Shown one piece after another: positions 1 to 64,000 of a stretch of DNA of 64,000 nt. Position 1 is the stretch's first letter, and the number at the start of each line of letters is the position of its first letter. The stretch is from an endosymbiont of Galathealinum brachiosum (lineage in GTDB: Bacteria; Pseudomonadota; Gammaproteobacteria; SZUA-229). The notes beneath the pieces are model-generated. The model was not told the origin of the DNA. It ran no database searches and saw only the letters and a list, made by a program, of their open reading frames with translations. The stretch covers positions 3,850 to 67,849 of the forward strand of contig QFXC01000002.1 of the NCBI GenBank assembly GCA_003349885.1, written 5' to 3'. The position numbers and the translations under genes were made by a program.

Positions 1-529
1 CAGACATCAATCGTTTCACTACCTGATTCTTTAGTTTTACTAAATGAATGAGCGACTTCTCTGGGAAACAACAGAATATCACCCGTAGAAGCTTTAATAT
101 GCTGAGAAGAATTATCAATATGTAACCAGCACTTTCCATGTGAAATCATATGGAAAGTAATGCCTTTGTATTCCTGATGAATAGACCAGTCACCATAATA
201 TTGGGCATTATGAAAAATAGAAGCAGAGAGACGAAATGTACTTAATAAATCACTTAATAAATCCATTAATCAATTCCAGAACAAAGACGAATTATCATAT
301 TTAGCCGATGTTTAATTATATCTATATGTTTAAATAGTTTTAACATACGTTTCTAATGAATTGTAGATTTATAATATATAAAAGCAAGCTTCTACAATAT
401 CGATACGATAAACCTCTGTAGTACTCAATAAAGACGATTAAACATAAAGCTTCGACGATCACACATAGAGCCAACCAGGTATAACTCATATTATTAAGTC
501 TAGTTAATAAACTACATGAGGCGATACCA

Positions 530-1171
530 ATGAAACACATCAATACACCATCATCCAGCAGAAAATTTAAGCGCAGTATTATTTCTGCTGCATTAATAAC
601 CATAACATCTTCATTTATTCTTCCATTAAATGCGATTGCAGATGATGGTATGGCGAAATATAACAGTAAGAATGAATTAATACGCCCATCAGGGTTTCGT
701 GAATGGATATATGTAGGTACCCCCCTTACGCCTAATGACATGAATAATGGGAAAGCCGCTTTTCCAGAATTTCACAATGTTTACATTTCACCTGACAGCT
801 GGAAACACTGGAAAAAAACTGGAAAATTCAAGGACGGCACAGTGATAATAAAAGAACTGGTTAGTGTTGGTAGTAAATCAGCAGCAAGTGGTAAAGGGTA
901 TTTCATGGGTGAATATCTGGGTTTAGAAGCCTTAATAAAAGACAGCAAGCGTTTCTCAAAAGAAGTGGGAAACTGGGCATTCTTTAGCTTCTCTTCACCT
1001 GACCATAAAACATTAGCTTCATCTGCCAAAGCTCAACCAGAAGCGAGCTGCAGCACCTGTCATCAGGCAAATGCCAATGATGACTTAGTGTTCACAAAGT
1101 ATTACCCCGTACTTCGTGCAGGTAAAGCAACAGGTGAAAAAGCGACCGGAGGAGTAGATTCAAAATTATAA
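530..1171 (+). CDS. cytochrome P460-family haem protein (periplasmic, signal peptide)
   Basis: N-terminal hydrophobic signal; single CSTCH haem-binding motif near C-terminus, ~190 aa mature length typical of cytochrome P460 family; identified by motif recall only. Confidence 0.5.
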   Translation: MKHINTPSSSRKFKRSIISAALITITSSFILPLNAIADDGMAKYNSKNELIRPSGFREWIYVGTPLTPNDMNNGKAAFPEFHNVYISPDSWKHWKKTGKFKDGTVIIKELVSVGSKSAASGKGYFMGEYLGLEALIKDSKRFSKEVGNWAFFSFSSPDHKTLASSAKAQPEASCSTCHQANANDDLVFTKYYPVLRAGKATGEKATGGVDSKL

Positions 1172-1191
1172 TTTTTTCTTAATTTAAAAAT

Positions 1192-1242
1192 AAGGATTTT
1201 ACGGATCATTCATGTAATGATTTGTAAAATCCTGCCTTTTTA
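1192..1242 (+). terminator. hairpin + T-run downstream of P460-like gene
   Basis: inverted repeat aggattttac...gtaaaatcct followed by cctttttaag directly after stop codon at 1171. Confidence 0.4.
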
Positions 1243-1261
1243 AGATAAAAAGGAGTAGATA

Positions 1262-2050
1262 ATGAAACTAGAAACTATAAAGTTATATTTAATATTAATC
1301 GCATTAATTACAGGCTTCAGCATTGGACTTTATCTGATTATTTTATTAAATACATCAGGTCTGACACCAGAAGCCTCACCCATTTCTACTGCAGCTAATT
1401 ACATGTTAGATAATCAGTGTAATAGCTGTCATTTTAATATTAAACAAAAAACAATAACAGCGGAGGATTACGCAGCGAACCATAATGATTTACACATAGA
1501 AAAAGAGTATTTAAATGCATATTTAACAGCCATTAAGGTTAGCAACAATCTGTCAGATAGAATAAAAAAAAGTAACAACTCACTAATAAAGGGAGAACAA
1601 CTTGCAGAAAAGCATCGCTGCTTTACCTGTCATGGTTTATATGGTCAGGGTGGACAGGCTAACAAAGGCGCATTAAAAAACTATATACCAGGCTGGTTCG
1701 GAAACGACTTTGATCTACTTACTAATACTGGCAATCATGAAAGCATTCGTGACTGGATTAAAAACGGAACAAATAATAATTTAATTAATGAACCATTTAC
1801 AGGATGGATTGCCAGATATTACCTAAATAAACAAGAAATAAAAATGCTTAAACTTTCAAATATAAACACAATAGATATCGAATTATTAGTCAATTATGTG
1901 AAAGCGATAAGAGAATACGGACCAATGGACGTAGAAACAATATTAGAATATGAAAAAGACTCTATTAAAACTAAATTAGTCAATAAAAACATAACCACGA
2001 AGTCTTTGGTTAATAACACGCCGAAAAATACACATTTTTCCATTTTTTAA
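1262..2050 (+). CDS. di-haem c-type cytochrome, membrane anchored
   Basis: N-terminal TM helix; two CxxCH motifs (CNSCH, CFTCH). Confidence 0.55.
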   Translation: MKLETIKLYLILIALITGFSIGLYLIILLNTSGLTPEASPISTAANYMLDNQCNSCHFNIKQKTITAEDYAANHNDLHIEKEYLNAYLTAIKVSNNLSDRIKKSNNSLIKGEQLAEKHRCFTCHGLYGQGGQANKGALKNYIPGWFGNDFDLLTNTGNHESIRDWIKNGTNNNLINEPFTGWIARYYLNKQEIKMLKLSNINTIDIELLVNYVKAIREYGPMDVETILEYEKDSIKTKLVNKNITTKSLVNNTPKNTHFSIF

Positions 2051-2061
2051 AGAGAAAAACC

Positions 2062-2445
2062 ATGATCACAAAGAAAAGCAATTTCAATGTAAGCACAACT
2101 ATAAATCGTCTTGAAAATATTTTAAATAAAAAAGGAATTAAAATAGTAGCAAAAATAGATCATACTACTGCAGCTGCATCTGTCGACATGGAATTGCGCC
2201 CAACTCAATTAATAATATTTGGTAACCCAAAAATTGGCACGCCATTAATGCAACACAATCAATTAACTGGTCTTGAATTACCAATGAAAGTTTTAGCGTG
2301 GGAAGATAAAGATGGTGACACATGGGTAGGATATCACCAAACTAAAAATATCATTAATAATCTGGGAATACAATACATCCCTGAGATAACCAATAAAATA
2401 TCATCAGCACTAGATAACCTGACTGATTATGCAATCAGAGACTAA
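2062..2445 (+). CDS. DUF302 domain protein
   Basis: KIDHTTAA...LIIFGNPKIGTPLM...LPMKVLAWEDKDG matches DUF302 signature from memory. Confidence 0.55.
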   Translation: MITKKSNFNVSTTINRLENILNKKGIKIVAKIDHTTAAASVDMELRPTQLIIFGNPKIGTPLMQHNQLTGLELPMKVLAWEDKDGDTWVGYHQTKNIINNLGIQYIPEITNKISSALDNLTDYAIRD

Positions 2446-2481
2446 ACACGGTAACTATAACGCTGATCAGGCATATCAAAA

Positions 2482-3162
2482 TTAAATTTCATTTTCAATC
2501 ACAGGTTTAAAGAATAGAGATGCAAATTTTATCGCATCCATTAAATTAAATACTTCTCTATTCTCTAAATCTTCATTCAACCAGCCAGAACAAACATCCT
2601 CTCCCTTTAGAAAAACCATCTCACCACACAAACTATTCGCGCAACAACAACTACCTGAAGCACTCCCCCAGTTGATACCAAAACACAGGTCTGTAACTTC
2701 ATCTAAGTTTAAAATATTAAATGCAGACTGTTTTACACAAACCCTTTCATCCGTTACATGGCATTTAGATGTAATTTCAACCGGTTTATTAAACATAGGG
2801 CTAACAGCTAAAGCATCTAATGCACACATACTGTTTAACTGATACCCGTTAACAGATAACTGATGAACACGTGACTCCATCGTAAATGGATAGGCCCCTA
2901 TCGGTTCACCTATCTCATCAAACACAACCAGATCTTTCTCTTTGAAAAGCTCAATCACTTCTTCAATACTGTCAACTCGACTTATTATTTCTGCCCGATT
3001 TAAACTACGCCCAATATCAATGTATGAAAATAAAATCTCCTGATATAGCCGATTCATTAATGGAGACAACGATAACTGACTTTGTTTAAGTGGCAGAATG
3101 TTATTAAGTCTTTTAACCGCAATATTTATTTTATCTTCACGGGCAGTAGAAAACCGGCTCAT
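2482..3162 (-). CDS. HTH + organomercurial lyase (MerB)-family protein
   Basis: NSMCALDALAV matches MerB active-site Cys96/Asp99 block (AWCALDTL); downstream Cys cluster GSCCCANS at position of MerB Cys159; collinear similarity to R831b MerB over ~120 aa. Confidence 0.55.
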   Translation of the reverse strand: MSRFSTAREDKINIAVKRLNNILPLKQSQLSLSPLMNRLYQEILFSYIDIGRSLNRAEIISRVDSIEEVIELFKEKDLVVFDEIGEPIGAYPFTMESRVHQLSVNGYQLNSMCALDALAVSPMFNKPVEITSKCHVTDERVCVKQSAFNILNLDEVTDLCFGINWGSASGSCCCANSLCGEMVFLKGEDVCSGWLNEDLENREVFNLMDAIKFASLFFKPVIENEI

Positions 3163-3165
3163 ATT

Positions 3166-4116
3166 TTAACTTCCAAACCAGAACGCCATATTTTTATCCA
3201 GAAACTCTTCATAACTCATATAATGTGAGCCATCACATGAAAAATTTAAACCCACCATTCCATTAACAACATTCAATGAAGCAGCACGTAAATAAATAGT
3301 TTCATCGGCAAAACGTAAGGCTTTAAACTGCTGAAATATCTGTGAAATTTTTTCTGGTTTTACAATGGCTTTGTCAAAATACTCCTGCTGACGATAAGCA
3401 AGACAAATATCCGGATCACTAAGCTCATCGAAATTTAATATATGATAACTATACGGATTATCAACTAACCAGAATGTGGCTCGACTACTTGAGAAATGCA
3501 ATTTTGCATGAAAAATTCCTCTGGTTAAAACAAGCTCTTCCACCAGACTCAGCACATCATCAATTTGTGCATCCATTGCACTTTGTGTACGCTGCTGTGA
3601 AAACAGGCCGCTTCGAATAGCCGGGTCACCTTTTACCTGTAACCAGATTTTTTCATCTTCTGACTCTTCAACGGTATGCGGTAATTCACGCAAATCAAAA
3701 TCAGCCCCCAGAAAACCGATTGCATTCCCATCTGCATCAACAATGGCCTTTACTGCAGTTAAAGATGGGCGTTTACGATTACGACTTATATACGCTTCTG
3801 ACAGGTAATAATCATCACCTTTTAAAGCACGCTGTAAGTAAGGCCGTGCGATACGGTCACGGCCAACTTGCCCGTCTTTAAAACCGGTGCGGGTAACATC
3901 TTCAGTTATCTGTATGCCGTGCTGATCAACAACCCATAAATACTTACAATATTGGGCTTTACCCATTTCTGCTGTAAGCAGGGTTTCCAGCGCTTTACGG
4001 TCATCCATAATGGAAGCGCAATCCGTCGCCATTTCTGACATTGAATCAAATAGTAATTCCGCAAGCATGTTTCGCTGCTTACTAACCGTTTTCTGTAGTG
4101 TGGTTTCGTTAATCAT
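3166..4116 (-). CDS. cytoplasmic Cache/PDC-like sensor domain protein
   Basis: YLSEAYISRNRKRPSLTAVKAIVDADGNAIGFLGADFDL resembles the Cache/PDC ligand-binding signature (Y.SdpYiS...P.it...pi.d..G..iGvlg.D.dl); stop/start 4 bp from MerB-like gene (operon). Confidence 0.45.
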   Translation of the reverse strand: MINETTLQKTVSKQRNMLAELLFDSMSEMATDCASIMDDRKALETLLTAEMGKAQYCKYLWVVDQHGIQITEDVTRTGFKDGQVGRDRIARPYLQRALKGDDYYLSEAYISRNRKRPSLTAVKAIVDADGNAIGFLGADFDLRELPHTVEESEDEKIWLQVKGDPAIRSGLFSQQRTQSAMDAQIDDVLSLVEELVLTRGIFHAKLHFSSSRATFWLVDNPYSYHILNFDELSDPDICLAYRQQEYFDKAIVKPEKISQIFQQFKALRFADETIYLRAASLNVVNGMVGLNFSCDGSHYMSYEEFLDKNMAFWFGS

Positions 4117-4258
4117 GGCTTATTCTAACCTGATTTATTTAAGCATACCCACATCTATTCCAGAATTTCTTATATCTGTGAAGGAGCAATCAACCGTAAT
4201 GATAGATTAACTCCGATTCATATGACTAAATTGAGATACGTCAATAACAACATTACAG

Positions 4259-5062
4259 TTAATCCACCCTTTCCATTCGCTCCCTCAGTTTAATCAGCAT
4301 CTTTTGAGTTTCAGCCAGTTCTTTCAACATTTCATCATGTGAAATTGGCTGACGCAGTTTTTCAAGCTGTTCAACTTTTGCTTCTTCCAGATTATTTAAT
4401 ACCACCGCTATAAATAAATTAACAATGACAAACGTACCAACAAATATGAAGCTAATAAAGTATACCCAGGCCCATTCATAATGTTCCATCGCGGTGTACA
4501 TTACATCTGTCCAGTCTTCCAGTGTAACCACTCGAAACAGGGTAAGCGCTGCAACTCCCAGATGCCCCCAGTGCTGAGGGTCATGAGTATGAAACAGGTG
4601 ATAACCTGCAATGGCATAAACATAAAAAATAATAGACATTAACAACATCACATGTCCCATGCTGGGAATACTGCGCATAAGTGTGGAAACAATCAGGCGT
4701 AGTTTCGGCAATGTTGATATTAACCTTAACACCCTGAGCAAACGAGCTAGCCGGGCAACCATCGCCAGCTCACCTGTTGCAGGGATTAATGAAAGCACTA
4801 TCACACTAAAATCAAACAGATTCCAGCCGTCACCAAAATACAGCTTCAGTCGTGGTACAACAGCGCTTATTTTTAACATTGCCTCAATAATAAACGACAT
4901 CAGAATAAACTGATGAGCCAATTCAAACCAGTATCCGTATTTACTTACCAAATCAGGATCAGTTTCCAAACCAAGAATAAGTGCATTTAATAGAATCAGG
5001 GAAATGATTATTTTTTCGAAAATGGCCGACTTGACCAGTTTATATATTTCAATTTGTAACAT
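4259..5062 (-). CDS. single-domain voltage-gated ion channel (BacNaV/NaChBac-like, Ion_trans family)
   Basis: 6-TM layout; S4 arginine ladder LARLLRVLRLISTLPKLR; pore helix/filter TLFRVVTLEDWTDVMY. Confidence 0.7.
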   Translation of the reverse strand: MLQIEIYKLVKSAIFEKIIISLILLNALILGLETDPDLVSKYGYWFELAHQFILMSFIIEAMLKISAVVPRLKLYFGDGWNLFDFSVIVLSLIPATGELAMVARLARLLRVLRLISTLPKLRLIVSTLMRSIPSMGHVMLLMSIIFYVYAIAGYHLFHTHDPQHWGHLGVAALTLFRVVTLEDWTDVMYTAMEHYEWAWVYFISFIFVGTFVIVNLFIAVVLNNLEEAKVEQLEKLRQPISHDEMLKELAETQKMLIKLRERMERVD

Positions 5063-5317
5063 AGGGGGTTCTAAATTAGTTGTTTCGTTAAATAGGGGTA
5101 TTTTTTATCGGAAAGATGGAAGCTTTAAACGCGCTAATCACTGCTTTACCAATAGATACTTTTCGAGAATGACGAGAATTTAAAAAATATAGATAAAATG
5201 AAATTTAGATGTCTTAATTCATGTTTTTATTCAATAAAATAATTAGCGACACTGTCATCCCCGGATGCGTCCATCGAAGATACAGTGCCCCTAAAACACA
5301 TTATATCTGCTTATAAA

Positions 5318-5989
5318 TTAATCATCCCCTCCCATTACTCCAAGCAAGTGAAGCAAACTGGTAAACAGATTAAATATAGAAACATATAATGTAACCGTAG
5401 CCATAATATAATTAGTTTCACCACCATGAATTAATTCACTGGTCTGATACAAAATAAGACCCGACATTAACAACACAAACATGGCCGATACGGTTAATGA
5501 TAAAGCGGGCATTTCTAAAAATACTGCCGCTAACCCGGTGAAGAAAGCCACTAGAATACCCACCATCAGAAAACCACTCATAAAACTAAAGTTTTTACGA
5601 CTGCTTAATGCATAAGCCGATAGAGATAGAAAAATAATGCCGGTTGCACCCATTGCTGTCATCACTATCTGCCCACCATTAGGTAATGCAAGATAACTAT
5701 TTAGAACAGGCCCCAGGGTGTATCCCATAAAACCGGTGAGAGCAAAGACAAAACCCAGACCTTTAGCACTATGACGAAATTTGGTGGTTAAAAACAACAG
5801 ACCAAAATACCCACCCAATGTTAATAACAACCCCGGGTGAGGTAAATTAAGCGACATAGAAACACCCGCCACCAATGCACTGAAAAGCAAAGTCATAGAC
5901 AGCAGGTTATATGTATTTCTAATAACTTTATTAGTCGCGAGCGTTGTGCTCTGGTTATAAGTTGCCGTGTTATTACTTACATCATTCAC
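5318..5989 (-). CDS. Bax inhibitor-1/YccA family inner-membrane protein
   Basis: 7 predicted TM helices, ~220 aa, C-terminal charged tail; family assignment by overall architecture. Confidence 0.5.
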   Translation of the reverse strand: MNDVSNNTATYNQSTTLATNKVIRNTYNLLSMTLLFSALVAGVSMSLNLPHPGLLLTLGGYFGLLFLTTKFRHSAKGLGFVFALTGFMGYTLGPVLNSYLALPNGGQIVMTAMGATGIIFLSLSAYALSSRKNFSFMSGFLMVGILVAFFTGLAAVFLEMPALSLTVSAMFVLLMSGLILYQTSELIHGGETNYIMATVTLYVSIFNLFTSLLHLLGVMGGDD

Positions 5990-5990
5990 T

Positions 5991-6380
5991 TTATAAACCC
6001 CTGTTCATTTCATTTACTGTTTCATCAGTAACCGGTTGCTCAATTTCAAATGCTTTTGTATTCGCCTGTTTTGATAATGTGTGCTGGCGATCAATTTTAC
6101 GTATCAGCGTTCTACCCGCTCGTTCAATCGCCCTGTTAATAGCAACATACATGTCAGACTCTGTATCTTCGATTACAACATCAGGCAATCCCGCAAGCAC
6201 GACCTGTACATGACAATGCATATCTGATCCCCCTCGTGGACCATTAACATCAGATAACCGCATTACAATTTTCTGTATATGCTCATCACAGCAGGTTAAT
6301 GTAAAACGTAATTTACGCTCAGCATGATTACGTAGAGCATCAGTCAGTGAAAAATGGCGTGCCTGTATATCAATTTGCAT
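5991..6380 (-). CDS. hpf: ribosome hibernation promoting factor (HPF/RaiA family); real start probably at MQIDIQ (6380), not 6422
   Basis: MQIDIQARHFSLTDALRNHAERKLRF parallels HPF N-terminus (MQLNITGHNVEITEALREYVETKFAKLERHF). Confidence 0.55.
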   Translation of the reverse strand: MQIDIQARHFSLTDALRNHAERKLRFTLTCCDEHIQKIVMRLSDVNGPRGGSDMHCHVQVVLAGLPDVVIEDTESDMYVAINRAIERAGRTLIRKIDRQHTLSKQANTKAFEIEQPVTDETVNEMNRGL

Positions 6381-6500
6381 ATAGCCCTCCTCAGAACTTG
6401 TTTTATGCCTAATATAAAACAATAATAATTTCCTTTGACAGTAAAGAAAATTCGATTAATATTGTAATTATGCTCGAAAATACCGAAGTGACTTACAGCT

Positions 6501-7403
6501 ATGGTTAATTACAAACATCTACATTATTTCTGGGCAGTTGCCCGTGAAGGCGGCGTTGCCCGTGCCAGTGAACGCCTGCACCTGACACCTCAAACGATTA
6601 GCGGACAACTTAACGTACTAGAGAAACACCTTGGTGTAGAGCTGTTTACACGGGTTGGTCGTAATCTGGAACTAACGGAAAATGGACGACTCGTCCTGAG
6701 TTATGCCAATGAGATTTTTTCCCTTGGTAGTGAGCTTGAGGAGGTTTTACATCAGTTACCTGATGAGCGCCCCCAGTTATTTCGTGTCGGGGTGGTCGAT
6801 GTATTGCCGAAGTCAATTGCCCATCAAATTTTAAAACCGGCTTTGCAAATGTCCGATCCCGTTCGCATGAACTGCCGTGAAGCCAGTTTGGATACACTAT
6901 TAGCAGAACTGGCTGTACATCATCTGGATCTGGTTCTGGCTGACTGCCCTATTCCATCAACCGTCAGTACACGGGGTTTCAGTCACAAACTTGGCGAGTG
7001 CGAGGTGAGTTTCTTTGCAACAGATAAAATCATAAAAACACTCAAGGGTGACTTTCCCCAGTGTCTGGATGGCGCTCCCATGCTTTTACCCAGCAGCGGA
7101 ACACAGTTACGATCGGGCATTGATAAGTGGCTGAATAAACTGCGAATTCATCCCCGTACAGTTGCCGAGTTTGACGATAGTGCATTAATGAAAGCCTTTG
7201 GAAAAGAAGGCTCCGGCATTTTCATTGCTCCGGCCGTTATTGAAAAGGAAGTAGAGTTACAGTATCAGGTTTCTTTAATTGGCAGAACGGATGAAGTTAA
7301 AGAACAATTTTATGCAATATCTGTAGAACGCAAAGTCAAACATCCAGTCGTTTGTGCCGTGATTGATGCGGCCAGTGAAAGGTTATTTATTAACCATAAA
7401 TAA
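6501..7403 (+). CDS. nhaR: LysR-family transcriptional regulator, NhaR-like
   Basis: N-terminal HTH NYKHLHYFWAVAREGGVARASERLHLTPQTISGQL closely parallels E. coli NhaR; immediately upstream of nhaA. Confidence 0.7.
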   Translation: MVNYKHLHYFWAVAREGGVARASERLHLTPQTISGQLNVLEKHLGVELFTRVGRNLELTENGRLVLSYANEIFSLGSELEEVLHQLPDERPQLFRVGVVDVLPKSIAHQILKPALQMSDPVRMNCREASLDTLLAELAVHHLDLVLADCPIPSTVSTRGFSHKLGECEVSFFATDKIIKTLKGDFPQCLDGAPMLLPSSGTQLRSGIDKWLNKLRIHPRTVAEFDDSALMKAFGKEGSGIFIAPAVIEKEVELQYQVSLIGRTDEVKEQFYAISVERKVKHPVVCAVIDAASERLFINHK

Positions 7404-7423
7404 TTAATTAGAGTTTAAAAATT

Positions 7424-8794
7424 ATGAAAATAAGAAATATGAAGACAGGTGTTTATAACGCTCGCTGGGAAAAAAGTTTTGATAAAATTTTAACTCCATT
7501 TGATGAATTTATTCATCGCCAGACAACCAGTGGATTACTCTTAATGGCAATGGCTGTAATCGCCCTTATACTGGCAAATGGCCCATTTGCAGATGCCTAT
7601 TTACATTTCATCCATACACCGGTCAGTGTTGAAGTTGGCAGCTGGTCATTAGGAATGAGCCTGCACCACTGGATTAACGATGCCCTGATGGCACTGTTTT
7701 TCTTTGTTGTCGGACTGGAATTGAAACGAGAATTACTGGTTGGAGAACTTGCAAAAATACGTAATGCCACATTACCTATTGCCGCGGCAATAGGTGGTAT
7801 GGTCGTACCTGCATTAATTTATTTTGCTATCAACCCATCAGGCGATGCGGCACTTGGCTGGGGTGTTCCCATGGCTACGGATATTGCATTCGCAATCGGC
7901 GCACTCGCATTACTGGCAAGTCGGGTTCCCAAAGCATTAATTACATTTTTAGTTGCACTGGCTATTGTAGATGACCTGGGCGCTGTGCTGGTTATTGCCA
8001 TATTCTACACTGAAACAATCTCAATGATGCCACTGGCAATAGCCGGTGGTATATTCCTCATGTTGATGATGTTAAATCTGGCTGGAATTCGTAAAACCAC
8101 GCCTTATTTTATTCTTGCAGCATTACTCTGGTATGCATTATTACAATCCGGTGTGCATGCAACGCTGGCAGGTATTTTGGGTGCGCTCTCGGTTCCAGCA
8201 ACGCCAAAATATAACCCAGAACGTTTCAGTCAACATGTTAGAGGTTTAATGCAACGCTTTGATGACAGCCACCAACCAGACAAAAGCATTATGACCAATG
8301 ATGCTTTACGCTCGGTAGTACGAACACTTGAAAACGGTGTGCACAGTGTGCAGGCACCTTTACAACGCCTGGAACATGACTGGCATATGCCGGTGGCTTA
8401 TTTAATTATTCCTATTTTTGCACTGGCCAATGCAGGCATACCTTTAGAAATGAGTTCACTCGGTGAAACTTTCAGTCACCCGGTAATGCTCGGTGTTTCT
8501 CTCGGACTTATTCTGGGTAAATTTATCGGTATTACAGGTGCCTGCTGGTTGGTCTTAAAAATGGGCATAGCAGAATTACCCAAGGATACTCGCTTCACTC
8601 AAATTGCCGGGGTTTCATTACTTGCAGGCATTGGTTTTACAATGTCTATCTTTGTCGCACAACTGGGTTTTTCACATAATGAAGATTTATTACTAATGGC
8701 CAAAACAGGCATTCTGTTTGCATCTTTATTAGCTGGTATTAGCGGTTATGTCTGGTTGTATCTGGTAAGTAAACCACAAGGCAACGAATCATAA
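7424..8794 (+). CDS. nhaA: Na+/H+ antiporter NhaA family
   Basis: ~12 TM helices, NhaA-like N-terminal block (ILANGPFADAYLHF), adjacent to nhaR homolog. Confidence 0.7.
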   Translation: MKIRNMKTGVYNARWEKSFDKILTPFDEFIHRQTTSGLLLMAMAVIALILANGPFADAYLHFIHTPVSVEVGSWSLGMSLHHWINDALMALFFFVVGLELKRELLVGELAKIRNATLPIAAAIGGMVVPALIYFAINPSGDAALGWGVPMATDIAFAIGALALLASRVPKALITFLVALAIVDDLGAVLVIAIFYTETISMMPLAIAGGIFLMLMMLNLAGIRKTTPYFILAALLWYALLQSGVHATLAGILGALSVPATPKYNPERFSQHVRGLMQRFDDSHQPDKSIMTNDALRSVVRTLENGVHSVQAPLQRLEHDWHMPVAYLIIPIFALANAGIPLEMSSLGETFSHPVMLGVSLGLILGKFIGITGACWLVLKMGIAELPKDTRFTQIAGVSLLAGIGFTMSIFVAQLGFSHNEDLLLMAKTGILFASLLAGISGYVWLYLVSKPQGNES

Positions 8795-9043
8795 ACTGGA
8801 ATTATTTATAATGTTTTTAAAAAGTTTAAGCTTTTTTTCTATTCGTTTTTATACTGTCTGGTTGTCGCTCTCCCCTTTATATCAATCTGGCTAAAAGCAA
8901 TGATTGAACAGGGGGGAGTTTTGTAAGACGTACGACGCGCTGAAGAAGGAAAAACTGGTTATTTTAATCTGTAGAACCGGTAAGCGAACCAGACAACTAT
9001 CAAGAATGCTAACTGGAAAATACGCTTACACTATAAGCACTGA

Positions 9044-10309
9044 CTATTTTTTCCGGGTTTTCATTAGTGATTCCATCTTTTGAATTAACTCAGGGCTATC
9101 CCACTCAATTGCCGCATTAACACCAAACTTTATCTCTCCATCCAGGCCGATAACAAAGGTAGATGGATAGGTAATAACCTTCCATTGCTTCGCAAAATCA
9201 CCATCATTATCCAGCAAAACAGGATATTCAACATTTACCTGTTTCATAAATCTGGCTATTTTATCTTTATCTTCAGCGTAATTAATTGAAATAAGCTCAA
9301 ACGGCAAGCCATCCATTTTTTCTTTTAAGCGATTTAAAGAGGGAATTTCTTCAACACAGGGCCCGCACCAGGTCGCCCAGAAATTAACCAGTGTAATCTG
9401 ATCTTTAAAATCTTTTTTAACTACCCTGTTGCCGTATACATCAGCAAGCTCAATCGCAATGGGTTTAACATTACCTTTAAACTCTTTAAGGTAAATATCA
9501 ATACCCGAGCCTGATTTGCTACGTGATGACAAAGCGACTGCATTGTCAGGCACTTTATGCTTATCCAGTACTGAAAGCATCTTTACAACATTACGAGGCA
9601 AAGGGCCAGCCTGTTTCAGCATCGCTTTAGAGGGCTCTTCTTTATAAAAAAGACTCATCACTTCAGGCACATATTTAGTGTAAACAGGGTTATCATTTTT
9701 TTGCAGCAATTCCAGTAACGAATCAAACTGACCAATTGCCCCGCTACCTTTTGCCTGATAAATCATAAGGGGAATATTGGTAGAAGAAATAACCGGCATA
9801 TATTCAGGCGCCATACCAAGTGAAGGAATATAAGCGTAGGTATAAGGTGAAAAAAGAATAGCCCCGACAAGATCAGCTTTCGTATTCACTCTTTTCTGCA
9901 ACTGATGCGCACCGGTCAATGCGGCTAAAGCACCATAAGAATCACCCGCCAGTATAATTTTTTTGCCTGTTGTTTTATGAGCATACTCAATAACATCAGC
10001 AATAAAACGACCATCAAGCGACCTTAAAGGTTCTGCCCCTCTAAGCATAAATAACGATTCGATAATATCTGCTTGCCAGACTTCAACACCTGATTCAGAT
10101 AATGACCGGGAAAATAAGGTGTGGGCTTTGCGAAAACCATATTCTGGTGGCAACCAGATAATTAAATATTTTCCATCCGCGGGAAAGGTGTTAACTAAAA
10201 TTTCAGAATCATCAGCTGACGGAACACTAAGCTCATCAGCAATGCTTATTTTGCTTTGAAAAAACAAACTGATAAAAACAAAAACACCCATTAATACAAC
10301 TTTATTCAT
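9044..10309 (-). CDS. secreted alpha/beta-hydrolase fused to C-terminal TlpA/ResA-like thioredoxin domain
   Basis: signal peptide; GDSYG nucleophile elbow; C-terminal LVNFWATWCGPCVEEIP thioredoxin CxxC block. Confidence 0.55.
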   Translation of the reverse strand: MNKVVLMGVFVFISLFFQSKISIADELSVPSADDSEILVNTFPADGKYLIIWLPPEYGFRKAHTLFSRSLSESGVEVWQADIIESLFMLRGAEPLRSLDGRFIADVIEYAHKTTGKKIILAGDSYGALAALTGAHQLQKRVNTKADLVGAILFSPYTYAYIPSLGMAPEYMPVISSTNIPLMIYQAKGSGAIGQFDSLLELLQKNDNPVYTKYVPEVMSLFYKEEPSKAMLKQAGPLPRNVVKMLSVLDKHKVPDNAVALSSRSKSGSGIDIYLKEFKGNVKPIAIELADVYGNRVVKKDFKDQITLVNFWATWCGPCVEEIPSLNRLKEKMDGLPFELISINYAEDKDKIARFMKQVNVEYPVLLDNDGDFAKQWKVITYPSTFVIGLDGEIKFGVNAAIEWDSPELIQKMESLMKTRKK

Positions 10310-10507
10310 AACGCCTCACATCAGGTAATACACATCATCTTAAAGTAATGTCGGCGCCTTGCCAAAGCTATTAAAACTGTCATTGAATTATTGTTATATG
10401 TAACAGTCCGGGTTACTTTATTATCTTATCAGGTATGACAGAACAGACTTTCCAGTAGTATTATAGTTCAATAATAAACTATCTCATAGGTGTTATAAAC
10501 GCGCCTG

Positions 10508-11482
10508 TTACCAGTCGACCTTATATTCATACATTTCATGTAATACAGTGACATCAACAATATCATTACATACTGCTTCATCGAAACGATTCCAGTAGGT
10601 TGAAGCGCGTTTTATTGCCACGACAATCGGAATGGCATCTTTATTTTCCATTTTTTTGTGAAAAGACTTTAAGGTATCACAGTAATATCCATTGCAGATA
10701 TCAGAGCGCAAATCCCGGCTTAATGCACAACCTGTTAATGTCTGATTGATGCATGAGTTCTCTATCGATTCTTCAGCTATATTATCGACATACATTTTTA
10801 ACAGTTCTTCAGATGATACTTGCGGGTTCTCATCCATATAACGACGAATAGAAAAAACCGATAAATAGGCATGCTCCTTACCCGACGCACAGCAGCCCCC
10901 TTTACACTGCCCGCATAACCGATCACTTATTTCCTTAAGGCCGGAAACAACCTCAAATCGCTGCTCAACGATAAGGTGCTTGCTTTGAGCATCATGATGC
11001 TCATCATAAACCAGCTCAGAAGCTTGATTATATTCACCAGCCTCTTCAATTATCGATTTCAGATGACTTATATATCCAGCCCTACGCTCATCAGTCACTG
11101 GTAATGTTAGAGAGCCACCTGAAGGAATAGTTAAAAATGATACGCTGGATTCAGAAATCGCTGGATTAGCACCTAACACGGTTTCCTTAATTGTATGTAA
11201 CTCCTGTAATTCTCTGGCCTGTATATCATCACGGCGTTTTTTTCTTGCTGCATCCCTCTTTCGCTGTTTCGTAATAATTTTACGATTAAACTCAAGATGT
11301 GATTGAAACATGTATTTGTTGAGTGTTGATTTCTTACTCATCACCCGCTGACATTCGGGTGATCGACATACAGAATATTTTATATCTCTGACATTAAATC
11401 CATCGAAGTTTAATACCTCAATATCACAGACTTCACATTTAGTTTTATTATTTAACGAGTGAGTAGCTAAAGACATAAACAA
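10508..11482 (-). CDS. hypothetical Cys-rich protein: N-terminal zinc ribbon + basic stretch + CxxCxxxCC (YkgJ/UPF0153-like) motif
   Basis: CEVCD...CRSPEC; RKRDAARKKRRDD; CGQCKGGCC. Confidence 0.35.
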   Translation of the reverse strand: MFMSLATHSLNNKTKCEVCDIEVLNFDGFNVRDIKYSVCRSPECQRVMSKKSTLNKYMFQSHLEFNRKIITKQRKRDAARKKRRDDIQARELQELHTIKETVLGANPAISESSVSFLTIPSGGSLTLPVTDERRAGYISHLKSIIEEAGEYNQASELVYDEHHDAQSKHLIVEQRFEVVSGLKEISDRLCGQCKGGCCASGKEHAYLSVFSIRRYMDENPQVSSEELLKMYVDNIAEESIENSCINQTLTGCALSRDLRSDICNGYYCDTLKSFHKKMENKDAIPIVVAIKRASTYWNRFDEAVCNDIVDVTVLHEMYEYKVDW

Positions 11483-11576
11483 TCCATTTCCTGTTTATTA
11501 ACTATAATTTTATGTTTTATTCTATACCTGATGATCTTTTATAATATGGTTATCTGTCACATTTTTATTATTGAAA

Positions 11577-11981
11577 TTAACCTCGTTTTTTACGATGAGT
11601 GAAATCTTTAATATCTCTGACAATTTCATTAAATGGAAAATTCGATACATCTCCATATTTCTGTTCAGCCAGATGTTTAACACCTAATACATCCGGCACC
11701 TCATCCAGCTGGTCAGACAATATTCGCTGCATTCCAAGAAGCCCACCACAACGAATTTTCATTAATTGCATGTGAGTTAAAGCCTGCTCGTGCTGGTTTA
11801 AACCCAGAATAAAGCGCGACTGCTCTTTAAAAACATCAACCAGATCATAACAATCGGAAATGTAATCATCGGCCTGTAAACAGGTCATTTTTCCGGCACA
11901 ACGATCATCCAGGTTAGCGTACTGGCATTTACACCAGTTGCCAATAATGGGCTTTGAAAATGGACATAGTGTTTTAATCAT
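11577..11981 (-). CDS. hypothetical Cys-rich protein
   Basis: ORF only; CPFS..WCKC..RCAGKMTC cysteines; no recognisable family. Confidence 0.3.
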   Translation of the reverse strand: MIKTLCPFSKPIIGNWCKCQYANLDDRCAGKMTCLQADDYISDCYDLVDVFKEQSRFILGLNQHEQALTHMQLMKIRCGGLLGMQRILSDQLDEVPDVLGVKHLAEQKYGDVSNFPFNEIVRDIKDFTHRKKRG

Positions 11982-12094
11982 AATGCAATATCAATATAAC
12001 GTACCTCACTGCTCTCCTATACAGATATTGGAAAGCAGCGACATAAACACTAAAAAAGCGAGAGCCCCGAAACAGGCATTCAGTGGGTGAAAAA

Positions 12095-12979
12095 CTATCT
12101 CGCAGCCTGCAACGCCGCAATACGTTCCTCTAAAGGCGGGTGACTCATAAACAGTTTACGAATACCACTTGCTACGCTGGCATTAATACCAAATGCTGCG
12201 AGCTGGTCCGGCATATGAGCCGGTTGATGAATACTCTGTAAACGCTGCAATGCAGCAACCATATTACCTGAGCCCGCTAAATGTGCTCCACCCGCGTCCG
12301 CTCTAAACTCTCGACGTCTGGAAAAATACATCACAATAGAACTGGCCAGAATACCAAAAACAATTTGCGCCACAATACTGGTTATGTAATAAGCAGGCCC
12401 ATAACCTCTTTGTGTTTTAAACACCACTCTATCAACCAGATGGCCCACTATACGGGAGAAGAAGATAACAAACGTATTAACAATGCCCTGCACCAGCGCC
12501 AGTGTAACCATATCACCATTGGCCACATGACTTACTTCGTGAGCTAATACGGCTTCTATTTCACCCTGCTTCATATTTGCCAGTAAACCGGTACTAACCG
12601 CAACTAACGCTGCATTTTTATTCATGCCGGTAGCAAAGGCATTTACATCGGCAGAATCAAAAATAGCCACTTCAGGCATTTTGATACCGGCCTGTTGAGC
12701 CTGTCTTTCAACCGTTTGTAATAACCAGCGCTGAGTATTATCTTTTGCATCAGTAATTACCACTGCACCCATCATACGCTTGGCAGACCACTTGGACATA
12801 GCCAGAGAGATAAACGATCCAGACATACCAATAACGGTAGACATGATTAACAATGCTTCAAGGTTTAGATCAACCCCGTTTTGAGCCAGCGTAGATTCGA
12901 GACCTAACAGACTGAAAACCAGACTGATAATTATCATGATTGCGATATTTGTTAATAAAAATAGACCAATACGTAACAT
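12095..12979 (-). CDS. htpX: zinc metalloprotease HtpX
   Basis: near-collinear similarity to E. coli HtpX incl. N-terminal MLRIGLFLLTN, HEVSHVANGDM HExxH, C-terminal MSHPPLEERIAAL. Confidence 0.9.
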   Translation of the reverse strand: MLRIGLFLLTNIAIMIIISLVFSLLGLESTLAQNGVDLNLEALLIMSTVIGMSGSFISLAMSKWSAKRMMGAVVITDAKDNTQRWLLQTVERQAQQAGIKMPEVAIFDSADVNAFATGMNKNAALVAVSTGLLANMKQGEIEAVLAHEVSHVANGDMVTLALVQGIVNTFVIFFSRIVGHLVDRVVFKTQRGYGPAYYITSIVAQIVFGILASSIVMYFSRRREFRADAGGAHLAGSGNMVAALQRLQSIHQPAHMPDQLAAFGINASVASGIRKLFMSHPPLEERIAALQAAR

Positions 12980-13201
12980 CTTTACCTCTAAAACTAATTA
13001 ATTTTAAAACGACACATGAGCCTGAAGACTCAATATATATGACTAAATATAAGGGTTATTACAAATATTTAAAGGGGAAATTTCTGCTTACGATGTAAAT
13101 TAGCGTTATAGCGTGCTTTTATATCTTGAATTAAACAACTTCAGGTATGCAACCAACAATTAATAACACATTACTAAGCCCAACAGTTTAAACTACCCCC
13201 C

Positions 13202-14332
13202 ATGAATATACTTGAAGCCCCTCAGGGCAAATTTACATTAAATCGTTACCCAATTCGCCCCAAAGACCAACTACGCGCCTGGGATGCGGCAGATGAATTT
13301 ATTTTAGTACATCTACATGAACAGGCATTACTGAACGAATCATCCAGGCCACTTATTTTAAATGATGCATTCGGCGCATTAAGTGTTTCACTTGCGCTCT
13401 ACAAACCCTGCACTATTTCAGATTCATTTATTTCACATCAGGGCATTATTGAAAATGCAAAAACGAATGAGATCAATGAAGGAAACATTACACTACAGAA
13501 TAATTTCCAGCCACTGCAAGGCACTTATGATCTTGTCATTATAAAAATACCGAAAAATCTGGCCATGCTCGAAGATGAGTTATACCGAATTCGTGATTAT
13601 TGCGATGAAAAAACCGTTATTCTTGCCGCCGCTATGAGCAAGCACATTCATAGCTCAACACTTAAATTATTTGAGCGTATTCTAGGAACAACCACAACAT
13701 CATTAGCCAGAAAAAAAGCGCGACTTGTTCACTGTAAATTCGATTCTGCACTTAAACCCGGCAAGTCACCCTATCCAACAAAATATAAAATAGATATAAC
13801 CGACGAAACATTTAGTAATCATGCTAATGTTTTCTCGCGTGAAAAATTAGATCTGGGCAGCCGGTTCATGCTGGAGTTCATTCCTCAATCGACAAAGTAT
13901 AGTCAGATACTCGATCTAGCCTGTGGCAATGGCGTGTTAGGTATAACTGCTGCGCACCTGAACCCAATGGCAAAAGTCAGTTTTGTAGATGAGTCTTATA
14001 TGGCTGTAGAATCTGCAAAAATAAATGTTAAGCAACTCGTTGAAGATGCTTCACGATGCGACTTTAAAGTGACGGACTGTTTGCAAGGTATAGATAATAA
14101 CTCACTGGATTTAATTATAAACAACCCACCCTTCCACCAGAATCATGTAGTGGGTGATTTTATTGCATGGCAAATGTTTAAAGAAGCCAAAGATAAACTT
14201 AAAACCGGCGGTGAAATTATAATCGTGGGCAATCGCCACCTTGGTTATCATATTAAATTGAAGAAACTATTCGGTCGTTGTGAAATGATTGCCAGTAATA
14301 AAAAGTTTGTTATTCTGAAAGCGGTTAAATAA
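13202..14332 (+). CDS. rlmG: 23S rRNA (guanine1835-N2)-methyltransferase RlmG-like
   Basis: ~376 aa, tandem MTase domains, IINNPPFH catalytic motif, DLACGNG SAM motif. Confidence 0.7.
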   Translation: MNILEAPQGKFTLNRYPIRPKDQLRAWDAADEFILVHLHEQALLNESSRPLILNDAFGALSVSLALYKPCTISDSFISHQGIIENAKTNEINEGNITLQNNFQPLQGTYDLVIIKIPKNLAMLEDELYRIRDYCDEKTVILAAAMSKHIHSSTLKLFERILGTTTTSLARKKARLVHCKFDSALKPGKSPYPTKYKIDITDETFSNHANVFSREKLDLGSRFMLEFIPQSTKYSQILDLACGNGVLGITAAHLNPMAKVSFVDESYMAVESAKINVKQLVEDASRCDFKVTDCLQGIDNNSLDLIINNPPFHQNHVVGDFIAWQMFKEAKDKLKTGGEIIIVGNRHLGYHIKLKKLFGRCEMIASNKKFVILKAVK

Positions 14333-14461
14333 ATATAACTGAATTCTGTCATCTGCGAATGTTTGTGTCGGATATCTAGTGCATTAAGTCTGTATAGTCG
14401 CTGGATTTCGACAAAAGCATTCGAAAATGACGATACAAGATTAAGCTAACAGGACAGTAAG

Positions 14462-15124
14462 TTATATTTTACACCTTTTACGTTTCGGTTTTTTAGACGC
14501 TCTGGGTGCATTAATTTTCGCTAGATAACGTTGATGATCCTCATTATCCTCTTCCCACAATGTGCATGTTAACGTAACGCGGGGCAGTTCATCTTTGGCT
14601 GATTTTCCCTTTACATACATTATTTCATAATAACGTTGCTTCTCACACGTTAGTGTTTCAAACATCAGTCCAAAATCATTTATCGCCAGATACTCTCGCA
14701 ATGCATTATGACTGGCACTGGGGCAAAAGATATAATCAACCTGTACATCAGGGTGATTTTGTTCAATGCCTGTCACTATCTCTACCGATGTCTCCCCGCC
14801 CACGCCAGCCAGTATCACAAGGTGACGTTGCTGAGCATCAAAACATAAATCGCCGGCATCAGCGGTTATTAATTCATAATTACCAATTTTGTCATTGTCC
14901 GTACAAAAAGGAGTTAACCTATTTGATAACTGCTCTATTAAGTGTGGCAACTGATCGACAAATACCAGTTTCTCACACAGGTTTTCACTAAGAATTTTAA
15001 TCCCAAGATAACCATGATCACAACAACAGTCCCATATACATGGATAAGGTTTATCCTGTTGTACACGTGTTATAAATTCAAGAATGGTATTAAGGCGCGG
15101 GCCCAGGCGAGATGACGGATTCAT
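14462..15124 (-). CDS. SAM-dependent tRNA (adenine22-N1)-methyltransferase TrmK-family protein
   Basis: IWDCCCDHGYLGI (D.G.DH.YL) and ILAGVGGE motifs parallel TrmK. Confidence 0.5.
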   Translation of the reverse strand: MNPSSRLGPRLNTILEFITRVQQDKPYPCIWDCCCDHGYLGIKILSENLCEKLVFVDQLPHLIEQLSNRLTPFCTDNDKIGNYELITADAGDLCFDAQQRHLVILAGVGGETSVEIVTGIEQNHPDVQVDYIFCPSASHNALREYLAINDFGLMFETLTCEKQRYYEIMYVKGKSAKDELPRVTLTCTLWEEDNEDHQRYLAKINAPRASKKPKRKRCKI

Positions 15125-15268
15125 ACTTCTAAAACGGCTTCATTGATTCAGGAAAATTAATTTACGCCATTATAAGGTAATTTGAACACAGGCAAACAAA
15201 TTAAGCCGAACGAATCCGACTTGATTGATGTAAAAGACGAGTTTTACTGTAACAAGTAAAGTTAACGC

Positions 15269-15595
15269 TTAATGATAAGGGTAATTATGCATCACAAGCA
15301 GCACTTCTTTACGTAAAATACTTTTTGGTAAAGGAGCATCAAGATGCAGGCAGACATAATTTCCCTCAGTGCGCACAACCTGCCCACCTAGCCCGAATTC
15401 TTTCCCATCTGAAAAATGAATAGTAGCCAGAAAAGAATCATCTACCATAAATTCCATATCATCTCCGGCGATAACTTTAACGCCGCACTCTGATACGTTT
15501 TCAATATCGTATTGATCATGATCCATGATAAGTTTGGGACAAACAGAATGTGGATAAGAAAGCCTGAAGTGAGAACGATTATTTTCATTTTGCAT
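15269..15595 (-). CDS. PilZ domain protein (c-di-GMP binding)
   Basis: HFRLSYP (RxxxR-like) and NVSECGVKV (D/NxSxxG) blocks. Confidence 0.45.
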   Translation of the reverse strand: MQNENNRSHFRLSYPHSVCPKLIMDHDQYDIENVSECGVKVIAGDDMEFMVDDSFLATIHFSDGKEFGLGGQVVRTEGNYVCLHLDAPLPKSILRKEVLLVMHNYPYH

Positions 15596-15844
15596 AATAC
15601 TGTCCTGTATAAGCTGCTGCTGACTGTATCAATATTACGTGCGACTTACTTTAGTAATAGCACATTCAAAGTATATTGTTCTGACATTTTATATAGAATT
15701 TTTTTATGAACGAGCACTACACATATTAAATACTAATAGTAAGCTTTTCACTAAACCGGCATTTATCTACAATCAATCTCAGAACAACACAATAAACCTT
15801 TGATATATATACATATTCAATGCATTTAAGAGTAATTATAAAAT

Positions 15845-16459
15845 CTAATTATCACTCATACTTTTCATAAACAGATCAAGTGTATCGCCTTCAACTCTGT
15901 CAATAACATATATACTTGATGTTAATACACCTTGAACAGTATCATCCTGTTCATCATAAAACCGGGTAATTAAACTCGTCAATTCATCATCAAATTCCTC
16001 AACTTCCTGCAGATAAGTTTCTGTATAACCACTATTTATTAAATATTCAATCACTCTACGTTCCTGTAAATCCTCATCAAGCCCATAATAGCGGCTCATC
16101 GCTCCTGCAAATAACGTTTTGCCATTATCAATCAGGTGAATTTCAGGCACATAATCTGTCAATTTTCCTAACTTAACATCCTCTTCATAACTTGTATCCG
16201 TTACATCAACTATTTCAATATTCACATATCGTGTTTCACCGTTATATGCGACATATTCAAAACCATCTTTAATTCCCAGATTCTTTAATGATTTTTTTAA
16301 TTCTAAACAGGGACCGCAATTATCAGAAGAATATATTTTTACATCAGAAACCTGGTGCAAAGCCTCTGCTTCATTAATGTTTGCTGATAAGTCAGACATC
16401 ACAGCGAATGAAGCAAAAGCAGCTATTAATGTTATTATATTTTTAAACATGGTAAACAC
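15845..16459 (-). CDS. secreted hypothetical protein
   Basis: signal peptide, acidic; CGPC thioredoxin-like dipeptide; no family recognised. Confidence 0.35.
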   Translation of the reverse strand: MFTMFKNIITLIAAFASFAVMSDLSANINEAEALHQVSDVKIYSSDNCGPCLELKKSLKNLGIKDGFEYVAYNGETRYVNIEIVDVTDTSYEEDVKLGKLTDYVPEIHLIDNGKTLFAGAMSRYYGLDEDLQERRVIEYLINSGYTETYLQEVEEFDDELTSLITRFYDEQDDTVQGVLTSSIYVIDRVEGDTLDLFMKSMSDN

Positions 16460-16679
16460 CCATAAGTTAGTTAAATTGAGTTTTATAAATATTTATAAAA
16501 CAGTTAATTAACAGGACGAGTGTTATGGAAAAACATCAGGGTATTATTTAAAAAAGATTAATATTATCCAGGTTTAAAGACCCGATAACGATCATATGCA
16601 AATATCTATATATTAACCCTGATACTTTATGAAAAAGTCAGTCTTATATAACTACTACTAGATAATTAAAGCTTAAAAT

Positions 16680-17024
16680 ATGATTGAAGTTGATAATAAT
16701 TCACCACTAACTGGCTGGTCTGAAGGCGTTATAGACCTGAAACCCGGACAACCTCATATTAATGTCACTTATGCTGAAAATATTGTAATTGCATACATCA
16801 TTAATCACCCTGAGCTGGACGAAGTAATCGTACAGTTTAATCCCGACAACCAGCAAGATGATATTATTAGAGAATTAATAAAAGGACAGAAAAGACTACT
16901 AGACTGTTTGTTTAATAGAGAAATGTTAATCAATAGATGGGAATATGCTATTTACCACTGCAATACAACAAGTAATGCTTATTCAAAAATAGACAATGAT
17001 GTTATCTGGTGCGATTACTTATAA
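16680..17024 (+). CDS. hypothetical protein
   Basis: ORF only. Confidence 0.3.
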   Translation: MIEVDNNSPLTGWSEGVIDLKPGQPHINVTYAENIVIAYIINHPELDEVIVQFNPDNQQDDIIRELIKGQKRLLDCLFNREMLINRWEYAIYHCNTTSNAYSKIDNDVIWCDYL

Positions 17025-17032
17025 TGGGTTTT

Positions 17033-18448
17033 CTAGTTAACTTCAAGCTGACCATACTCATCCACCTTCAAACTAAAGCCCCCACCCGAGCCTGAATTCA
17101 ACCTGGCTGTGTATTTATCTGCAGACACCTGATAGGAAATCACCTCATATCTCAGGCCGGCCTGTTTAAGCAGTTCTTTAAACTTCTGTTTATCCGGGTA
17201 CTCCCCCATCATCGCCTGATTCTGTCTCATATACATATGTATGGTATGTGCATGCATTTTGTACTGCGACGACACAACCGCATTCATTGCATGACTGGTA
17301 GTATGATGCTGATCTAGTTTTTGCTGTATTTCTCTGGTTCGCTGAAAGTCATGTTGATTATTTTTCAGGGCTTTCTTATATATAGTGTTAATTTGACTCA
17401 ACATTATTTTATCTTTACCCGTGCGGCTATACTTCTGAAAATCTCTCCCAAGATCAATAGCCAGAGCCTGTGCTTCAAACATGGGTAAAGAGTAATTTAA
17501 CTCATCCAGTATTAAACTACTCAAATCAGATGATATTGATAATCTCATCGCTTTAAGTAAATTATATTCAGCCTTTCTATATTTTTTAGATCGTTTAAAG
17601 TCCTGCGATTCATTATAAAGTTGCTGCGCTTTTTCATCGTCACGGCCGGGCTCAGCTTTACCGGATATTTTATTCTGACCTAATAACGGGTTTTCAATTA
17701 CATAACTCTGATTTACATTGATCTGAGTTGAGGGTTTATTATCTATTTTTTTACTTAGGGCTCCAACCTCAGTTAATACCTTATCTATTTTTACACCCTG
17801 CTTTTGAATATCTTCTTTTTTAGCCAGATCAGCATATGCATTTCTCATTGAAGATAATTCATTTAAAATAAACTCAAGTTTGGCTTCACTTCGAACAGAG
17901 TCATTTTCTGGTTGTTGTATGATTTTGTTATTAATATTGATTATCTGACTTTCCAGATAGCGTATTCGAGCCTGATCACGGGGATGAACTTTTATGTTAG
18001 CCACTGCTTGCGGATGCGACTCAAGTGTTTTTACTATTTTCTTACCCGCCATCTCCCCTGCTTTCTGAAACTGCTTATAAATTCCGTCAAAATCTTTATT
18101 CTTTAAAGATTCTGAATGGGTGCTGGAAACAGACTCACCTTCTACCTGTTGTAATAATATACTCACCGTCGCTGTTTCAGCCGCTTCAACAAGTTTGATA
18201 CTAATCTTTAATGTTCCGGTTTTTAAGCCTTGCTGAGAACTGGTAAAAAATGCAAAACGTCTGGTTTTCGATATTTCACTCAGAGCAGAGTCAACTGAAG
18301 CTGATTTAATCTTATTTTCAGGTAATGGTTGCCATGCGCCTATTTTAAAGCTGGTTTGTAATACAACAGGTGATACATTTGCCTGCGAGTTAACACTACT
18401 TAGTAATATAAAAAGAAATAAACACAGCTGATGAGTCCGTTTAAACAT
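17033..18448 (-). CDS. secreted coiled-coil-rich hypothetical protein
   Basis: signal peptide; long K/E/Q-rich helical regions. Confidence 0.4.
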   Translation of the reverse strand: MFKRTHQLCLFLFILLSSVNSQANVSPVVLQTSFKIGAWQPLPENKIKSASVDSALSEISKTRRFAFFTSSQQGLKTGTLKISIKLVEAAETATVSILLQQVEGESVSSTHSESLKNKDFDGIYKQFQKAGEMAGKKIVKTLESHPQAVANIKVHPRDQARIRYLESQIININNKIIQQPENDSVRSEAKLEFILNELSSMRNAYADLAKKEDIQKQGVKIDKVLTEVGALSKKIDNKPSTQINVNQSYVIENPLLGQNKISGKAEPGRDDEKAQQLYNESQDFKRSKKYRKAEYNLLKAMRLSISSDLSSLILDELNYSLPMFEAQALAIDLGRDFQKYSRTGKDKIMLSQINTIYKKALKNNQHDFQRTREIQQKLDQHHTTSHAMNAVVSSQYKMHAHTIHMYMRQNQAMMGEYPDKQKFKELLKQAGLRYEVISYQVSADKYTARLNSGSGGGFSLKVDEYGQLEVN

Positions 18449-18666
18449 GGCTTACCTTAATAAATTCATGAACATAGCGAATTTAGAATATTGCTGTATA
18501 TAAATCAACTTTTTATATTAATACGGATAATCGCGTCTTATATAATCAGTAACTGCCCCTCCTGCATCCAGGCTTCATAATCTATGTTTAGCTCGATTGA
18601 TTATTCACAATGACTTATCACGTATATCAGTAATATCATCTAATCAGGTCAACCACACTATAATCA

Positions 18667-19290
18667 ATGCGCAGCGTAATTATCTGTAAATCATTAATGA
18701 ATATTGAAATAATCAAACAACTTATCTATCGGCACCCCGGGATATACTCTATTTCCATAGCATTAATACTGATCAGCGCCTTTCAGATTGACTTTACTGA
18801 AGAAAAAATACGTGATGACAAAGGTAGAACCCCACTTTATCTAGCCGCTGAAAACAGTGATGTAAGCACAGTAGCATCACTCCTTGAAGAAATAGACAAC
18901 CCTGACCAGAGAGACTCCTGTGAATGGACTCCTTTGATGAGGTCAGCCCAGAACAAACACGGCGAAGTGGCAAAATTATTACTTGATGCCGGTGCAAATG
19001 TTAACGCTAAAGATAAGGGTGGATATTCAGTATTAATGGTGGCATCGGGTTCTGATAATGCAGGTATCATAAAATTACTGGCTGACAAGGGTGCCAATAT
19101 AAATGAACAGGAAAAAGATCTCGGCTGGAGCGCATTAATCTGGTCCGCAAAAGAAGGCCTTTACGATAATGTTGTGGCTCTGTTAGAAGCCGGCGCTGAT
19201 GTCAGCTTAAAAGATGCAACAGGCAAAACAGCTTATGACTGGGCAATTGAAAAAGGCTATGATGAAATTGCCAGAAAATTAACTGAGTAA
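18667..19290 (+). CDS. ankyrin-repeat protein with N-terminal hydrophobic segment
   Basis: four+ consecutive ANK repeats (TPLYLAAENSD.., TPLMRSAQNKHGEVAKLLLDAGANVNAKD.., YSVLMVAS.., SALIWSAKEG..). Confidence 0.8.
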   Translation: MRSVIICKSLMNIEIIKQLIYRHPGIYSISIALILISAFQIDFTEEKIRDDKGRTPLYLAAENSDVSTVASLLEEIDNPDQRDSCEWTPLMRSAQNKHGEVAKLLLDAGANVNAKDKGGYSVLMVASGSDNAGIIKLLADKGANINEQEKDLGWSALIWSAKEGLYDNVVALLEAGADVSLKDATGKTAYDWAIEKGYDEIARKLTE

Positions 19291-19312
19291 TTATTAATTA
19301 ACATCATAAATG

Positions 19313-19335
19313 TGCACCTGAAGGAGCACCTACAG
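19313..19335. repeat. short palindromic repeat D copy (gtgcacctgaaggagcacctaca)
   Basis: same 23-mer recurs as an inverted pair at 56871..56947. Confidence 0.6.
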
Positions 19336-19349
19336 AGTTTTAACTAAAT

Positions 19350-20837
19350 TTATGTTCCGCAGAATGTATTCTCAACAACTTCTTCCGGTTCGGGTGGCAA
19401 CATGTATTTATCCATGCCCTCCTGTAAACTAAACGGATTTTCTAATACTGAATGTAGTTCATGAAACAGAGTAAAGTCATTATTGTCTTCAGCCGCTCTT
19501 ATTACTGCTTCAATCAAATGATTACGAGGGATATAAACCGGATTAACTGTTTGCATATTAAGCTGGCGTTGCTCATTTGTTAACGATTCTTTAGTTAATC
19601 TTTCGCGCCACTTTGACAGCCAGGATTCTATCGATTCTGAATTATCAAATAACGCTTTAAATTTTTTATCTAAACTTGAATATTTCATATCAAGACGAGA
19701 AAGATAAAAGAAGGTAAGTGTAAAATCTGCTCGCTTCACATGCATGATTTCAAATAATGATTCAATGAGTCTTTTATCTTCTTCATTATTATCAGCGTCA
19801 GGTGTTAAACCCAACTTGTCACGCATCCCCGCTAACCAGGCATTATCATAACTGCCTTCATAAGATTGCAGCACAGACTTTGCTAGCTCAACTGCCTTAT
19901 CGGTATCATCAGAAAATAACGGCACCAATGTTTCAGCCAGTCGAGTTAAATTCCACAAACCAATAGAAGGTTGATTACTGTACGCATATCGACCTCCCCG
20001 ATCAATAAAGCTATATACCTGATTGCGATCAAATTCGTCCATAAAAGCACAGGGGCCGTAATCAATCGTCTCACCTGCTATCGACATATTATCCGTATTC
20101 ATCACACCATGAATAAAACCTAACTGCATCCACTGCGCAATTAATTTAGCCTGACGTTCAACTACAGATTTAAAAAATTCCAGATACTGATTATCTACGT
20201 CCTGAATAGCTTGATAATTTCGTTCAATCACATAATCGGCTAATTTCTTAATAGACTTAAGGTCACCACTAGAAGCAAAATACTGAAACGTACCCACACG
20301 AATAAAACTTGATGCAATACGTGTAAGAATGCCACCCGGTGTCAAACTTTCCCTTGCCACCTCTTCGCCGGTAGTAACCGCCGCCAGTGCTCGCGTAGTG
20401 GGCACATTTAATTTAAACATAGCCTCACTCACCAGATATTCACGTAAAACCGGTCCCAGTGCCGAGCGCCCGTCACCATTACGAGAATAAGCCGTTCGGC
20501 CTGAACCTTTTAACTGCATATCATAACAGTCACCATCCGGATGATTAACCTCGCCTAGATATATTGCACGCCCATCACCCAACTGGGGATTAAACTGCCC
20601 AAACTGAGACCCGGAATATGCCATCGCTAATGGCTCACAACTATCAAACAACTGGTTGCCTGAAAAAAACAATGCCGCATCAGATGAATAAAAATCATCC
20701 GAAGATAACCCCATCGTGGTTGCTAGATTTTCGTTATATTTAATTAATGTCGGTGCGCTAACAGGCACCGGGCGGCATTTATTATAAAATTGCCTGCCTA
20801 ATTCTAAAAAACGATTACTTAATGGAATATATTTCAA
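19350..20837 (-). CDS. selO: protein adenylyltransferase SelO/YdiU
   Basis: collinear similarity to E. coli YdiU (GDGRAIYLGE, HGVMNTDNMSI, NQPSIGLWNLTRLAETL blocks). Confidence 0.9.
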   Translation of the reverse strand: MKYIPLSNRFLELGRQFYNKCRPVPVSAPTLIKYNENLATTMGLSSDDFYSSDAALFFSGNQLFDSCEPLAMAYSGSQFGQFNPQLGDGRAIYLGEVNHPDGDCYDMQLKGSGRTAYSRNGDGRSALGPVLREYLVSEAMFKLNVPTTRALAAVTTGEEVARESLTPGGILTRIASSFIRVGTFQYFASSGDLKSIKKLADYVIERNYQAIQDVDNQYLEFFKSVVERQAKLIAQWMQLGFIHGVMNTDNMSIAGETIDYGPCAFMDEFDRNQVYSFIDRGGRYAYSNQPSIGLWNLTRLAETLVPLFSDDTDKAVELAKSVLQSYEGSYDNAWLAGMRDKLGLTPDADNNEEDKRLIESLFEIMHVKRADFTLTFFYLSRLDMKYSSLDKKFKALFDNSESIESWLSKWRERLTKESLTNEQRQLNMQTVNPVYIPRNHLIEAVIRAAEDNNDFTLFHELHSVLENPFSLQEGMDKYMLPPEPEEVVENTFCGT

Positions 20838-21633
20838 GTTTATATCTTCTTTTCGGTGTATAACCTAGTTTAGCGTGCATGTGATGTAAGATAGGCTTAG
20901 ATAACTTGTGGAATTATATAAATTAAAAGGGTACAACTATGATTTATTGATGTGTTAAAAGTATTCAGCTTATCAGCTATTACGGTATTTCAAGTACTCC
21001 GGTTGTATCCAGAAGAACGAAACTTTGAGTCGCATTTGATAACCAACCACCTTTATTCCATGAAAGATAACTATTGATTTATGATATTTATCAGACGAAA
21101 TTTGATCAGGGTAATTCAATAATCTGATTGTATAAGTTTATTTTAATCCCTATATTTTTAAAAGGTATAAATATAGAAGATAGATCATCTATACCATCAC
21201 CATTAAAATCAGCCTGTTGGATATTTGACACTTTAGAATTATCCAGTACTGCTTTTGATGAAACTATTTTTTAATCAGGTTATCAACAAGCTCAATATTC
21301 TTTTCAACTTTATATCCCGCATTGCAGATATGGAAAGTGTCGCAGAAATAATTTCTAAAACAAACAATCGATTTAAAAATTCTATTAACTATAACCTGCT
21401 CTCATTTAACTGTTGTACCGGATATTATACCTGAACCGCATGTGATATTTCACCACAATGCACAAGCATATCACATGGTGATATGCTCAGGTAAATAAAC
21501 ACATAACCAGCTATTTTGTGATACACCTCTACATTAAGGCCCAATTTCGTCTTAAAAACGTGAACCAGACTTAATTAAATAGTTAAAACATCTCTATACT
21601 TAGCAGAACAACCATCAACAGCGGTATTAAATT

Positions 21634-21825
21634 ATGGTAGCAGCAAAAAAAATCGAAACCACTGATTATTCACCACAGCACTCATCAAGACTTATGAGCC
21701 TTCTACTTGATAAAAATTATAAAAAAAGTACTCCGACCAACAGTAAAACACACACTGTAGAAATGAAATATTCACGTATAGAAGCAGAACATGAAATGGA
21801 AAAAGCATTTATTAATCTGCTTTAA
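21634..21825 (+). CDS. small ORF (63 aa) in long intergenic region; could instead be an sRNA locus
   Basis: only ORF in ~1.1 kb gap; followed by a clear intrinsic terminator. Confidence 0.2.
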   Translation: MVAAKKIETTDYSPQHSSRLMSLLLDKNYKKSTPTNSKTHTVEMKYSRIEAEHEMEKAFINLL

Positions 21826-21871
21826 TATCTAATAAATACCTATAATAAATAAAATAACAACAACATATTAA

Positions 21872-21903
21872 GACTGCTTTAAGCAAAGCGGTCTTTTTTA
21901 TGT
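21872..21903 (+). terminator. rho-independent terminator
   Basis: gactgctttaagcaaagcggtc hairpin followed by ttttttat. Confidence 0.5.
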
Positions 21904-22041
21904 CTGCATTTTAATCTCCCCCCTTAACATGCCTGAGACACTACAGTTTACAAGTTACAGGTGTTATCACGAGCAAAGTTAATAAATACGTCAAAAGTTT
22001 GCTATTATCTGTCTGCATTATCAACTTCTGGAGTATTTGTC

Positions 22042-22602
22042 ATGATTGGTAAAAAGAACATTGTTTTCGGTTTTTTCTATCTGGTTCTCACCGCAGCACT
22101 CGGCCCGGTTATGGTTGATATGTATAAAGACTATGGCGCTGCATCAGGCGAGAAACAGACAGCGGTTAGTCGAATTCAGTTATTGAAGCAAAATGACTTC
22201 GAGGAAGATCTTGAGCCATTAAACGGTGAGCAGATAGCAAAAGCAAACGTTGACACTATTTTAAGTTTAAACAAACTAATGCATATTGAATCATCTATAG
22301 ATCGCATCAAAGGCGGGGCTCATGCACATGGCAATTTAGAATCTTTATTAAATATTGTCACCGGCCTCGTTATAGGTTTTTTGGCAGTAGCCGTCTGGTT
22401 AAAACAGTTAATTAGCTGGTTATTTATTATCGGCACGATTATGCATTCCGGAATGTTATATTTATCTACTGTATTTGAATTAACATGGGCCAATACACTA
22501 CTTGAAACGGGCATAGGCCCTATTTTTATCCTGGCTGGATTATTAGTTGCCGGCATCGCAGCAGCTATTGGTTTTAAAGAACCAGCCACCAGCATTTCAT
22601 AA
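22042..22602 (+). CDS. membrane protein, hypothetical (start at MIGKKN preferred over 21961)
   Basis: GGAG RBS upstream of 22042 ATG; 4-5 TM helices. Confidence 0.4.
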   Translation: MIGKKNIVFGFFYLVLTAALGPVMVDMYKDYGAASGEKQTAVSRIQLLKQNDFEEDLEPLNGEQIAKANVDTILSLNKLMHIESSIDRIKGGAHAHGNLESLLNIVTGLVIGFLAVAVWLKQLISWLFIIGTIMHSGMLYLSTVFELTWANTLLETGIGPIFILAGLLVAGIAAAIGFKEPATSIS

Positions 22603-22617
22603 TTAAGCAAACTTAAC

Positions 22618-22662
22618 AGGGACGGAGGGATTAAAATTTAATCCCTCCGTCCCCTTTTTTTA
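22618..22662. repeat. repeat family A copy (ggggacggagggatt-loop-aatccctccgtcccc, A-run/T-run flanks)
   Basis: 16-bp perfect stem, AT loop, T-run; directly after stop of 22042..22602. Confidence 0.8.
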
Positions 22663-22671
22663 ATAAACCAG

Positions 22672-23319
22672 ATGGAACGCAAGATGATTTCAAAGATAAA
22701 TAAAGTCATATTTTTCGGCTTATTCACTGCATGCTCAATATTACTAAATGCTTGCAGCACGACACATTATATTGAAAACTGGAACGATCCGGACTACAAA
22801 GGCCCCGCTCTAAGTAAAATACTGGTTATTGGTGTGATTAATAAGGAAGAAAACAGACGCAAATTTGAAGATGAGTTTTCTGAGCTACTGACCACACAAA
22901 ATAGAACAGGCATTACTAGTTACTCACTAATACCAGATTTGAAAAACAATGGAAACAAGGAAACCGTCCTTGATGTGGTTGAAAAAGTAGGTGCTGATGG
23001 TGTGCTTATTGTCACCACACATGGTTTAATTCAGAAGGATCGTGTGACTGCAGGATCTGTTGATTATATTCCAAATATGGGACGAAATTATGGCATGTAT
23101 GGCTACTACAACCTGTCTCATTCGTTTGTTTATACTCAGGGAAACACGGTAACCGACTCTCTATTAAAAATAGATACAAAATTATATAACGTGTCTACTG
23201 AAAAAATGATCTGGTCAGCTAAAACAGAAAGTTTTAACCCGACTTCTACTGAAGAAATAATCGCAGAACTTGAAAATCTGGTAGTTAGTGATATGGAAGC
23301 AAGTAATATGATTAAATAA
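22672..23319 (+). CDS. lipoprotein, hypothetical
   Basis: lipobox LLNAC after signal. Confidence 0.4.
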   Translation: MERKMISKINKVIFFGLFTACSILLNACSTTHYIENWNDPDYKGPALSKILVIGVINKEENRRKFEDEFSELLTTQNRTGITSYSLIPDLKNNGNKETVLDVVEKVGADGVLIVTTHGLIQKDRVTAGSVDYIPNMGRNYGMYGYYNLSHSFVYTQGNTVTDSLLKIDTKLYNVSTEKMIWSAKTESFNPTSTEEIIAELENLVVSDMEASNMIK

Positions 23320-23368
23320 TTACGTAGGAGTTATCCAAATCTATCAACATGGGCTGACGATGTAAATT

Positions 23369-23414
23369 AAAAAGGGGACGGAGGGATTAAAAATTATTCC
23401 CTCCGTCCCCTTTA
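23369..23414. repeat. repeat family A copy
   Basis: aaaaggggacggagggattaaaaattattccctccgtcccc. Confidence 0.8.
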
Positions 23415-23487
23415 TTCTTATTTCGCATCGTTTTTTACTTTGTCAACTGAAGCTAACTCCTACAGTCACTCTGCTTTCCCCCCTCTT

Positions 23488-24498
23488 TTACCCTGGCTGC
23501 ATCCGACTGCCAAATTGTTGACGATAAGACTCCATTGTCATCTCCATCTGTTTTTTAAACAAACGCCTAAAACTACTTTCGTCTTTATACCCTACTTCAT
23601 AAACAATTTTAGTTGAGGGTAATTGTGTGAGTTCTAATAAATTGCATGCACGATTTATACGAATGGTTTGTAAATATTGTAAAGGCGAACATTGCAGTGA
23701 TTTTACAAAACGTCGAGTGAGTTGCCGGTCACTTATATTTAACATGTTTGACAGGCTGTTAAAATTTATTTCTTCATGGCTATGTTTTTCAATGTGGCGC
23801 TGTGCACGTAACACAAGCTCATCTGCATGATCGGTTGTTTCTACATTGGTTCTAAAAGCTTTTGTTGAAGGTGCATTTAAATGCATCATTAATAATTTTG
23901 ACGTATCAACTGCCGTGCGGTGCCCTGCAAAACGTTCTACTAGATGCATCACCATGAGTTCACATGACATACTGCCACCAATAACACTAATAATATTGCC
24001 GTAATCAGCAACCGCATTATGCGTATCTATTTTTAAACCGGGAAATAAACGTCGATAAAAGGCTTCACTCTTCCAGTGCATCAGTGCTGGCAGGTTATTC
24101 ATAAGGCCGGCTTTGGCTAACAGAAACGCCCCACTACAAATACTGATTAATAACCCACCTCGATCATAATGTTTCTGTATAACTGGAATAACGGGCTCAA
24201 CTGAAGTCAGAAAACCCTCTACTCTCTCAAATGCCGATAAAGACTGAAACACAGAAGGCAATATCCAGACATCAGGCTGGGTATCAAGATTCTGGTAATT
24301 TTCAAGACTGTAATCAGGCTGAATAGTCAGGCCATTAGTTGGTGTTATGGGGTTTCCATCGATGGAGACCGTATCCCATTCAAACAGCGGTTTATGGTTA
24401 GATTTAACCAACGTGTAATTGGTGGCGATGAGAGTATCTAAAATGCTGTGGATTCCACTACCAAAGCAATTATCCATGAGTAATATCGCGATTCGCAT
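23488..24498 (-). CDS. AraC-family regulator with N-terminal DJ-1/PfpI-like domain (GlxA-type); start at MRIAILL
   Basis: DJ-1 like MRIAILLMDNCFGSG...ICSGAFLLAKAG; C-terminal AraC HTH (RRFVKSLQCSPLQYLQTIRINRACNLL). Confidence 0.7.
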   Translation of the reverse strand: MRIAILLMDNCFGSGIHSILDTLIATNYTLVKSNHKPLFEWDTVSIDGNPITPTNGLTIQPDYSLENYQNLDTQPDVWILPSVFQSLSAFERVEGFLTSVEPVIPVIQKHYDRGGLLISICSGAFLLAKAGLMNNLPALMHWKSEAFYRRLFPGLKIDTHNAVADYGNIISVIGGSMSCELMVMHLVERFAGHRTAVDTSKLLMMHLNAPSTKAFRTNVETTDHADELVLRAQRHIEKHSHEEINFNSLSNMLNISDRQLTRRFVKSLQCSPLQYLQTIRINRACNLLELTQLPSTKIVYEVGYKDESSFRRLFKKQMEMTMESYRQQFGSRMQPG

Positions 24499-24566
24499 GA
24501 CGATGTCCAATTTCACCAGTATTAAGTCAAATATGACACTTATCAACACCTAAATCAACTGAGATA

Positions 24567-25556
24567 ATGAATTCCAGTCTAAAGACAAAAACTACAGCCA
24601 AACTACAGGATGGGTTCGAAATGTCACATCAAACACTAACCGTTGATAAAACCATGAAAACCAGAAAGCCTAAGTTAGCATCAGCATCACGCGATAAACG
24701 TGTTATTCCCTTTAGTTATCAAATGCTCGGCATCGTTTTAAATTTTGTTTCACACGTTAGAAACGAATGGGCAGCAAAAATCATCAGTGATATCTGGTTT
24801 ACCGTATTTAAAACCAAAGCCAAACCCTGGACAGTTAAGTTCTGGCAACAGGCTGATAGCTGCACAGAGGTTCAGGTAAAAGACAAAATAATACAGGTGC
24901 ATTTATGGGGCGAAGGCCCGCTGGTAGTCATGATGCACGGCTGGAGTGGCTCGGGCTTTCAGTTTCGTAAGTTCATACCCGGGCTGGTTAAAGCAGGTTA
25001 TCAGGTAGCCTCATTTGATGCACCGGCACACGGTGTTAACCCTGGCAAGCAAACTCACCTGCTTGAGTTTTGCGATACCCTGGTCGCCATTCAACAACAG
25101 ATAGGTAAGGTTGATACGGTAATGGCACATTCATTTGGAGGTATGGCTGCGGTTGTGGCAACACAACGTGGCTTTTCACCGAAACAGATGGTATTAATCG
25201 GGCCTCATCTCGATGCCCATGAAATGCACCAGACCTACAGTGATGTATTAAACCTTAACCCCAAATTAGCACAGCGTTTTCGCGATATTATTGAACAGCG
25301 AATGATCGATATTCTTGAGGTTGATGATGTCTGGAATTACCTGTCACCCGCCAGTTTATTAGAAGAGAACAACTGCAAAGGCATGTTAATTTATGACCTG
25401 AATGATGAAGAAATTCCGCAGCATCAGTTCAAAGCGGTAGATAAACACTGGACAGATTGTCAGACAATTGAAACCGAAGGGCTTGGACATCACCGCATAT
25501 TAAAAGATAAAAAAGTCATTGAAGACGTATTATTTTTTATGGGTGAGTCAGCTTAG
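24567..25556 (+). CDS. alpha/beta-fold hydrolase
   Basis: VMMHGWSGSG oxyanion region and AHSFGG nucleophile elbow; start may be internal. Confidence 0.55.
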   Translation: MNSSLKTKTTAKLQDGFEMSHQTLTVDKTMKTRKPKLASASRDKRVIPFSYQMLGIVLNFVSHVRNEWAAKIISDIWFTVFKTKAKPWTVKFWQQADSCTEVQVKDKIIQVHLWGEGPLVVMMHGWSGSGFQFRKFIPGLVKAGYQVASFDAPAHGVNPGKQTHLLEFCDTLVAIQQQIGKVDTVMAHSFGGMAAVVATQRGFSPKQMVLIGPHLDAHEMHQTYSDVLNLNPKLAQRFRDIIEQRMIDILEVDDVWNYLSPASLLEENNCKGMLIYDLNDEEIPQHQFKAVDKHWTDCQTIETEGLGHHRILKDKKVIEDVLFFMGESA

Positions 25557-25570
25557 ATAAAAACTGATAA

Positions 25571-25614
25571 ACAAAAAGGGCGGAGAGATTATTCTTTAAT
25601 CTCTCCGCCCCTTC
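25571..25614. repeat. repeat family A variant copy (gggcggagagatt...aatctctccgccc)
   Basis: compensatory changes keep the stem paired. Confidence 0.7.
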
Positions 25615-25631
25615 TTACACTCTTAATGAAT

Positions 25632-26186
25632 TTAGTTAGTAAATAAATTACCCAATGCAGACTCACAGGGTATCCACATATGGTTCGAGTCAAACACAAC
25701 CCAGTCCTCTTTATCTTTTATGAGTGAGAACAGTTCATTTGAAATAACCAGACCTTCAGTTGGTTCTATATCTACAATTTTTCCCTGCTCATTGTAAATA
25801 AGAAAATCATATAATTTACCTATTTCCCATCCCACCAAAGCGATTTGATATTTAGGCAGGTCCTTTATAAATTCATACATATGAAGACTAAGATTAAAAC
25901 ATTCCTTATCATCAACTTTATGCATAAAGTCACCATCATCAAACGGAACTGCTAAACCAACATTCTTAGGAATAATATTTAACTGATCCTCACATACACC
26001 GTCAATGCCATGAAATGCATTGTCTAAAGGGTGGAAATGAATATTTTTATAGGGTGTTACCTTTTCATCAAGAAGAGATGAAAACTCGTGAACATTAATG
26101 GTTTCGTCTAAAAAACTAATTTGCATGTCAAAACAGATAGCCATAACTTTCTCATTTATAGAACAGCCGTGCATGGGTAAAAACAA
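25632..26186 (-). CDS. hypothetical protein
   Basis: ORF only. Confidence 0.3.
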   Translation of the reverse strand: MFLPMHGCSINEKVMAICFDMQISFLDETINVHEFSSLLDEKVTPYKNIHFHPLDNAFHGIDGVCEDQLNIIPKNVGLAVPFDDGDFMHKVDDKECFNLSLHMYEFIKDLPKYQIALVGWEIGKLYDFLIYNEQGKIVDIEPTEGLVISNELFSLIKDKEDWVVFDSNHMWIPCESALGNLFTN

Positions 26187-26450
26187 ATCTAGTCAAACTA
26201 TATAGAAAAAATTAACACTTAAACCTGAACCAGTTCAAACATTGAAACTCCGTGCACGCTTATTTAATGATCAGCATAACCATAGAATTTTCTAATATTA
26301 GGAATTATTAAATTTGATACTGATTAAAGTATAAATACTATGAAGTCAGCGACCACAATGAACTGTTGAACATAAATTACAGCAAATAAAAAGCCGGTTA
26401 CATATAACACCGTTAAGTATCATTAGTAACCGGCCCTGAAAAATTAGCGC

Positions 26451-26870
26451 TTATACTTTTCTTGCCATTTTATCTGCTTCACGTTCAAGGCTTGCATCAT
26501 TCACAATATTAAGGCCGGATGAAGCAGCGTTAATGCGAATAACCTGAGCATCACTTGGCCCTGACATAGATGCCTGAACAGCGGTACCATTCATTTGGAA
26601 TGTTGGTTTTACCCTGCCCTGCTTTTGCTGCACAACATGCCAGGCTTCATGGGGTAAATATCTCTCCTGACCAGGCCCAATATGAATATCAGTTCCCTGC
26701 GCATACGCAAGCGCTCCAATTTGAGCTGGCTTAGGGCTATTATAATGAACTTTTACATTATCAAGACTTAAACCAGAAAGACTCTCCATGCCTGATTTAA
26801 GTTTATCAGGTAGACCCGTTTTGTTTTGCATTAGTACCCGCTCCTTATAATATAATGTCATTTGAAACAT
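26451..26870 (-). CDS. stand-alone DUF4157 (metallopeptidase-like HExxH) domain protein
   Basis: LPDKLKSGMESLSGLSLDNVKVHYNS...GTDIHIGPGQERYLPHEAWHVVQQ matches the DUF4157 signature normally found at N-termini of polymorphic toxins/eCIS cargo. Confidence 0.6.
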   Translation of the reverse strand: MFQMTLYYKERVLMQNKTGLPDKLKSGMESLSGLSLDNVKVHYNSPKPAQIGALAYAQGTDIHIGPGQERYLPHEAWHVVQQKQGRVKPTFQMNGTAVQASMSGPSDAQVIRINAASSGLNIVNDASLEREADKMARKV

Positions 26871-26890
26871 TAACTATACGCCATATTTAT

Positions 26891-26936
26891 AAAAAGGGGA
26901 CGGAGGGATTATAATATAATCCCTCCGTCCCCTTTT
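26891..26936. repeat. repeat family A copy
   Basis: aaaaaggggacggagggattataatataatccctccgtcccctttt. Confidence 0.8.
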
Positions 26937-26976
26937 CTAATAACCATGCCTGATCAATAAGGAATAAACGAAGCGG

Positions 26977-27609
26977 TCAAGCTGATTTCAAAGGTGGCAA
27001 ACAGTCTTTATATTCGCGCTGTATCTTACTTATTCGAGTAGCCGCACTTTTATCACCCGATACAATACCCAGCAACATGCCGCTCATAATTGATAAAGCA
27101 TTTGAGTTTTGTAAAATTTGAATGATGAGATGTATCGGGTAACCGGAATCATGTCGATTCACAGCATGTATGCCGCAATGCACAAATGAATTCATTGCTT
27201 TACCCGACACACCTTTAAACTCATTTAACATTTGAGTGGCCGGCCTGGGCGCTTTTTCATTAATCTGTTTAAGCATTAAACTGAGAATCGGCATATTACT
27301 CGCCTTCTGCTCAGTCTCTGGTGTTAACTCCACTGCTAATTTAGAAACAGCTGTATCACTTGCCGCATATAATAACCAGACAGCACGCACAATGGCTTCA
27401 TATTGTAAGCGCATCAAACCAATAGCAGATGTAAAATTACCCGCCTCTATTAATATCCTTGCACTATTCGCATACTCGAGTGAAATGCTACACACGGTGC
27501 GCGTAACCGTTAACCGGTCAGAGTCATCAAAGAGATCCATATCCAGAAACGGAACCAGGACTCTCTCAAGCTCAATAGAGCGCTCTATTATATGTTTAAT
27601 ATCTACCAT
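26977..27609 (-). CDS. hypothetical protein adjacent to DUF4157 gene
   Basis: ORF only. Confidence 0.3.
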   Translation of the reverse strand: MVDIKHIIERSIELERVLVPFLDMDLFDDSDRLTVTRTVCSISLEYANSARILIEAGNFTSAIGLMRLQYEAIVRAVWLLYAASDTAVSKLAVELTPETEQKASNMPILSLMLKQINEKAPRPATQMLNEFKGVSGKAMNSFVHCGIHAVNRHDSGYPIHLIIQILQNSNALSIMSGMLLGIVSGDKSAATRISKIQREYKDCLPPLKSA

Positions 27610-27752
27610 GTGTATTTAGCAAACGTTTACTTAACTGTTTTAATTTAAACTAATGTCTGATTCATCTAAAACCAGCTGACAACCATTATATTACTACTAT
27701 AAATGGGGCTAGATCCAATTTATTAACATCAATTACTTCACCACCAATCTCA

Positions 27753-28583
27753 TTAATTCTTTGATATTTTTTCTAACATACCTTCTATTTTAATTAATCG
27801 CTGATCCATCTCTCGCGTTCTTGCTTCTATGATATGCACTTCACCCGCTTCGCCTTCTCCATTTTCACGGTCATTTTTCTGATGCTCAGTTTGTAAGGTT
27901 TCTAATACTATTCCAATCATCATATTTAAAAAAACAAATGCAACAATAAAAATAAATGATAAATAAAATAACCAGCTAAGCGGGTAAACCTCCATTGTTT
28001 CATACATTACATCTGTCCAGTCTTCAAATGTAGCTATACGAAATAACGTCAACATTGATATAGAAATATTTTCCCAGAGCACAGGGTTAATATTTGCAAA
28101 AAATATACTGCCCATCGCGGCATATATATAGAAAAATATAAACATTAATAAAGAGACATATCCCATGCGCGGAATAGCCGTGACAAATGCTGCCAGTAAT
28201 ACTCGCAATTCAGGAATGATAGATATAAGCCTCAATACACGAAATATTCGTAACAGGCGGCCCAACATTGCAGCCTCTCCATTTTCTATCGGGAGAACAC
28301 TGGCCATCACAATTATAAAATCAAATACATTCCAGGCTTTACTAAAAAACCTGAACAGATTCTTTTCCGCTAACATGCGAATAACAATTTCAAAAAGAAA
28401 TATTGCGGTAACTGCAATATCTAAAACTTTTAACATATTAAGCGCAGCAGGTGAAATAGCATACGTTTTTGCGCCAATAACTAAAGCCGAAACAAGAATG
28501 ACGAGGATCACAAATGTTTCGAATATTTTATTCTCACGTAAATGAACTAAACGCGCTTGAAGGGCCTGAAAATCTAAAGACAT
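27753..28583 (-). CDS. single-domain voltage-gated ion channel, paralog of 4259..5062
   Basis: LGRLLRIFRVLRLISIIPELR S4; LTLFRIATFEDWTDVMYET pore; same architecture as first copy. Confidence 0.7.
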   Translation of the reverse strand: MSLDFQALQARLVHLRENKIFETFVILVILVSALVIGAKTYAISPAALNMLKVLDIAVTAIFLFEIVIRMLAEKNLFRFFSKAWNVFDFIIVMASVLPIENGEAAMLGRLLRIFRVLRLISIIPELRVLLAAFVTAIPRMGYVSLLMFIFFYIYAAMGSIFFANINPVLWENISISMLTLFRIATFEDWTDVMYETMEVYPLSWLFYLSFIFIVAFVFLNMMIGIVLETLQTEHQKNDRENGEGEAGEVHIIEARTREMDQRLIKIEGMLEKISKN

Positions 28584-28635
28584 ATAAAACTACAACTTAA
28601 CAATAAAAATGGGCGAATTATAACTGAAATAACAT

Positions 28636-28681
28636 AAAAAGGGGACGGAGGGATTATTTTTTAATCCCTCCGTCCCCTTTT
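28636..28681. repeat. repeat family A copy
   Basis: aaaaaggggacggagggattattttttaatccctccgtcccctttt. Confidence 0.8.
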
Positions 28682-28798
28682 ACATCTCCATCTTCAGTTT
28701 TTTTAGACAGATGTTTATTATCAAAATAACGCATCATACCTGCTGAACCAATCACAAATAATAGAGCCAGTGAAAATACAATGACAAACAGTTTCATA

Positions 28799-31000
28799 TT
28801 ATTTCTTCTTCCGCGGCGATAAACCCGTATGCTGGGTCAGAATTTTTTTACCCTTTCCTTTACTAGAATGGGGTCGGTGTTTATGCGCAGATGCAGAGTT
28901 TTTTCTGCGCGCGGCGGAGTAATCTTTATTAGACGCTGGCTGATCTTTTGGAATTAACTGCCGGTCTGCATCACCAATTAAATCGGCACGCCCCATTCGC
29001 TTGAGCGCCTCACGTAAGAGCGGCCAGTTTGCTGAATCGTGGTAACGCAAAAAAGCCTTATGTAATTTACGCTGCTCCGGGTCTTTAACACTCTCAACCG
29101 GTTCACTTTTATAACTAACACTACGTAACGGATTTTTACCTGTGTGATACATTGCCGTGGCCGTTGCCATAGGTGATGGATAAAATGCCTGCACCTGGTC
29201 TGCCTTAAAACCATTACGTTTTAACCACAACGCCAGGTTCATCATATCTTCATCGGTTGTGCCCGGGTGTGCCGCGATAAAATACGGAATCAAATACTGA
29301 TCTTTACCCGCCTGCTTCGTATATTTTTCAAACATACGTTTAAATTTATCGTAACTCCCCATGCCGGGTTTCATCATTTTCGATAATGGCCCGTCTTCTG
29401 AATGCTCGGGTGCAATTTTTAAACAACCACCCACATGGTGAGTAACTAACTCTTTCACATATTCCGGATCACGTATCGCCAGGTCATAACGCAAACCCGA
29501 TGCAATCAATACTTTTTTAACACCGGGCAAGTGACGTGCTTCTCGATAAATTTCCGTAAGTGCAGAATGATCGGTAATTAAGTTATGACAAATACCAGGG
29601 TAAACACAACTCGGTTTACGGCAAGCCGCTTCAATTTCGCGGGTTTTACAGGCAATACGATACATATTGGCCGTTGGCCCACCTAAATCTGAAATCACAC
29701 CGGTAAAACCCGGCACCTTGTCACGAATGTCTTCTATTTCATGAATAATAGATTCTTTAGAACGGTTTTGAACAATACGTCCTTCATGCTCGGTAATAGA
29801 GCAGAACGTGCAGCCACCAAAACAGCCACGCATTATGTTTATTGAAAAACGAATCATCTCGTAAGCAGGAATTTTTTCGCCCTGATATTGCGGGTGCGGC
29901 ACACGTGCAAATGGCATTGCAAACACATAATCCATTTCATCCATGGTGAGTGGAATGGGTGGTGAATTTAACCAGACATCAACCTTGCCATGTTTCTGCA
30001 CCAGCGCACGTGCATTGCCCGGGTTGGTTTCAAGGTGCAAAACACGATTGGCATGCGCATATAAAGACGCATCATTACTCACTTTTTCAAATGCAGGCAA
30101 ACGGATGACACTTTGACTGCGATCTAGTTTTATTTTCTTAAGCTCAACTTCCTCACCCTGCTCATTATACTGAGCACCATAAAAAGCATTATCACGGCGT
30201 TCACGTTCACAGTCGCTCATATCCTGCGTATTTATATATGGATTTACAATTTTATCTATTTTTCCCGGGCGATCGATGCGAGTAGAATCAATTTCCATCC
30301 AGCCTTCGGGGGTATCTCGTCGCACAAATGAGGTGCCGCGCACATCCGTAATCTGCTCAATACTCTCTCCCTGTGCAAGCCGATGGGCTACCTCAACAAT
30401 CGCCCGTTCCGCATTTCCGTATAACAACATGTCGGCGGTTGCATCCACCAGAATTGAGCGCCGCACTTTATCCTGCCAGTAATCATAATGCGCAATGCGA
30501 CGTAATGATGCTTCAATGCCACCCAGAATCACCGGCACGTCCGTCCAGGCCTCTTTGCAACGCTGCGCATACACAAGTGAAGAACGGTCAGGCCGTTTAC
30601 CACCGATATCACCAGGTGTATAAGCATCATCGTTACGAATTTTACGATCAGCCGTATAACGGTTAATCATCGAATCCATATTGCCCGCAGCCACACCAAA
30701 AAACAGATTAGGTTTGCCCAGCACTTCGAAAGCGTCTTTAGAGTCCCATTCAGGCTGTGAAATAATGCCAACACGAAAGCCCTGCCCTTCAAGCAGGCGG
30801 CCAATAATAGCCATGCCAAATGAGGGATGATCGACATAAGCATCCCCGGTAACAATTATAATGTCACATGAATCCCAGCCCAGTGCATCCATCTCAGCGC
30901 GGCTGGTTGGGAGAAAGTCGGCAGTGCCATAACACTCGGCCCAGTATTTTGGATAGTCGAACAGGGCTGTTCTGGCAACGGGGACGGAAATAGCGGACAT
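28799..31000 (-). CDS. ygiQ: YgiQ-family radical SAM protein (UPF0313)
   Basis: 733 aa; CFGGCTFCS radical SAM CxxxCxxC; N-terminal block collinear with E. coli YgiQ. Confidence 0.85.
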
Positions 31001-31283
31001 AGAGAAATTACTTAGTTGAAAGCGCTATTATACCAAGTAATGAGCTGAAAGCGGTATGGTGATTAATATACATAAGCCCCCTGCTCAGTTTATTCATTCA
31101 AACCTGCAAAATCACTGGTTAAAAATCGAACAAATAGACGACTGTTTATGAGTGTATTTTCACACAACCCGCATTAAACTATATAAGTCGATAGCAATGT
31201 AGGTTTATCTAGGCTAATCTACCGCCGCTGGCCTACAAAGCCCGACAAATGAATACTAAAGATTGAAGATTAATTGGTGATAA

Positions 31284-31814
31284 ATGATAAGTTTTTTAGA
31301 AAACCTGCGCAAAACCTCCGGTTTATTTAAAGAAGGTAAAGAAGTAACTCAGGAGACTTCAGCCGATGTTTCAAAGATAAATGCTGAAGTAAAAGCCTCT
31401 ACAAGCATGATTAACCGAATTCAACAGGGCCACAATTTTGGCATTGTTATTGGTTTAGATATAGAAACAGCCCTGTACCGCACGCCCCCTGAGCTAAAAA
31501 TAAATAACCTGATACAGCCTTTAAGGGAAACCTTCATATTTGAAGGCACGGGCATTAATGTTATTAACGGCGTGGCGCTACTACAACATATGCAGGATAC
31601 CGGTGAAACAGAATACCCATTTGCTATAGGCTCACTACCCGCTGTTTCAGATATTCAACAAGCTGAAATTAAAAAACAGCTAAGCAGAATTTTTAACCGA
31701 ATAAGCACTGTATATGATTTAATTTCAGATGAATCAGCACACAGTAATGATAACCCGGGTGCTTTTATAAAATTCATTGATAAAATCACACTCATCAAAC
31801 AACCTGAATCATAA
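31284..31814 (+). CDS. hypothetical protein
   Basis: ORF only. Confidence 0.3.
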   Translation: MISFLENLRKTSGLFKEGKEVTQETSADVSKINAEVKASTSMINRIQQGHNFGIVIGLDIETALYRTPPELKINNLIQPLRETFIFEGTGINVINGVALLQHMQDTGETEYPFAIGSLPAVSDIQQAEIKKQLSRIFNRISTVYDLISDESAHSNDNPGAFIKFIDKITLIKQPES

Positions 31815-31820
31815 AAAACA

Positions 31821-31866
31821 AAAAAGGGGACGGAGGGATTATTATTTAATCCCTCCGTCCCCTTTT
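31821..31866. repeat. repeat family A copy
   Basis: aaaaggggacggagggattattatttaatccctccgtccccttttt. Confidence 0.8.
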
Positions 31867-31879
31867 TACCTACAACAAC

Positions 31880-32323
31880 ATGAAAATAAAACCACTCATT
31901 GGCATTGATAACATCATACTCGGCAGCTCAAAAGAGATTATTTATAATCTTCTTGGCCAACCTGACTCGACTAACAGTGATGAATGGCCTGACGGCACTA
32001 TATCTGAGGCATGGTTATATACGTCGGCAGGTTTAACGCTTAATTTCGATTCAGACGACCACTACCGGTTATCAACCATCAACTCAAATTCAAAAGATAC
32101 GACACTGGATGATTTAAAAATTATTGGAATGGATATAAATACAGTTATTAAAAACCACCCTGATATTATAGTGGATGAAGATTTATCAGAAGATGTAAAA
32201 GACTATCTCTACCCAGAAAAAGAAATTTCATTCTGGGTTGTTAAAAACATCATTGAACACATCACGATTTTTCCCGAGTATGATAACTCAACAAATTTGC
32301 CTATATGGCCTGTTACGCAATAA
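31880..32323 (+). CDS. hypothetical protein
   Basis: ORF only. Confidence 0.3.
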   Translation: MKIKPLIGIDNIILGSSKEIIYNLLGQPDSTNSDEWPDGTISEAWLYTSAGLTLNFDSDDHYRLSTINSNSKDTTLDDLKIIGMDINTVIKNHPDIIVDEDLSEDVKDYLYPEKEISFWVVKNIIEHITIFPEYDNSTNLPIWPVTQ

Positions 32324-32355
32324 AAACAGACGATTTTTATTTTAAACAGGCCGGC

Positions 32356-32577
32356 CTATTCAGAAACGCCTGAGTCAACATCCACAGCTTTACTCTGTTC
32401 AGCAATATTTTCATTTGGTGAATTTTCTTCCTCCAGCAACGCTTCTGCTTTCGCCCTGTCAGCCTTCGAAATGTAACGCTTACGCTTAGGCCGTGTATCC
32501 AGCTTGGCACGCGCACGCTTGAGGCGTTTTTTGAATAAGCCTTCTATCTTCTTTTTACGGTTCATAACCACCTTCAA
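32356..32577 (-). CDS. small highly basic protein
   Basis: K/R-rich 73 aa ORF. Confidence 0.3.
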   Translation of the reverse strand: MKVVMNRKKKIEGLFKKRLKRARAKLDTRPKRKRYISKADRAKAEALLEEENSPNENIAEQSKAVDVDSGVSE

Positions 32578-32721
32578 CTTATCTTCGTTACGCTTTTTAA
32601 CCTCACTATTATATATCTATTACATTTAAGTATCAGCGCATATTTATCACTAATAATGATAGAGAAACGCGCTTAAATCCACTGTTTTTTAAGCTATTAT
32701 TCTCTGTAAAATTAAAGAATT

Positions 32722-32779
32722 AAAGGGGTCGGTGACAAATGTTAATACTAATAATTATCAATTGTCACCGACCCCTTTT
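32722..32779. repeat. repeat family B copy (ggggtcggtgacaa-loop taatactaataattatca-ttgtcaccgacccc)
   Basis: 14-bp stem, shared 18-nt loop core with copy at 43883. Confidence 0.7.
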
Positions 32780-32881
32780 ACTCGCTCACCTTTTACTCTC
32801 CTTTTACTCATTAAAATGATCGAATAAACAGTGTTTGAAAGCGAAGTAAATCAGGCGGACTAATTTACCAGCCACATGAGA

Positions 32882-33658
32882 TTAGTTACTTTTTTGATGT
32901 ATAGACGAGGCGATATTAATAAAAAACTGATCAACATCTGCCTGTACCGGACTAGCATCACCTAAACCAGCGGGATCTAATGAATCAAACCAGCTGTCAT
33001 AATTAACTGCTATTAAGACCTCTTCGCTAAGGTTAGTCGCGGATAAATCTAGCGGGGTTAGAAATAATAAATCCCGGCCAATTAATGTCACTGATTTAGA
33101 TATAATAAATGGATTGCCGTTATAGGTCCCACTCACATATAAACTTTTCCCTACCATATCAGGTTCACCGCTACCGATTGCAGGTAGATTGACAGCATCT
33201 TCATCTGCTACTGCCATATCAATACTAACGCCACATAGTTGATCAGTTATTAAGGTGATATTACCTAAATCAATTTCAGCTCCGTCCGCTAATAATAAAT
33301 TAATCACCACTGGTTCACCCGTCGAATTTTCTGTAGCTTCAGTATGCGCACTAGCTGCGGGTATAATAAAATTCAAGGCTTTTTCTGCCATCGCAACAAA
33401 TTGGGTATCGCACTCATCTGCAATGGTTAAATTTGAAAACACCAGATAAGCTTTATCTAAAACAACCGTTCCAAAACCACTTACATTAATTGTTTTTGGC
33501 CCCGCAACCGCATTCAAATTGCTAACCGTGTCTGGCGTAGCTGAAAAATCCACATGAATGCCTTCAGTGATACTATTTGAACCAATATCACATGCCGTTA
33601 ATAACAACATTGAGAGAGATAAAAATAATAATTTCATTTTAATGGGTATCAAAATCAT
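32882..33658 (-). CDS. lipoprotein, last gene of 4-gene periplasmic cluster
   Basis: lipobox LLTAC; overlaps upstream gene by 20 nt. Confidence 0.4.
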   Translation of the reverse strand: MILIPIKMKLLFLSLSMLLLTACDIGSNSITEGIHVDFSATPDTVSNLNAVAGPKTINVSGFGTVVLDKAYLVFSNLTIADECDTQFVAMAEKALNFIIPAASAHTEATENSTGEPVVINLLLADGAEIDLGNITLITDQLCGVSIDMAVADEDAVNLPAIGSGEPDMVGKSLYVSGTYNGNPFIISKSVTLIGRDLLFLTPLDLSATNLSEEVLIAVNYDSWFDSLDPAGLGDASPVQADVDQFFINIASSIHQKSN

Positions 33659-34547
33659 AAGTTACACCTAATGTTATAATCGTTCCTTCTTCATGATTAC
33701 CATTTAATTCCTTAACAACAGGCAACTTTATAATAAAATTTAGAAGCAAATCTTCTTGCAACGTATAGATTACCGCAGGTGCAATAAACGCAATAAAACC
33801 GCCCGAATTTGGATCTTCTACTGAGCTAAACTGATCTTTTTCACTCCAGCGCGCTTCTAATCCTAACTGAAATGCAAGCTCATAATCTTTCGCATATTGT
33901 CCAAAGGCATTAAACGTCCAGGCATCTCCAGCTTGAAATTCCTGAAAACCTTCACCAGATACAAAATAAGCTGTGCTGGTATACATCATCCAGGGAAATT
34001 CAAAATGCGCATACCAGGCTCCTACATTAACCGTGGTAGCACCTGTTCCAGGTTGAACATCAAAATCCAGTACCTGACCATTATTAAACTGTTCTTCTGC
34101 GGTTCCAAATCGAACACCACCTAACAATCCATACATGTGCGACTGAAAGCTATCATGCTCCTGTAAATAGTTTTTAAAATTTATACTAATATCACCAGGC
34201 GTACTAACACTTTCTTTTTCAAGTGTCGTTTTAGTTAGTTCACGATCTACCCAGGGCAAGCTTAGGCCAAACATCCAACGACGATTAGGTGCCCACGCTA
34301 AATTAAGATTGAGTCGATTTTCATCTATTATTTTTAAATCAACACCTTCAACCCCTATTTCTTCATCTCGATTTAAATAATCGACCGATAATCTTAATCT
34401 GTTTTCATAAGGTTTTTCTGCACCTAATGCGGTAAGTGTCGGGTCACCTACCAGACAGGTTGAACATGCAAAGCTGAGCTTAGGTAAAAATAAAACGATA
34501 CTTATAGATACAAGTATTAAATGAGGTTTTGTCATATATATTTTCAT
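33639..34547 (-). CDS. putative outer-membrane beta-barrel protein
   Basis: signal peptide, alternating hydrophobic pattern, aromatic-rich; CSTC near N-terminus. Confidence 0.35.
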   Translation of the reverse strand: MKIYMTKPHLILVSISIVLFLPKLSFACSTCLVGDPTLTALGAEKPYENRLRLSVDYLNRDEEIGVEGVDLKIIDENRLNLNLAWAPNRRWMFGLSLPWVDRELTKTTLEKESVSTPGDISINFKNYLQEHDSFQSHMYGLLGGVRFGTAEEQFNNGQVLDFDVQPGTGATTVNVGAWYAHFEFPWMMYTSTAYFVSGEGFQEFQAGDAWTFNAFGQYAKDYELAFQLGLEARWSEKDQFSSVEDPNSGGFIAFIAPAVIYTLQEDLLLNFIIKLPVVKELNGNHEEGTIITLGVTYDFDTH

Positions 34548-35783
34548 TTAAGGGCACGCCGTATGCATCGGAATATTTTCAAACGGATCAGATAATTCAG
34601 GATTACAAACAAAATCCATATCAGTTAATGATTTTAAAAATTCAATTAAATCCACTTCTTCTGCTGCAGTTAATATAAAACCGGAAATAAAACTACTCTT
34701 ATTCGGGTTTAAAGCACCATCCCCCTGATTTTCCCCTGTAGAAATTAATCGCCCTCCTCTTTTATAATGCGCGATGACCTCTTCAAGTGATGCAATACTT
34801 CCATCATGCATATAAGGTGCAGTCAGTTCTATATTACGTAAAGTCGGTGCTCTAAATTTTCCTTCGTCTTCCGCCGCTAAAGTAAACTCTATTAACCCTG
34901 GATTGTTGTCAGGAAAAGAACCATCACCATTTAAATTATATAATCCCGTATTGTGAAAGGGTTTAGAGTCAAGTGCGGTACCAGTATGATCTATTGAATC
35001 ACTAAAGTTGAAACCACCATGACAATGAAAACATTCAGTGCGTTCGCTAAAAAATATTTCACGCCCGCGTTTTGCAGAATCCGACATGGCATTAGCATCA
35101 CCACGTTGAGTTTTATCGAAAGCTGAATTGCCCGTTATCATCGTTGCACCAAAAGCGCCAATAGCTTCTGTGAACTTAAATATTGTAAATGGATCTGCTG
35201 CATCAGGAAATGCATTATTAAATAAGGTTGGGTAATCAATGGTTCCCGCAACAGGGTCAACTAATACCTGCCTGAATCGATTAGCAATTTCAATATCATT
35301 GCCTTCCCAGCCTAACTCAACTGGATCTTCATTTGTCAGAACGGCCAGTGCCTGTTCATGCAAATGAACAATGACATTATTGCTCCAGTTTTGAGTCGCA
35401 TTGTATACAACATTCCCCATACTCATTGAATTACGAGGATGAACCGCACCTTCAGAACCAATAGATGTTACCAGGCCATCTGTAAATGCTTTATCCTGCT
35501 GATGACAATCTGCACAGGACTGTGTTTGATTAAATGACATATTCCGGTCATAGAATAAAAAACGACCCAACTCAATTTTTGCGTTAGACAACCTGAAATC
35601 ACATGGAATACTGGGTTCAGGAAAATCTGCTGGATAGGAAACTAAACCATCTACACCACATTCAGTTTTGCTTAACGGTTCGTTATCTGAACCGGCTTCA
35701 CCGCCCCCACCACAACCTGTCAATAATGCAGAAAAGAATATTGATAGAATTGTGGCAGGTATTGTATTTAACAACTGTTTCAT
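34548..35783 (-). CDS. di-haem cytochrome c peroxidase family (CCP/MauG/MbnH-like) lipoprotein
   Basis: two CxxCH (CADCHQQDKAFTDG; CFHCHGGFNFSD) in CCP-typical context; lipobox LTGC. Confidence 0.7.
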   Translation of the reverse strand: MKQLLNTIPATILSIFFSALLTGCGGGGEAGSDNEPLSKTECGVDGLVSYPADFPEPSIPCDFRLSNAKIELGRFLFYDRNMSFNQTQSCADCHQQDKAFTDGLVTSIGSEGAVHPRNSMSMGNVVYNATQNWSNNVIVHLHEQALAVLTNEDPVELGWEGNDIEIANRFRQVLVDPVAGTIDYPTLFNNAFPDAADPFTIFKFTEAIGAFGATMITGNSAFDKTQRGDANAMSDSAKRGREIFFSERTECFHCHGGFNFSDSIDHTGTALDSKPFHNTGLYNLNGDGSFPDNNPGLIEFTLAAEDEGKFRAPTLRNIELTAPYMHDGSIASLEEVIAHYKRGGRLISTGENQGDGALNPNKSSFISGFILTAAEEVDLIEFLKSLTDMDFVCNPELSDPFENIPMHTACP

Positions 35784-35814
35784 ATTGACGCTCTACTATA
35801 AATATCAATAAAAA

Positions 35815-36714
35815 CTATTGTTTACTGAATAGTCTTTGTTCACCACTGTATGCAGAAGTGCTGCTACCGTTGCCATAGTTATAATCTAGACCAAGACGCG
35901 GCATTACTTCAATACAGTCATCATCATTCGCAAATGACTGGCAACCATGTTTGTTGTTAGTGCCACCTAGGGTAGTTGAAATATCAGATGCTTCTAATAC
36001 ATTCACCGGGTCGATAACAATCGTATCCGTATTTACATTCATATTTTGAACACAAACTTCAACTGTATTTGGAACCGTACAAGATTGAGTCGGTGCCACC
36101 GTTGCAGCACCCGTTCCACAATCACCTTGCGCGCCAAGATGAATATTAAATGGAAGGTTGGTTCCAGCTGGATCACCTACACCATCAATGCGTAAATATT
36201 TACGGCCAATTTTCCATGCCCATAACATACTCACATCGTTTAAAGGTGAAGCCGCTGTGCTGGCATCGGTATGGTTCATGTCTTCTGGCACACCCAGTGT
36301 AAAGCAAACTTCAGTATTACTTAAATCGACACTCTGAGGTGTTGTCACAGTACCCGCTATCATCGTATTTGTTTGAGTCGTGCCGGCATTACAGCCATTT
36401 TCAAAATCTAATAGAGCCAGTCCATCCAACTGGAATACACCATCCTGACTAAGCGCTACTTCGTACTCGACGCCACTTGCTTCATCATGAATATGAACGT
36501 CATGAACATATAATCTAAAATCTGTAACTGTATAGTCATTATTGTTTGTACCAACACCTGAATAGGTATCGCCACACACAAAATCCGTATTATTAACTTT
36601 TGCGGCAAAATCTAAGACTATAGGGGATTCACTGGATACGTCATTACTATCACATGCACTTACAAGGATAAGACAGCTTAAAATACTCAATACTGGGGTG
36701 ACTGATTTAATCAT
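35815..36714 (-). CDS. periplasmic lipoprotein immediately upstream of the di-haem peroxidase; possible MbnP-like partner
   Basis: lipobox LVSAC; gene order partner->peroxidase resembles mbnP-mbnH pairs (inference, not sequence-verified). Confidence 0.35.
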   Translation of the reverse strand: MIKSVTPVLSILSCLILVSACDSNDVSSESPIVLDFAAKVNNTDFVCGDTYSGVGTNNNDYTVTDFRLYVHDVHIHDEASGVEYEVALSQDGVFQLDGLALLDFENGCNAGTTQTNTMIAGTVTTPQSVDLSNTEVCFTLGVPEDMNHTDASTAASPLNDVSMLWAWKIGRKYLRIDGVGDPAGTNLPFNIHLGAQGDCGTGAATVAPTQSCTVPNTVEVCVQNMNVNTDTIVIDPVNVLEASDISTTLGGTNNKHGCQSFANDDDCIEVMPRLGLDYNYGNGSSTSAYSGEQRLFSKQ

Positions 36715-37395
36715 TACTTTCTCATTTAACTACTGGGGGTTAAATCAACTATAAGGGCTTCATTTGACACATACAATGCGACAAATTGACTCATGTCAAT
36801 TTGTCATAATTCAGCCGGCACTCTATTAACCTATTGAATTTACTGACAATTTCTTGTTACACCATTGAAAACCAGAAAAGAAACAGGTGCCAGTGACACA
36901 CTTACGGCATTCGGAATTAAACTTGCCACTCTTCCGTCTCCTACTAAAAGCACCACAACAAAGCTTAAAAATTTAGCTAAATTTGATACTAAATTAAAAT
37001 ATACACACTTTAATTTATAATATACATTCTGACCTTTACCTTGTTCTTTCATATAGACATTTTCAAACAGCTTTACCTGCTTTAGTAACCAGCTTAATGA
37101 TGGTTTAGGGTTCATTTGATAATTGGCAAACTGATTAATTAACCCAGCTGGTGTGAACAGAATACAGAATTACGCGTTTTCATTTCCCTGTTACCTTCAT
37201 AACGAAATTTAACAAAAGGTTTAAAATTCGAATAATCTGAAATAAAACCTGAAAACTCTTCCTGTATAAGCGTATTGTTTGAGCACGCTGATAAAGCCAT
37301 AAACAGTAAAAGGCTAAACAAGTGGCTGATTTATTTATCCATAAAGAGTCCTTTTTTATGCAACACAAAATATGGGATTAGAATAACAGCACTTT

Positions 37396-37447
37396 AAGGG
37401 GACGAAGGGGACGGAGGGATTATTTTTTAATCCCTCCGTCCCCTTTT
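37396..37447. repeat. repeat family A copy with partial internal duplication (aaggggacgaaggggacggaggg)
   Basis: extra gggacgaa half-arm before the full element. Confidence 0.75.
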
Positions 37448-37456
37448 ATTCAATAT

Positions 37457-37783
37457 TTAATTTAAAACAGCCAGAAGCACACTAACCACTGAAATAACAA
37501 TAGCAATAAAACTTAACCTTCTGAGAAACACTAACTCCTGTTGTAACTTAATAGCCGCAGCATCGACGCCTTCCATTGAGCCTTTAAGTTGCACTGCTAA
37601 TATTTTAACCGACTCAGCATTTTGAGTAGCGGCACTTTGTAATTCAGCTATCTGCTCTGGAATAATATCGTCGGTGTCTTTTTGAGTTGAGCGTGATGTA
37701 AATGCAGGTACTGCAATGGATAACACCTGAACCACATAAGGCATCGCTGATTTAATTAAAGGAATCCATGCTGCCATACTCAA
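37457..37783 (-). CDS. hypothetical protein with C-terminal TM helix
   Basis: ORF only. Confidence 0.3.
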   Translation of the reverse strand: MSMAAWIPLIKSAMPYVVQVLSIAVPAFTSRSTQKDTDDIIPEQIAELQSAATQNAESVKILAVQLKGSMEGVDAAAIKLQQELVFLRRLSFIAIVISVVSVLLAVLN

Positions 37784-37853
37784 CCTCTTTTTTGTTATTT
37801 ACTATTACCGAAGCCATTAAAATTATGTAACAATTGTTACCAGGCTCTGCTTA

Positions 37854-38198
37854 TCAATTTCCCATAGCGCTTATATGCTCTGAGAAATAAGTTTTATACA
37901 CCTCATCAGTTATACCAGTAACATCAAGATAAATTTCATCCGCATCAGGTATTGATATTAAGTTACCACCTGAAAACTCAACCACATTACCTGCTTCATC
38001 AAGCAAACTAAAATCTTTATTCAGGTCAATAAATACGACACCTTCATCTTCTTCACCACCTATACTTTTAATCCAGTTAGCCAGTGATTTAGATCCACCC
38101 ATATTATTGAATACACCCGATACTGCTCGAATTGAAGGGTCTCCTCTCTCAAGTTTACTGTTACCTACATTTTCGCCTTCATGGGTCAGTGTGTACAT
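37854..38198 (-). CDS. hypothetical protein
   Basis: ORF only. Confidence 0.3.
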   Translation of the reverse strand: MYTLTHEGENVGNSKLERGDPSIRAVSGVFNNMGGSKSLANWIKSIGGEEDEGVVFIDLNKDFSLLDEAGNVVEFSGGNLISIPDADEIYLDVTGITDEVYKTYFSEHISAMGN

Positions 38199-38325
38199 AA
38201 TTCATATTCCTTTTTATTATAAAAACAGTTAAATAGTATCAATTTTAATTAGTGCTATTTTGCTCTGACACCTATCAATATTATAGAAGAAACTGAGCTC
38301 TACTTCATTTATTATCAAAGCCCCA

Positions 38326-39177
38326 CTACTCAGTTTCTTTATTAATCGAGTTCAGACGAATACCATCAGACTCAATCGTAATTATTCTTTCTTTATATAA
38401 ACCACCAATGGCTTTTTTGAAGGCGGCTTTACTCATGCCAAATAGCTCAGTAATGACCTCGGGGTCCGTTCTGTCGTTCACCGTTGCAAAACCCTGCTGA
38501 GATTTTAAATAATCTAAAATAATGTGTTTGTTTTTAGTGCGGGTTTCATCACCGCCCTGCAAGCTTAAGTCTATTTTCCCATCCGGACGAACATGCTTAA
38601 TGAAACCTTTAATGCTTTGCCCAAAACTTAACTGCTTGAACACTTCATTTTTATACAGTACACCCCAGTGCTCATGATTAATAATGGCCTTGTAACCAAG
38701 TTGCGTGCTATTGGCAATAATAAGATCAACAGATTGTTGAGGTTTATAATTGTGAGGGGCATCATCATCCAGAAACTTATCTATTTTAGATGATGCTATG
38801 ATTCGTCCATCTATATCACTAACGTATAAATACACAAGATAAGATTTCCCAACCTCCATCGGTCTATGTTGCTCGGCAAAGGGAACCAGTATATCTTTAT
38901 CTAAACCCCAGTCTAAAAACGCACCTACATTAGTAACATCAACAACACGTAAATAGCAGAATTCTTCTACAGCTGCATAAGCTTCCTGAGTCGTTGCAAT
39001 AGGTAGGCCTTCAGAGTCAAGGTATAGAAAAACCTCAAGTTCATCTCCAATTTCCAGGTCATCTGGTGCAAATTTAATCGGCAATAATACCTCGCCAAGA
39101 TTATCGGCATCCAGGTAGTAACCAAAATCTACTTTTTTCACCACTTCTAAATCATAATAGTAGCCAATTTCAATCAT
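38326..39177 (-). CDS. CvfB/YitL-family S1-domain RNA-binding protein with C-terminal winged helix
   Basis: tandem S1-like repeats then KHIILDYLKSQQGFATVNDRTDPEV...FKKAIGGLYKERIITIESDGIRL wHTH. Confidence 0.6.
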   Translation of the reverse strand: MIEIGYYYDLEVVKKVDFGYYLDADNLGEVLLPIKFAPDDLEIGDELEVFLYLDSEGLPIATTQEAYAAVEEFCYLRVVDVTNVGAFLDWGLDKDILVPFAEQHRPMEVGKSYLVYLYVSDIDGRIIASSKIDKFLDDDAPHNYKPQQSVDLIIANSTQLGYKAIINHEHWGVLYKNEVFKQLSFGQSIKGFIKHVRPDGKIDLSLQGGDETRTKNKHIILDYLKSQQGFATVNDRTDPEVITELFGMSKAAFKKAIGGLYKERIITIESDGIRLNSINKETE

Positions 39178-39235
39178 GTTATATTCTCTGCACCAACGGT
39201 ACTATTTAATGGGGTGTTATATTCGGAATCGATAT

Positions 39236-39285
39236 CAGAGTCTAATATTCACTAATATTAGAAACAATTGCGCTCTGACACCTAT
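39236..39285. repeat. repeat family C copy
   Basis: cagagtctaatattcactaatattagaaacaattgcgctctgacacctat upstream of cvfB-like gene. Confidence 0.6.
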
Positions 39286-39835
39286 TTATATTTATACGTA
39301 AGAAATTCATTAAGCTTATAAAGAACAGTAATATAACATTTTAGCTAGTCTAGCGTTAAAAATATCCGCTTTGAAACTAGATTCTGAATTAATGTTTAAT
39401 GGGTTTATGCCTAATAATTAATCGGTGTCTGATACCTGTTTATATTTTTTCTTATCCTGATATTCTCAGTTCAAAACAGACCTATTCTTTTAAACGCAAA
39501 AATTCGATAGATACCTACATTATCAGTAAAGAAATAAAGCCCGTCATAATAGTGAGCATGTTTAAGCCTGACATAAACAATATCTATTAATTGCATATTT
39601 ATATTTAAAGATTAGCCTCACCTATAAAGTAAGCTTATTGATACAGATAAATAAATCTATAGAGCAGAATAAACGTTATTGATATAGATAAATAAAAACG
39701 TTCTTCAAAGTCATTTTGTTTATATTACGACTATTATTTGTAGTAACTGTGTACAGGTCATAGCTACCCTGTATAACCGCTGGTATACACGAATACCTAA
39801 CTATGAATTATTAGATTAATAAAGGATGCAATCAA

Positions 39836-40885
39836 ATGACTAACATCGAAGATCTGCTAGGTAAAGAAGCAAAGTCCCTTCTCTCTCATACCTGTAATGG
39901 AATACCCAAAGCTAATATACATATTCCGGGACCCGATTATATAAATAGAGTTGTTTCTAAAAAAAACCGTAAACCGAGTGTATTACGAAATCTAAGCGCA
40001 CTGTATAACCATGGCCGACTAGCGGGCACGGGTTATTTATCACTGTTACCGGTTGACCAGGGCGTAGAATATTCTGCCGGCGCTTCATTTGCACCTAACC
40101 CCGCTTTTTTTGATCCTGAAAACATAATTGAATTAGCCATTGAAGGCGGTTGCAATGCAGTCGCGTCAACAATGGGTGTACTTAATTCAATTGCCCGTGA
40201 CTACGCACATAAAATCCCTTTCATTGTTAAAATAAATCATAATGAATTGCTTACCTACCCGAATATTTATGACCAGACTTTATTTGCCAGTGTTAACCAG
40301 GCCTTTGATATGGGTGCTGCAGCAGTCGGTGCAACAATCTATTACGGCTCGCCTGAGTCACGTCGACAAATACAGGAAATATCAGAAGCATTTGAACATG
40401 CACATGAACTCGGTATGGTCACCGTATTATGGGCTTACTTGCGTAACAATGCATTTAAAAAAGGTGGTAACGATTACCATGTTGCCGCCGATCTTACCGG
40501 GCAGGCAAACCACCTTGCCGCCACAATTGACGCTGATATTATAAAACAGAAACAGGCACAGAATAATGGTGGATTTAATGCCATTAATTTTGGTAAAACC
40601 CACCCAGATGTATACAACAAACTGACCAGCGAACACCCTGTTGACCTGGTTCGTTACCAGGTTGCCAACTGTTTTATGGGGCGTGTGGGTATGATTAATT
40701 CCGGCGGCGCATCAGGTGATGATGATTTACACCAGGCGATACGTACTGCGGTAATAAATAAACGGGCCGGCGGCATGGGATTAATCTCAGGCCGTAAAGC
40801 ATTTCAGAAACCAGTGAAGGATGGCATTCATTTACTGAATGCTATTCAGGATGTTTATCTATCCAGTGATGTAACTATTGCCTAA
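39836..40885 (+). CDS. fbaB: fructose-bisphosphate aldolase class I (FbaB/DhnA type)
   Basis: nearly collinear with E. coli FbaB across the whole 349 aa (e.g. [45 protein letters not shown]). Confidence 0.9.
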
Positions 40886-41080
40886 GTTGTTTTATTAACA
40901 CACTAAATTGTAAACAGATCAGATTCTCGTACTATTTAATATTAATTAGATGTATTAATATATAGATTAACAATAAACCTGTGTTTTTATGGTTTATTGA
41001 TATAGATAAATAAACTATAAAAACACAACCACTATATTAACAGTGTTCACAATTACTTTTTATATAAAATATCAGGGGAA

Positions 41081-41479
41081 ATGACTATGCCAACTGTAAA
41101 AAAACCTGCCGTTAAAAAGAAGACTGTCGCGAAGAAGAAGACCGTTACTAAAAAGAAAAAAGCGATAACAAACCGTAAAGCGGCTCAAAATAAACGCAAA
41201 GCTTTAGCTAATAAGCTGAAAGATGATTTAAAAACCACTAAAAATGCACTCAAATTTGCTAAAAAAGCCGCTAAGGAAGAACTTAAACTTGCAAAAGAAG
41301 CAGCCAAAGCTGAAATTGATGTATTAAAAGATCAACTTAAAGCCACATTAAAACGTGAACAGGCACTACTTCAACTTGGAGAAAAGAAAGCCAAAATGAT
41401 GTTGGCAGCTGGTGAACGCTGGGAAAAACAACAAATTGCTAAAATCAAAAAACTGGCTGTAAAAAAACGTCGAAAATAA
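41081..41479 (+). CDS. lysine/alanine-rich histone H1-like protein
   Basis: KKPAVKKKTVAKKKTVTKKKK... low-complexity basic repeats. Confidence 0.5.
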   Translation: MTMPTVKKPAVKKKTVAKKKTVTKKKKAITNRKAAQNKRKALANKLKDDLKTTKNALKFAKKAAKEELKLAKEAAKAEIDVLKDQLKATLKREQALLQLGEKKAKMMLAAGERWEKQQIAKIKKLAVKKRRK

Positions 41480-41647
41480 ATATAAAAAAATCAGGGTCAG
41501 ACAGTAATTTTCGCTAACATTAGAAAACACTACTCTCTAACCCTGTTTTTCGATTTTCCATCGACCCCATTAATTATTTACCCTTTTAATTTCTTAATCA
41601 TATGGCAAAGAAGCTGTTAATAACTTAATACTCTATCAATATATTTA

Positions 41648-42112
41648 TTAATATAGAATGTACGGGCCACCAGCAATCGCAATAACCACACAAAGCCCTA
41701 GTAACATATTAATTAAGCCTAGAATACGTATAACACGTAAATGCCCCTCTGCTCTCTCATGCGCATGACTTTGAATAGAACGCTTGAATTTCTGGTAAAA
41801 AATAAAATATATCAATAAAAAAACGACTATCATCAGCACGCCCAAACATGCCATTACAAGAATATAAACAGGAGCATTCATAAAATCATTAAAACGGTAA
41901 ATAAGCATACCAATCCCCGAGCTCAGCAAGGTCAATACAGCCAGCCATACCCAAAAGAAAAAAGACTTTAGAATATTAACCCACACTGCAAGTTGCTGCT
42001 CCTGGTCCAGCATGCTAATTGCAGGTCCTGACACCACTATAAGAAAAAACATTCCTCCAACCCATATATTAATGGCTATTAAGTGAATGATGATAGCTAT
42101 AGCATTAAGCAT
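41648..42112 (-). CDS. small integral membrane protein
   Basis: 4 TM helices. Confidence 0.4.
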   Translation of the reverse strand: MLNAIAIIIHLIAINIWVGGMFFLIVVSGPAISMLDQEQQLAVWVNILKSFFFWVWLAVLTLLSSGIGMLIYRFNDFMNAPVYILVMACLGVLMIVVFLLIYFIFYQKFKRSIQSHAHERAEGHLRVIRILGLINMLLGLCVVIAIAGGPYILY

Positions 42113-42361
42113 AATATTTACCTAAATGAATAATTATAGGGGCGATGATAAATTATAACGACAATAATTCTCAGTTGTTACCTACCCATTTTATTTCCAT
42201 ATACATTATATAAATCACTAATATCATCAATACAATTTGATAATAATTGGTGCAAGAGAAAAACATCCACTGCTATTAATAATAATTTCGCTCTGACACC
42301 TATTAACTAATTTAAAATAATTATTTATCTTTTACTCTGAACTCAATCATTATTTAAAAAT

Positions 42362-43687
42362 TTATACGTCATGTTTTTTATTTGTAAATTTAATAATTAA
42401 CCAGGTTGAGCTTATAGCAAATATCAATATAGCCGCTGCCGCTACAACATTACTTAACAATTGCGGTGACACAACTAACAACGTTCCCAACATCAGCATC
42501 ATTACACCTGATAACAATTTTAATACAATGCCTTCCTGTTGAGATAATTTTCTTGAACCCAGTTTTATAGTAAATAAAACAACAATAGCTAATAAAGGCA
42601 ATATATAAACCACGTTATACAACATTAGATATAAGTAATAACTTTCTACAGGCAATGATTTTAACGTCAATATTCGGGTGTACACCATCGGAAAGCCAGC
42701 CGTGCATAACAATTCATAGCTATTTGCCACAATAGCTAACACGACTGTAGCCAGAACAACTACCACTATTGAATCAAGACGTAACAGGTATCGGATACGA
42801 TCAAATATTTTAGGCTTTGCATTTTCAGACAAACTTAGTGATACACCTTTTTTAAACCAGAAATAATCTTTAATATTTATAAGTGAAATAACAATAGCAA
42901 CAGCACCTGCTATTAGTGTAATTAGACGTAATTCACCTAAATATATAAACAGGTTAAGCCAGGCAGACATAAACAGGAAATAGATAGCGCCTGAAAAGAA
43001 CACAAAAATACCACCTATCAATGCCATTCTGCTCCGACTCTGACCATGAACCATCATACTCAGCAAAAATAACAAAACAAAAAAAGCACAGGGATTTAAT
43101 GCATCCATACCTGCAATAAAAATGGTTAACATCAGTAGTGAATAATCATCTGTTGATATATCACCCAATATAGGAATATCAACTGATGTTAAATATTTTG
43201 GATCTAATACAAATTTAGTTGTATTGTCTGGATTATTTTCTTTGGCAAATTGATAACATGCTTGCAAATAAGATTTTAATAATTTACCTGTTGTAGCTTT
43301 ACTATCATAACCACTAATCAAATTTCCACAAAACATAAACGTGGGTACGCTGCGCGCATCATTTCCAAACCTTTCAGCCATATCAATATAGGTTTGTACA
43401 TTTTCTGGGTAATTTACTAATTCGAGTGAATGTAATTTTAACCAGGGAAGTTGCTGATCTATTTCATCAATATCAGGCCGTGCTACCTGGCAATGGGGGC
43501 ATTTTTCTGACCAGAAAAAATATAAATGAATAATTGGCTGATCATTTGTGTTTTTCTCATACCAAAGGGGTTCATCTAATGCAAATGCATCCGCCACTGG
43601 CAACATAAGAAAAAACAGCATTAATAGATAACTAATATTTTTTTCTATTCTATTCATTACCTTTCGTTTATCCATCATTATTAGCAA
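42362..43687 (-). CDS. periplasmic thioredoxin-fold domain (CPHC) fused to polytopic DsbD/CcdA-like membrane domain
   Basis: FFWSEKCPHCQVARPD; then 8+ TM helices with Cys in TM segments (NPCAFF, LLCTAGFP). Confidence 0.45.
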   Translation of the reverse strand: MLIMMDKRKVMNRIEKNISYLLMLFFLMLPVADAFALDEPLWYEKNTNDQPIIHLYFFWSEKCPHCQVARPDIDEIDQQLPWLKLHSLELVNYPENVQTYIDMAERFGNDARSVPTFMFCGNLISGYDSKATTGKLLKSYLQACYQFAKENNPDNTTKFVLDPKYLTSVDIPILGDISTDDYSLLMLTIFIAGMDALNPCAFFVLLFLLSMMVHGQSRSRMALIGGIFVFFSGAIYFLFMSAWLNLFIYLGELRLITLIAGAVAIVISLINIKDYFWFKKGVSLSLSENAKPKIFDRIRYLLRLDSIVVVVLATVVLAIVANSYELLCTAGFPMVYTRILTLKSLPVESYYLYLMLYNVVYILPLLAIVVLFTIKLGSRKLSQQEGIVLKLLSGVMMLMLGTLLVVSPQLLSNVVAAAAILIFAISSTWLIIKFTNKKHDV

Positions 43688-43882
43688 TAATTTCTATAAT
43701 CATGCTAACAAAGCACGGGAGGTATCTCCATCAAATATTTTGTGATCCTGATAATTCTTCTCACACCTGCAGCTTGTTATGCTGAGTCTCAAGGTATTGT
43801 GTTAAAAGGAGACTTTCCCCTATAATCGGTCAACTCGACTCATAACAACCCGTCCTGGCCCAATAGTAGACGCCTGAGTATT

Positions 43883-43934
43883 AAAGGGGGCGTGACAATT
43901 GTAAATACTAATAATTATCAGCAGTCACCGACCC
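43883..43934. repeat. repeat family B copy
   Basis: gggggcgtgacaattgtaaatactaataattatcagcagtcaccgacccc. Confidence 0.7.
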
Positions 43935-44105
43935 CATTAATTCACCTCATATTATTATATTATGTCAGCGCAAAAACCGTGACATAATAACCTTATGTTA
44001 CTAACCACTACTCTAGAGACTCTGAAGTGAAACAATCTATAAAACCCAGAACAAAGGCCACTGCCCTGCAGGCATTCTATGGTAATGCAATCTTACGATT
44101 AAGGT

Positions 44106-44834
44106 GTGCTGATAATGCGTGAGCCAATACGACTGGATAAACGTTGTGTTGAGCTGTTTGATTGCTCACGTGGCGATGCAGTGAAGTACATTCAAGGTGG
44201 CTGGGTGCTGGTAGATGGCGAAGTAGAAGAACGCCCTCAGTTTAAAGTGCAGAATCAGCAGATAGAACTGCATGAAAATGCGTCGTTAGAGCCAATTGAA
44301 CCGGTAACGCTACTGCTCAATTTGCCCGATGGGTTTGGTACCGATGATTCAACTGAAATGCAGCAATTAATCACCACCGAGAGCCATTGTGATGAAGATT
44401 ACTCCGGTGTGCACATGCTCAACAAACATTTTTATGATCTTAAACCCGCTTCAATTCTACAGAATGGAGCTTCGGGTTTAATGGTATACAGCAAAGACTA
44501 CAAGGTGATACGCGTACTACTTGAAAATGACAAAAAGAAAGAAGAGGAATACATCGTAGAATTTAGTGACGAGTATACGTCCGAGACACTAGAGAAACTA
44601 AACTGGCTTGCGCATAGTAAAGATGAATCACTTCCTAAATACAAAGCCAGCAAGCAAAGCGAAAAATGCATGCGTTTTGTAATTGAGTTTGCAGACCCCG
44701 ATCAAATTGAAACCCTGTGTAAACGTTTCAACTTAACTATTGTAGCGATGAAACGGATTAGAATAGGTCGGGTTTCTATGAAAAAATTACCGTCTGGTCA
44801 GTGGCGCTATTTATCCAGAAAGGCTATGTTTTGA
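44106..44834 (+). CDS. RsuA-family pseudouridine synthase-like protein lacking catalytic Asp
   Basis: S4 domain (LDKRCVELFDCSRGDAVKYIQGGWVLVDGE) and RsuA-like C-terminus (IRIGRVSM..LPSGQWRYL) but motif II reads ILQNGASGL instead of RLDxDTTGL. Confidence 0.5.
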   Translation: MLIMREPIRLDKRCVELFDCSRGDAVKYIQGGWVLVDGEVEERPQFKVQNQQIELHENASLEPIEPVTLLLNLPDGFGTDDSTEMQQLITTESHCDEDYSGVHMLNKHFYDLKPASILQNGASGLMVYSKDYKVIRVLLENDKKKEEEYIVEFSDEYTSETLEKLNWLAHSKDESLPKYKASKQSEKCMRFVIEFADPDQIETLCKRFNLTIVAMKRIRIGRVSMKKLPSGQWRYLSRKAMF

Positions 44835-44863
44835 GAATATAACTCTAAGAAGAATTGGTATTG

Positions 44864-44907
44864 GAGTGCACACTCTCTAAACATTAGAAACAATTGTGCT
44901 CTGGACT
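44864..44907. repeat. repeat family C copy
   Basis: gagtgcacactctctaaacattagaaacaattgtgctctggac. Confidence 0.6.
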
Positions 44908-44967
44908 TCCCCCTATTATCTTACGCGCTAATGGGTGTTGCTGAGATTAATACAATTATTCAGTAAA

Positions 44968-46077
44968 TTAGGATAATTCCTTAAATTGATTGTAGGCTTT
45001 TTCTAGTCGATCATCTTTTACTTTATTTAAACTAAAAATGGTATCGCATTTATCTGCGGAAGCAAAATCAATCATAATTATATTCGGAAAGAAAGCTTTC
45101 ATACGCATTTTTTGATTAGATTTTCGTTTCAAAATTTTATCCAACGAGAGCTGATGATCGATAGATGCCTCCAGGCCACAGCGCCACAGCTCATCCATTT
45201 TATTAACGCCTGTATTCTTCGACCACAGCAGATTATTTCTGCTCTTGATACTGCTAAGTGATCCCGTAGCAGTCCAATACATCATACCTAATACATAGGG
45301 TGATTGAAGGTCATCGGCATTAGCCATTTGTAACATAAGCTTCTTTTGCTTTTTAAAATTTTCACTCATTTTGCTTTTATTTGTTTTCCAGAAAGCCCCA
45401 GCTGATGTTCCGCCTTTTCCAAAATATTGAAGCCCTTTGTAACCAATAGTATAGGCTTTAGCTGGCCCCTTTTTAGCCTTAAGAGACCTAAAGCCCAGGA
45501 TGCCATCTTTAGCACCTTGCGTTATATCTTTAAGGGCTTTATCGTTAAATACGCAAATCACTTTTCTAGAAACTTCGTCAAGTGTAAGCCTGCCGAAATC
45601 TTTACCCTGATCTACAAATATACTGCTACCAAGAATATTGATACAGTAATCAGCTATCAGCTGATAGTTTGTACACTTATCAAACTTTAAAATAAGAAAC
45701 TCTTTTGAATTACCACGAGTAACAAATGATTTTGCCTGTTTAAGCATGTTGGACAATTTAAGTCCCGTCACTCCATACTTCATACCACTACTAACATTAA
45801 CACTGTAGTCATCCTTGGCATGGCTGCTTTGTAGCTGGACATTAGATGTACTTTTTCCTTTACCATGGTATCCAACTAATGAAGCGCCGTTTTTACCACC
45901 CTGAGCAAGAATACGTAGATCAAATAGACGAATACCGGCATTTGCTTGTTTCCCTATATCGAGATCCTGTGTTTGAACAGCTTTACCCCCATTTGTGATA
46001 GAGGCATCATGACTTCCTGCAAAAATAATTTCGCTTAATCGCTTACCGCCGCCTAGTTGGTGATAGTTAATTCCCAT
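44968..46077 (-). CDS. PI-PLC X-domain-like phosphodiesterase (PLC-like TIM barrel)
   Basis: AGSHDASIT / RLFDLRI / GYHG match bacterial PI-PLC blocks PGTHDSGT / RIFDIRG / LHHGP; lysine-rich C-terminal half. Confidence 0.5.
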   Translation of the reverse strand: MGINYHQLGGGKRLSEIIFAGSHDASITNGGKAVQTQDLDIGKQANAGIRLFDLRILAQGGKNGASLVGYHGKGKSTSNVQLQSSHAKDDYSVNVSSGMKYGVTGLKLSNMLKQAKSFVTRGNSKEFLILKFDKCTNYQLIADYCINILGSSIFVDQGKDFGRLTLDEVSRKVICVFNDKALKDITQGAKDGILGFRSLKAKKGPAKAYTIGYKGLQYFGKGGTSAGAFWKTNKSKMSENFKKQKKLMLQMANADDLQSPYVLGMMYWTATGSLSSIKSRNNLLWSKNTGVNKMDELWRCGLEASIDHQLSLDKILKRKSNQKMRMKAFFPNIIMIDFASADKCDTIFSLNKVKDDRLEKAYNQFKELS

Positions 46078-46126
46078 AATTACATCCTTTATTTATGTCA
46101 ATTTTTATGGATTATAGTCCTTTAAA

Positions 46127-46166
46127 TGAAAGAGGAGCTAATTTTTAATCCCTCCTTTCCTTTTTT
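46127..46166. repeat. degenerate repeat family A copy
   Basis: gaaagaggagctaatttttaatccctcctttcctttttt; right arm intact, left arm decayed. Confidence 0.5.
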
Positions 46167-46213
46167 CACCTTTTTCAAGGCTGCACTCCACCACAAGCCT
46201 ATACATCCCTAAT

Positions 46214-46507
46214 ATGAATGCCGTACTCACAACTTCAGAGCAGCAAAACTGGCTTGCACATAGCAAAAACGAATTACTGCCAAAATACAAAGCCAGCAAG
46301 AAAAGTGAAAAATGCATGCGTTTTGTAATTGAGTTTGCAGACCCCGATCAAATTGAAACCCTGTGTAAACGTTTCAACTTAACTATTGTAGCGATGAAAC
46401 GGATTAGAATAGGCCGGGTATCTATGAAAAAATCACCTCGGGTCAGTGGCGCTATTTATCCAGAAAGGCTATGTTTTGAGAATATACGCCTGTTATTTAT
46501 TAATTAA
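46214..46507 (+). pseudogene. frameshifted duplicate of the 3' end of the RsuA-like gene
   Basis: 46247..46486 ~95% identical to 44601..44841 at nucleotide level with 1-nt indel (attaccgtctggtcag vs atcacctcgggtcag). Confidence 0.6.
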
Positions 46508-46707
46508 ATAAGCGCATTAGCCCTTAAATCAGAACGGGAAATCGGAACGGAAAACAATTTTGTTTTATGCCCGACTCATAGACTGTACAATACTCACACT
46601 GCAGCAACTATATCGACACTTGAAAACCATAATATAAGTATGTTACCAAAATAAATGTACCAGTAACCTGAACTACATTAACAACTCTACCAAAAACAGG
46701 ATGCACA

Positions 46708-47106
46708 ATGTCTGAACAAATTGCCAAACAATGGCTAGAAGAAGCAATCTCTACAGCCGCGAATAAAGATCATGCTGCACATATGAATCTCATATCAAAA
46801 AAAGTGACCTTACAGGGCATGGCTGATTTTGAAAACATTGGTTATGATGACTGGGCCGCACAAACGCAACACGAATTTGAAAACAATGTATTGAAAAGCA
46901 TTAGTTACAAAGGTTTTAAACCACTCAAAAGCACACAAACCCACATTATGTTTAAAACATTTGAAACGGTAGAAGCCAATGACGGCACGGTAAATGCTCA
47001 AGGCATAGAAATACTATTAGAAAAAGAAAATGATGAACAATGGAGACTGGTGCAGGAGCGGATATTACCTGAAGAAGAAGCAAGTCATGATGGACTTGTT
47101 GCTTAA
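46708..47106 (+). CDS. hypothetical protein (possibly SnoaL/NTF2-like)
   Basis: ORF; weak fold guess only. Confidence 0.3.
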   Translation: MSEQIAKQWLEEAISTAANKDHAAHMNLISKKVTLQGMADFENIGYDDWAAQTQHEFENNVLKSISYKGFKPLKSTQTHIMFKTFETVEANDGTVNAQGIEILLEKENDEQWRLVQERILPEEEASHDGLVA

Positions 47107-48284
47107 CGCCTTTTTTTAGGTACGTAATTCAAAATAGAAACAGGCACCACTTTTTTAACATCAAAGCCCTCGAATTCTTTTCGTACAATAATATGCCCCA
47201 GACGACTTTCGATAGCACAAAGATTTTTAAAATCATTTTTTGTTACAAATGATACAGCTTCACCGCAAGCACCCGCACGACCGGTACGACCAATTCGATG
47301 AATATAATCTTCAGTCTGGTATGGCAAATCATAATTAATGACACGAGTAAGGTTATCGATATCAATACCGCGAGCAGCTATACCTGTAGCCACTAAAAAT
47401 TTTAGCTCACCTGATTTAAATTCGCCCAGCACTCTTTCACGAGAAGCCTGACTTCTGCCGCCATGAATGGCCTCAGCTTTAATGCCGCGCTTTTCAAGCT
47501 GACTAACCAGCTTGGCACAGGCATGTTTTTTCTCAATAAAAATAAGCGCCTGTTCCCATTGCAGATCTTTAATTAAATGGCTTATTAATGCAGACTTCCT
47601 GTCTTTATCTACCGTGACCAGCCACTGATCAATTTTCGGTGTAGTAGCAGACCCGGGAGATACCGATATTTCTACCGCATCGTCGTTAACGGTATCGGCT
47701 AAAAAACGCACATCATTCGTTAGCGTGGCTGAAAACAATAAACTCTGACGTTGTTCAGGCAAACGATCAATAATATTATTGATATCGTCAATAAAGCCCA
47801 TATCCAGCATTCTGTCGGCTTCATCCAGCACCAGCACTTCAAGCTCATCAAAATGTATCGACCTTTGATGTGCCAAATCTATCAGCCGCCCCGGGGTGGC
47901 AACCAGAATATCAATACCTTCCAGTAACCGTTGTTTTTGAGCCTCGGTATCAACACCACCAAACATAGCCATTGAGCTAAGGTTTAAATACTTGCCGTAC
48001 TGTGCAACATTTGACTCAACCTGCACTGCAAGCTCACGAGTGGGCACAAGAATGAGCGCACGTATACGCTTGCCACGCAGCGTGCATTCGGTATTTAACA
48101 ACTCGAGTATCGGCAATACAAAACTGGCCGTTTTACCTGTACCCGTTTGCGCAGCGGCAACCAGATCTTTACCCGACAAGATAACCGGGACTGCCTGTTT
48201 CTGTATCGCTGTGGGCTCGGTATAACCAAGCTCATCCACCGCTTTTAAAATAGAATCACTTAATCCAGGCATTGAAAATGGCAT
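47103..48284 (-). CDS. rhlE: DEAD-box ATP-dependent RNA helicase, RhlE-like
   Basis: AQTGTGKTASF, PTRELA, DEAD, SAT, HRIGRTGRAG motifs; collinear with E. coli RhlE core. Confidence 0.8.
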   Translation of the reverse strand: MPFSMPGLSDSILKAVDELGYTEPTAIQKQAVPVILSGKDLVAAAQTGTGKTASFVLPILELLNTECTLRGKRIRALILVPTRELAVQVESNVAQYGKYLNLSSMAMFGGVDTEAQKQRLLEGIDILVATPGRLIDLAHQRSIHFDELEVLVLDEADRMLDMGFIDDINNIIDRLPEQRQSLLFSATLTNDVRFLADTVNDDAVEISVSPGSATTPKIDQWLVTVDKDRKSALISHLIKDLQWEQALIFIEKKHACAKLVSQLEKRGIKAEAIHGGRSQASRERVLGEFKSGELKFLVATGIAARGIDIDNLTRVINYDLPYQTEDYIHRIGRTGRAGACGEAVSFVTKNDFKNLCAIESRLGHIIVRKEFEGFDVKKVVPVSILNYVPKKRR

Positions 48285-48555
48285 ATAAAATCTCAGGTGT
48301 ATAAATAATGGAAATTAACAACGAACGGCTCAGGACACTATGGCAGGATTGTGCAAATAACTGATCGCGAGAAAGAGCAAAGACGCCAAGTATAACAGTA
48401 AGCCTTATTATTAAGTCAGCTAAGAAGATAGATACCGAAAATATTTAGCTGGGGTAAATTAGAAACATATCGCTCTTTAAAGGGTTTTATGACAATGACT
48501 GGTGTGAATATTTATCACTTGTCATCACCCCTTCAGTTTAGCGTAGAACTCTCTA

Positions 48556-48789
48556 TTAAAAATGCTCTTCCACACGAATAGACTCGAAGCCAATATCACG
48601 TCCCACCTCGGTCACCTGCTTCAAAGTATGATAGAGGCGTTCGTGCCCTGAGTGATCAGTTAACATTTCTATTTTTCCAGTTGGTGTATGAAACAACAAA
48701 TGCCAACCATTGCCCTTTTCAGATGGTTCAGCTGCCGCACCTGTCAGATGGCCAGCTTCAAATTCTGCTTGCGCATGCATAAGATCCAT
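48556..48789 (-). CDS. small hypothetical protein
   Basis: ORF only. Confidence 0.25.
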   Translation of the reverse strand: MDLMHAQAEFEAGHLTGAAAEPSEKGNGWHLLFHTPTGKIEMLTDHSGHERLYHTLKQVTEVGRDIGFESIRVEEHF

Positions 48790-48974
48790 ATCTATCTCCT
48801 GCGTTTTTTGTCATTACCTCAAAGTCTAGCGCACCCTGAATAACACCCATAATAATAAAATTTAAGCTTAATAATTAACTCTATTTATCATTTCTATAAA
48901 CAGGACGAGCTGCACCCACAAACAGTGGTTTATAAGCTATAAAATAAATAGCCAAATGACAAAAGGAGATCGCT

Positions 48975-49547
48975 ATGCAACACCAACAAACAATCGATCC
49001 TGCACGTCTTGGCCCCCTCTCCCAGCTAGTTGGTTCATGGGAAGGAGACACAGGCCATGACGATTATTCCAGTATCACAACCAACCCCGTAGAAACCAAA
49101 TACCGTGAGACCACCACTTTTGAACCTGTCGGCCCTATAAAAAATGGTTCGCGTGAACTGTATGGTTTACGTTATACCACTAGCGCCTGGCCAACCGGTG
49201 AAGACAGGCCATTTCATCAGGAACTGGGATACTGGCTATGGTCTCCAAAAGACCATCAAATTGTACGTTGTTTTACCAATCAAAATGGTGTCACCATCCA
49301 TGCCGGTGGTCACTGTGAAGACGATTCTCATCATATAGAAATGATGGCAAACGCAGAATCAGATGAATACGGTATTTCATCCAGCCCATCTTTAAATGAA
49401 GGTCATAAAATGCTGTCATATAAATTCGAGCTAGATATGTTAAATGATAAGCAATTTAGCTATACGGAAGAAACACATTTAAAAAATGGTGCCAATGAAG
49501 ACGTACTTGTACATAAAGATAGAAATGCAATGACTAAACTTTTTTAA
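48975..49547 (+). CDS. hypothetical protein, possibly DUF1794/nitrobindin-like beta-barrel
   Basis: LGPLSQLVGSWEGDTG resembles the nitrobindin N-terminal motif (LxxLLGTWRGEG); weak. Confidence 0.35.
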   Translation: MQHQQTIDPARLGPLSQLVGSWEGDTGHDDYSSITTNPVETKYRETTTFEPVGPIKNGSRELYGLRYTTSAWPTGEDRPFHQELGYWLWSPKDHQIVRCFTNQNGVTIHAGGHCEDDSHHIEMMANAESDEYGISSSPSLNEGHKMLSYKFELDMLNDKQFSYTEETHLKNGANEDVLVHKDRNAMTKLF

Positions 49548-49588
49548 GCACATGACTATCTGCCTGTAACAAAGGTCACTTCACACAA

Positions 49589-50305
49589 GTGACCTTTTTT
49601 AATGAAGTAAATAATATGAAAATAATTGTTTTTATCATCCTGATTTTTACAATAACATTTAGTTTAAATAGTGTTGCTGAGATAGCGCCCACTAACAGCG
49701 AGCTTGAAAAATGGTTTAATAGTGATGACGAACTATCAACCGAGCATGTCAATGAAGGCGAATTAAATTTTCTGGAAAAAACCCCGGAAATACCCAACTT
49801 TCATTCTATAAATCGACTTTCTATTAGTCAGGAAAGCTTAATAACAGGCTGGGTACTACTCGAGCAATGTTACGAGAATCTTGACCCTGTCCCAGTAACT
49901 GACATTGAGTATCAATATAAATCAATACGTAATTTACGCATAACAACACAACAGAATATTGAAGCGGCAACCGTTGATAATAAGACTATTCATCTTGATA
50001 CCGTAAATAAAAATGCAAAACTCTGCATTAAAGCCGAAGTAAAAATTTTAAAAAAAATGAACAACACTCATTTTAGTTTAACTAACGGTCCATTTCATCG
50101 ACAGTTTCTGGATGGTTACTACCCATACCATTTAAGCCTACAGATAAATTACCCATCATCAATTCTGCAGCTTGCATCAACCTCACCCAGAAATCAAAAA
50201 GGTTTCATAGTAAAAAAAGAAGTTGATATGCTTTATATTGAAAGTCACTTCGAAGGCAAACTGATAATACATTTTATGTTTAATAAAATAATCGCTAACT
50301 CATAA
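49589..50305 (+). CDS. secreted hypothetical protein
   Basis: signal peptide. Confidence 0.35.
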   Translation: MTFFNEVNNMKIIVFIILIFTITFSLNSVAEIAPTNSELEKWFNSDDELSTEHVNEGELNFLEKTPEIPNFHSINRLSISQESLITGWVLLEQCYENLDPVPVTDIEYQYKSIRNLRITTQQNIEAATVDNKTIHLDTVNKNAKLCIKAEVKILKKMNNTHFSLTNGPFHRQFLDGYYPYHLSLQINYPSSILQLASTSPRNQKGFIVKKEVDMLYIESHFEGKLIIHFMFNKIIANS

Positions 50306-50316
50306 AAAACGTAGCC

Positions 50317-50802
50317 CTACATATTATTTTTTAAAGCTGTAAGCGCCCGAAGAAAATTTTCTGAATTGTCACAGGGTATACGACAGTCGATGGTGCCCTT
50401 CCACCCCTCCTGAAAAGCGGCGGCATCTATCACTATTCGAAGTCGCGCTTTTTCATCAAGACTAATATCAAATGCCTTAAACGATTCGTGTGAGACAGGC
50501 ACGTGAAAAACAGGCGGGATAACGTTTCCTCGGAAGCACGCAAAACTATTTTTTGTAAGAACAACCGAACCCATAATCAATGAGATTTTTCGGCCATAAT
50601 ACACATAAGGTGCACGGAAGTTTCTGTATCTAACCACAATGGACAGCCCTTCATCCTGAAGTATAATACCTTCTTTTTCCATGTCACTGCGATATCGTTC
50701 TGGGATTTTTCCAAATCCGAACCAGCGATAGAGAATCGATTTCGCCATGTATATTTCTAACCTTGTATCTGAGTTTATATTTGAGCTTAATGAATTAAAC
50801 AT
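50317..50802 (-). CDS. hypothetical protein
   Basis: ORF only. Confidence 0.3.
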   Translation of the reverse strand: MFNSLSSNINSDTRLEIYMAKSILYRWFGFGKIPERYRSDMEKEGIILQDEGLSIVVRYRNFRAPYVYYGRKISLIMGSVVLTKNSFACFRGNVIPPVFHVPVSHESFKAFDISLDEKARLRIVIDAAAFQEGWKGTIDCRIPCDNSENFLRALTALKNNM

Positions 50803-50828
50803 GAGTAATCGTATTTACTGAAGAGTTA

Positions 50829-51470
50829 TTAAGCCCTACGGGTTTTAATATCAACGACGGTATCGGATGATTTTCTCTTCAAGTGTATATTCATATCAAA
50901 CAGCTCAGCAATAGAACGGCTTTGCTGTAAACGGCGTCTGAGAAATTCACGGGTATTGCGCTGATTTTGAGAACGATCCATAACCCAGTAGCTAAAGGTA
51001 AGTAGATAGAGAGACGTCAGACCTATCTCCTCAGCAATACGCGAAAGATGGGTTGTCTGGCTATGTGCTGCTTCAAGAAACCACTGCACAGTACGGCTAA
51101 CCCTCAAAACACCCAGAACCTGCAAGTGTAAATGGGCAGGCTCAAGCTTATATAACAACATATCTCTGGAAACGGTTTTGTGTTTCGCAAGCTCATCTAA
51201 CCAGGCCATGATAAGCGAATGAATGCGACTGGCTTTGTTCAGGTTCAGAAAATCAGCAGGTTCAGCCGTCTTCAACATGGACTGATCTGCCCTGTCATAC
51301 CAGGCCTCAACCAAATCATCTTTCTGACGGTAAAACATATGAAGACGACTCAACGGAATATCAATCCGCTCTGCTACATCGTGTAACCGTAAAGACTCCC
51401 AGCCACAATTGTCTGCCAGGAGTAAAGCCGTATCCAGAATCATATCTGCCTGATTATGCGATCTGCTCAT
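50829..51470 (-). CDS. TetR/AcrR-family transcriptional regulator
   Basis: N-terminal HTH ILDTALLLADNCGWESLRLHDVAERIDIPLSRLHMFYRQKDDL. Confidence 0.7.
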   Translation of the reverse strand: MSRSHNQADMILDTALLLADNCGWESLRLHDVAERIDIPLSRLHMFYRQKDDLVEAWYDRADQSMLKTAEPADFLNLNKASRIHSLIMAWLDELAKHKTVSRDMLLYKLEPAHLHLQVLGVLRVSRTVQWFLEAAHSQTTHLSRIAEEIGLTSLYLLTFSYWVMDRSQNQRNTREFLRRRLQQSRSIAELFDMNIHLKRKSSDTVVDIKTRRA

Positions 51471-51569
51471 GGTGGTTAACCTCTATGCTTATATAAATAA
51501 GAATAGCTCAGATGTGATGAATAAAGTTAATGAACGGATAACTGGTTGTGCCTTAAGCGTGAATTGCTA

Positions 51570-51613
51570 GCAGAGCACAATACTCTCTAATATTAGAAAC
51601 AATTGTGCTCTGG
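51570..51613. repeat. repeat family C, most complete copy (cagagcacaat-actctctaatattagaaa-caattgtgctctg)
   Basis: 13-bp inverted repeat arms around an AT-rich core; in promoter region of TetR gene. Confidence 0.7.
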
Positions 51614-51643
51614 CATCTATTTTCAGCGAGCACTTAAACTAAT

Positions 51644-52603
51644 TTATAGCGACTGCAATTGCCGTTTTTCACTGTATCGTTTGCATTCACTGAAGTATTT
51701 TTTTGTACTTACAGGCATTGGTGTTCTGGCACGGGTAATAAATGCAATTAACCTGCAGCCGTGCTTCATCAGATATTTAATATCGAATTCACGCATCAGT
51801 GAATGGTTTATTGCAGCCTCTTCTGTTACAGACGAAAAGTCAATAATCGCTTCACCAGCCACCACAAAGTCTGACCAGACATCCAGCACATTGTCATCAG
51901 TACGCAGGGTTTCGCATTTGTATTTAGCGGTTTGCGCATAGTTTAAAATTAGCGGCTCTAAACCGGCAAAACGGCGATCTTCTTTTATGCTATCCGTCAT
52001 ATATGCGGCAACCTGATCAAGATTTTTCATGGTCATTGCGATTTTTACATAACGACTTTCATAGAATTCTTCTATGGGCATAATAAATGCTTTAAAAGGT
52101 TCTCCCCAAAGCTCATCAATACCTTCATCACCATTGCGGTGTTTAACCATTTTTCCATATTCCAGTGCCTGCTGAAGGCACTTGCCACAGGTTCTCATTA
52201 AATCATTGTCTGGTTTAATTTCTACACCTTTGGCCTCCAACTCTACAAGACTGGTAAAGATGTCAGCGGCTCGATTAAACAGAGCCCCTGCTAACATGGC
52301 ACCCTTTACCCGTTTTTTACTCTGATCGGTTTCTGCTTCATACACGTCAAACACTTCTTCAAGCAATCTGCCCGGAATATTAATGCCGTGTTCCATATGA
52401 TTAAATAAGCGGCGTGTTAATGACTGTATCAGATCTTTTTTAGCGGTCAGGTTATCTACAGGAGGCTTATAACATTTTACCCAGTAGCCATCGTAATAGA
52501 CGGAAGTAACCCCATCATTTTCTTTACGTAAGCCATTTTTTACGGTGTCTTTCATGCTTAATTCGCTATCACTAATTTTATTATTCTCTACAAACAAACC
52601 CAA
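51644..52603 (-). CDS. hypothetical protein
   Basis: ORF only; no family recognised. Confidence 0.35.
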   Translation of the reverse strand: MGLFVENNKISDSELSMKDTVKNGLRKENDGVTSVYYDGYWVKCYKPPVDNLTAKKDLIQSLTRRLFNHMEHGINIPGRLLEEVFDVYEAETDQSKKRVKGAMLAGALFNRAADIFTSLVELEAKGVEIKPDNDLMRTCGKCLQQALEYGKMVKHRNGDEGIDELWGEPFKAFIMPIEEFYESRYVKIAMTMKNLDQVAAYMTDSIKEDRRFAGLEPLILNYAQTAKYKCETLRTDDNVLDVWSDFVVAGEAIIDFSSVTEEAAINHSLMREFDIKYLMKHGCRLIAFITRARTPMPVSTKKYFSECKRYSEKRQLQSL

Positions 52604-52749
52604 ACTTTGCTCATGTATTAATTATAGCGCTAAAAAATCTTCTATTGTTACTTTATCAAAGACAAAAAAACTAATTATTTAGCAGATTTAGAGTAACGAG
52701 TGATAACGGCAGTTAAGCCATTATCGCCTTCTTTGTATATTTAATTAAT

Positions 52750-52794
52750 TAGTGCCAGAGCACAATACTCTTCAATCATAGAAACAATTATGCC
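52750..52794. repeat. repeat family C copy
   Basis: gccagagcacaatactcttcaatcatagaaacaattatgcccag. Confidence 0.6.
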
Positions 52795-52849
52795 CAGCCG
52801 TAAGCACTCGAAGAAAACTTTCAATATAAAACAAATAATCTGGGGGGGT

Positions 52850-53413
52850 TCACTCTGACACTTTTTTACTTTTTAATTTAACATCAGATTTTAAGAGTTT
52901 TTTCAAAAAACCTATATAAACAGGACTCATCCATTCGCGCCCACCAATAGCCTGATACTTCACTTCACCTTTAGGGTTTATCAAAAATGATGTGGGTAAA
53001 CCTCGAGGCTTCCATACTTCGGTAACCAGCCCATCAACATCCATCAAACTATTCAAATCAACATTTATAGAACCTAAAAACTCAAAAACGGTATCTTCAT
53101 CTTCAGCCGTATTAACCATTACAATTTGAAATGCTTCACCCTTCATTTTATCAGCTAACTCTTGTATCACCGGCATCTCTTCTCTACAAGGACCACACCA
53201 GCTTGCCCAGAAGTGAAGAAAAACCCAGCGCCCTTTTGAATCATTTAATTCAAATGGCTCACCATCAATATCATTTAAGGTAAAGTTTTGTGCACTACCA
53301 ATATCATAATGCCGTATACCAAAGGGCACCTCTGAGCTACTTGCATTTATCGATAAGTTTACAAATACGCCAAGCACAAAAACCATTAGTGTTAATACTT
53401 GTTTTATACTCAT
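52850..53413 (-). CDS. TlpA/ResA-like periplasmic thiol:disulfide oxidoreductase (start at MSIKQV)
   Basis: signal peptide; FLHFWASWCGPCREEMP. Confidence 0.7.
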   Translation of the reverse strand: MSIKQVLTLMVFVLGVFVNLSINASSSEVPFGIRHYDIGSAQNFTLNDIDGEPFELNDSKGRWVFLHFWASWCGPCREEMPVIQELADKMKGEAFQIVMVNTAEDEDTVFEFLGSINVDLNSLMDVDGLVTEVWKPRGLPTSFLINPKGEVKYQAIGGREWMSPVYIGFLKKLLKSDVKLKSKKVSE

Positions 53414-53952
53414 TCTGCATTCTCTTGCGCATCTTCGGCACAATATAATTTATCTGTGGTAATCACTATTTGTTCACCTTGTTTATTCTCACCGGTCGCG
53501 AACGTTGCAGTAACGCTTATCGGCTGATCACTAAAGGGCAATAGAATATTACCCCCTTCATGCTCACCTGGCAGGTAATCCAGTGTTTCAGGAATTAACG
53601 TCCAGCGAAATGTAGACTGCTTACTCAACGGCACACCCATGTTTTGCCAGCGTTGTTTCCAGTAGTCGCGATGTTCTCGTATTATGGGTTTACCACCCGC
53701 GGTAAATTTCCAGTTACTCATATCTAACCAGATTTTTTTATTACTTGTATTGTGTATGCCAATAGTGATGAAACATTGTTGTTTAATCACATCACGCATC
53801 TCTTTAGGAAACCCACGCGCTTCATAAAACGAGCCCATTTGGTTCGCTGATCTCGGCGTAAAGTTTACTTCCATTTCTGGTGTTTTTACGATAACAGGCT
53901 GAACAGCTTGCATACTTGTAACGACTAGACCTAGTGTGATTAATTTAAACAT
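53410..53952 (-). CDS. periplasmic hypothetical protein, co-transcribed with TlpA-like gene
   Basis: signal peptide; ATGA overlap with downstream gene. Confidence 0.4.
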   Translation of the reverse strand: MFKLITLGLVVTSMQAVQPVIVKTPEMEVNFTPRSANQMGSFYEARGFPKEMRDVIKQQCFITIGIHNTSNKKIWLDMSNWKFTAGGKPIIREHRDYWKQRWQNMGVPLSKQSTFRWTLIPETLDYLPGEHEGGNILLPFSDQPISVTATFATGENKQGEQIVITTDKLYCAEDAQENAE

Positions 53953-54020
53953 TATTGACCGTGTGTTATGTTTATTTAAAAATTATTAAATTAATTGATG
54001 CCCACTCTGGCACCTGTTAA

Positions 54021-54818
54021 TTATACATCTACAACTAAACTTACATCAAACCCAACTACATTCTCACCCGGATACCCCGCCTGATTTGAAAGAATCCGTG
54101 TATCACTAATAACCCTGTCTAAATTTGCATGAGTATGCCCGTAAATCCACAGGTTAATATCAAACATTTCAATCAACGAGCTTAAGTCTGAGTGAAAAGC
54201 CGCAGTCAACTCATCTACCGGAAATGCCGGATGCTGACAAACAGGATGAGGCCCATGATGAGTAACAATAACGGTTTTACCCTTAAACGGCTCAGACAGT
54301 TTTTGCTTCAACCAGTTTAATTCGATATTGTGTTGTGTGAGTGCATGGTGAGGTTTAAATTTTAGATAACGTCCATCTGAATTGAAACGTATTTTTCGAT
54401 GATCGGCCAACACATTTTCTATACTCAGCATTACCCGCTCTTTTGGTATAGCCGTGAATGCTTTGTAATCTGTCCATAACGTAGCACCCAGAAACCGAAC
54501 ATCATCTACAATGCATTCACCATAATCTAAACATGAGACCTGTGTACCTTCACAAAGCTTTTGTATTTTATCTTTCAGGTGATTAAACTCATGCCCATAA
54601 TATTCATGGTTACCTGATACATAAATAATTTTTTTAGATAACCGCTCAGCTTCAGAAATAGCCCACTCTACCCCATGAACACCTGTATCAATATCACCCG
54701 CCAATACAATAATATCTGTATCGGTTTCTGGTAAACGACCAGACCATTTATGCAAAGGGTCAAACTTACCACTTCTTAAAAACTCATTATGTAAATCACT
54801 GAGAATATGTATTTTCAT
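54021..54818 (-). CDS. calcineurin-like metallophosphoesterase
   Basis: MKIHILSDLHNEF, GDIDTGVHG, GNHEYYG, GHTH motifs. Confidence 0.7.
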   Translation of the reverse strand: MKIHILSDLHNEFLRSGKFDPLHKWSGRLPETDTDIIVLAGDIDTGVHGVEWAISEAERLSKKIIYVSGNHEYYGHEFNHLKDKIQKLCEGTQVSCLDYGECIVDDVRFLGATLWTDYKAFTAIPKERVMLSIENVLADHRKIRFNSDGRYLKFKPHHALTQHNIELNWLKQKLSEPFKGKTVIVTHHGPHPVCQHPAFPVDELTAAFHSDLSSLIEMFDINLWIYGHTHANLDRVISDTRILSNQAGYPGENVVGFDVSLVVDV

Positions 54819-54953
54819 AGTTATTTATCAGGTTTTATAAATAATTTAAAATTAAACGAGTTCCAGAATAGTAACTAACTACATATAATATTGGCTAGAC
54901 CTGAAGCATTCTGGGTCATTTATTATGTTCGTATCTACCTGTTACAACTGTAC

Positions 54954-55385
54954 CTACTTATTAATAAATAACTGATTGATTTCATCAGATTTAAGAATAG
55001 CCGCTAATTTATACGCTTGCCCTGTTTCCTGAATCAATACTTCAGCAGGTATACCTAAGCCTTGATGTAACTTACGAATCATACTTAAACTTAATGGTCG
55101 TTTTCCATTAAGCACTTCTGATACTTTTGATGCAGAACCAAAATATTTAAGCATATCTTTTTGCTGCAACCCCTGCTGCTCCATACGAAATTTAATAGCT
55201 TCAAGAGGCACAGGTTTATCGACAGGAAACTGTTCACGCTCATAGTGTTCAATTAGCACTGACAACACTTCCAGCTCATTCTCTTCATTAGAACCAGATG
55301 CAGGATTCAAATGCATTAATGCCATCAATCGTTCAACAGCCAATTTATGCTCAGCTTTAGACTTAATTACTTTTAGAATAGACAT
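54954..55385 (-). CDS. higA: HigA antitoxin (E. coli YgjM type, C-terminal HTH)
   Basis: GSASKVSEVLNGKRPLSLSMIRKLHQGLGIPAEVLI parallels E. coli HigA GSKSMVSRVLSGKRKLTLEHAKKLATRFGISPALFI. Confidence 0.8.
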   Translation of the reverse strand: MSILKVIKSKAEHKLAVERLMALMHLNPASGSNEENELEVLSVLIEHYEREQFPVDKPVPLEAIKFRMEQQGLQQKDMLKYFGSASKVSEVLNGKRPLSLSMIRKLHQGLGIPAEVLIQETGQAYKLAAILKSDEINQLFINK

Positions 55386-55396
55386 TAACCATCTCC

Positions 55397-55681
55397 TTAA
55401 AACTTTTGCTTATCATACTCAGCATGCGTACCAACCCATTCAATAACGACGATTCCATTCTGATACCTCACTTTCACTACAAGGCGATAGTGATTACCTT
55501 TAATATTAAAAATTACCCGGTTATCTGCCAGAAAATCAGCGGAGTTATACCTGTTTTTAATATCCTGCGGTGTAACCCATTGAGCTCTGTTCGCCTCATC
55601 AAACCATGCGTCTAATGCGCCTTTGCCGTGATTATGCTTTTTTGAGAACTTATCAAGTATGTCACGTCCTATGACTCTCAT
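55397..55681 (-). CDS. higB: HigB toxin (RelE/ParE superfamily, E. coli YgjN type)
   Basis: NRVIFNIKGNHYRLVVKVRYQNGIVVIEWVGTHAEYD parallels E. coli HigB HYVFNVGGNELRVVAMVFFESQKCYIREVMTHKEYD; toxin-first order. Confidence 0.8.
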   Translation of the reverse strand: MRVIGRDILDKFSKKHNHGKGALDAWFDEANRAQWVTPQDIKNRYNSADFLADNRVIFNIKGNHYRLVVKVRYQNGIVVIEWVGTHAEYDKQKF

Positions 55682-55691
55682 ATAGATCTAC

Positions 55692-55735
55692 CTTCCCATT
55701 TTGGGAATTATACACTCATTTCCCAAAATGGGAAG
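55692..55735. promoter_or_regulatory. perfect 16-bp inverted repeat in higBA promoter (putative HigA operator)
   Basis: cttcccattttgggaa ... ttcccaaaatgggaag, 12-bp spacer, 11 bp upstream of higB start. Confidence 0.55.
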
Positions 55736-56870
55736 ATTAAATATAATTTATGTCCTTAGATTTAACTTATTTATAACCTCTAAGCTAACATATTGATATA
55801 TATGGATTATATTTCAAAGTTAGCGATATAAATCTTCAGCTTTAGCAAGTGAACCGTATATAAGCACCAGTACTATTTGCTCATTTACTGACGTAATGCT
55901 GCCTTAATTACATCTACAATGGCAAACGTTTTTCGAATCATATTTAACAACTCACTGTAGGAGTTATCTTCAGATGACGATACAAAAGCGATGCGAAGCG
56001 AGCCATGTAACTTACACAACACACACCGCTTAGTAACAACCATCACAACTCATAACAAACCCCAGTCTCTTTAACCTCCCCACTCCCATCACCACCAACA
56101 TCATCACGCACCAACTGCTGCTCAATAAACTCATCAAGCGCATCACCATGCACCAGATAAACCCCTTTACGAAGCCGATACAAAAACCGCGTGCGACTCA
56201 TTTCAACCCGCCCTGGCTCAATAGTTGAAGCCGGTAAAAATGAATTATTGTAATCAGTAGTCACATCAGAAAAATAAGCCTTAAACTGTTTAAGCGTAAC
56301 CACCACACCCCTGTCTTCAATAGAACCCAACTCCCCCTTAACCACCGCATCTAAAAACCGCTGCTTTAAAGTGATGATAAATCCTTATCAAATTTAATTA
56401 CCAAACTCACAACACACAACTCGCACCTAAACCCAACGCTTCACTACTCGTTCCCACGGTCCCCCTTGGTAACGCATACCAAACTCAAAGTACGATACAA
56501 ACCCAAAACATCATTCCTTCTCCTTACCACCCACCTGATTCATCTCAAAAATTCCACTAATAATTTCCCCCATCACCCACAAATAATTATCAACCTGCTC
56601 ATGAAACACATCAGGGTGAACATCATCACCACAACACACAGGTTTAAACACAGGCGGGTTATCAAGCAAATGAACAAGATGCCCCGTATAACGAATCAAG
56701 CGCACCTTATACTGAGTATCATTAAACCTGGTGGGTAAACCTTGCTCATCATCCACATCAAAAGAATGAAACCGCAACGGAATTTCAACCAGCTTAGCTG
56801 GCTTAGAAGAAGACTTTTCAAATTGATCATCACACATAAAAACACTCCCTATTAAAAGTTAACCATCTCT

Positions 56871-56947
56871 TGTAGGTGCTCCTTCAGGTGCACATCTTTT
56901 GTAGTTTCATAACCATTATGTTTAGTGCACCTAAAGGAGCACCTACA
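56871..56947. repeat. inverted pair of repeat D 23-mers forming a long hairpin
   Basis: tgtaggtgctccttcaggtgcac ...31 nt... gtgcacctaaaggagcacctaca. Confidence 0.6.
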
Positions 56948-57711
56948 AAGTAAAACGTCATACCTGCGAAGGCAGGTACCCAGCGACTTAAAATCAAATA
57001 TAAAAGGAAACCAGAACCCCAAACGAGGCTCCAGCAAGTTCAACCACCCATGACTAATACACACTGCCAAAACACAAAACCCACCCACAGCAAAACCTCA
57101 ACAACACACAATCTCGCAGTCGAATTAAAGCAGGCCTGATCAAAAAACGAACAATAACGCCCGTGGTTTCCAATAAACCGAACAGATAAAGTGAAATCAA
57201 AGAATAAAAGCGCCGAAACTCACCTGAGAATACAGAAAAATGCACAGGTAAAAACGCAGGGTGTGAAGAAAAATAACGGATTGCCGAAAAAAAACTACCG
57301 GCAATAGGGTGTCCTAGCTTAGAATGTGTCTCAGCCATATTCAACTCGTTATAGTTGGTTGTGGTTAGCAGGCTTTCGGTGTTACAGCACCTTGGGTCTG
57401 CGATTTTTTATTTTATAAAGTTAGTTAGCCGATAGATCTCTCCTGTTGTTTTCTGTAGTTATTAAAACCACATATATTAAAAATAGATAATGAAGCGCAC
57501 GTTGTTAATGCTCGCTTATTGAGTGTATGCAAGGTGGAAGATAGTTGTCAAATTAATATTTTATAGAACTACAGATGTGATTTTATACTTTTCAGACTAC
57601 TACTTAAAATCATTTATATTTATAAGCATTAAGAAAATAAACATGAAGCAACTAACGTACTACTTGAAGCTATCATGACCCTATATATTTATTTACTTAC
57701 ACTAAAACAGG

Positions 57712-57996
57712 TTAAGTTATATTATGACTTGAAGGCAATGAGACTTGATAACGAGAGCCAACTTTGAAATATTCAATACGCCCTTCATTAACTAACTTTT
57801 CCATCATTACCGACATCAACCAGCCTTTCTGACCATCTTCTGTAGGACTATAAGACAGCAAATCAAGACCAAGATCTTTTTTTAGAACAGCGGCTTTAAC
57901 TGAAGCTTGACCATCATTAGATTGCAATCTAATATAATCTATAATTACGTCACCAATAGAATTAAGATGATTTTCTATATTTTTCTTATGATTCAC
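57712..57996 (-). CDS. small hypothetical protein downstream of the 3-gene cassette
   Basis: ORF only; 188 bp downstream of the REC gene on the same strand. Confidence 0.3.
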   Translation of the reverse strand: MNHKKNIENHLNSIGDVIIDYIRLQSNDGQASVKAAVLKKDLGLDLLSYSPTEDGQKGWLMSVMMEKLVNEGRIEYFKVGSRYQVSLPSSHNIT

Positions 57997-58184
57997 TCAA
58001 CACCTTCCAATCCTCTTCATTCGATTTATACCATCCATTTATTACTTGCTATTTATAGAACAATGCTCAACACATCCTATTATTAGGAATAATTTCGTAC
58101 TGACAATTGATAATGGCATATTGAAATTTAAAACCATAATAATTTTCATTCTGAACTGCCTGATAAATTGTATTCTAATTAGAT

Positions 58185-59090
58185 TTAGTTTATAAACTTT
58201 TTAAAATCCGACTGAATTTTTAATAGCTGCATTCGAAGTCGCTTAAACTCATCAAAATTATATTCTTTTTCATCACCACCATGTGAATGCAGAATCAATT
58301 TACCTTCATCTGTTAGCTTAGCATGTTGATGTGCCAATTTATTCCTTTCTGATTGTGTTTTACATAAATTGGAACCTTCAGACAAAAACTCGTGCTGAGC
58401 CGATCCTTCTTCAAAGAGCTTTTTGAAGGCAACACGAATAACTTGAAATTCAGTCAAAAAAGGATCCTTAATTGCATCTTCTACACATGTTATTTTTTCA
58501 ACTTTTACGGATTGATTAAAAACTTTATCTTTTAATTTCTCCTTTATATATTCTAGGAGCTCAGACCGCTTAATAGGATCGAGTGCTGTACATGCCTTGT
58601 TAAAGGAATCTCTCATTTTTACATCTGTGTGACTCATAGATGACATAACCACACCACGGATATTATTAATATCTGATATTTTTTTTATATGATCTTCAAT
58701 TAAAGCCTCAACTTGATCATTAAATATTTCTCTATCAATAATAAAGACTCCATCAACCTTAGAATCATAAAGTTTTTTTCTAAGGACATTTTGCTTGGTT
58801 CCACTATAGAATATTAAGTCAGTGTAAATCTGTCTACGCAACTCCTTCGCTATAGTAAGCCCATCCTCACTATCACCGCCCAGATCATAGTCAAATATAA
58901 TTAAATCATAAGGATTATAATTAGATAATGTTGATGCAAGCTTTCGAATATCATCATAACTAATTTTTGTTTCTTTTTCTATTTCAGGAATAAACCCGTG
59001 AGAGGAGACAAAATCCTCAACATTAGAAACTGATTCTTTAACGTTTTCAAACTGATCTTCAAACCATAATATTTTATATGTTAATTTCAT
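58185..59090 (-). CDS. receiver (REC) domain protein with unrecognised ~180-aa C-terminal domain (cassette gene C)
   Basis: KILWFEDQ (acidic pair E11/D12), DLIIFDYDLGGD (candidate phospho-Asp D66/D68), IFYSGTK (S/T + K); overlaps upstream gene by 4 nt. Confidence 0.6.
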   Translation of the reverse strand: MKLTYKILWFEDQFENVKESVSNVEDFVSSHGFIPEIEKETKISYDDIRKLASTLSNYNPYDLIIFDYDLGGDSEDGLTIAKELRRQIYTDLIFYSGTKQNVLRKKLYDSKVDGVFIIDREIFNDQVEALIEDHIKKISDINNIRGVVMSSMSHTDVKMRDSFNKACTALDPIKRSELLEYIKEKLKDKVFNQSVKVEKITCVEDAIKDPFLTEFQVIRVAFKKLFEEGSAQHEFLSEGSNLCKTQSERNKLAHQHAKLTDEGKLILHSHGGDEKEYNFDEFKRLRMQLLKIQSDFKKFIN

Positions 59091-61462
59091 AATTTTTTTA
59101 CATTTATAGTTAACCCTAACCCTCTATCAGGTTGATTATCTGATAGAGATATTTCACCACCCATTTTTTCTAACTGTTTTCTTATATGATATAAACCCAA
59201 ACCAGAGCCTCTTGTGGTCGTATATCCTTTTTCAAATATTCTCTGTGGTTCGATTACTTTACTATCTAAACCGTTACCATTGTCAACCACTTCAATATTT
59301 AACACATTATTTAAAGCAGAAGAAATAATAAAATCAACCCTTGAAGCACGTGCTTTATTCGAATTATTCACAATATTATCAAGAATAACACCCAATTCTA
59401 TTGGTGTGAAATTTGTAACAAATCCTTTTGTATTATTAATAACATTTATATTAATACCATGGTGATATGATGTAGTTATTTTATCTAGATATTGTTCAAT
59501 ATGTTGACATATATCAGCATGTACTTTTTCTGAATCTAACTTATAGTTAGCTAAAGTAGCGAACCTAGAGGTGGTGATTATTTTTTCAATTAACACCAAT
59601 AGCTCATCAAGAATATCTCTAACTGTATCACTAGAAATTTCTTCAGTTTTATTTAAAGAGAAATACTTCCTAAAGGCATTTTTTAGTTTTTGTCTATTTT
59701 CAACAGCGTAAATGATAATTTGGTGCATAAAGCTCTCAAGCTGATCTTTATCACGTGATTCACTGGATGTTAAATATAAACTCCTCTTTTTCTCGTCTTC
59801 GTAAGCCGTGCTAATTTTTTCTTTTTCAGTCTCAGCAGCAACCCTTCCTTGGCGTTCAGAACTCTCTCTGTGTTCAGCCTTTATTCGCGCTTCAATTTCT
59901 TGCTCTGCTATCTTTAAAGCGTCATCTTTTTCTTTCTCTAATTTCTCATACTCTCTGCGTGCAGATGAAACAGCTTTTTTTAAATTCACATCATTTGAGT
60001 CTTTAGCAAGTGACTCTAAATTATTAATTGATTTTTCAAAATATACTGATTTTTCATTTAATACTGAAACTATATCTTTATTATATTCAAGAAGATCGAG
60101 GTTATCAGACTTTGAAAGACTTTCAATCAATTTGATGATTTTCGTTCTATTTTCATCAAGTCCAAGTCGCTCAGCAGTCTCATGTATTTTATCTAACTTA
60201 TCTTTCCAATTCACGCCCACCACATAGCTTTCGAAACGTCTAAGGCATTTATTTTTAACACACTCCTGCAATTGATCTGACGCGATAGTTTCTACCAAAC
60301 CTTTATCTCGACTAGAAGATTCTTTAAATTTGAATTCTTCTCCAGCAATATCAACTCGACCCAGTATATCTCGTGTACCTAGATAACGACTGTATCCTTG
60401 TTGTTTTCGAACATCGATTTTCCAATAATCATTACCTGGCTCACCAACAGGAAATACTCTAAAGCCATTACGAAACAAAAACAAAGAACCAAAACTAACT
60501 ACAGACAAAGCCATTTGTTTTTTAAATGTTAATTTTGCAGAATTATTCAAATAAAACAACTGACAATTAAAACCGCTATCTAACAATTCATCGTATTCAG
60601 GTATTTTTTCTCTAATTTTATATATCAACGTACCACGATCAATCAGATCACTGTAAAGCCAACCATCAGACTTAAGATAAACATGCAACCATGTAGTTTT
60701 TTCCCTTAAAGTTTCAAGAATGTAGTTTTTAACAATTCCATTTACTAATTCTGCCTGTCTATTTTTATTACCCAACTTCTTTTTTTCTTTTAAATCACCA
60801 CTTTCTTCCAAACTACTATGCAAGAAAACATCTAAGCTGTTGCCATCTTCACCAAATGGATTAATTAACTTAGTAAGATGTCTTTTAAGTGATAATAATT
60901 TTTTTCTGTCCCATGATTTTTTTTCTCTTAAATTTGAAATCTCTACTACTACACCACTACTAATAGCGTCAACTTCTTTAGGAAAATCAAAGTCTTCAGA
61001 TTCATTATGAAAAACAGCGATATCGCCAAATAACTCAGTAGAATCTTTTTCAAAACTCCCCCAGTCGACATCTAAAATATCAACATGATCCATACCCTTA
61101 GTTTTTGCCTGAATCCTAAGCTCACCACCTAATCTATCACATGAAAAACGACCTACTCCCTTGTTTCCAGCATATGTTCTATTTTTATCTTGATCCTCTG
61201 TCCCATCTCTTTTTGCTGAATAAGCTACAAAAAGCCATTTATTAGTAAAATCATCAAAATCCATTCCTTTACCATTATCAATCACATAAATTTTTTCGAC
61301 ATCTCTTCCATCGTATTTAAATACTATATCCACACGGCTAGCATTTGCATCAAATGAATTCTTTACCAACTCAAATATTGCAACGTAGTCATTAGTAATA
61401 AGATCACGTCCAATAACTGATTTTAAAGAAGAACTTACTTTAAAATTCAATAACTCTGTCAA
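59087..61462 (-). CDS. dual GHKL protein: N-terminal MORC-like HATPase_c_3 + coiled-coil + C-terminal histidine-kinase-type HATPase_c (cassette gene B)
   Basis: N-term: IFELVKNSFDANA (N-box), VIDNGKGMD (G1), SAKRDG..GNKGVGRFS (G2/G3); C-term: ILDNIVNNSNKA (N-box), VVDNGNGLD (G1), GSGLGLYHIRK (G2); central E/K/R-rich coiled coil with candidate His in LESFMHQIIIYAVEN. Confidence 0.7.
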   Translation of the reverse strand: MTELLNFKVSSSLKSVIGRDLITNDYVAIFELVKNSFDANASRVDIVFKYDGRDVEKIYVIDNGKGMDFDDFTNKWLFVAYSAKRDGTEDQDKNRTYAGNKGVGRFSCDRLGGELRIQAKTKGMDHVDILDVDWGSFEKDSTELFGDIAVFHNESEDFDFPKEVDAISSGVVVEISNLREKKSWDRKKLLSLKRHLTKLINPFGEDGNSLDVFLHSSLEESGDLKEKKKLGNKNRQAELVNGIVKNYILETLREKTTWLHVYLKSDGWLYSDLIDRGTLIYKIREKIPEYDELLDSGFNCQLFYLNNSAKLTFKKQMALSVVSFGSLFLFRNGFRVFPVGEPGNDYWKIDVRKQQGYSRYLGTRDILGRVDIAGEEFKFKESSSRDKGLVETIASDQLQECVKNKCLRRFESYVVGVNWKDKLDKIHETAERLGLDENRTKIIKLIESLSKSDNLDLLEYNKDIVSVLNEKSVYFEKSINNLESLAKDSNDVNLKKAVSSARREYEKLEKEKDDALKIAEQEIEARIKAEHRESSERQGRVAAETEKEKISTAYEDEKKRSLYLTSSESRDKDQLESFMHQIIIYAVENRQKLKNAFRKYFSLNKTEEISSDTVRDILDELLVLIEKIITTSRFATLANYKLDSEKVHADICQHIEQYLDKITTSYHHGININVINNTKGFVTNFTPIELGVILDNIVNNSNKARASRVDFIISSALNNVLNIEVVDNGNGLDSKVIEPQRIFEKGYTTTRGSGLGLYHIRKQLEKMGGEISLSDNQPDRGLGLTINVKKL

Positions 61463-61498
61463 CTTATATACTCCTTAGGTTTCTGTTTGGATTTTTCA

Positions 61499-63967
61499 TC
61501 ATTTAGTATTGTCTTTTTTAATAACTTCGAAAAATGGATTAGCACGTATAACTTGTCCATCCACACCAAGCGTCTTATACAAACACTCATGACATTCCAA
61601 AGATTTAATCGAATCAACAACATCTGAATTAACAGCCGTCAACCCTATACCTTCAAGCTCTTTTATCGTTACATTTGGTACTTTATGTACAAACCAGGTT
61701 AGAAGTGGCTCCAAATAATTCTCATGCGAAGTCTTAAAATGAGATAAGTACTGTGAAGCAAGCAATACTCCAACCCCAAACTCTCTACCCTGCAACAAAA
61801 TCTTTTTCAAAACATCAAATTCATATTGCATGATGTTATCAGCTTCATCAACAAGCAACATAGTATCAACAAATCTCAATTTAGGATCTTCACCAATAAA
61901 TGGCTTTTTCTCAATTCTAAGCATATGCTCATAAAACAAGTTCAAAAATATAACAACGAGCATATTCTTTGTTCTATCATCTTGCCCTATTTCTGATAAA
62001 TCGATGACTACTACACCTGTAAGAAACTCTGAAAATGGAATAACATCCTTACTATCTGATACAAAGTAACCACCATCTACTAGATCATCCATAATATTGT
62101 ATGGTGTATCTGGTGACTTAATTGCTTCTTTATAACAATCAAAAACGTCATTAATTGTTGGTGCTATTTTTCCATTAGCATTTGTTATTTCGTACGACTC
62201 TTTAACTGCAGCCTTTATGCGTGAACGCTGAACAGGCCCTATACCTGGATAAATTTTATCTAATACATCTATGAAGAATTTTGTTCTCTCAAGCCATGCC
62301 CTGCCTTTTTGAGAGCTATCTCGAATATCAAACAAATTTAACGGTATATCAAAAGGTGAAACTACTTTTGCACCTGTTGCTTTAACAAAGTCATCTTTTG
62401 AATAGTCTCGCTTGTAGTCAAATATTAATATATTTGGCCTTTTACCCCTATTCATATCAGGTTTAGCACCCATTTGTTGAACAAGCGCTTGGATTAACTG
62501 TGTTTTGCCTGTTCCTAAATCACCTACAATACCGACATTAAGCTGATTTAACGCTGTATTACCAGGAAAAAAGAACAATTCTTCATTAGTAAACTTATTT
62601 ACTGTTTCACCAACACTAAATTTAATACCTTCTGGTGATGGATCACTAGTAATTATTTCATCTTTATCTGTTTCTTTTGCCTTTTCAACTTCTGCTTCTA
62701 CTTTGGCTACAGAATCATCTACTAAGATTTCTTTTTCCGTGGGTTCACCCGTTTCTACTTCGGGCAATACTGTTGTCTCTACTTTTGTTTCTACATCAGG
62801 TGATATTTCTGGATTTGTTTTTGGTTCAGTCTTTGGCTTTATATCTAATGTATCTTTCGAGTCTAGCTCAGGTAATAGCTGCCAATTACCCATCTTAGAG
62901 TTTATAGATTTAGAAAAAGCACTATCACATCTAGCTAACACTGAAAAAGCTTCAGCATGTGTTAGATGCATGGTTTCATTAAAACCATCTTTATCTATAT
63001 CTTGTAGCGATTCATTCTCTGAGCTATCTATGACAATAAGCCTTCCTCGTGTATCTATATCTATATCCAATTCATTATTTGCAATTGATTTTAATATAGA
63101 TGAATGCTGCTGCGCCCATTCTTTCTGATTCATGAACTGTTCGAGCTGACCGTATACTCTAAAACCATAATCTAGCATGGTTGCTAGAAGATTACGCCAT
63201 GCGATACCCCACAAATCAAATTCTTTTGCTTTTGTTTGTATATCATGAAGAAATTCTGAAAAATGACTAGCCTGACACAAAGCTGCCTCTCGCTCATTAG
63301 GTGACATGGTGCCACCTCTTGCTTTAACTTCTACAGGCGTTATACGCATTTGAATTGGCTCACCTGAAACAAACTGCATACTCAAAACTAAAAGATCTGG
63401 ACGCTCACCATATTTAAAGCCTATAGCTGTGCGTAAATCATCGAAGTGTTTCTGGAATGGATCAGCAGAGATAATCAGGTTTAATGTATCATCATCCTTA
63501 ACTGGTAATAACCCTGTTGCTGTAGCACCCCGCTCAAAGTCAGATTGAAAAATACGAAGCGCAGTTAACATTCCAATTTCTCCAAGTGACATTGAGCCAC
63601 CTGCAGTTAAACGCTTTAGTGTTGGCATACCCCTACGTGATATTTCTTCTAATATTTCAGAAATTCTTTCATCAGTTAATTCACTATTCTCACCTAATAA
63701 TATAAGAGCTGATCTAACAGCTTGCAGCATTCCAGGTGATTCTTTTGCCAGTAGGTAATAACCACTATTCTCACCTGCACGACGCGCATATGATGGTAAC
63801 TCATAATCCCAAAGATAAGCCTTTTCTGTGGAACCAAAAAAACAGGCTGCATCAACATCTGTTGATGACAATGCTGTATAACGTGAACCGCCAACAACAT
63901 CTGCTAACTTAGCCATATCAGGTGCAAAAACATAACTGTCAAAATCTTCTTTACATTGACGCTCCAC
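61499..63967 (-). CDS. PD-(D/E)xK-like nuclease domain + low-complexity linker + HerA/FtsK-like P-loop ATPase (cassette gene A); N-terminus probably beyond window edge
   Basis: RPDLLVLS...ITPVEVKARGG (PD..E.K); linker KPKTEPKTNPEISPDVETKVETTVLPEVETGEPTEKE; Walker A GIVGDLGTGKTQL, HerA-like ILIFDYKRDY, Walker B MLLVDEADN; called start is GTG and frame stays open to position 64000. Confidence 0.65.
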   Translation of the reverse strand: MERQCKEDFDSYVFAPDMAKLADVVGGSRYTALSSTDVDAACFFGSTEKAYLWDYELPSYARRAGENSGYYLLAKESPGMLQAVRSALILLGENSELTDERISEILEEISRRGMPTLKRLTAGGSMSLGEIGMLTALRIFQSDFERGATATGLLPVKDDDTLNLIISADPFQKHFDDLRTAIGFKYGERPDLLVLSMQFVSGEPIQMRITPVEVKARGGTMSPNEREAALCQASHFSEFLHDIQTKAKEFDLWGIAWRNLLATMLDYGFRVYGQLEQFMNQKEWAQQHSSILKSIANNELDIDIDTRGRLIVIDSSENESLQDIDKDGFNETMHLTHAEAFSVLARCDSAFSKSINSKMGNWQLLPELDSKDTLDIKPKTEPKTNPEISPDVETKVETTVLPEVETGEPTEKEILVDDSVAKVEAEVEKAKETDKDEIITSDPSPEGIKFSVGETVNKFTNEELFFFPGNTALNQLNVGIVGDLGTGKTQLIQALVQQMGAKPDMNRGKRPNILIFDYKRDYSKDDFVKATGAKVVSPFDIPLNLFDIRDSSQKGRAWLERTKFFIDVLDKIYPGIGPVQRSRIKAAVKESYEITNANGKIAPTINDVFDCYKEAIKSPDTPYNIMDDLVDGGYFVSDSKDVIPFSEFLTGVVVIDLSEIGQDDRTKNMLVVIFLNLFYEHMLRIEKKPFIGEDPKLRFVDTMLLVDEADNIMQYEFDVLKKILLQGREFGVGVLLASQYLSHFKTSHENYLEPLLTWFVHKVPNVTIKELEGIGLTAVNSDVVDSIKSLECHECLYKTLGVDGQVIRANPFFEVIKKDNTK

Positions 63968-64000
63968 TTCATCAACACAACTTAATAATTTGCCTGTTAT

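What the first reader, a model, noticed from the sequence alone, without database searches (positions are those of the whole stretch)
58185..59090. Gene C: REC domain fused to an unrecognised C-terminal domain, translationally coupled to gene B
The stop codon of gene B overlaps the start of gene C (59087..59090). Residues 1-~120 fit a CheY-like receiver: the acidic pair E11/D12, FDYDL with D66/D68, S96/T98 and K99/K105. Residues ~125-301 (REIFNDQVEALIEDHIKKISDINNIRGVVMSSMSHTDV...LILHSHGGDEKEYNFDEFKRLRMQLLKIQSDFKKFIN) contain no HTH, GGDEF, EAL, HD-GYP, PNP or nuclease motif that I recognise. An output domain of unknown function is the natural candidate for the toxic or effector activity of the cassette.
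Basis: seen in the sequence. Interest (0 to 1): 0.7.

Follow-up and report, generated by a model that had tools for sequence, protein, structure and literature searches.

The report
Receiver domain fused to HEPN RNase
Gene C is a two-component response regulator whose "unknown" C-terminal half is a divergent HEPN-type (predicted RNase) domain. With its partner kinase it forms the effector arm of a widespread, apparently undescribed restriction-modification-like defence cassette.

Summary

The C-terminal domain is not motif-free. It carries R249-N-K-L-A-H254, the HEPN RNase signature, and this R and H are the only invariant columns across 92 diverse relatives. Divergent relatives hit Pfam HEPN families, best HEPN_RiboL-PSP at E 2.7e-6, just under Pfam's cut-off. 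Fold searches found no HEPN structure, so the assignment rests on sequence.

Gene B fuses a MutL/restriction-enzyme-type GHKL ATPase to a histidine kinase with an invariant His580. A B homologue sits immediately upstream of the C homologue in 61 of 61 related loci from many phyla. A C5 DNA methyltransferase accompanies the pair in 55 of 61.

Most likely mechanism (inferred): B senses DNA status, phosphorylates D67, and switches on the RNase.

This window has no methyltransferase. A DndH-like gene, truncated by the window end, sits in that position.

I found no description in PADLOC, Pfam or the searchable literature. Verdict: new variant of a known kind, interest about 0.6.

The parts
58185..59090 (-). 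Gene C CDS, 301 aa: receiver-HEPN response regulator
   Evidence: ORF list and sequence. Homologues.
58731..59090 (-). CheY-like receiver (REC) domain, residues 1-120
   Evidence: AF2 model with beta-alpha x5 layout. Foldseek PDB hits to receivers. Response_reg hits in 76/92 relatives.
58890..58892 (-). Codon of D67, predicted phospho-acceptor aspartate
   Evidence: Invariant in 57/57 relatives. Codon GAC read directly from the sequence.
58668..58730 (-). Long helix (residues 121-141) continuing alpha5 of the receiver into the effector domain
   Evidence: AF2 secondary structure shows helix 120-141. pLDDT dips to about 62 at residues 141-150, a possible hinge.
58188..58667 (-). Divergent HEPN-like domain, residues 142-301
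   Evidence: HEPN-clan Pfam hits of relatives. Helix order agrees with the published HEPN description in PMC3710099.
58653..58658 (-). R145-G146, invariant pair at the start of the first effector helix
   Evidence: Invariant in 57/57 relatives.
58329..58346 (-). R249-N-K-L-A-H254, the HEPN Rx4H motif (predicted RNase active site)
   Evidence: R and H are the only invariant columns in 92 diverse relatives. R, A and H are 57/57 and N is 55/57. The motif sits at the C-terminal end of helix 241-254.
58233..58235 (-). Codon of R286 in the last helix, nearly invariant
   Evidence: Present in 56/57 relatives.
59087..59090 (-). ATGA overlap between the gene B stop and the gene C start
   Evidence: Read from the sequence. 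The same 4-nt overlap occurs in 33 of 57 related loci and a 1-nt overlap in 8.
59087..61462 (-). Gene B, 791 aa: N-terminal GHKL ATPase (HATPase_c_3) + middle region + coiled coil + histidine kinase (HATPase_c)
   Evidence: Pfam and NCBIfam hits. Conserved motifs. No membrane segment. A homologue lies immediately upstream of the C homologue in 61/61 loci.
59723..59725 (-). Codon of H580 of gene B (ESFMHQIII), predicted phospho-histidine
   Evidence: Conserved in 57/57 homologues; the only conserved histidine.
61499..64000 (-). Gene A: C-terminal part of a DndH-like FtsK/HerA-type ATPase. The reading frame is open to the window end. A neighbour, not part of the conserved core.
   Evidence: PADLOC DndH E 4e-80, model positions 1108-1714. 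No stop codon before base 64000. A homologue lies near only 1 of 61 related cassettes.

Best explanation
Gene C encodes a cytoplasmic response regulator made of a phosphorylatable CheY-like receiver (acidic pair E11/D12, acceptor D67, S96) joined by a long helix to a divergent HEPN-superfamily domain. The invariant R249-N-x-x-A-H254 motif of that domain is the predicted active site of a metal-independent endoribonuclease.

Gene C is translationally coupled to gene B. Gene B is a soluble hybrid of a MutL/MORC/restriction-enzyme-type GHKL ATPase and a histidine kinase with phospho-acceptor H580.

Proposed path: the N-terminal part of B detects a DNA state. In most relatives this is presumably the absence of the C5 methylation laid down by the adjacent methyltransferase. 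B then autophosphorylates on H580 and transfers the phosphate to D67 of C. Phospho-receiver dimerisation brings two HEPN domains together and switches on RNA cleavage, which arrests the infected cell or the invader.

Shown here: the domain identities, the invariant residues, the strict B-C adjacency and start/stop overlap, the methyltransferase linkage in relatives, and its absence in this window.

Inferred: RNase activity, the direction and trigger of signalling, activation by dimerisation, and a defence role.
For: Receiver:
- AF2 model at pLDDT 88.7 and Foldseek PDB receiver hits.
- D12, D67 and S96 conserved in 57 relatives.
- Response_reg hits 76/92 relatives.

HEPN:
- R and H of RNxxAH are the only invariant columns in 92 diverse sequences.
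- Every one of 57 genome-derived homologues keeps Rx4H.
- In a scan of 28 diverse C-terminal domains, six of the eight Pfam families hit by more than one member are HEPN-clan. HEPN_RiboL-PSP hits 6 members, best E 2.7e-6 at 27.8 bits against a cut-off of 28.4, spanning profile positions 33-188 of 191 between them. Swt1, MAE_28990 and Cthe2314 hit 3 each; Abi_2 and Apea hit 2 each.
- The motif lies at the end of a helix that is followed by a loop/beta insert and a last helix. PMC3710099 describes this placement for HEPN helix 3.

Kinase partner:
- H580 and both sets of ATP-binding motifs are conserved in 57 homologues.
- A B homologue is immediately upstream in 61/61 loci, with ATGA overlap in 33/57.
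- No membrane segment in B or C.

Defence context:
- A C5 methyltransferase accompanies the pair in 55/61 loci.
- The N-terminus of B resembles BbrUII/HgiDII restriction enzymes.
- Related cassettes are flanked by integrases or Tn3.
- In the window the B-C pair has 31% GC, against 36-42% for the 11 kb downstream.
- Precedent for two-component defence: Detocs (bioRxiv 10.1101/2023.01.24.525353).
Against: - The window protein itself gives no HEPN Pfam hit. The best relatives fall just below Pfam's gathering score.
- PDB sequence profile searches found nothing.
- The receiver has Arg rather than the canonical Lys at the beta5 position.
- This window lacks the methyltransferase that defines the usual context, so the trigger in this genome is unknown.
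- No experiment exists for any family member in the literature I could search.
Confidence: 0.6

Rival explanations
1. The C-terminal domain is HEPN-like but non-catalytic. It would act as a ligand- or RNA-binding or protein-interaction module, so gene C would be an adaptor or regulator (for example of B or of the methyltransferase) rather than a nuclease.
For: Some HEPN families are non-catalytic (PMC3710099). No structural match places the motif in a verified active-site geometry.
Against: Non-catalytic HEPN families typically lose Rx4H. Here R and H are the only invariant positions in 92 sequences, and the polar N follows R in 55/57.
Confidence: 0.12
2. In this genome the B-C pair is not methylation-linked. 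Either it has been re-wired to the adjacent DndH-like (phosphorothioate-type) system, or it is an orphan remnant that has lost its methyltransferase and is on the way to decay.
For: There is no C5 methyltransferase anywhere in the 64-kb window. The DndH-like gene A ends 36 bp upstream of B on the same strand. One related locus (L057) also has a DndH-like gene close to the cassette. One other locus (L010) lacks an adjacent methyltransferase.
Against: B and C are intact with every conserved catalytic residue. The closest relatives all carry the methyltransferase. Gene A adjacency occurs in only 1 of 61 related loci, which fits ordinary defence-island clustering. A methyltransferase could lie beyond the window end.
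Confidence: 0.15
3. The pair is a housekeeping or stress RNA-processing switch, a regulated RNase with a PNKP-type end-healing partner, rather than an anti-invader system.
For: A HAD_PNKP phosphatase gene follows C in 8 of 61 genome loci and in other fetched contigs.
Against: The pair is tightly linked to a C5 DNA methyltransferase. B has a restriction-enzyme-like N-terminus. The distribution across phyla is patchy and related cassettes are flanked by integrases or transposons. The same cassette occurs on 5 IMG/VR viral contigs.
Confidence: 0.08
4. The C-terminal domain is a divergent DNA-binding output and gene C is an ordinary transcription regulator.
For: None beyond the fact that most response regulators bind DNA.
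Against: No HTH or wHTH family is hit in the C-terminal domain by any of 158 scanned relatives. The invariant residues form a nuclease-type motif, not a recognition helix.
Confidence: 0.03

Closest known systems
Detocs (DtcA/DtcB/DtcC), the defensive two-component system
   Same: A histidine kinase plus a response regulator whose usual DNA-binding output is replaced by a cell-arresting enzyme. In Detocs, defence needs the kinase His and the receiver Asp (bioRxiv 10.1101/2023.01.24.525353).
   Different: - The Detocs effector is mostly a PNP-type ATP nucleosidase. The paper lists other effector domains (endonuclease, transmembrane) but the term HEPN does not occur in its text.
- Detocs has a third gene, DtcB, a stand-alone receiver. 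No such gene is called in the related loci whose genes were listed, and the 94-aa ORF downstream of gene C in the window gives no receiver hit.
- Gene B carries a GHKL ATPase sensor and the cassette is linked to a C5 methyltransferase.
- PADLOC gives no hit for gene C.
PrrC/EcoprrI and RloC, HEPN anticodon nucleases coupled to restriction-modification systems
   Same: A latent HEPN RNase is tied to a DNA restriction-modification module. The HEPN assignment of PrrC and RloC comes from PMC3710099. The rest of this comparison is from my own knowledge.
   Different: From my own knowledge, PrrC is held in check by physical association with the type I enzyme and is regulated through an ABC-ATPase-like N-domain. 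Here control would be by His-to-Asp phosphotransfer to a fused receiver.
CARF-HEPN RNases of type III CRISPR (Csm6/Csx1) and the kinase-coupled KEN RNases (RNase L, Ire1)
   Same: An N-terminal alpha/beta sensor or regulatory domain is fused to a HEPN RNase. From general knowledge, these enzymes are activated by ligand- or phosphorylation-driven dimerisation. A beta insert right after Rx4H, as in the gene C model, is described for Csx1 (PMC3710099).
   Different: The regulatory input here would be aspartyl phosphorylation of a receiver, not a cyclic oligoadenylate or 2-5A. No sequence or fold match to these proteins was obtained.
Pfam HEPN_RiboL-PSP (PF18735), the nearest HEPN family
   Same: Divergent relatives of gene C align over nearly the whole profile (positions 33-188 of 191 between them) at E 2.7e-6 to 1.6e-4.
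   Different: All scores are below the gathering cut-off and the window protein itself does not hit. No receiver-HEPN fusion is mentioned in the HEPN survey PMC3710099.
BbrUII/HgiDII-family type II restriction enzymes with their C5 methyltransferases
   Same: Residues 17-197 of gene B match the N-terminal GHKL module of this family (NCBIfam NF050001, E 5.8e-19). Relatives sit next to a Dcm-type methyltransferase.
   Different: Only the GHKL module is shared (68 bits against a family cut-off of 550). The rest of B is a histidine kinase rather than a DNA nuclease.

Membership tests
CheY-like receiver / response regulator | (beta-alpha)5 Rossmann-like fold | tested here: met
   AF2 DSSP gives E4-10, H14-30, E34-40, H45-57, E63-67, H77-87, E91-96, H100-109, E115-119, H120-. 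Foldseek PDB receivers at probability 1.00.
CheY-like receiver / response regulator | Acidic pair after beta1 and phospho-acceptor Asp after beta3 | tested here: met
   Position 11 is E or D, D12 is 57/57 and D67 is 57/57.
CheY-like receiver / response regulator | Ser/Thr after beta4 and Lys after beta5 | tested here: inconclusive
   S96 is conserved (56 S, 1 T). The beta5 position holds R120 (R 41, K 4, other 12 of 57), an Arg in place of the canonical Lys.
CheY-like receiver / response regulator | Cognate histidine kinase with a conserved phospho-His | tested here: met
   A gene B homologue is immediately upstream in 61/61 loci. H580 is 57/57 and the kinase N, G1, F and G2 boxes are conserved. 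Phosphotransfer itself was not tested.
HEPN superfamily | Rx4-6H motif with a polar residue after R | tested here: met
   R249-N-K-L-A-H254. R and H are invariant in 92 and in 57 sequences; N is 55/57.
HEPN superfamily | Motif at the C-terminal end of helix 3, followed by a loop into helix 4; insert between helices 2 and 3 | tested here: met
   Model helices are 144-168, 172-198, short helices 203-236, 241-254 (carrying the motif), a beta meander 256-277, then 279-300. This agrees with the description in PMC3710099.
HEPN superfamily | Significant profile or fold match to an established HEPN family or structure | tested here: inconclusive
HEPN superfamily | Metal-independent endoribonuclease activity leaving 2',3'-cyclic phosphate ends | not testable with these tools
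   Needs biochemistry.
Detocs | DtcB, a stand-alone buffer receiver, in the operon | tested here: not met
   No third receiver gene is called in the related loci whose genes were listed. In the window the only ORF just downstream of gene C is a 94-aa ORF with no receiver hit.
Detocs | Sequence membership of DtcA/DtcC families | tested here: inconclusive
   PADLOC-DB v2.0.0 gives no hit for gene C, and only REase_II and MzaB N-terminal hits for gene B. I did not verify that this PADLOC release contains Detocs models.
BbrUII/HgiDII-type restriction-modification system | Full-length match to the restriction enzyme family | tested here: not met
   NF050001 scores 68 bits against a cut-off of 550, over residues 17-197 only.
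BbrUII/HgiDII-type restriction-modification system | Adjacent C5 DNA methyltransferase | tested here: not met
   Present in 55/61 relatives but absent from this whole window.
DndFGH (applies to gene A only) | DndH-type large ATPase | tested here: inconclusive
   The C-terminal half matches PADLOC DndH at E 4e-80. The gene runs off the window end, so its N-terminal half and any dndF/dndG partners cannot be seen.

The most novel reading that the evidence does not exclude
B-C may be the read-out arm of a previously undescribed immune system that is widespread in bacteria and reaches at least one archaeal MAG. The C-terminal profile finds over 1000 clusters at 50% identity. In this reading, DNA-methylation status is sensed by a GHKL ATPase-histidine kinase and relayed by His-to-Asp phosphotransfer to a HEPN RNase. 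That would make it a restriction-modification system that answers with RNA cleavage instead of DNA cleavage. The window, where a DndH-like gene occupies the methyltransferase position, would then show that this phosphorelay-RNase module can be attached to a different DNA-modification system.
Probability: 0.35. Interest if true: 0.8.

Novelty: new variant of a known kind. Interest (0 to 1): 0.6.

Why it matters
If the model holds, it would add a second, mechanistically distinct family of two-component immune systems after Detocs. As far as I could find, it would also add the first response regulator with a HEPN RNase output.

It would link epigenetic self-marking (C5 methylation) to an RNA-targeting abortive response through a phosphorelay.

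The system is compact (three genes), soluble and present in culturable Vibrio, Photobacterium, Marinomonas, Paenibacillus and Sphingobium. That makes it directly testable. A phosphorylation-switched RNase could also be useful as a tool.

Tried and rejected
- **Fold search, full-length model vs PDB.** Dominated by the receiver and uninformative for the output domain.
- **afdb50 library.** Not installed.
- **PDB sequence profile searches with A2 and A3.** Only chance hits.
- **Word-indexed profile search with the C-terminal alignment at E <= 10.** Did not reach beyond the receiver-fused family, so no bridge sequences to annotated HEPN families were found.
- **Exact-sequence look-ups of the window's gene C and gene B.** Not on record, so the DNA upstream of gene A could not be recovered.
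- **Plasmid and phage collections.** No match.
- **Promoter/terminator scan.** Promoter-like sites were little above the shuffle expectation and the single terminator-like site was at expectation; neither marks the operon ends.
- **Literature searches for receiver + HEPN, Detocs + HEPN, and GHKL + kinase + methyltransferase.** No description found. The DefensePredictor figure legend that mentions HATPase and REC does not describe this cassette in the text.
- **DNA-binding output.** Rejected: no HTH hit in the C-terminal domain.
- **Gene A as a core component.** Rejected: a homologue lies near only 1 of 61 related loci.

Full report
**1. The observation**

The minus strand carries an ATG-started ORF of 301 codons at 58185..59090. 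Its ATG overlaps the TGA of the upstream 791-codon ORF (gene B, 59087..61462) in the sequence ATGA.

The ORF is a real gene. A word-indexed search found 67 homologous clusters, with E 1e-93 at 54% identity for the nearest non-self hit. The identical protein is annotated as hypothetical in a MAG of the endosymbiont of Galathealinum brachiosum. A profile of the C-terminal domain alone finds 1019 clusters at 50% identity in 1.84 billion representatives, 549 of them at E <= 1e-10. The 150 listed hits are mostly about 300 aa, with the match in their C-terminal ~180 residues.

**2. The receiver**

An AlphaFold2 model built on 38 sequences has mean pLDDT 88.7 and shows a five-fold beta-alpha layout in residues 4-119. 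Foldseek against PDB returns receiver domains (PorX, PmrA, ArcA, KdpE) at probability 1.00. The window protein itself gives only a weak Pfam hit, cREC_REC at E 0.002. However, 76 of 92 diverse relatives hit Response_reg, best E 4.8e-12.

In 57 genome-derived homologues W9, D12, D67, Y95 and S96 are invariant or nearly so.

The motif is F66-D67-Y68-D69, so the acceptor is D67. T98, K99 and K105 are not conserved. The residue at the CheY Lys109 position is R120, which is Arg in 41 and Lys in 4 of 57.

**3. The C-terminal domain**

- In 57 homologues from many phyla R, A and H are 57/57 and N is 55/57, together with R145-G146 (57/57) and R286 (56/57).
- In a separate alignment of 92 diverse full-length relatives, the only invariant columns of the whole protein are this R and this H.
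- R-polar-x3-H is the signature of HEPN RNases. According to the HEPN survey it sits at the end of helix 3, before the loop to helix 4, with frequent inserts between helices 2 and 3 (PMC3710099).
- The models place the motif at the C-terminal end of helix 241-254. It is preceded by two long helices (144-168, 172-198) and three short ones, and followed by a small beta meander and a last helix, 279-300.

Pfam scans of individual relatives support the assignment. Among 28 diverse C-terminal domains, six of the eight families hit by more than one member are HEPN-clan:

| Family | Members hit (of 28) | Best E-value |
|---|---|---|
| HEPN_RiboL-PSP | 6 | 2.7e-6 |
| HEPN_Swt1 | 3 | 0.0021 |
| HEPN_MAE_28990 | 3 | 0.0071 |
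| HEPN_Cthe2314 | 3 | 0.018 |
| Abi_2 | 2 | 0.11 |
| HEPN_Apea | 2 | 0.29 |

Three members align to HEPN_RiboL-PSP over most of its profile, positions 33-188 of 191 between them, at 22-27.8 bits against a cut-off of 28.4. The closer relatives also give Abi_2, Swt1 and RiboL-PSP hits. In all, 158 sequences were scanned (38, 28, 92). Allowing for that number, a hit at E 2.7e-6 is still unexpected by chance.

I therefore call the domain a divergent HEPN, nearest to the RiboL-PSP family, with about 85% confidence. The call rests on sequence, not on fold search.

**4. The partner and the conserved cassette**

Gene B combines an N-terminal HATPase_c_3 module (E 1.3e-21) with a C-terminal HATPase_c kinase module (E 7.1e-20). 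The N-terminal module resembles MutL and the N-terminus of BbrUII/HgiDII restriction enzymes (NCBIfam E 5.8e-19, residues 17-197 only).

In 57 homologues both sets of ATP-binding motifs are conserved. One histidine, H580 in ESFMHQIII, is 100% conserved and no other histidine is. Neither B nor C has a membrane segment.

A scan of one genome per species returned 58 loci. They span Gamma-, Alpha- and Betaproteobacteria, Desulfobacterota, Campylobacterota, Verrucomicrobiota and Lentisphaerota, Planctomycetota, Bacteroidota, Bacillota and Patescibacteria, plus one MAG labelled Methanosarcinales archaeon. Together with three loci fetched by exact look-up, this gives 61 loci:

- 61 of 61 have a B homologue immediately upstream of the C homologue.
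- 55 of 61 have a Dcm-type C5 DNA methyltransferase. In 50 it lies directly upstream of B and in 5 it is convergent just downstream. Five of the other six have B running into a contig end.
- 8 have a HAD_PNKP phosphatase gene downstream.
- 5 have an Mrr-like gene.

The B-stop/C-start overlap is 4 nt in 33 of 57 loci and 1 nt in 8. All 57 full-length C homologues keep the Rx4H motif, so the effector is fixed rather than swappable. Related cassettes are flanked by integrases or Tn3, and the same cassette occurs on five IMG/VR viral contigs.

**5. This window is the exception**

No C5 methyltransferase is detectable anywhere in the 64 kb. The gene upstream of B, gene A, matches the C-terminal half of DndH (PADLOC E 4e-80, model positions 1108-1714). 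Its reading frame is open to base 64000, so it is a larger gene cut by the window.

Only one related locus (L057) has a gene A homologue. There it forms the C-terminal part of a DndH-like ORF of at least 1790 aa that begins about 4 kb downstream of an otherwise ordinary methyltransferase-B-C cassette. Gene A is therefore best seen as a defence-island neighbour, not a core part.

B and C have 31% GC, against 36-42% for the 11 kb downstream. A HigB/HigA pair lies 2.5 kb downstream.

**6. Mechanism**

Shown: a phosphorylatable receiver fused to a HEPN-type domain, a strictly adjacent and translationally coupled soluble kinase with an invariant His, and linkage to a DNA methyltransferase in relatives.

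Inferred from established knowledge of two-component systems and HEPN RNases:
- B's GHKL and middle region monitors DNA, presumably unmethylated target sites.
- It autophosphorylates on H580 and passes the phosphate to D67.
- Receiver dimerisation pairs two HEPN domains into an active RNase.
- RNA cleavage arrests the cell or the invader.

The invariant R145-G146 sits at the low-confidence hinge between the receiver's extended alpha5 helix and the first effector helix. It may transmit the signal or complete the active site.

The occasional HAD_PNKP partner fits RNA-end healing after HEPN cleavage, or dephosphorylation of the regulator. This is untested.

**7. Comparison with what is known**

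- In logic the nearest system is Detocs, where kinase His and receiver Asp are needed for defence and the output is an ATP nucleosidase. This cassette lacks DtcB, has a different sensor and a different effector, and is methyltransferase-linked.
- The coupling of a HEPN RNase to a restriction-modification module recalls PrrC/EcoprrI. A sensor domain fused to HEPN recalls Csm6/Csx1 and RNase L.
- PADLOC has no model hitting gene C.
- The HEPN survey mentions no receiver-HEPN fusion.
- Seven of my eight literature searches were aimed at finding this cassette; none found a description.
- That library is incomplete, so 'undescribed' is provisional.

**8. Verdict**

Gene C is a receiver-HEPN response regulator, and it belongs to a widespread, uncharacterised cassette of methyltransferase, GHKL-kinase and receiver-HEPN genes.

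I class it as a new variant of a known kind (defensive two-component systems, HEPN abortive effectors). Interest is about 0.6.

Noticed in passing
window 61499..64000 (-): Gene A is not a complete 822-aa gene. Its frame has no stop before the window end, and it matches only the C-terminal half of DndH models. It is therefore probably a DndH-like protein of about 1700 aa truncated by the window.
   Followed up: partly
L001 10900-11355; L002, L007, L009, L014, L020, L062, L066: A 151-aa HAD_PNKP (polynucleotide kinase-phosphatase-type) gene directly follows the receiver-HEPN gene in a subset of cassettes. It could heal RNA ends left by the RNase or reset the phospho-receiver. It is absent from the window.
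   Followed up: partly
L001 6137-11490 compared with L014 1874-7173: The cassette is a mosaic. The methyltransferase plus the first ~140 codons of B (the GHKL module) are 84% identical in DNA between a Photobacterium and a Balneola MAG locus, and HAD_PNKP is 92% identical. The rest of B and all of C are only 41-48% identical in protein. The kinase and receiver-HEPN parts seem to have been exchanged as a unit.
   Followed up: partly
window 54954..55681 (-): A HigB toxin (Pfam E 7e-31) and an HTH_3 antitoxin-like gene lie 2.5 kb downstream of gene C. A calcineurin-like metallophosphoesterase lies at 54021..54818.
   Followed up: partly
window 57712..57996 (-): A 94-aa ORF lies 188 bp downstream of gene C. 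It has only faint winged-helix or excisionase-like hits (E > 0.1) and no counterpart in the 61 related loci.
   Followed up: partly
window 58000..62000: Genes B and C have 31-33% GC, against 36-42% for the 11 kb downstream. This suggests recent horizontal acquisition.
   Followed up: no
L002/L006 11377-12105; L014 7068-7793: An Mrr_cat (modification-dependent restriction) gene follows HAD_PNKP in the Vibrio and Balneola cassettes.
   Followed up: no
L066-L070 (IMG/VR contigs): Five contigs classed as viral carry the methyltransferase-B-C cassette. L066 has HAD_PNKP as well, and L069 is cut within B. They are possibly prophage-borne.
   Followed up: partly
L010 4257-5848: One related B-C pair (Desulfococcaceae HSG8) lacks an adjacent C5 methyltransferase. 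It sits just downstream of a ParA/ParB pair, which makes it a second methyltransferase-less instance.
   Followed up: partly

Follow-up and report, generated by a model that had tools for sequence, protein, structure and literature searches.

A nuclease-motor gene fragment from a Galathealinum brachiosum endosymbiont as the probable subunit of a DndFGH-like restriction system keyed to 5-methylcytosine

Introduction

At the edge of a 64-kb stretch of DNA from an endosymbiont of Galathealinum brachiosum (hereafter the window), a gene, here called Gene A, encodes a restriction-endonuclease-like region followed by an ATPase. This raises the question of whether the combination is new, and of which system such a protein would serve. 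A sequence-only reading of the locus had called a single-chain nuclease-HerA protein unusual. That judgment does not hold, since an active restriction endonuclease (REase) domain followed by a HerA/FtsK ATPase is described as the C-terminal module of DndH/DptH, of which this order is a defining feature (PMC10853773), and the PADLOC DndH models are the top PADLOC matches of the Gene A fragment (E 4e-80). DndH proteins normally join a nuclease to a HerA-type motor in this way, and the design is already known. The interest of Gene A lies not in the fusion itself but in its subfamily, which comes with a C5 methylase and with repair of 5-methylcytosine (m5C) deamination and is missed by the curated NCBIfam Dpt models. 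With a probability of roughly 70%, we take Gene A to be the subunit that holds nuclease and motor in a DndFGH-like restriction system, one that is keyed to m5C and coupled to translocation.

Results

Gene A lies on the minus strand at 61499..64000, where the frame is open over 833 codons from 64000 to the stop at 61499-61501. The earliest in-frame start is the GTG at 63967, and the frame is free of stops from there to the window edge. The true N-terminus lies beyond the window, as had been suspected: the frame is open at the edge, and about 1,000 residues are absent relative to the homologues. The relatives are 1,710-1,940 aa long, and the fragment corresponds to their residues from about 1000-1400 onward; the closest one (P0062) has 1,833 aa and is 74% identical. 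Judged from these alignments, the visible part is the C-terminal 45% of a large "H" subunit, and about 3 kb of the 5' end would be situated outside the window. Gene A is a real gene, because the word-indexed search yields 61 homologues and the exhaustive phmmer search 204 cluster representatives.

The frame, motifs, linker, and ATPase of the sequence-only reading are all found where it placed them, whereas the proposed nuclease-ATPase fusion survives in part: both domains are present, but they are the end of a longer protein, of about 1,830 aa and several domains, and not a two-domain protein. For the full-length relatives, a beta-sandwich and a methyltransferase-fold domain are predicted N-terminal to the nuclease, and by analogy the N-terminal residues of Gene A (about 1,000) would carry DNA-recognition domains.

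Residues 1-169 of the fragment (63494..64000, minus strand) form a conserved alpha/beta region with the motifs SSxxxD..F, YLWDYxLPxY, and ExxRRGxPT, which continues the methyltransferase-fold domain seen in the relatives. It is followed by the PD-(D/E)xK restriction endonuclease core, residues 170-260 (63221..63493, minus strand), with D180 (VDPF), D202 (RPDLL), E224-x-K226 (PVEVK), and Q243. The segment RPDLLVLS comprises residues 200-207 (63380-63403) and ITPVEVKARGG residues 220-230 (63311-63343), so that D202 and E224 are 22 residues apart, in agreement with the PD...(D/E)xK spacing noted before. In an alignment of 37 sequences with identities as low as 31%, D180, R200, D202, E224, K226, R228, and Q243 are invariant, and the region is predicted to adopt a nuclease fold, neither all-alpha nor transmembrane. 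The endonuclease is thus active-looking by its residues D202, E224, and K226, together with D180 and Q243. Residues 261-387 (62840..63220, minus strand) add a helical bundle and a small beta element with conserved GFRVY, RGRLIV, and W373; the AlphaFold2 model has helices at 262-307 and strands at 312-347.

The nuclease module is joined to the motor by a K/E/P/T-rich low-complexity linker, residues 388-448 (62657..62839, minus strand; KPKTEPK...TDKDE). Its proposed disorder is borne out by a length and sequence that are hypervariable in every relative and by an AlphaFold pLDDT below 50 at the modelled start (residues 391-400).

The Walker A/B ATPase at 61502..62638 (minus strand) is delimited by a phmmer match to 7es4_A, by its motifs, and by conservation. 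Walker A (GIVGDLGTGKTQL) spans residues 490-502 (62495-62533) with the key residues G493, K499, and T500, and the segment ILIFDYKRDYS follows at residues 524-534. Walker B (MLLVDEADNIM) spans residues 714-724 (61829-61861) with D718-E719, the arginine finger is R739 within GREFG (61775-61789), and sensor-1 is Q750 within LLASQ (61751-61768). In the 37-sequence alignment, conservation is 90% or more at Walker A and Walker B and at the GREFG and SQ motifs. The nuclease and ATPase motifs go beyond chance, because they are invariant or at least 90% conserved down to 31% identity. A glutamine sensor-1 and an arginine finger are the published criteria for the HerA/FtsK class (PMC10853773), and the earlier assignment of the domain to this class is supported by its best match, the DptH C-terminal domain (PDB ID 7ES4; phmmer E 8.4e-49, 169 bits, 34% identity), in which residues 473-827 align to 7es4_A 15-374.

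The loci of the relatives suggest what Gene A works with. In 20 of 24 related loci, a cassette combines a Dcm-type C5 methylase (PF00145/TIGR00675), a P-loop protein of about 700 aa (F'), a protein of about 500 aa (G'), and the Gene A homologue of about 1,800 aa (H'); F' and G' are present in 21 of the 24, in the order F'-G'-H'. Where present, the Dcm gene has a directly flanking position throughout, in one orientation or the other, and it is kept across motor types and identities down to about 30%. Vsr is found in 10 of the 24 loci. L002 and L031 each have an annotated HhH-GPD gene, and a related fragment in L003 clusters with that of L002. That Vsr or HhH-GPD genes are frequent implies an active cassette methylase. 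F' has a Walker A motif, conserved cysteines, and weak matches to P-loop kinases; its similarity to DptF is remote and co-linear (E 3e-4 and 7e-3), and G' shows no detectable similarity to DptG. NCBI labels the F', G', and H' genes of the family as "hypothetical," "DUF87 domain-containing," or "ATP-binding" proteins, and the PADLOC models recognise solely H' in this subfamily, F' giving a marginal SspF match (E 2e-4). Neither the 64-kb window nor 21 related loci, scanned with flanks of up to 10 kb per side, yielded DndB, DndC, DndD, or DndE by tblastn, or a canonical dptF or dptG; two of the canonical control loci, L020 and L029, have the dnd/dpt genes adjacent. The subfamily is accompanied by a cytosine methylase rather than by sulfur-modification genes and appears uncharacterised.

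The window itself holds no F', G', Dcm, or Vsr gene; by extrapolation from the relatives, F', G', and Dcm would be located upstream of it in this genome. The gene order of the closest relative is F'-G'-H'-HhH-GPD-Dcm, and the place downstream of H' that Dcm takes there is held here by an unrelated GHKL gene.

A different role for the cassette follows from the published model of Rakesh et al., in which DndFGH acts alone as a sensor and has no modification partner of its own (PMC10853773). The F subunit would then sense invader nucleotides or proteins, and Dcm would be unrelated or merely co-mobilised, in keeping with the resemblance of F' to P-loop kinases and with L005, L014, and L022, where no Dcm was detected. 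However, the close and persistent linkage of Dcm to the family and the repair genes that imply an active methylase argue against such a sensor, and canonical DndFGH itself requires a self mark against self-damage, as phosphorothioate (PT)-less mutants show (PMC11662687). We therefore regard the stand-alone sensor as unlikely and prefer a restriction system keyed to m5C.

The kinship with DndH/DptH appears to extend beyond the motor, as is visible solely by profile-profile comparison. An 88-sequence profile of the chassis aligned by hhalign with four canonical DptH proteins gives a single co-linear match (E 5.6e-6, probability 86%), in which positions 8-1288 align to 6-1170 over 1,047 columns at about 15% identity, and the catalytic motifs of the Gene A family (PxEVK/QA) align with those of canonical DptH. 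DndH is described to carry an inactive SWI2/SNF2 C-domain, an HTH, and beta-sandwich domains at its N-terminus and an inactive DAM-like methyltransferase domain with a TRD ahead of the REase, its gene following those for DndF, a P-loop kinase, and DndG, a triple wHTH protein (PMC10853773). The relatives of Gene A match this architecture with their methyltransferase-fold domain ahead of the REase and, further upstream, a beta-sandwich predicted by modelling past the first ~380 residues, and in Gene A as well the REase directly precedes the motor. The internal methyltransferase-fold domain of the relatives appears catalytically dead, because its consensus contains no DPPY-type motif. Further features shared with DptH (Salmonella Cerro 87, E. 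coli B7A; 7ES4) are the pairing of the REase with a HerA/FtsK ATPase that has a glutamine sensor-1 and an arginine finger, a protein length of about 1,700-1,850 aa, and, in the loci of the relatives, the last position in an F-G-H order of overlapping or abutting genes.

The NCBIfam models for DptH (TIGR03237), DptF (TIGR03238), and DptG (TIGR03236) do not match the Gene A fragment at E<=0.1, nor, at E<=1, the F' and G' proteins of L003, L007, and L016 or the H' proteins of L003 and L007, nor five distant family members. As a control, the canonical Massilia DptF, DptG, and DptH score 447, 299, and 1171 bits; TIGR03237 spans residues 6-1235 of canonical DptH. Outside the motor, the Gene A family is only about 15% identical to DptH. 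F' is longer than DptF (about 700 versus about 540 aa), G' has about 500 aa, and the family is tied to Dcm with Vsr or HhH-GPD, dndBCDE never being linked to it. By these comparisons, Gene A falls outside canonical DptH. An ordinary phosphorothioate-dependent DptH, with dptF/dptG and dndBCDE elsewhere in the genome, would explain the top PADLOC DndH matches, the name DptH that JGI gives to several homologues, and the 34% identity to the solved DptH domain, and dndFGH often occurs in genomes uncoupled from dndBCDE (PMC10853773). Yet TIGR03237 misses the fragment, the full-length relatives, and the distant members alike, and the related loci have a Dcm/Vsr linkage in place of dnd or dpt genes, which makes a phosphorothioate-dependent function very unlikely.

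Downstream, on the same strand, a gene for a 791-aa protein with two GHKL ATPase domains (59087..61462; Pfam HATPase_c_3 1.3e-21, HATPase_c 7e-20) begins 36 bp past the Gene A stop. Its N-terminal domain is MutL/BbrUII-HgiDII-like (NCBIfam BbrUII/HgiDII 6e-19) and its C-terminal domain is of the histidine-kinase type. The next gene (58185..59090, minus strand) encodes a receiver-like protein of 301 aa with a weak N-terminal Pfam match (cREC_REC E 0.002, under the cut-off), which is probably the partner of the GHKL protein, because the two genes overlap by 4 bp.

These neighbours allow the reading that Gene A is an orphan remnant without F', G', and Dcm, or has been rewired to the GHKL ATPase and the receiver-like protein. 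No terminator-like or promoter-like site is reported in the short gap to the co-oriented GHKL gene, the similarity to the closest relative ends at the H' stop codon, and among plasmid homologues of the GHKL protein the best one directly follows a Dcm gene. Against this, the GHKL pair is missing from all 24 related loci, and GHKL homologues also occur alone, without an H' gene: in Enterobacter mori one forms a module of two genes, and in Stenotrophomonas one comes after a Dcm. The 833 visible codons are undamaged and can be aligned over their full length with relatives that look functional. The GHKL gene is probably a separate module, and an orphaned or rewired Gene A is highly improbable.

The top Pfam match (TrwB_AAD_bind, E 6e-6) and weak NCBIfam matches to CedB and VirB4 hint at a mobile-element protein, either a coupling protein for conjugation or a secretion ATPase of the VirB4/TraG type. 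The nuclease fold upstream and the 7ES4 match rule this out. The TrwB_AAD_bind match is confined to profile positions 13-72 of 387, about 60 residues at Walker A, and the NCBIfam matches score about 30 bits where the cut-offs are 640-700 (VirB4 30 against 643). The DptH domain match reaches 169 bits; the ATPase has its best match there and does not group with conjugative coupling proteins. No tra/vir genes are found among the neighbours scanned.

Distant family members keep the same chassis in the same cassette with the motor replaced by an FtsK/SpoIIIE-type or a RuvB-like AAA+ ATPase. The FtsK-type members match the SspH C-terminus (E 1e-54), and it is only their motor that matches SspH. A "capture" of motors from different sources is shared with DndH; RuvB-like motors are not mentioned for DndH in PMC10853773, where the word "RuvB" is absent. 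Because the motor types swap on one chassis in the same cassette, the exchange argues for a generic role of the motor in DNA translocation.

Discussion

Several known systems resemble parts of the proposed one. In Type I, Type ISP (LlaGI/LlaBIII), and Type IIG (BpuSI) restriction enzymes, which are large polypeptides, a methylase sets the self mark. As in these enzymes, a PD-(D/E)xK nuclease of the Gene A family shares one polypeptide with a target-recognition/methyltransferase-fold module and a DNA motor driven by ATP. The family differs in that methylation would be provided in trans by a C5 methylase, in its two additional subunits, and in a motor of the HerA/FtsK (or RuvB) class instead of an SF2 helicase. 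With NurA-HerA, HerA-SIR2, and HerA-DUF4297 it shares a HerA/FtsK-superfamily ATPase working with a nuclease; unlike in the NurA and DUF4297 pairs, the nuclease of Gene A is a REase fold in cis and not a separate protein. The PADLOC HerA model matches the Gene A fragment over just 90 residues (E 4e-6), and the NCBIfam HerA_antiphage model does not match it. SspFGH, the PT-sensing module paired with SspABCD, follows the same three-gene F-G-H logic, with a Walker A motif in F and an H that ends in a DNA-translocase-like domain (PMC8092258). The PADLOC SspH models do not match the window protein, and no ssp genes are found nearby.

For the m5C-keyed system we borrow a working model from the characterised DndFGH, a 2:2:1 F:G:H complex that nicks DNA coupled to translocation and whose ATPase is repressed by the self mark (PMC11662687). 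H would join the P-loop kinase-like F' and G' in a complex, ATP hydrolysis by the C-terminal motor would move this complex along DNA, and the REase domain would nick or cut DNA that lacks the host mark. For the Gene A subfamily, 5-methylcytosine is the most likely self mark, set by the Dcm-type methylase of the cassette, and the Vsr or HhH-GPD enzyme would mend the T:G mismatches arising from m5C deamination.

A broader proposal, to which we give slightly less than even odds, is that the Gene A family forms an undescribed third "FGH" restriction branch beside DndFGH and SspFGH. Such a branch would have an m5C self mark set by the cassette Dcm, deamination repair by Vsr/HhH-GPD, and a recognition-nuclease chassis of about 1,400 aa on which the motor has been swapped repeatedly (DptH-type HerA/FtsK, FtsK/SpoIIIE, HerA-like, and RuvB-like AAA+). 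If this is true, FGH-type translocating nucleases would serve as a general platform for restriction, with either base methylation or backbone sulfur as the key. The motor swaps on one chassis, including the RuvB-like AAA+ type, are a natural experiment on the motor's contribution. The keying to m5C, if confirmed, would mean that DndFGH-like translocating nickases are not restricted to sulfur modification, and would bear on why many dndFGH loci lack dnd modification genes.

The C-terminal part of a DndH-like protein

Gene A is read on the minus strand as 833 codons without a stop, from the stop codon at 61499-61501 to the window edge at 64000, with the first in-frame start being a GTG at 63967 and no stop upstream of this GTG within the window. 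That the true N-terminus lies beyond the window, as had been supposed from the sequence, is borne out by the ORF being open to the edge and by the relatives, which are 1,710 to 1,940 aa long and in which the fragment corresponds to about position 1000 onward. About 1,000 residues (3 kb) of Gene A are predicted to be encoded outside the window. The nearest relative, protein P0062, has 1,833 aa and is 74% identical. A word-indexed search yielded 61 homologues, and when residues 1-400 (numbered here and below on the 833-aa fragment) were run through phmmer exhaustively, 204 cluster representatives came up at E<=1e-3. Judged by these comparisons, Gene A is a genuine, conserved gene.

The C-terminal domain was confirmed as a HerA/FtsK-type ATPase. 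It carries the Walker A motif GIVGDLGTGKTQL (residues 490-502), the segment ILIFDYKRDYS (residues 524-534), and the Walker B motif MLLVDEADNIM (residues 714-724), and residues 473-827 match the structure of the DptH C-terminal domain (PDB ID 7ES4) with an E value of 8.4e-49. The arginine finger R739 (GREFG) and the glutamine sensor-1 Q750 (LLASQ) are conserved in the family; under the criteria set out in PMC10853773, these two features put the motor in the HerA/FtsK class. An identity as a conjugative coupling protein or VirB4 was considered and rejected: the Pfam TrwB and NCBIfam VirB4/CedB matches are weak Walker-A-level hits or far below the cut-off, so the refutation by coupling proteins that the sequence-only reading had named does not hold.

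In the nuclease region, RPDLLVLS occupies residues 200-207 and ITPVEVKARGG residues 220-230. In a 37-sequence alignment with identities down to 31%, the residues D180, R200, D202, E224, K226, R228, and Q243 are invariant. The AlphaFold2 model of residues 1-400 has a mean pLDDT of 83 and a pTM of 0.82, being confident through residues 170-330 (pLDDT >90), and Foldseek gave no significant match. The K/E/P/T-rich linker at residues 388-448 is hypervariable across every relative, and its modelled part is of low prediction quality.

The sequence-only reading had described this arrangement as an unusual single-chain fusion of a nuclease and a HerA ATPase. Its observation stood, with all quoted motifs located at residue level in Gene A, but its interpretation was only partly upheld, as a fusion of this kind is nothing unusual. 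The DndH models of PADLOC match with an E value of 4e-80, fragment residues ~200-826 covering profile positions ~1100-1715 of ~1715. According to Rakesh, Aravind and Krishnan (PMC10853773), DndH has ~1,700 aa and eight domains and ends in an active REase followed by a HerA/FtsK ATPase; a "REase plus RecA-like ATPase" had been reported before that in a structural study. Nuclease and motor in one chain thus characterise a known family. Gene A is the tail of a protein of this family, and the flagged fusion is the already-known DndH design cut off by the window edge.

Relationship to canonical DptFGH

Neither the Gene A fragment nor the full-length relatives, their upstream partner proteins, or distant family members are matched by the NCBIfam equivalog models of DptF, DptG, and DptH (alternative names for DndF, DndG, and DndH). 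On a canonical Massilia plasmid locus used as a control, the same models score 447, 299, and 1,171 bits, respectively, with the DptH model spanning residues 6-1235 of the Massilia protein, REase region included. The cassette of the family includes the proteins F' (~700 aa), G' (~500 aa), and H' (~1,800 aa, to which Gene A belongs), and their plasmid-borne genes are labelled by NCBI as "hypothetical", "DUF87 domain-containing", or "ATP-binding" proteins.

With the motor removed from the family, an 88-sequence profile of the remaining recognition and nuclease part (the chassis) aligns co-linearly over 1,047 columns with a four-sequence canonical DptH profile (E value of 5.6e-6, probability of 86%, ~15% identity), arguing for a homology beyond the motor that is real but remote. 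A thinner profile comparison brings the catalytic motifs into register, RPDLLV, TPxEVK, and ALxQA in the family corresponding to DDVLFV, LPLEVK, and AVEQA in DptH. For the relative P0003, the part preceding the nuclease (799 aa) was modelled with AlphaFold (pLDDT of 69) as an all-beta sandwich and, after it, an alpha/beta domain, the same order as the published DndH order "beta-sandwich ... inactive DAM ... REase". No DPPY-type catalytic motif was seen in the family consensus, and the methyltransferase-fold domain upstream of the nuclease is likely to be inactive. By sequence, the Gene A family is best described as a divergent, rarely sampled subfamily and not as canonical DptH; it comprises ~200 clusters at 50% identity among 1.84 billion representatives.

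A cassette with a cytosine methylase

From a genome scan, a plasmid search, and contig look-ups, 24 loci with a Gene A relative were assembled (L001-L018 and L022-L024, together 21 loci, and L031-L033), the cassette being defined by protein clustering and tblastn. F' and G' both accompany H' in 21 of the 24, and a Dcm-type C5 DNA methylase (PF00145/TIGR00675) is found in 20, where it sits just downstream or, on the same strand, just upstream. Ten of the 24 carry a Vsr endonuclease gene; in L002 and L031 an HhH-GPD glycosylase gene takes the equivalent position, and L003 has a related fragment that falls into one cluster with the L002 gene. Vsr or HhH-GPD genes lie at 12468-12908 in L022, 12482-12919 in L006, 12512-12925 in L013, 11490-12191 in L031, and 14305-15051 in L002. 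Both enzyme types repair T:G mismatches arising from m5C deamination, and they look like alternative repair routes within the cassette, their presence implying that the cassette Dcm is active. In all 21 loci tested by tblastn, dndB/C/D/E and canonical dptF/G are absent; L020 and L029, two canonical controls, have dnd/dpt genes as neighbours.

In F', the Walker A motif GGPGNGKT is invariant and a cysteine cluster is conserved; its affinities to P-loop kinases are weak (Zeta_toxin with an E value of 2e-4, and PDB matches that include adenylate kinases). These features fit DndF, described in PMC10853773 as a derived P-loop kinase with a Zn-binding insert in some versions, and hhalign gives two co-linear matches to DptF (E values of 3e-4 and 7e-3). 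G' matches the reported DndG size of 450-500 aa and has no detectable sequence similarity to DptG.

Several loci deviate from this layout. In L022, on the conjugative Sinorhizobium fredii GR64 plasmid p64a, an IS21-type element (IstA/IstB) interrupts H' at 6625-8870; the cassette copy is decayed, with F' and G' not detectable upstream and vsr kept downstream. H' is split into two to three ORFs in metagenome and plasmid records (L001, 3000-8478; L002, 8562-14047; L018, 7009-12382; L024, 4205-10495), owing to frameshifts or errors of assembly, or because the genes are pseudogenes, and this splitting explains the "full-length" homologues of 1,300-1,450 aa in the first search. An Akkermansiaceae MAG (L005, 3669-9107) encodes a 1,812-aa H' homologue without adjacent F', G', or family-3 Dcm and with the upstream genes on the opposite strand, possibly a stand-alone or rearranged copy.

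Distant members, found with the nuclease module as the query, keep the chassis and cassette and have a different C-terminal motor. Classified by their last 420 residues, 100 long members comprise 55 DptH-type, 28 RuvB-like AAA+, 8 FtsK/SpoIIIE, 5 HerA-like, and 4 unclassified motors, based on NCBIfam RuvB (E value of 2e-28), NCBIfam FtsK (4e-44), and PADLOC SspH (1e-54, C-terminus only). Swapped motors occur in L032 (6071-11206; RuvB-type, gene order Vsr-Dcm-F'-G'-H'), in L033 (7972-13167; FtsK-type, Dcm-F'-G'-H'-Vsr), and in the proteins P0141, P0189, P0180, P0169, and P0192. For DndH, PMC10853773 describes HerA/FtsK "capture"; "RuvB" and "Vsr" do not occur in that paper, the methylase passages retrieved from it mention no cytosine methylase coupled to DndFGH, and the literature searched, with incomplete coverage, yielded no mention of a RuvB-type motor on a DndH-like chassis and no description of a Dcm-linked FGH module.

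Gene neighborhood of Gene A

Within the 64-kb window, tblastn found no F', G', Dcm, or Vsr; if present in the source genome, they lie upstream, beyond position 64000. The locus of the closest relative ceases to be similar at the H' stop codon. Thirty-six base pairs after it, with no terminator-like or promoter-like site reported in the gap, follow two minus-strand genes overlapping by 4 bp (58185-61462). The first encodes a 791-aa double-GHKL ATPase whose N-terminus is MutL/BbrUII-HgiDII-like and whose C-terminus is of the histidine-kinase type, with a long coiled-coil-like stretch between them; the second encodes a protein of 301 aa that is weakly cREC/receiver-like at its N-terminus. The pair is absent from all related loci. 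The best plasmid homologue of the GHKL protein (26% identity, full length) is found in Stenotrophomonas directly after a Dcm gene, and a second, in Enterobacter mori, forms a two-gene module with a ~360-aa protein beside an AbiJ-domain gene, both without H'. The pair is regarded here as a module of its own, probably a defensive one, on the same island as Gene A, and could represent an uncharacterised system of the defence or R-M-like kind.

This variable island appears to begin at ~54.9 kb with a minus-strand pair (54954-55681) of a HigB toxin (94 aa, PF09907, E value of 7e-31) and an HTH antitoxin (143 aa). What lies to its left looks like ordinary chromosomal DNA, with Pfam identifying genes for a metallophosphoesterase, an AhpC/thioredoxin-like protein, a COQ9-domain protein, and a DEAD-box helicase. 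Only small ORFs occupy 55.7-58.1 kb, and the three scanned have no family match. The GC content is 31-32% at 58-62 kb versus 33-43% (mostly 36-41%) in the remaining window, and across 56-62 kb the GC skew lies between -0.22 and -0.35, which is strongly negative. The composition of 55.7-62 kb fits DNA acquired by horizontal transfer; neither a tRNA gene nor an integrase was seen in the window.

Possible mode of action

Canonical DndFGH forms a 2:2:1 complex that nicks DNA coupled to translocation; phosphorothioate marks on self DNA repress its ATP hydrolysis and translocation stops, and in cells without the mark the nuclease is unrestrained and causes damage (PMC11662687). Beyond domain identity and gene linkage, we infer a matching scheme for the Gene A family from homology to DndFGH and the logic of the cassette. 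H' would recognise DNA through its N-terminal domains and the dead methyltransferase fold, cut with D202/E224/K226, and move along DNA with its C-terminal motor, F' and G' would be regulatory or recognition subunits, and the self mark would be m5C made by the cassette Dcm. The subfamily escapes the curated DptFGH models, and its consistent link is to cytosine methylation, not to phosphorothioation.
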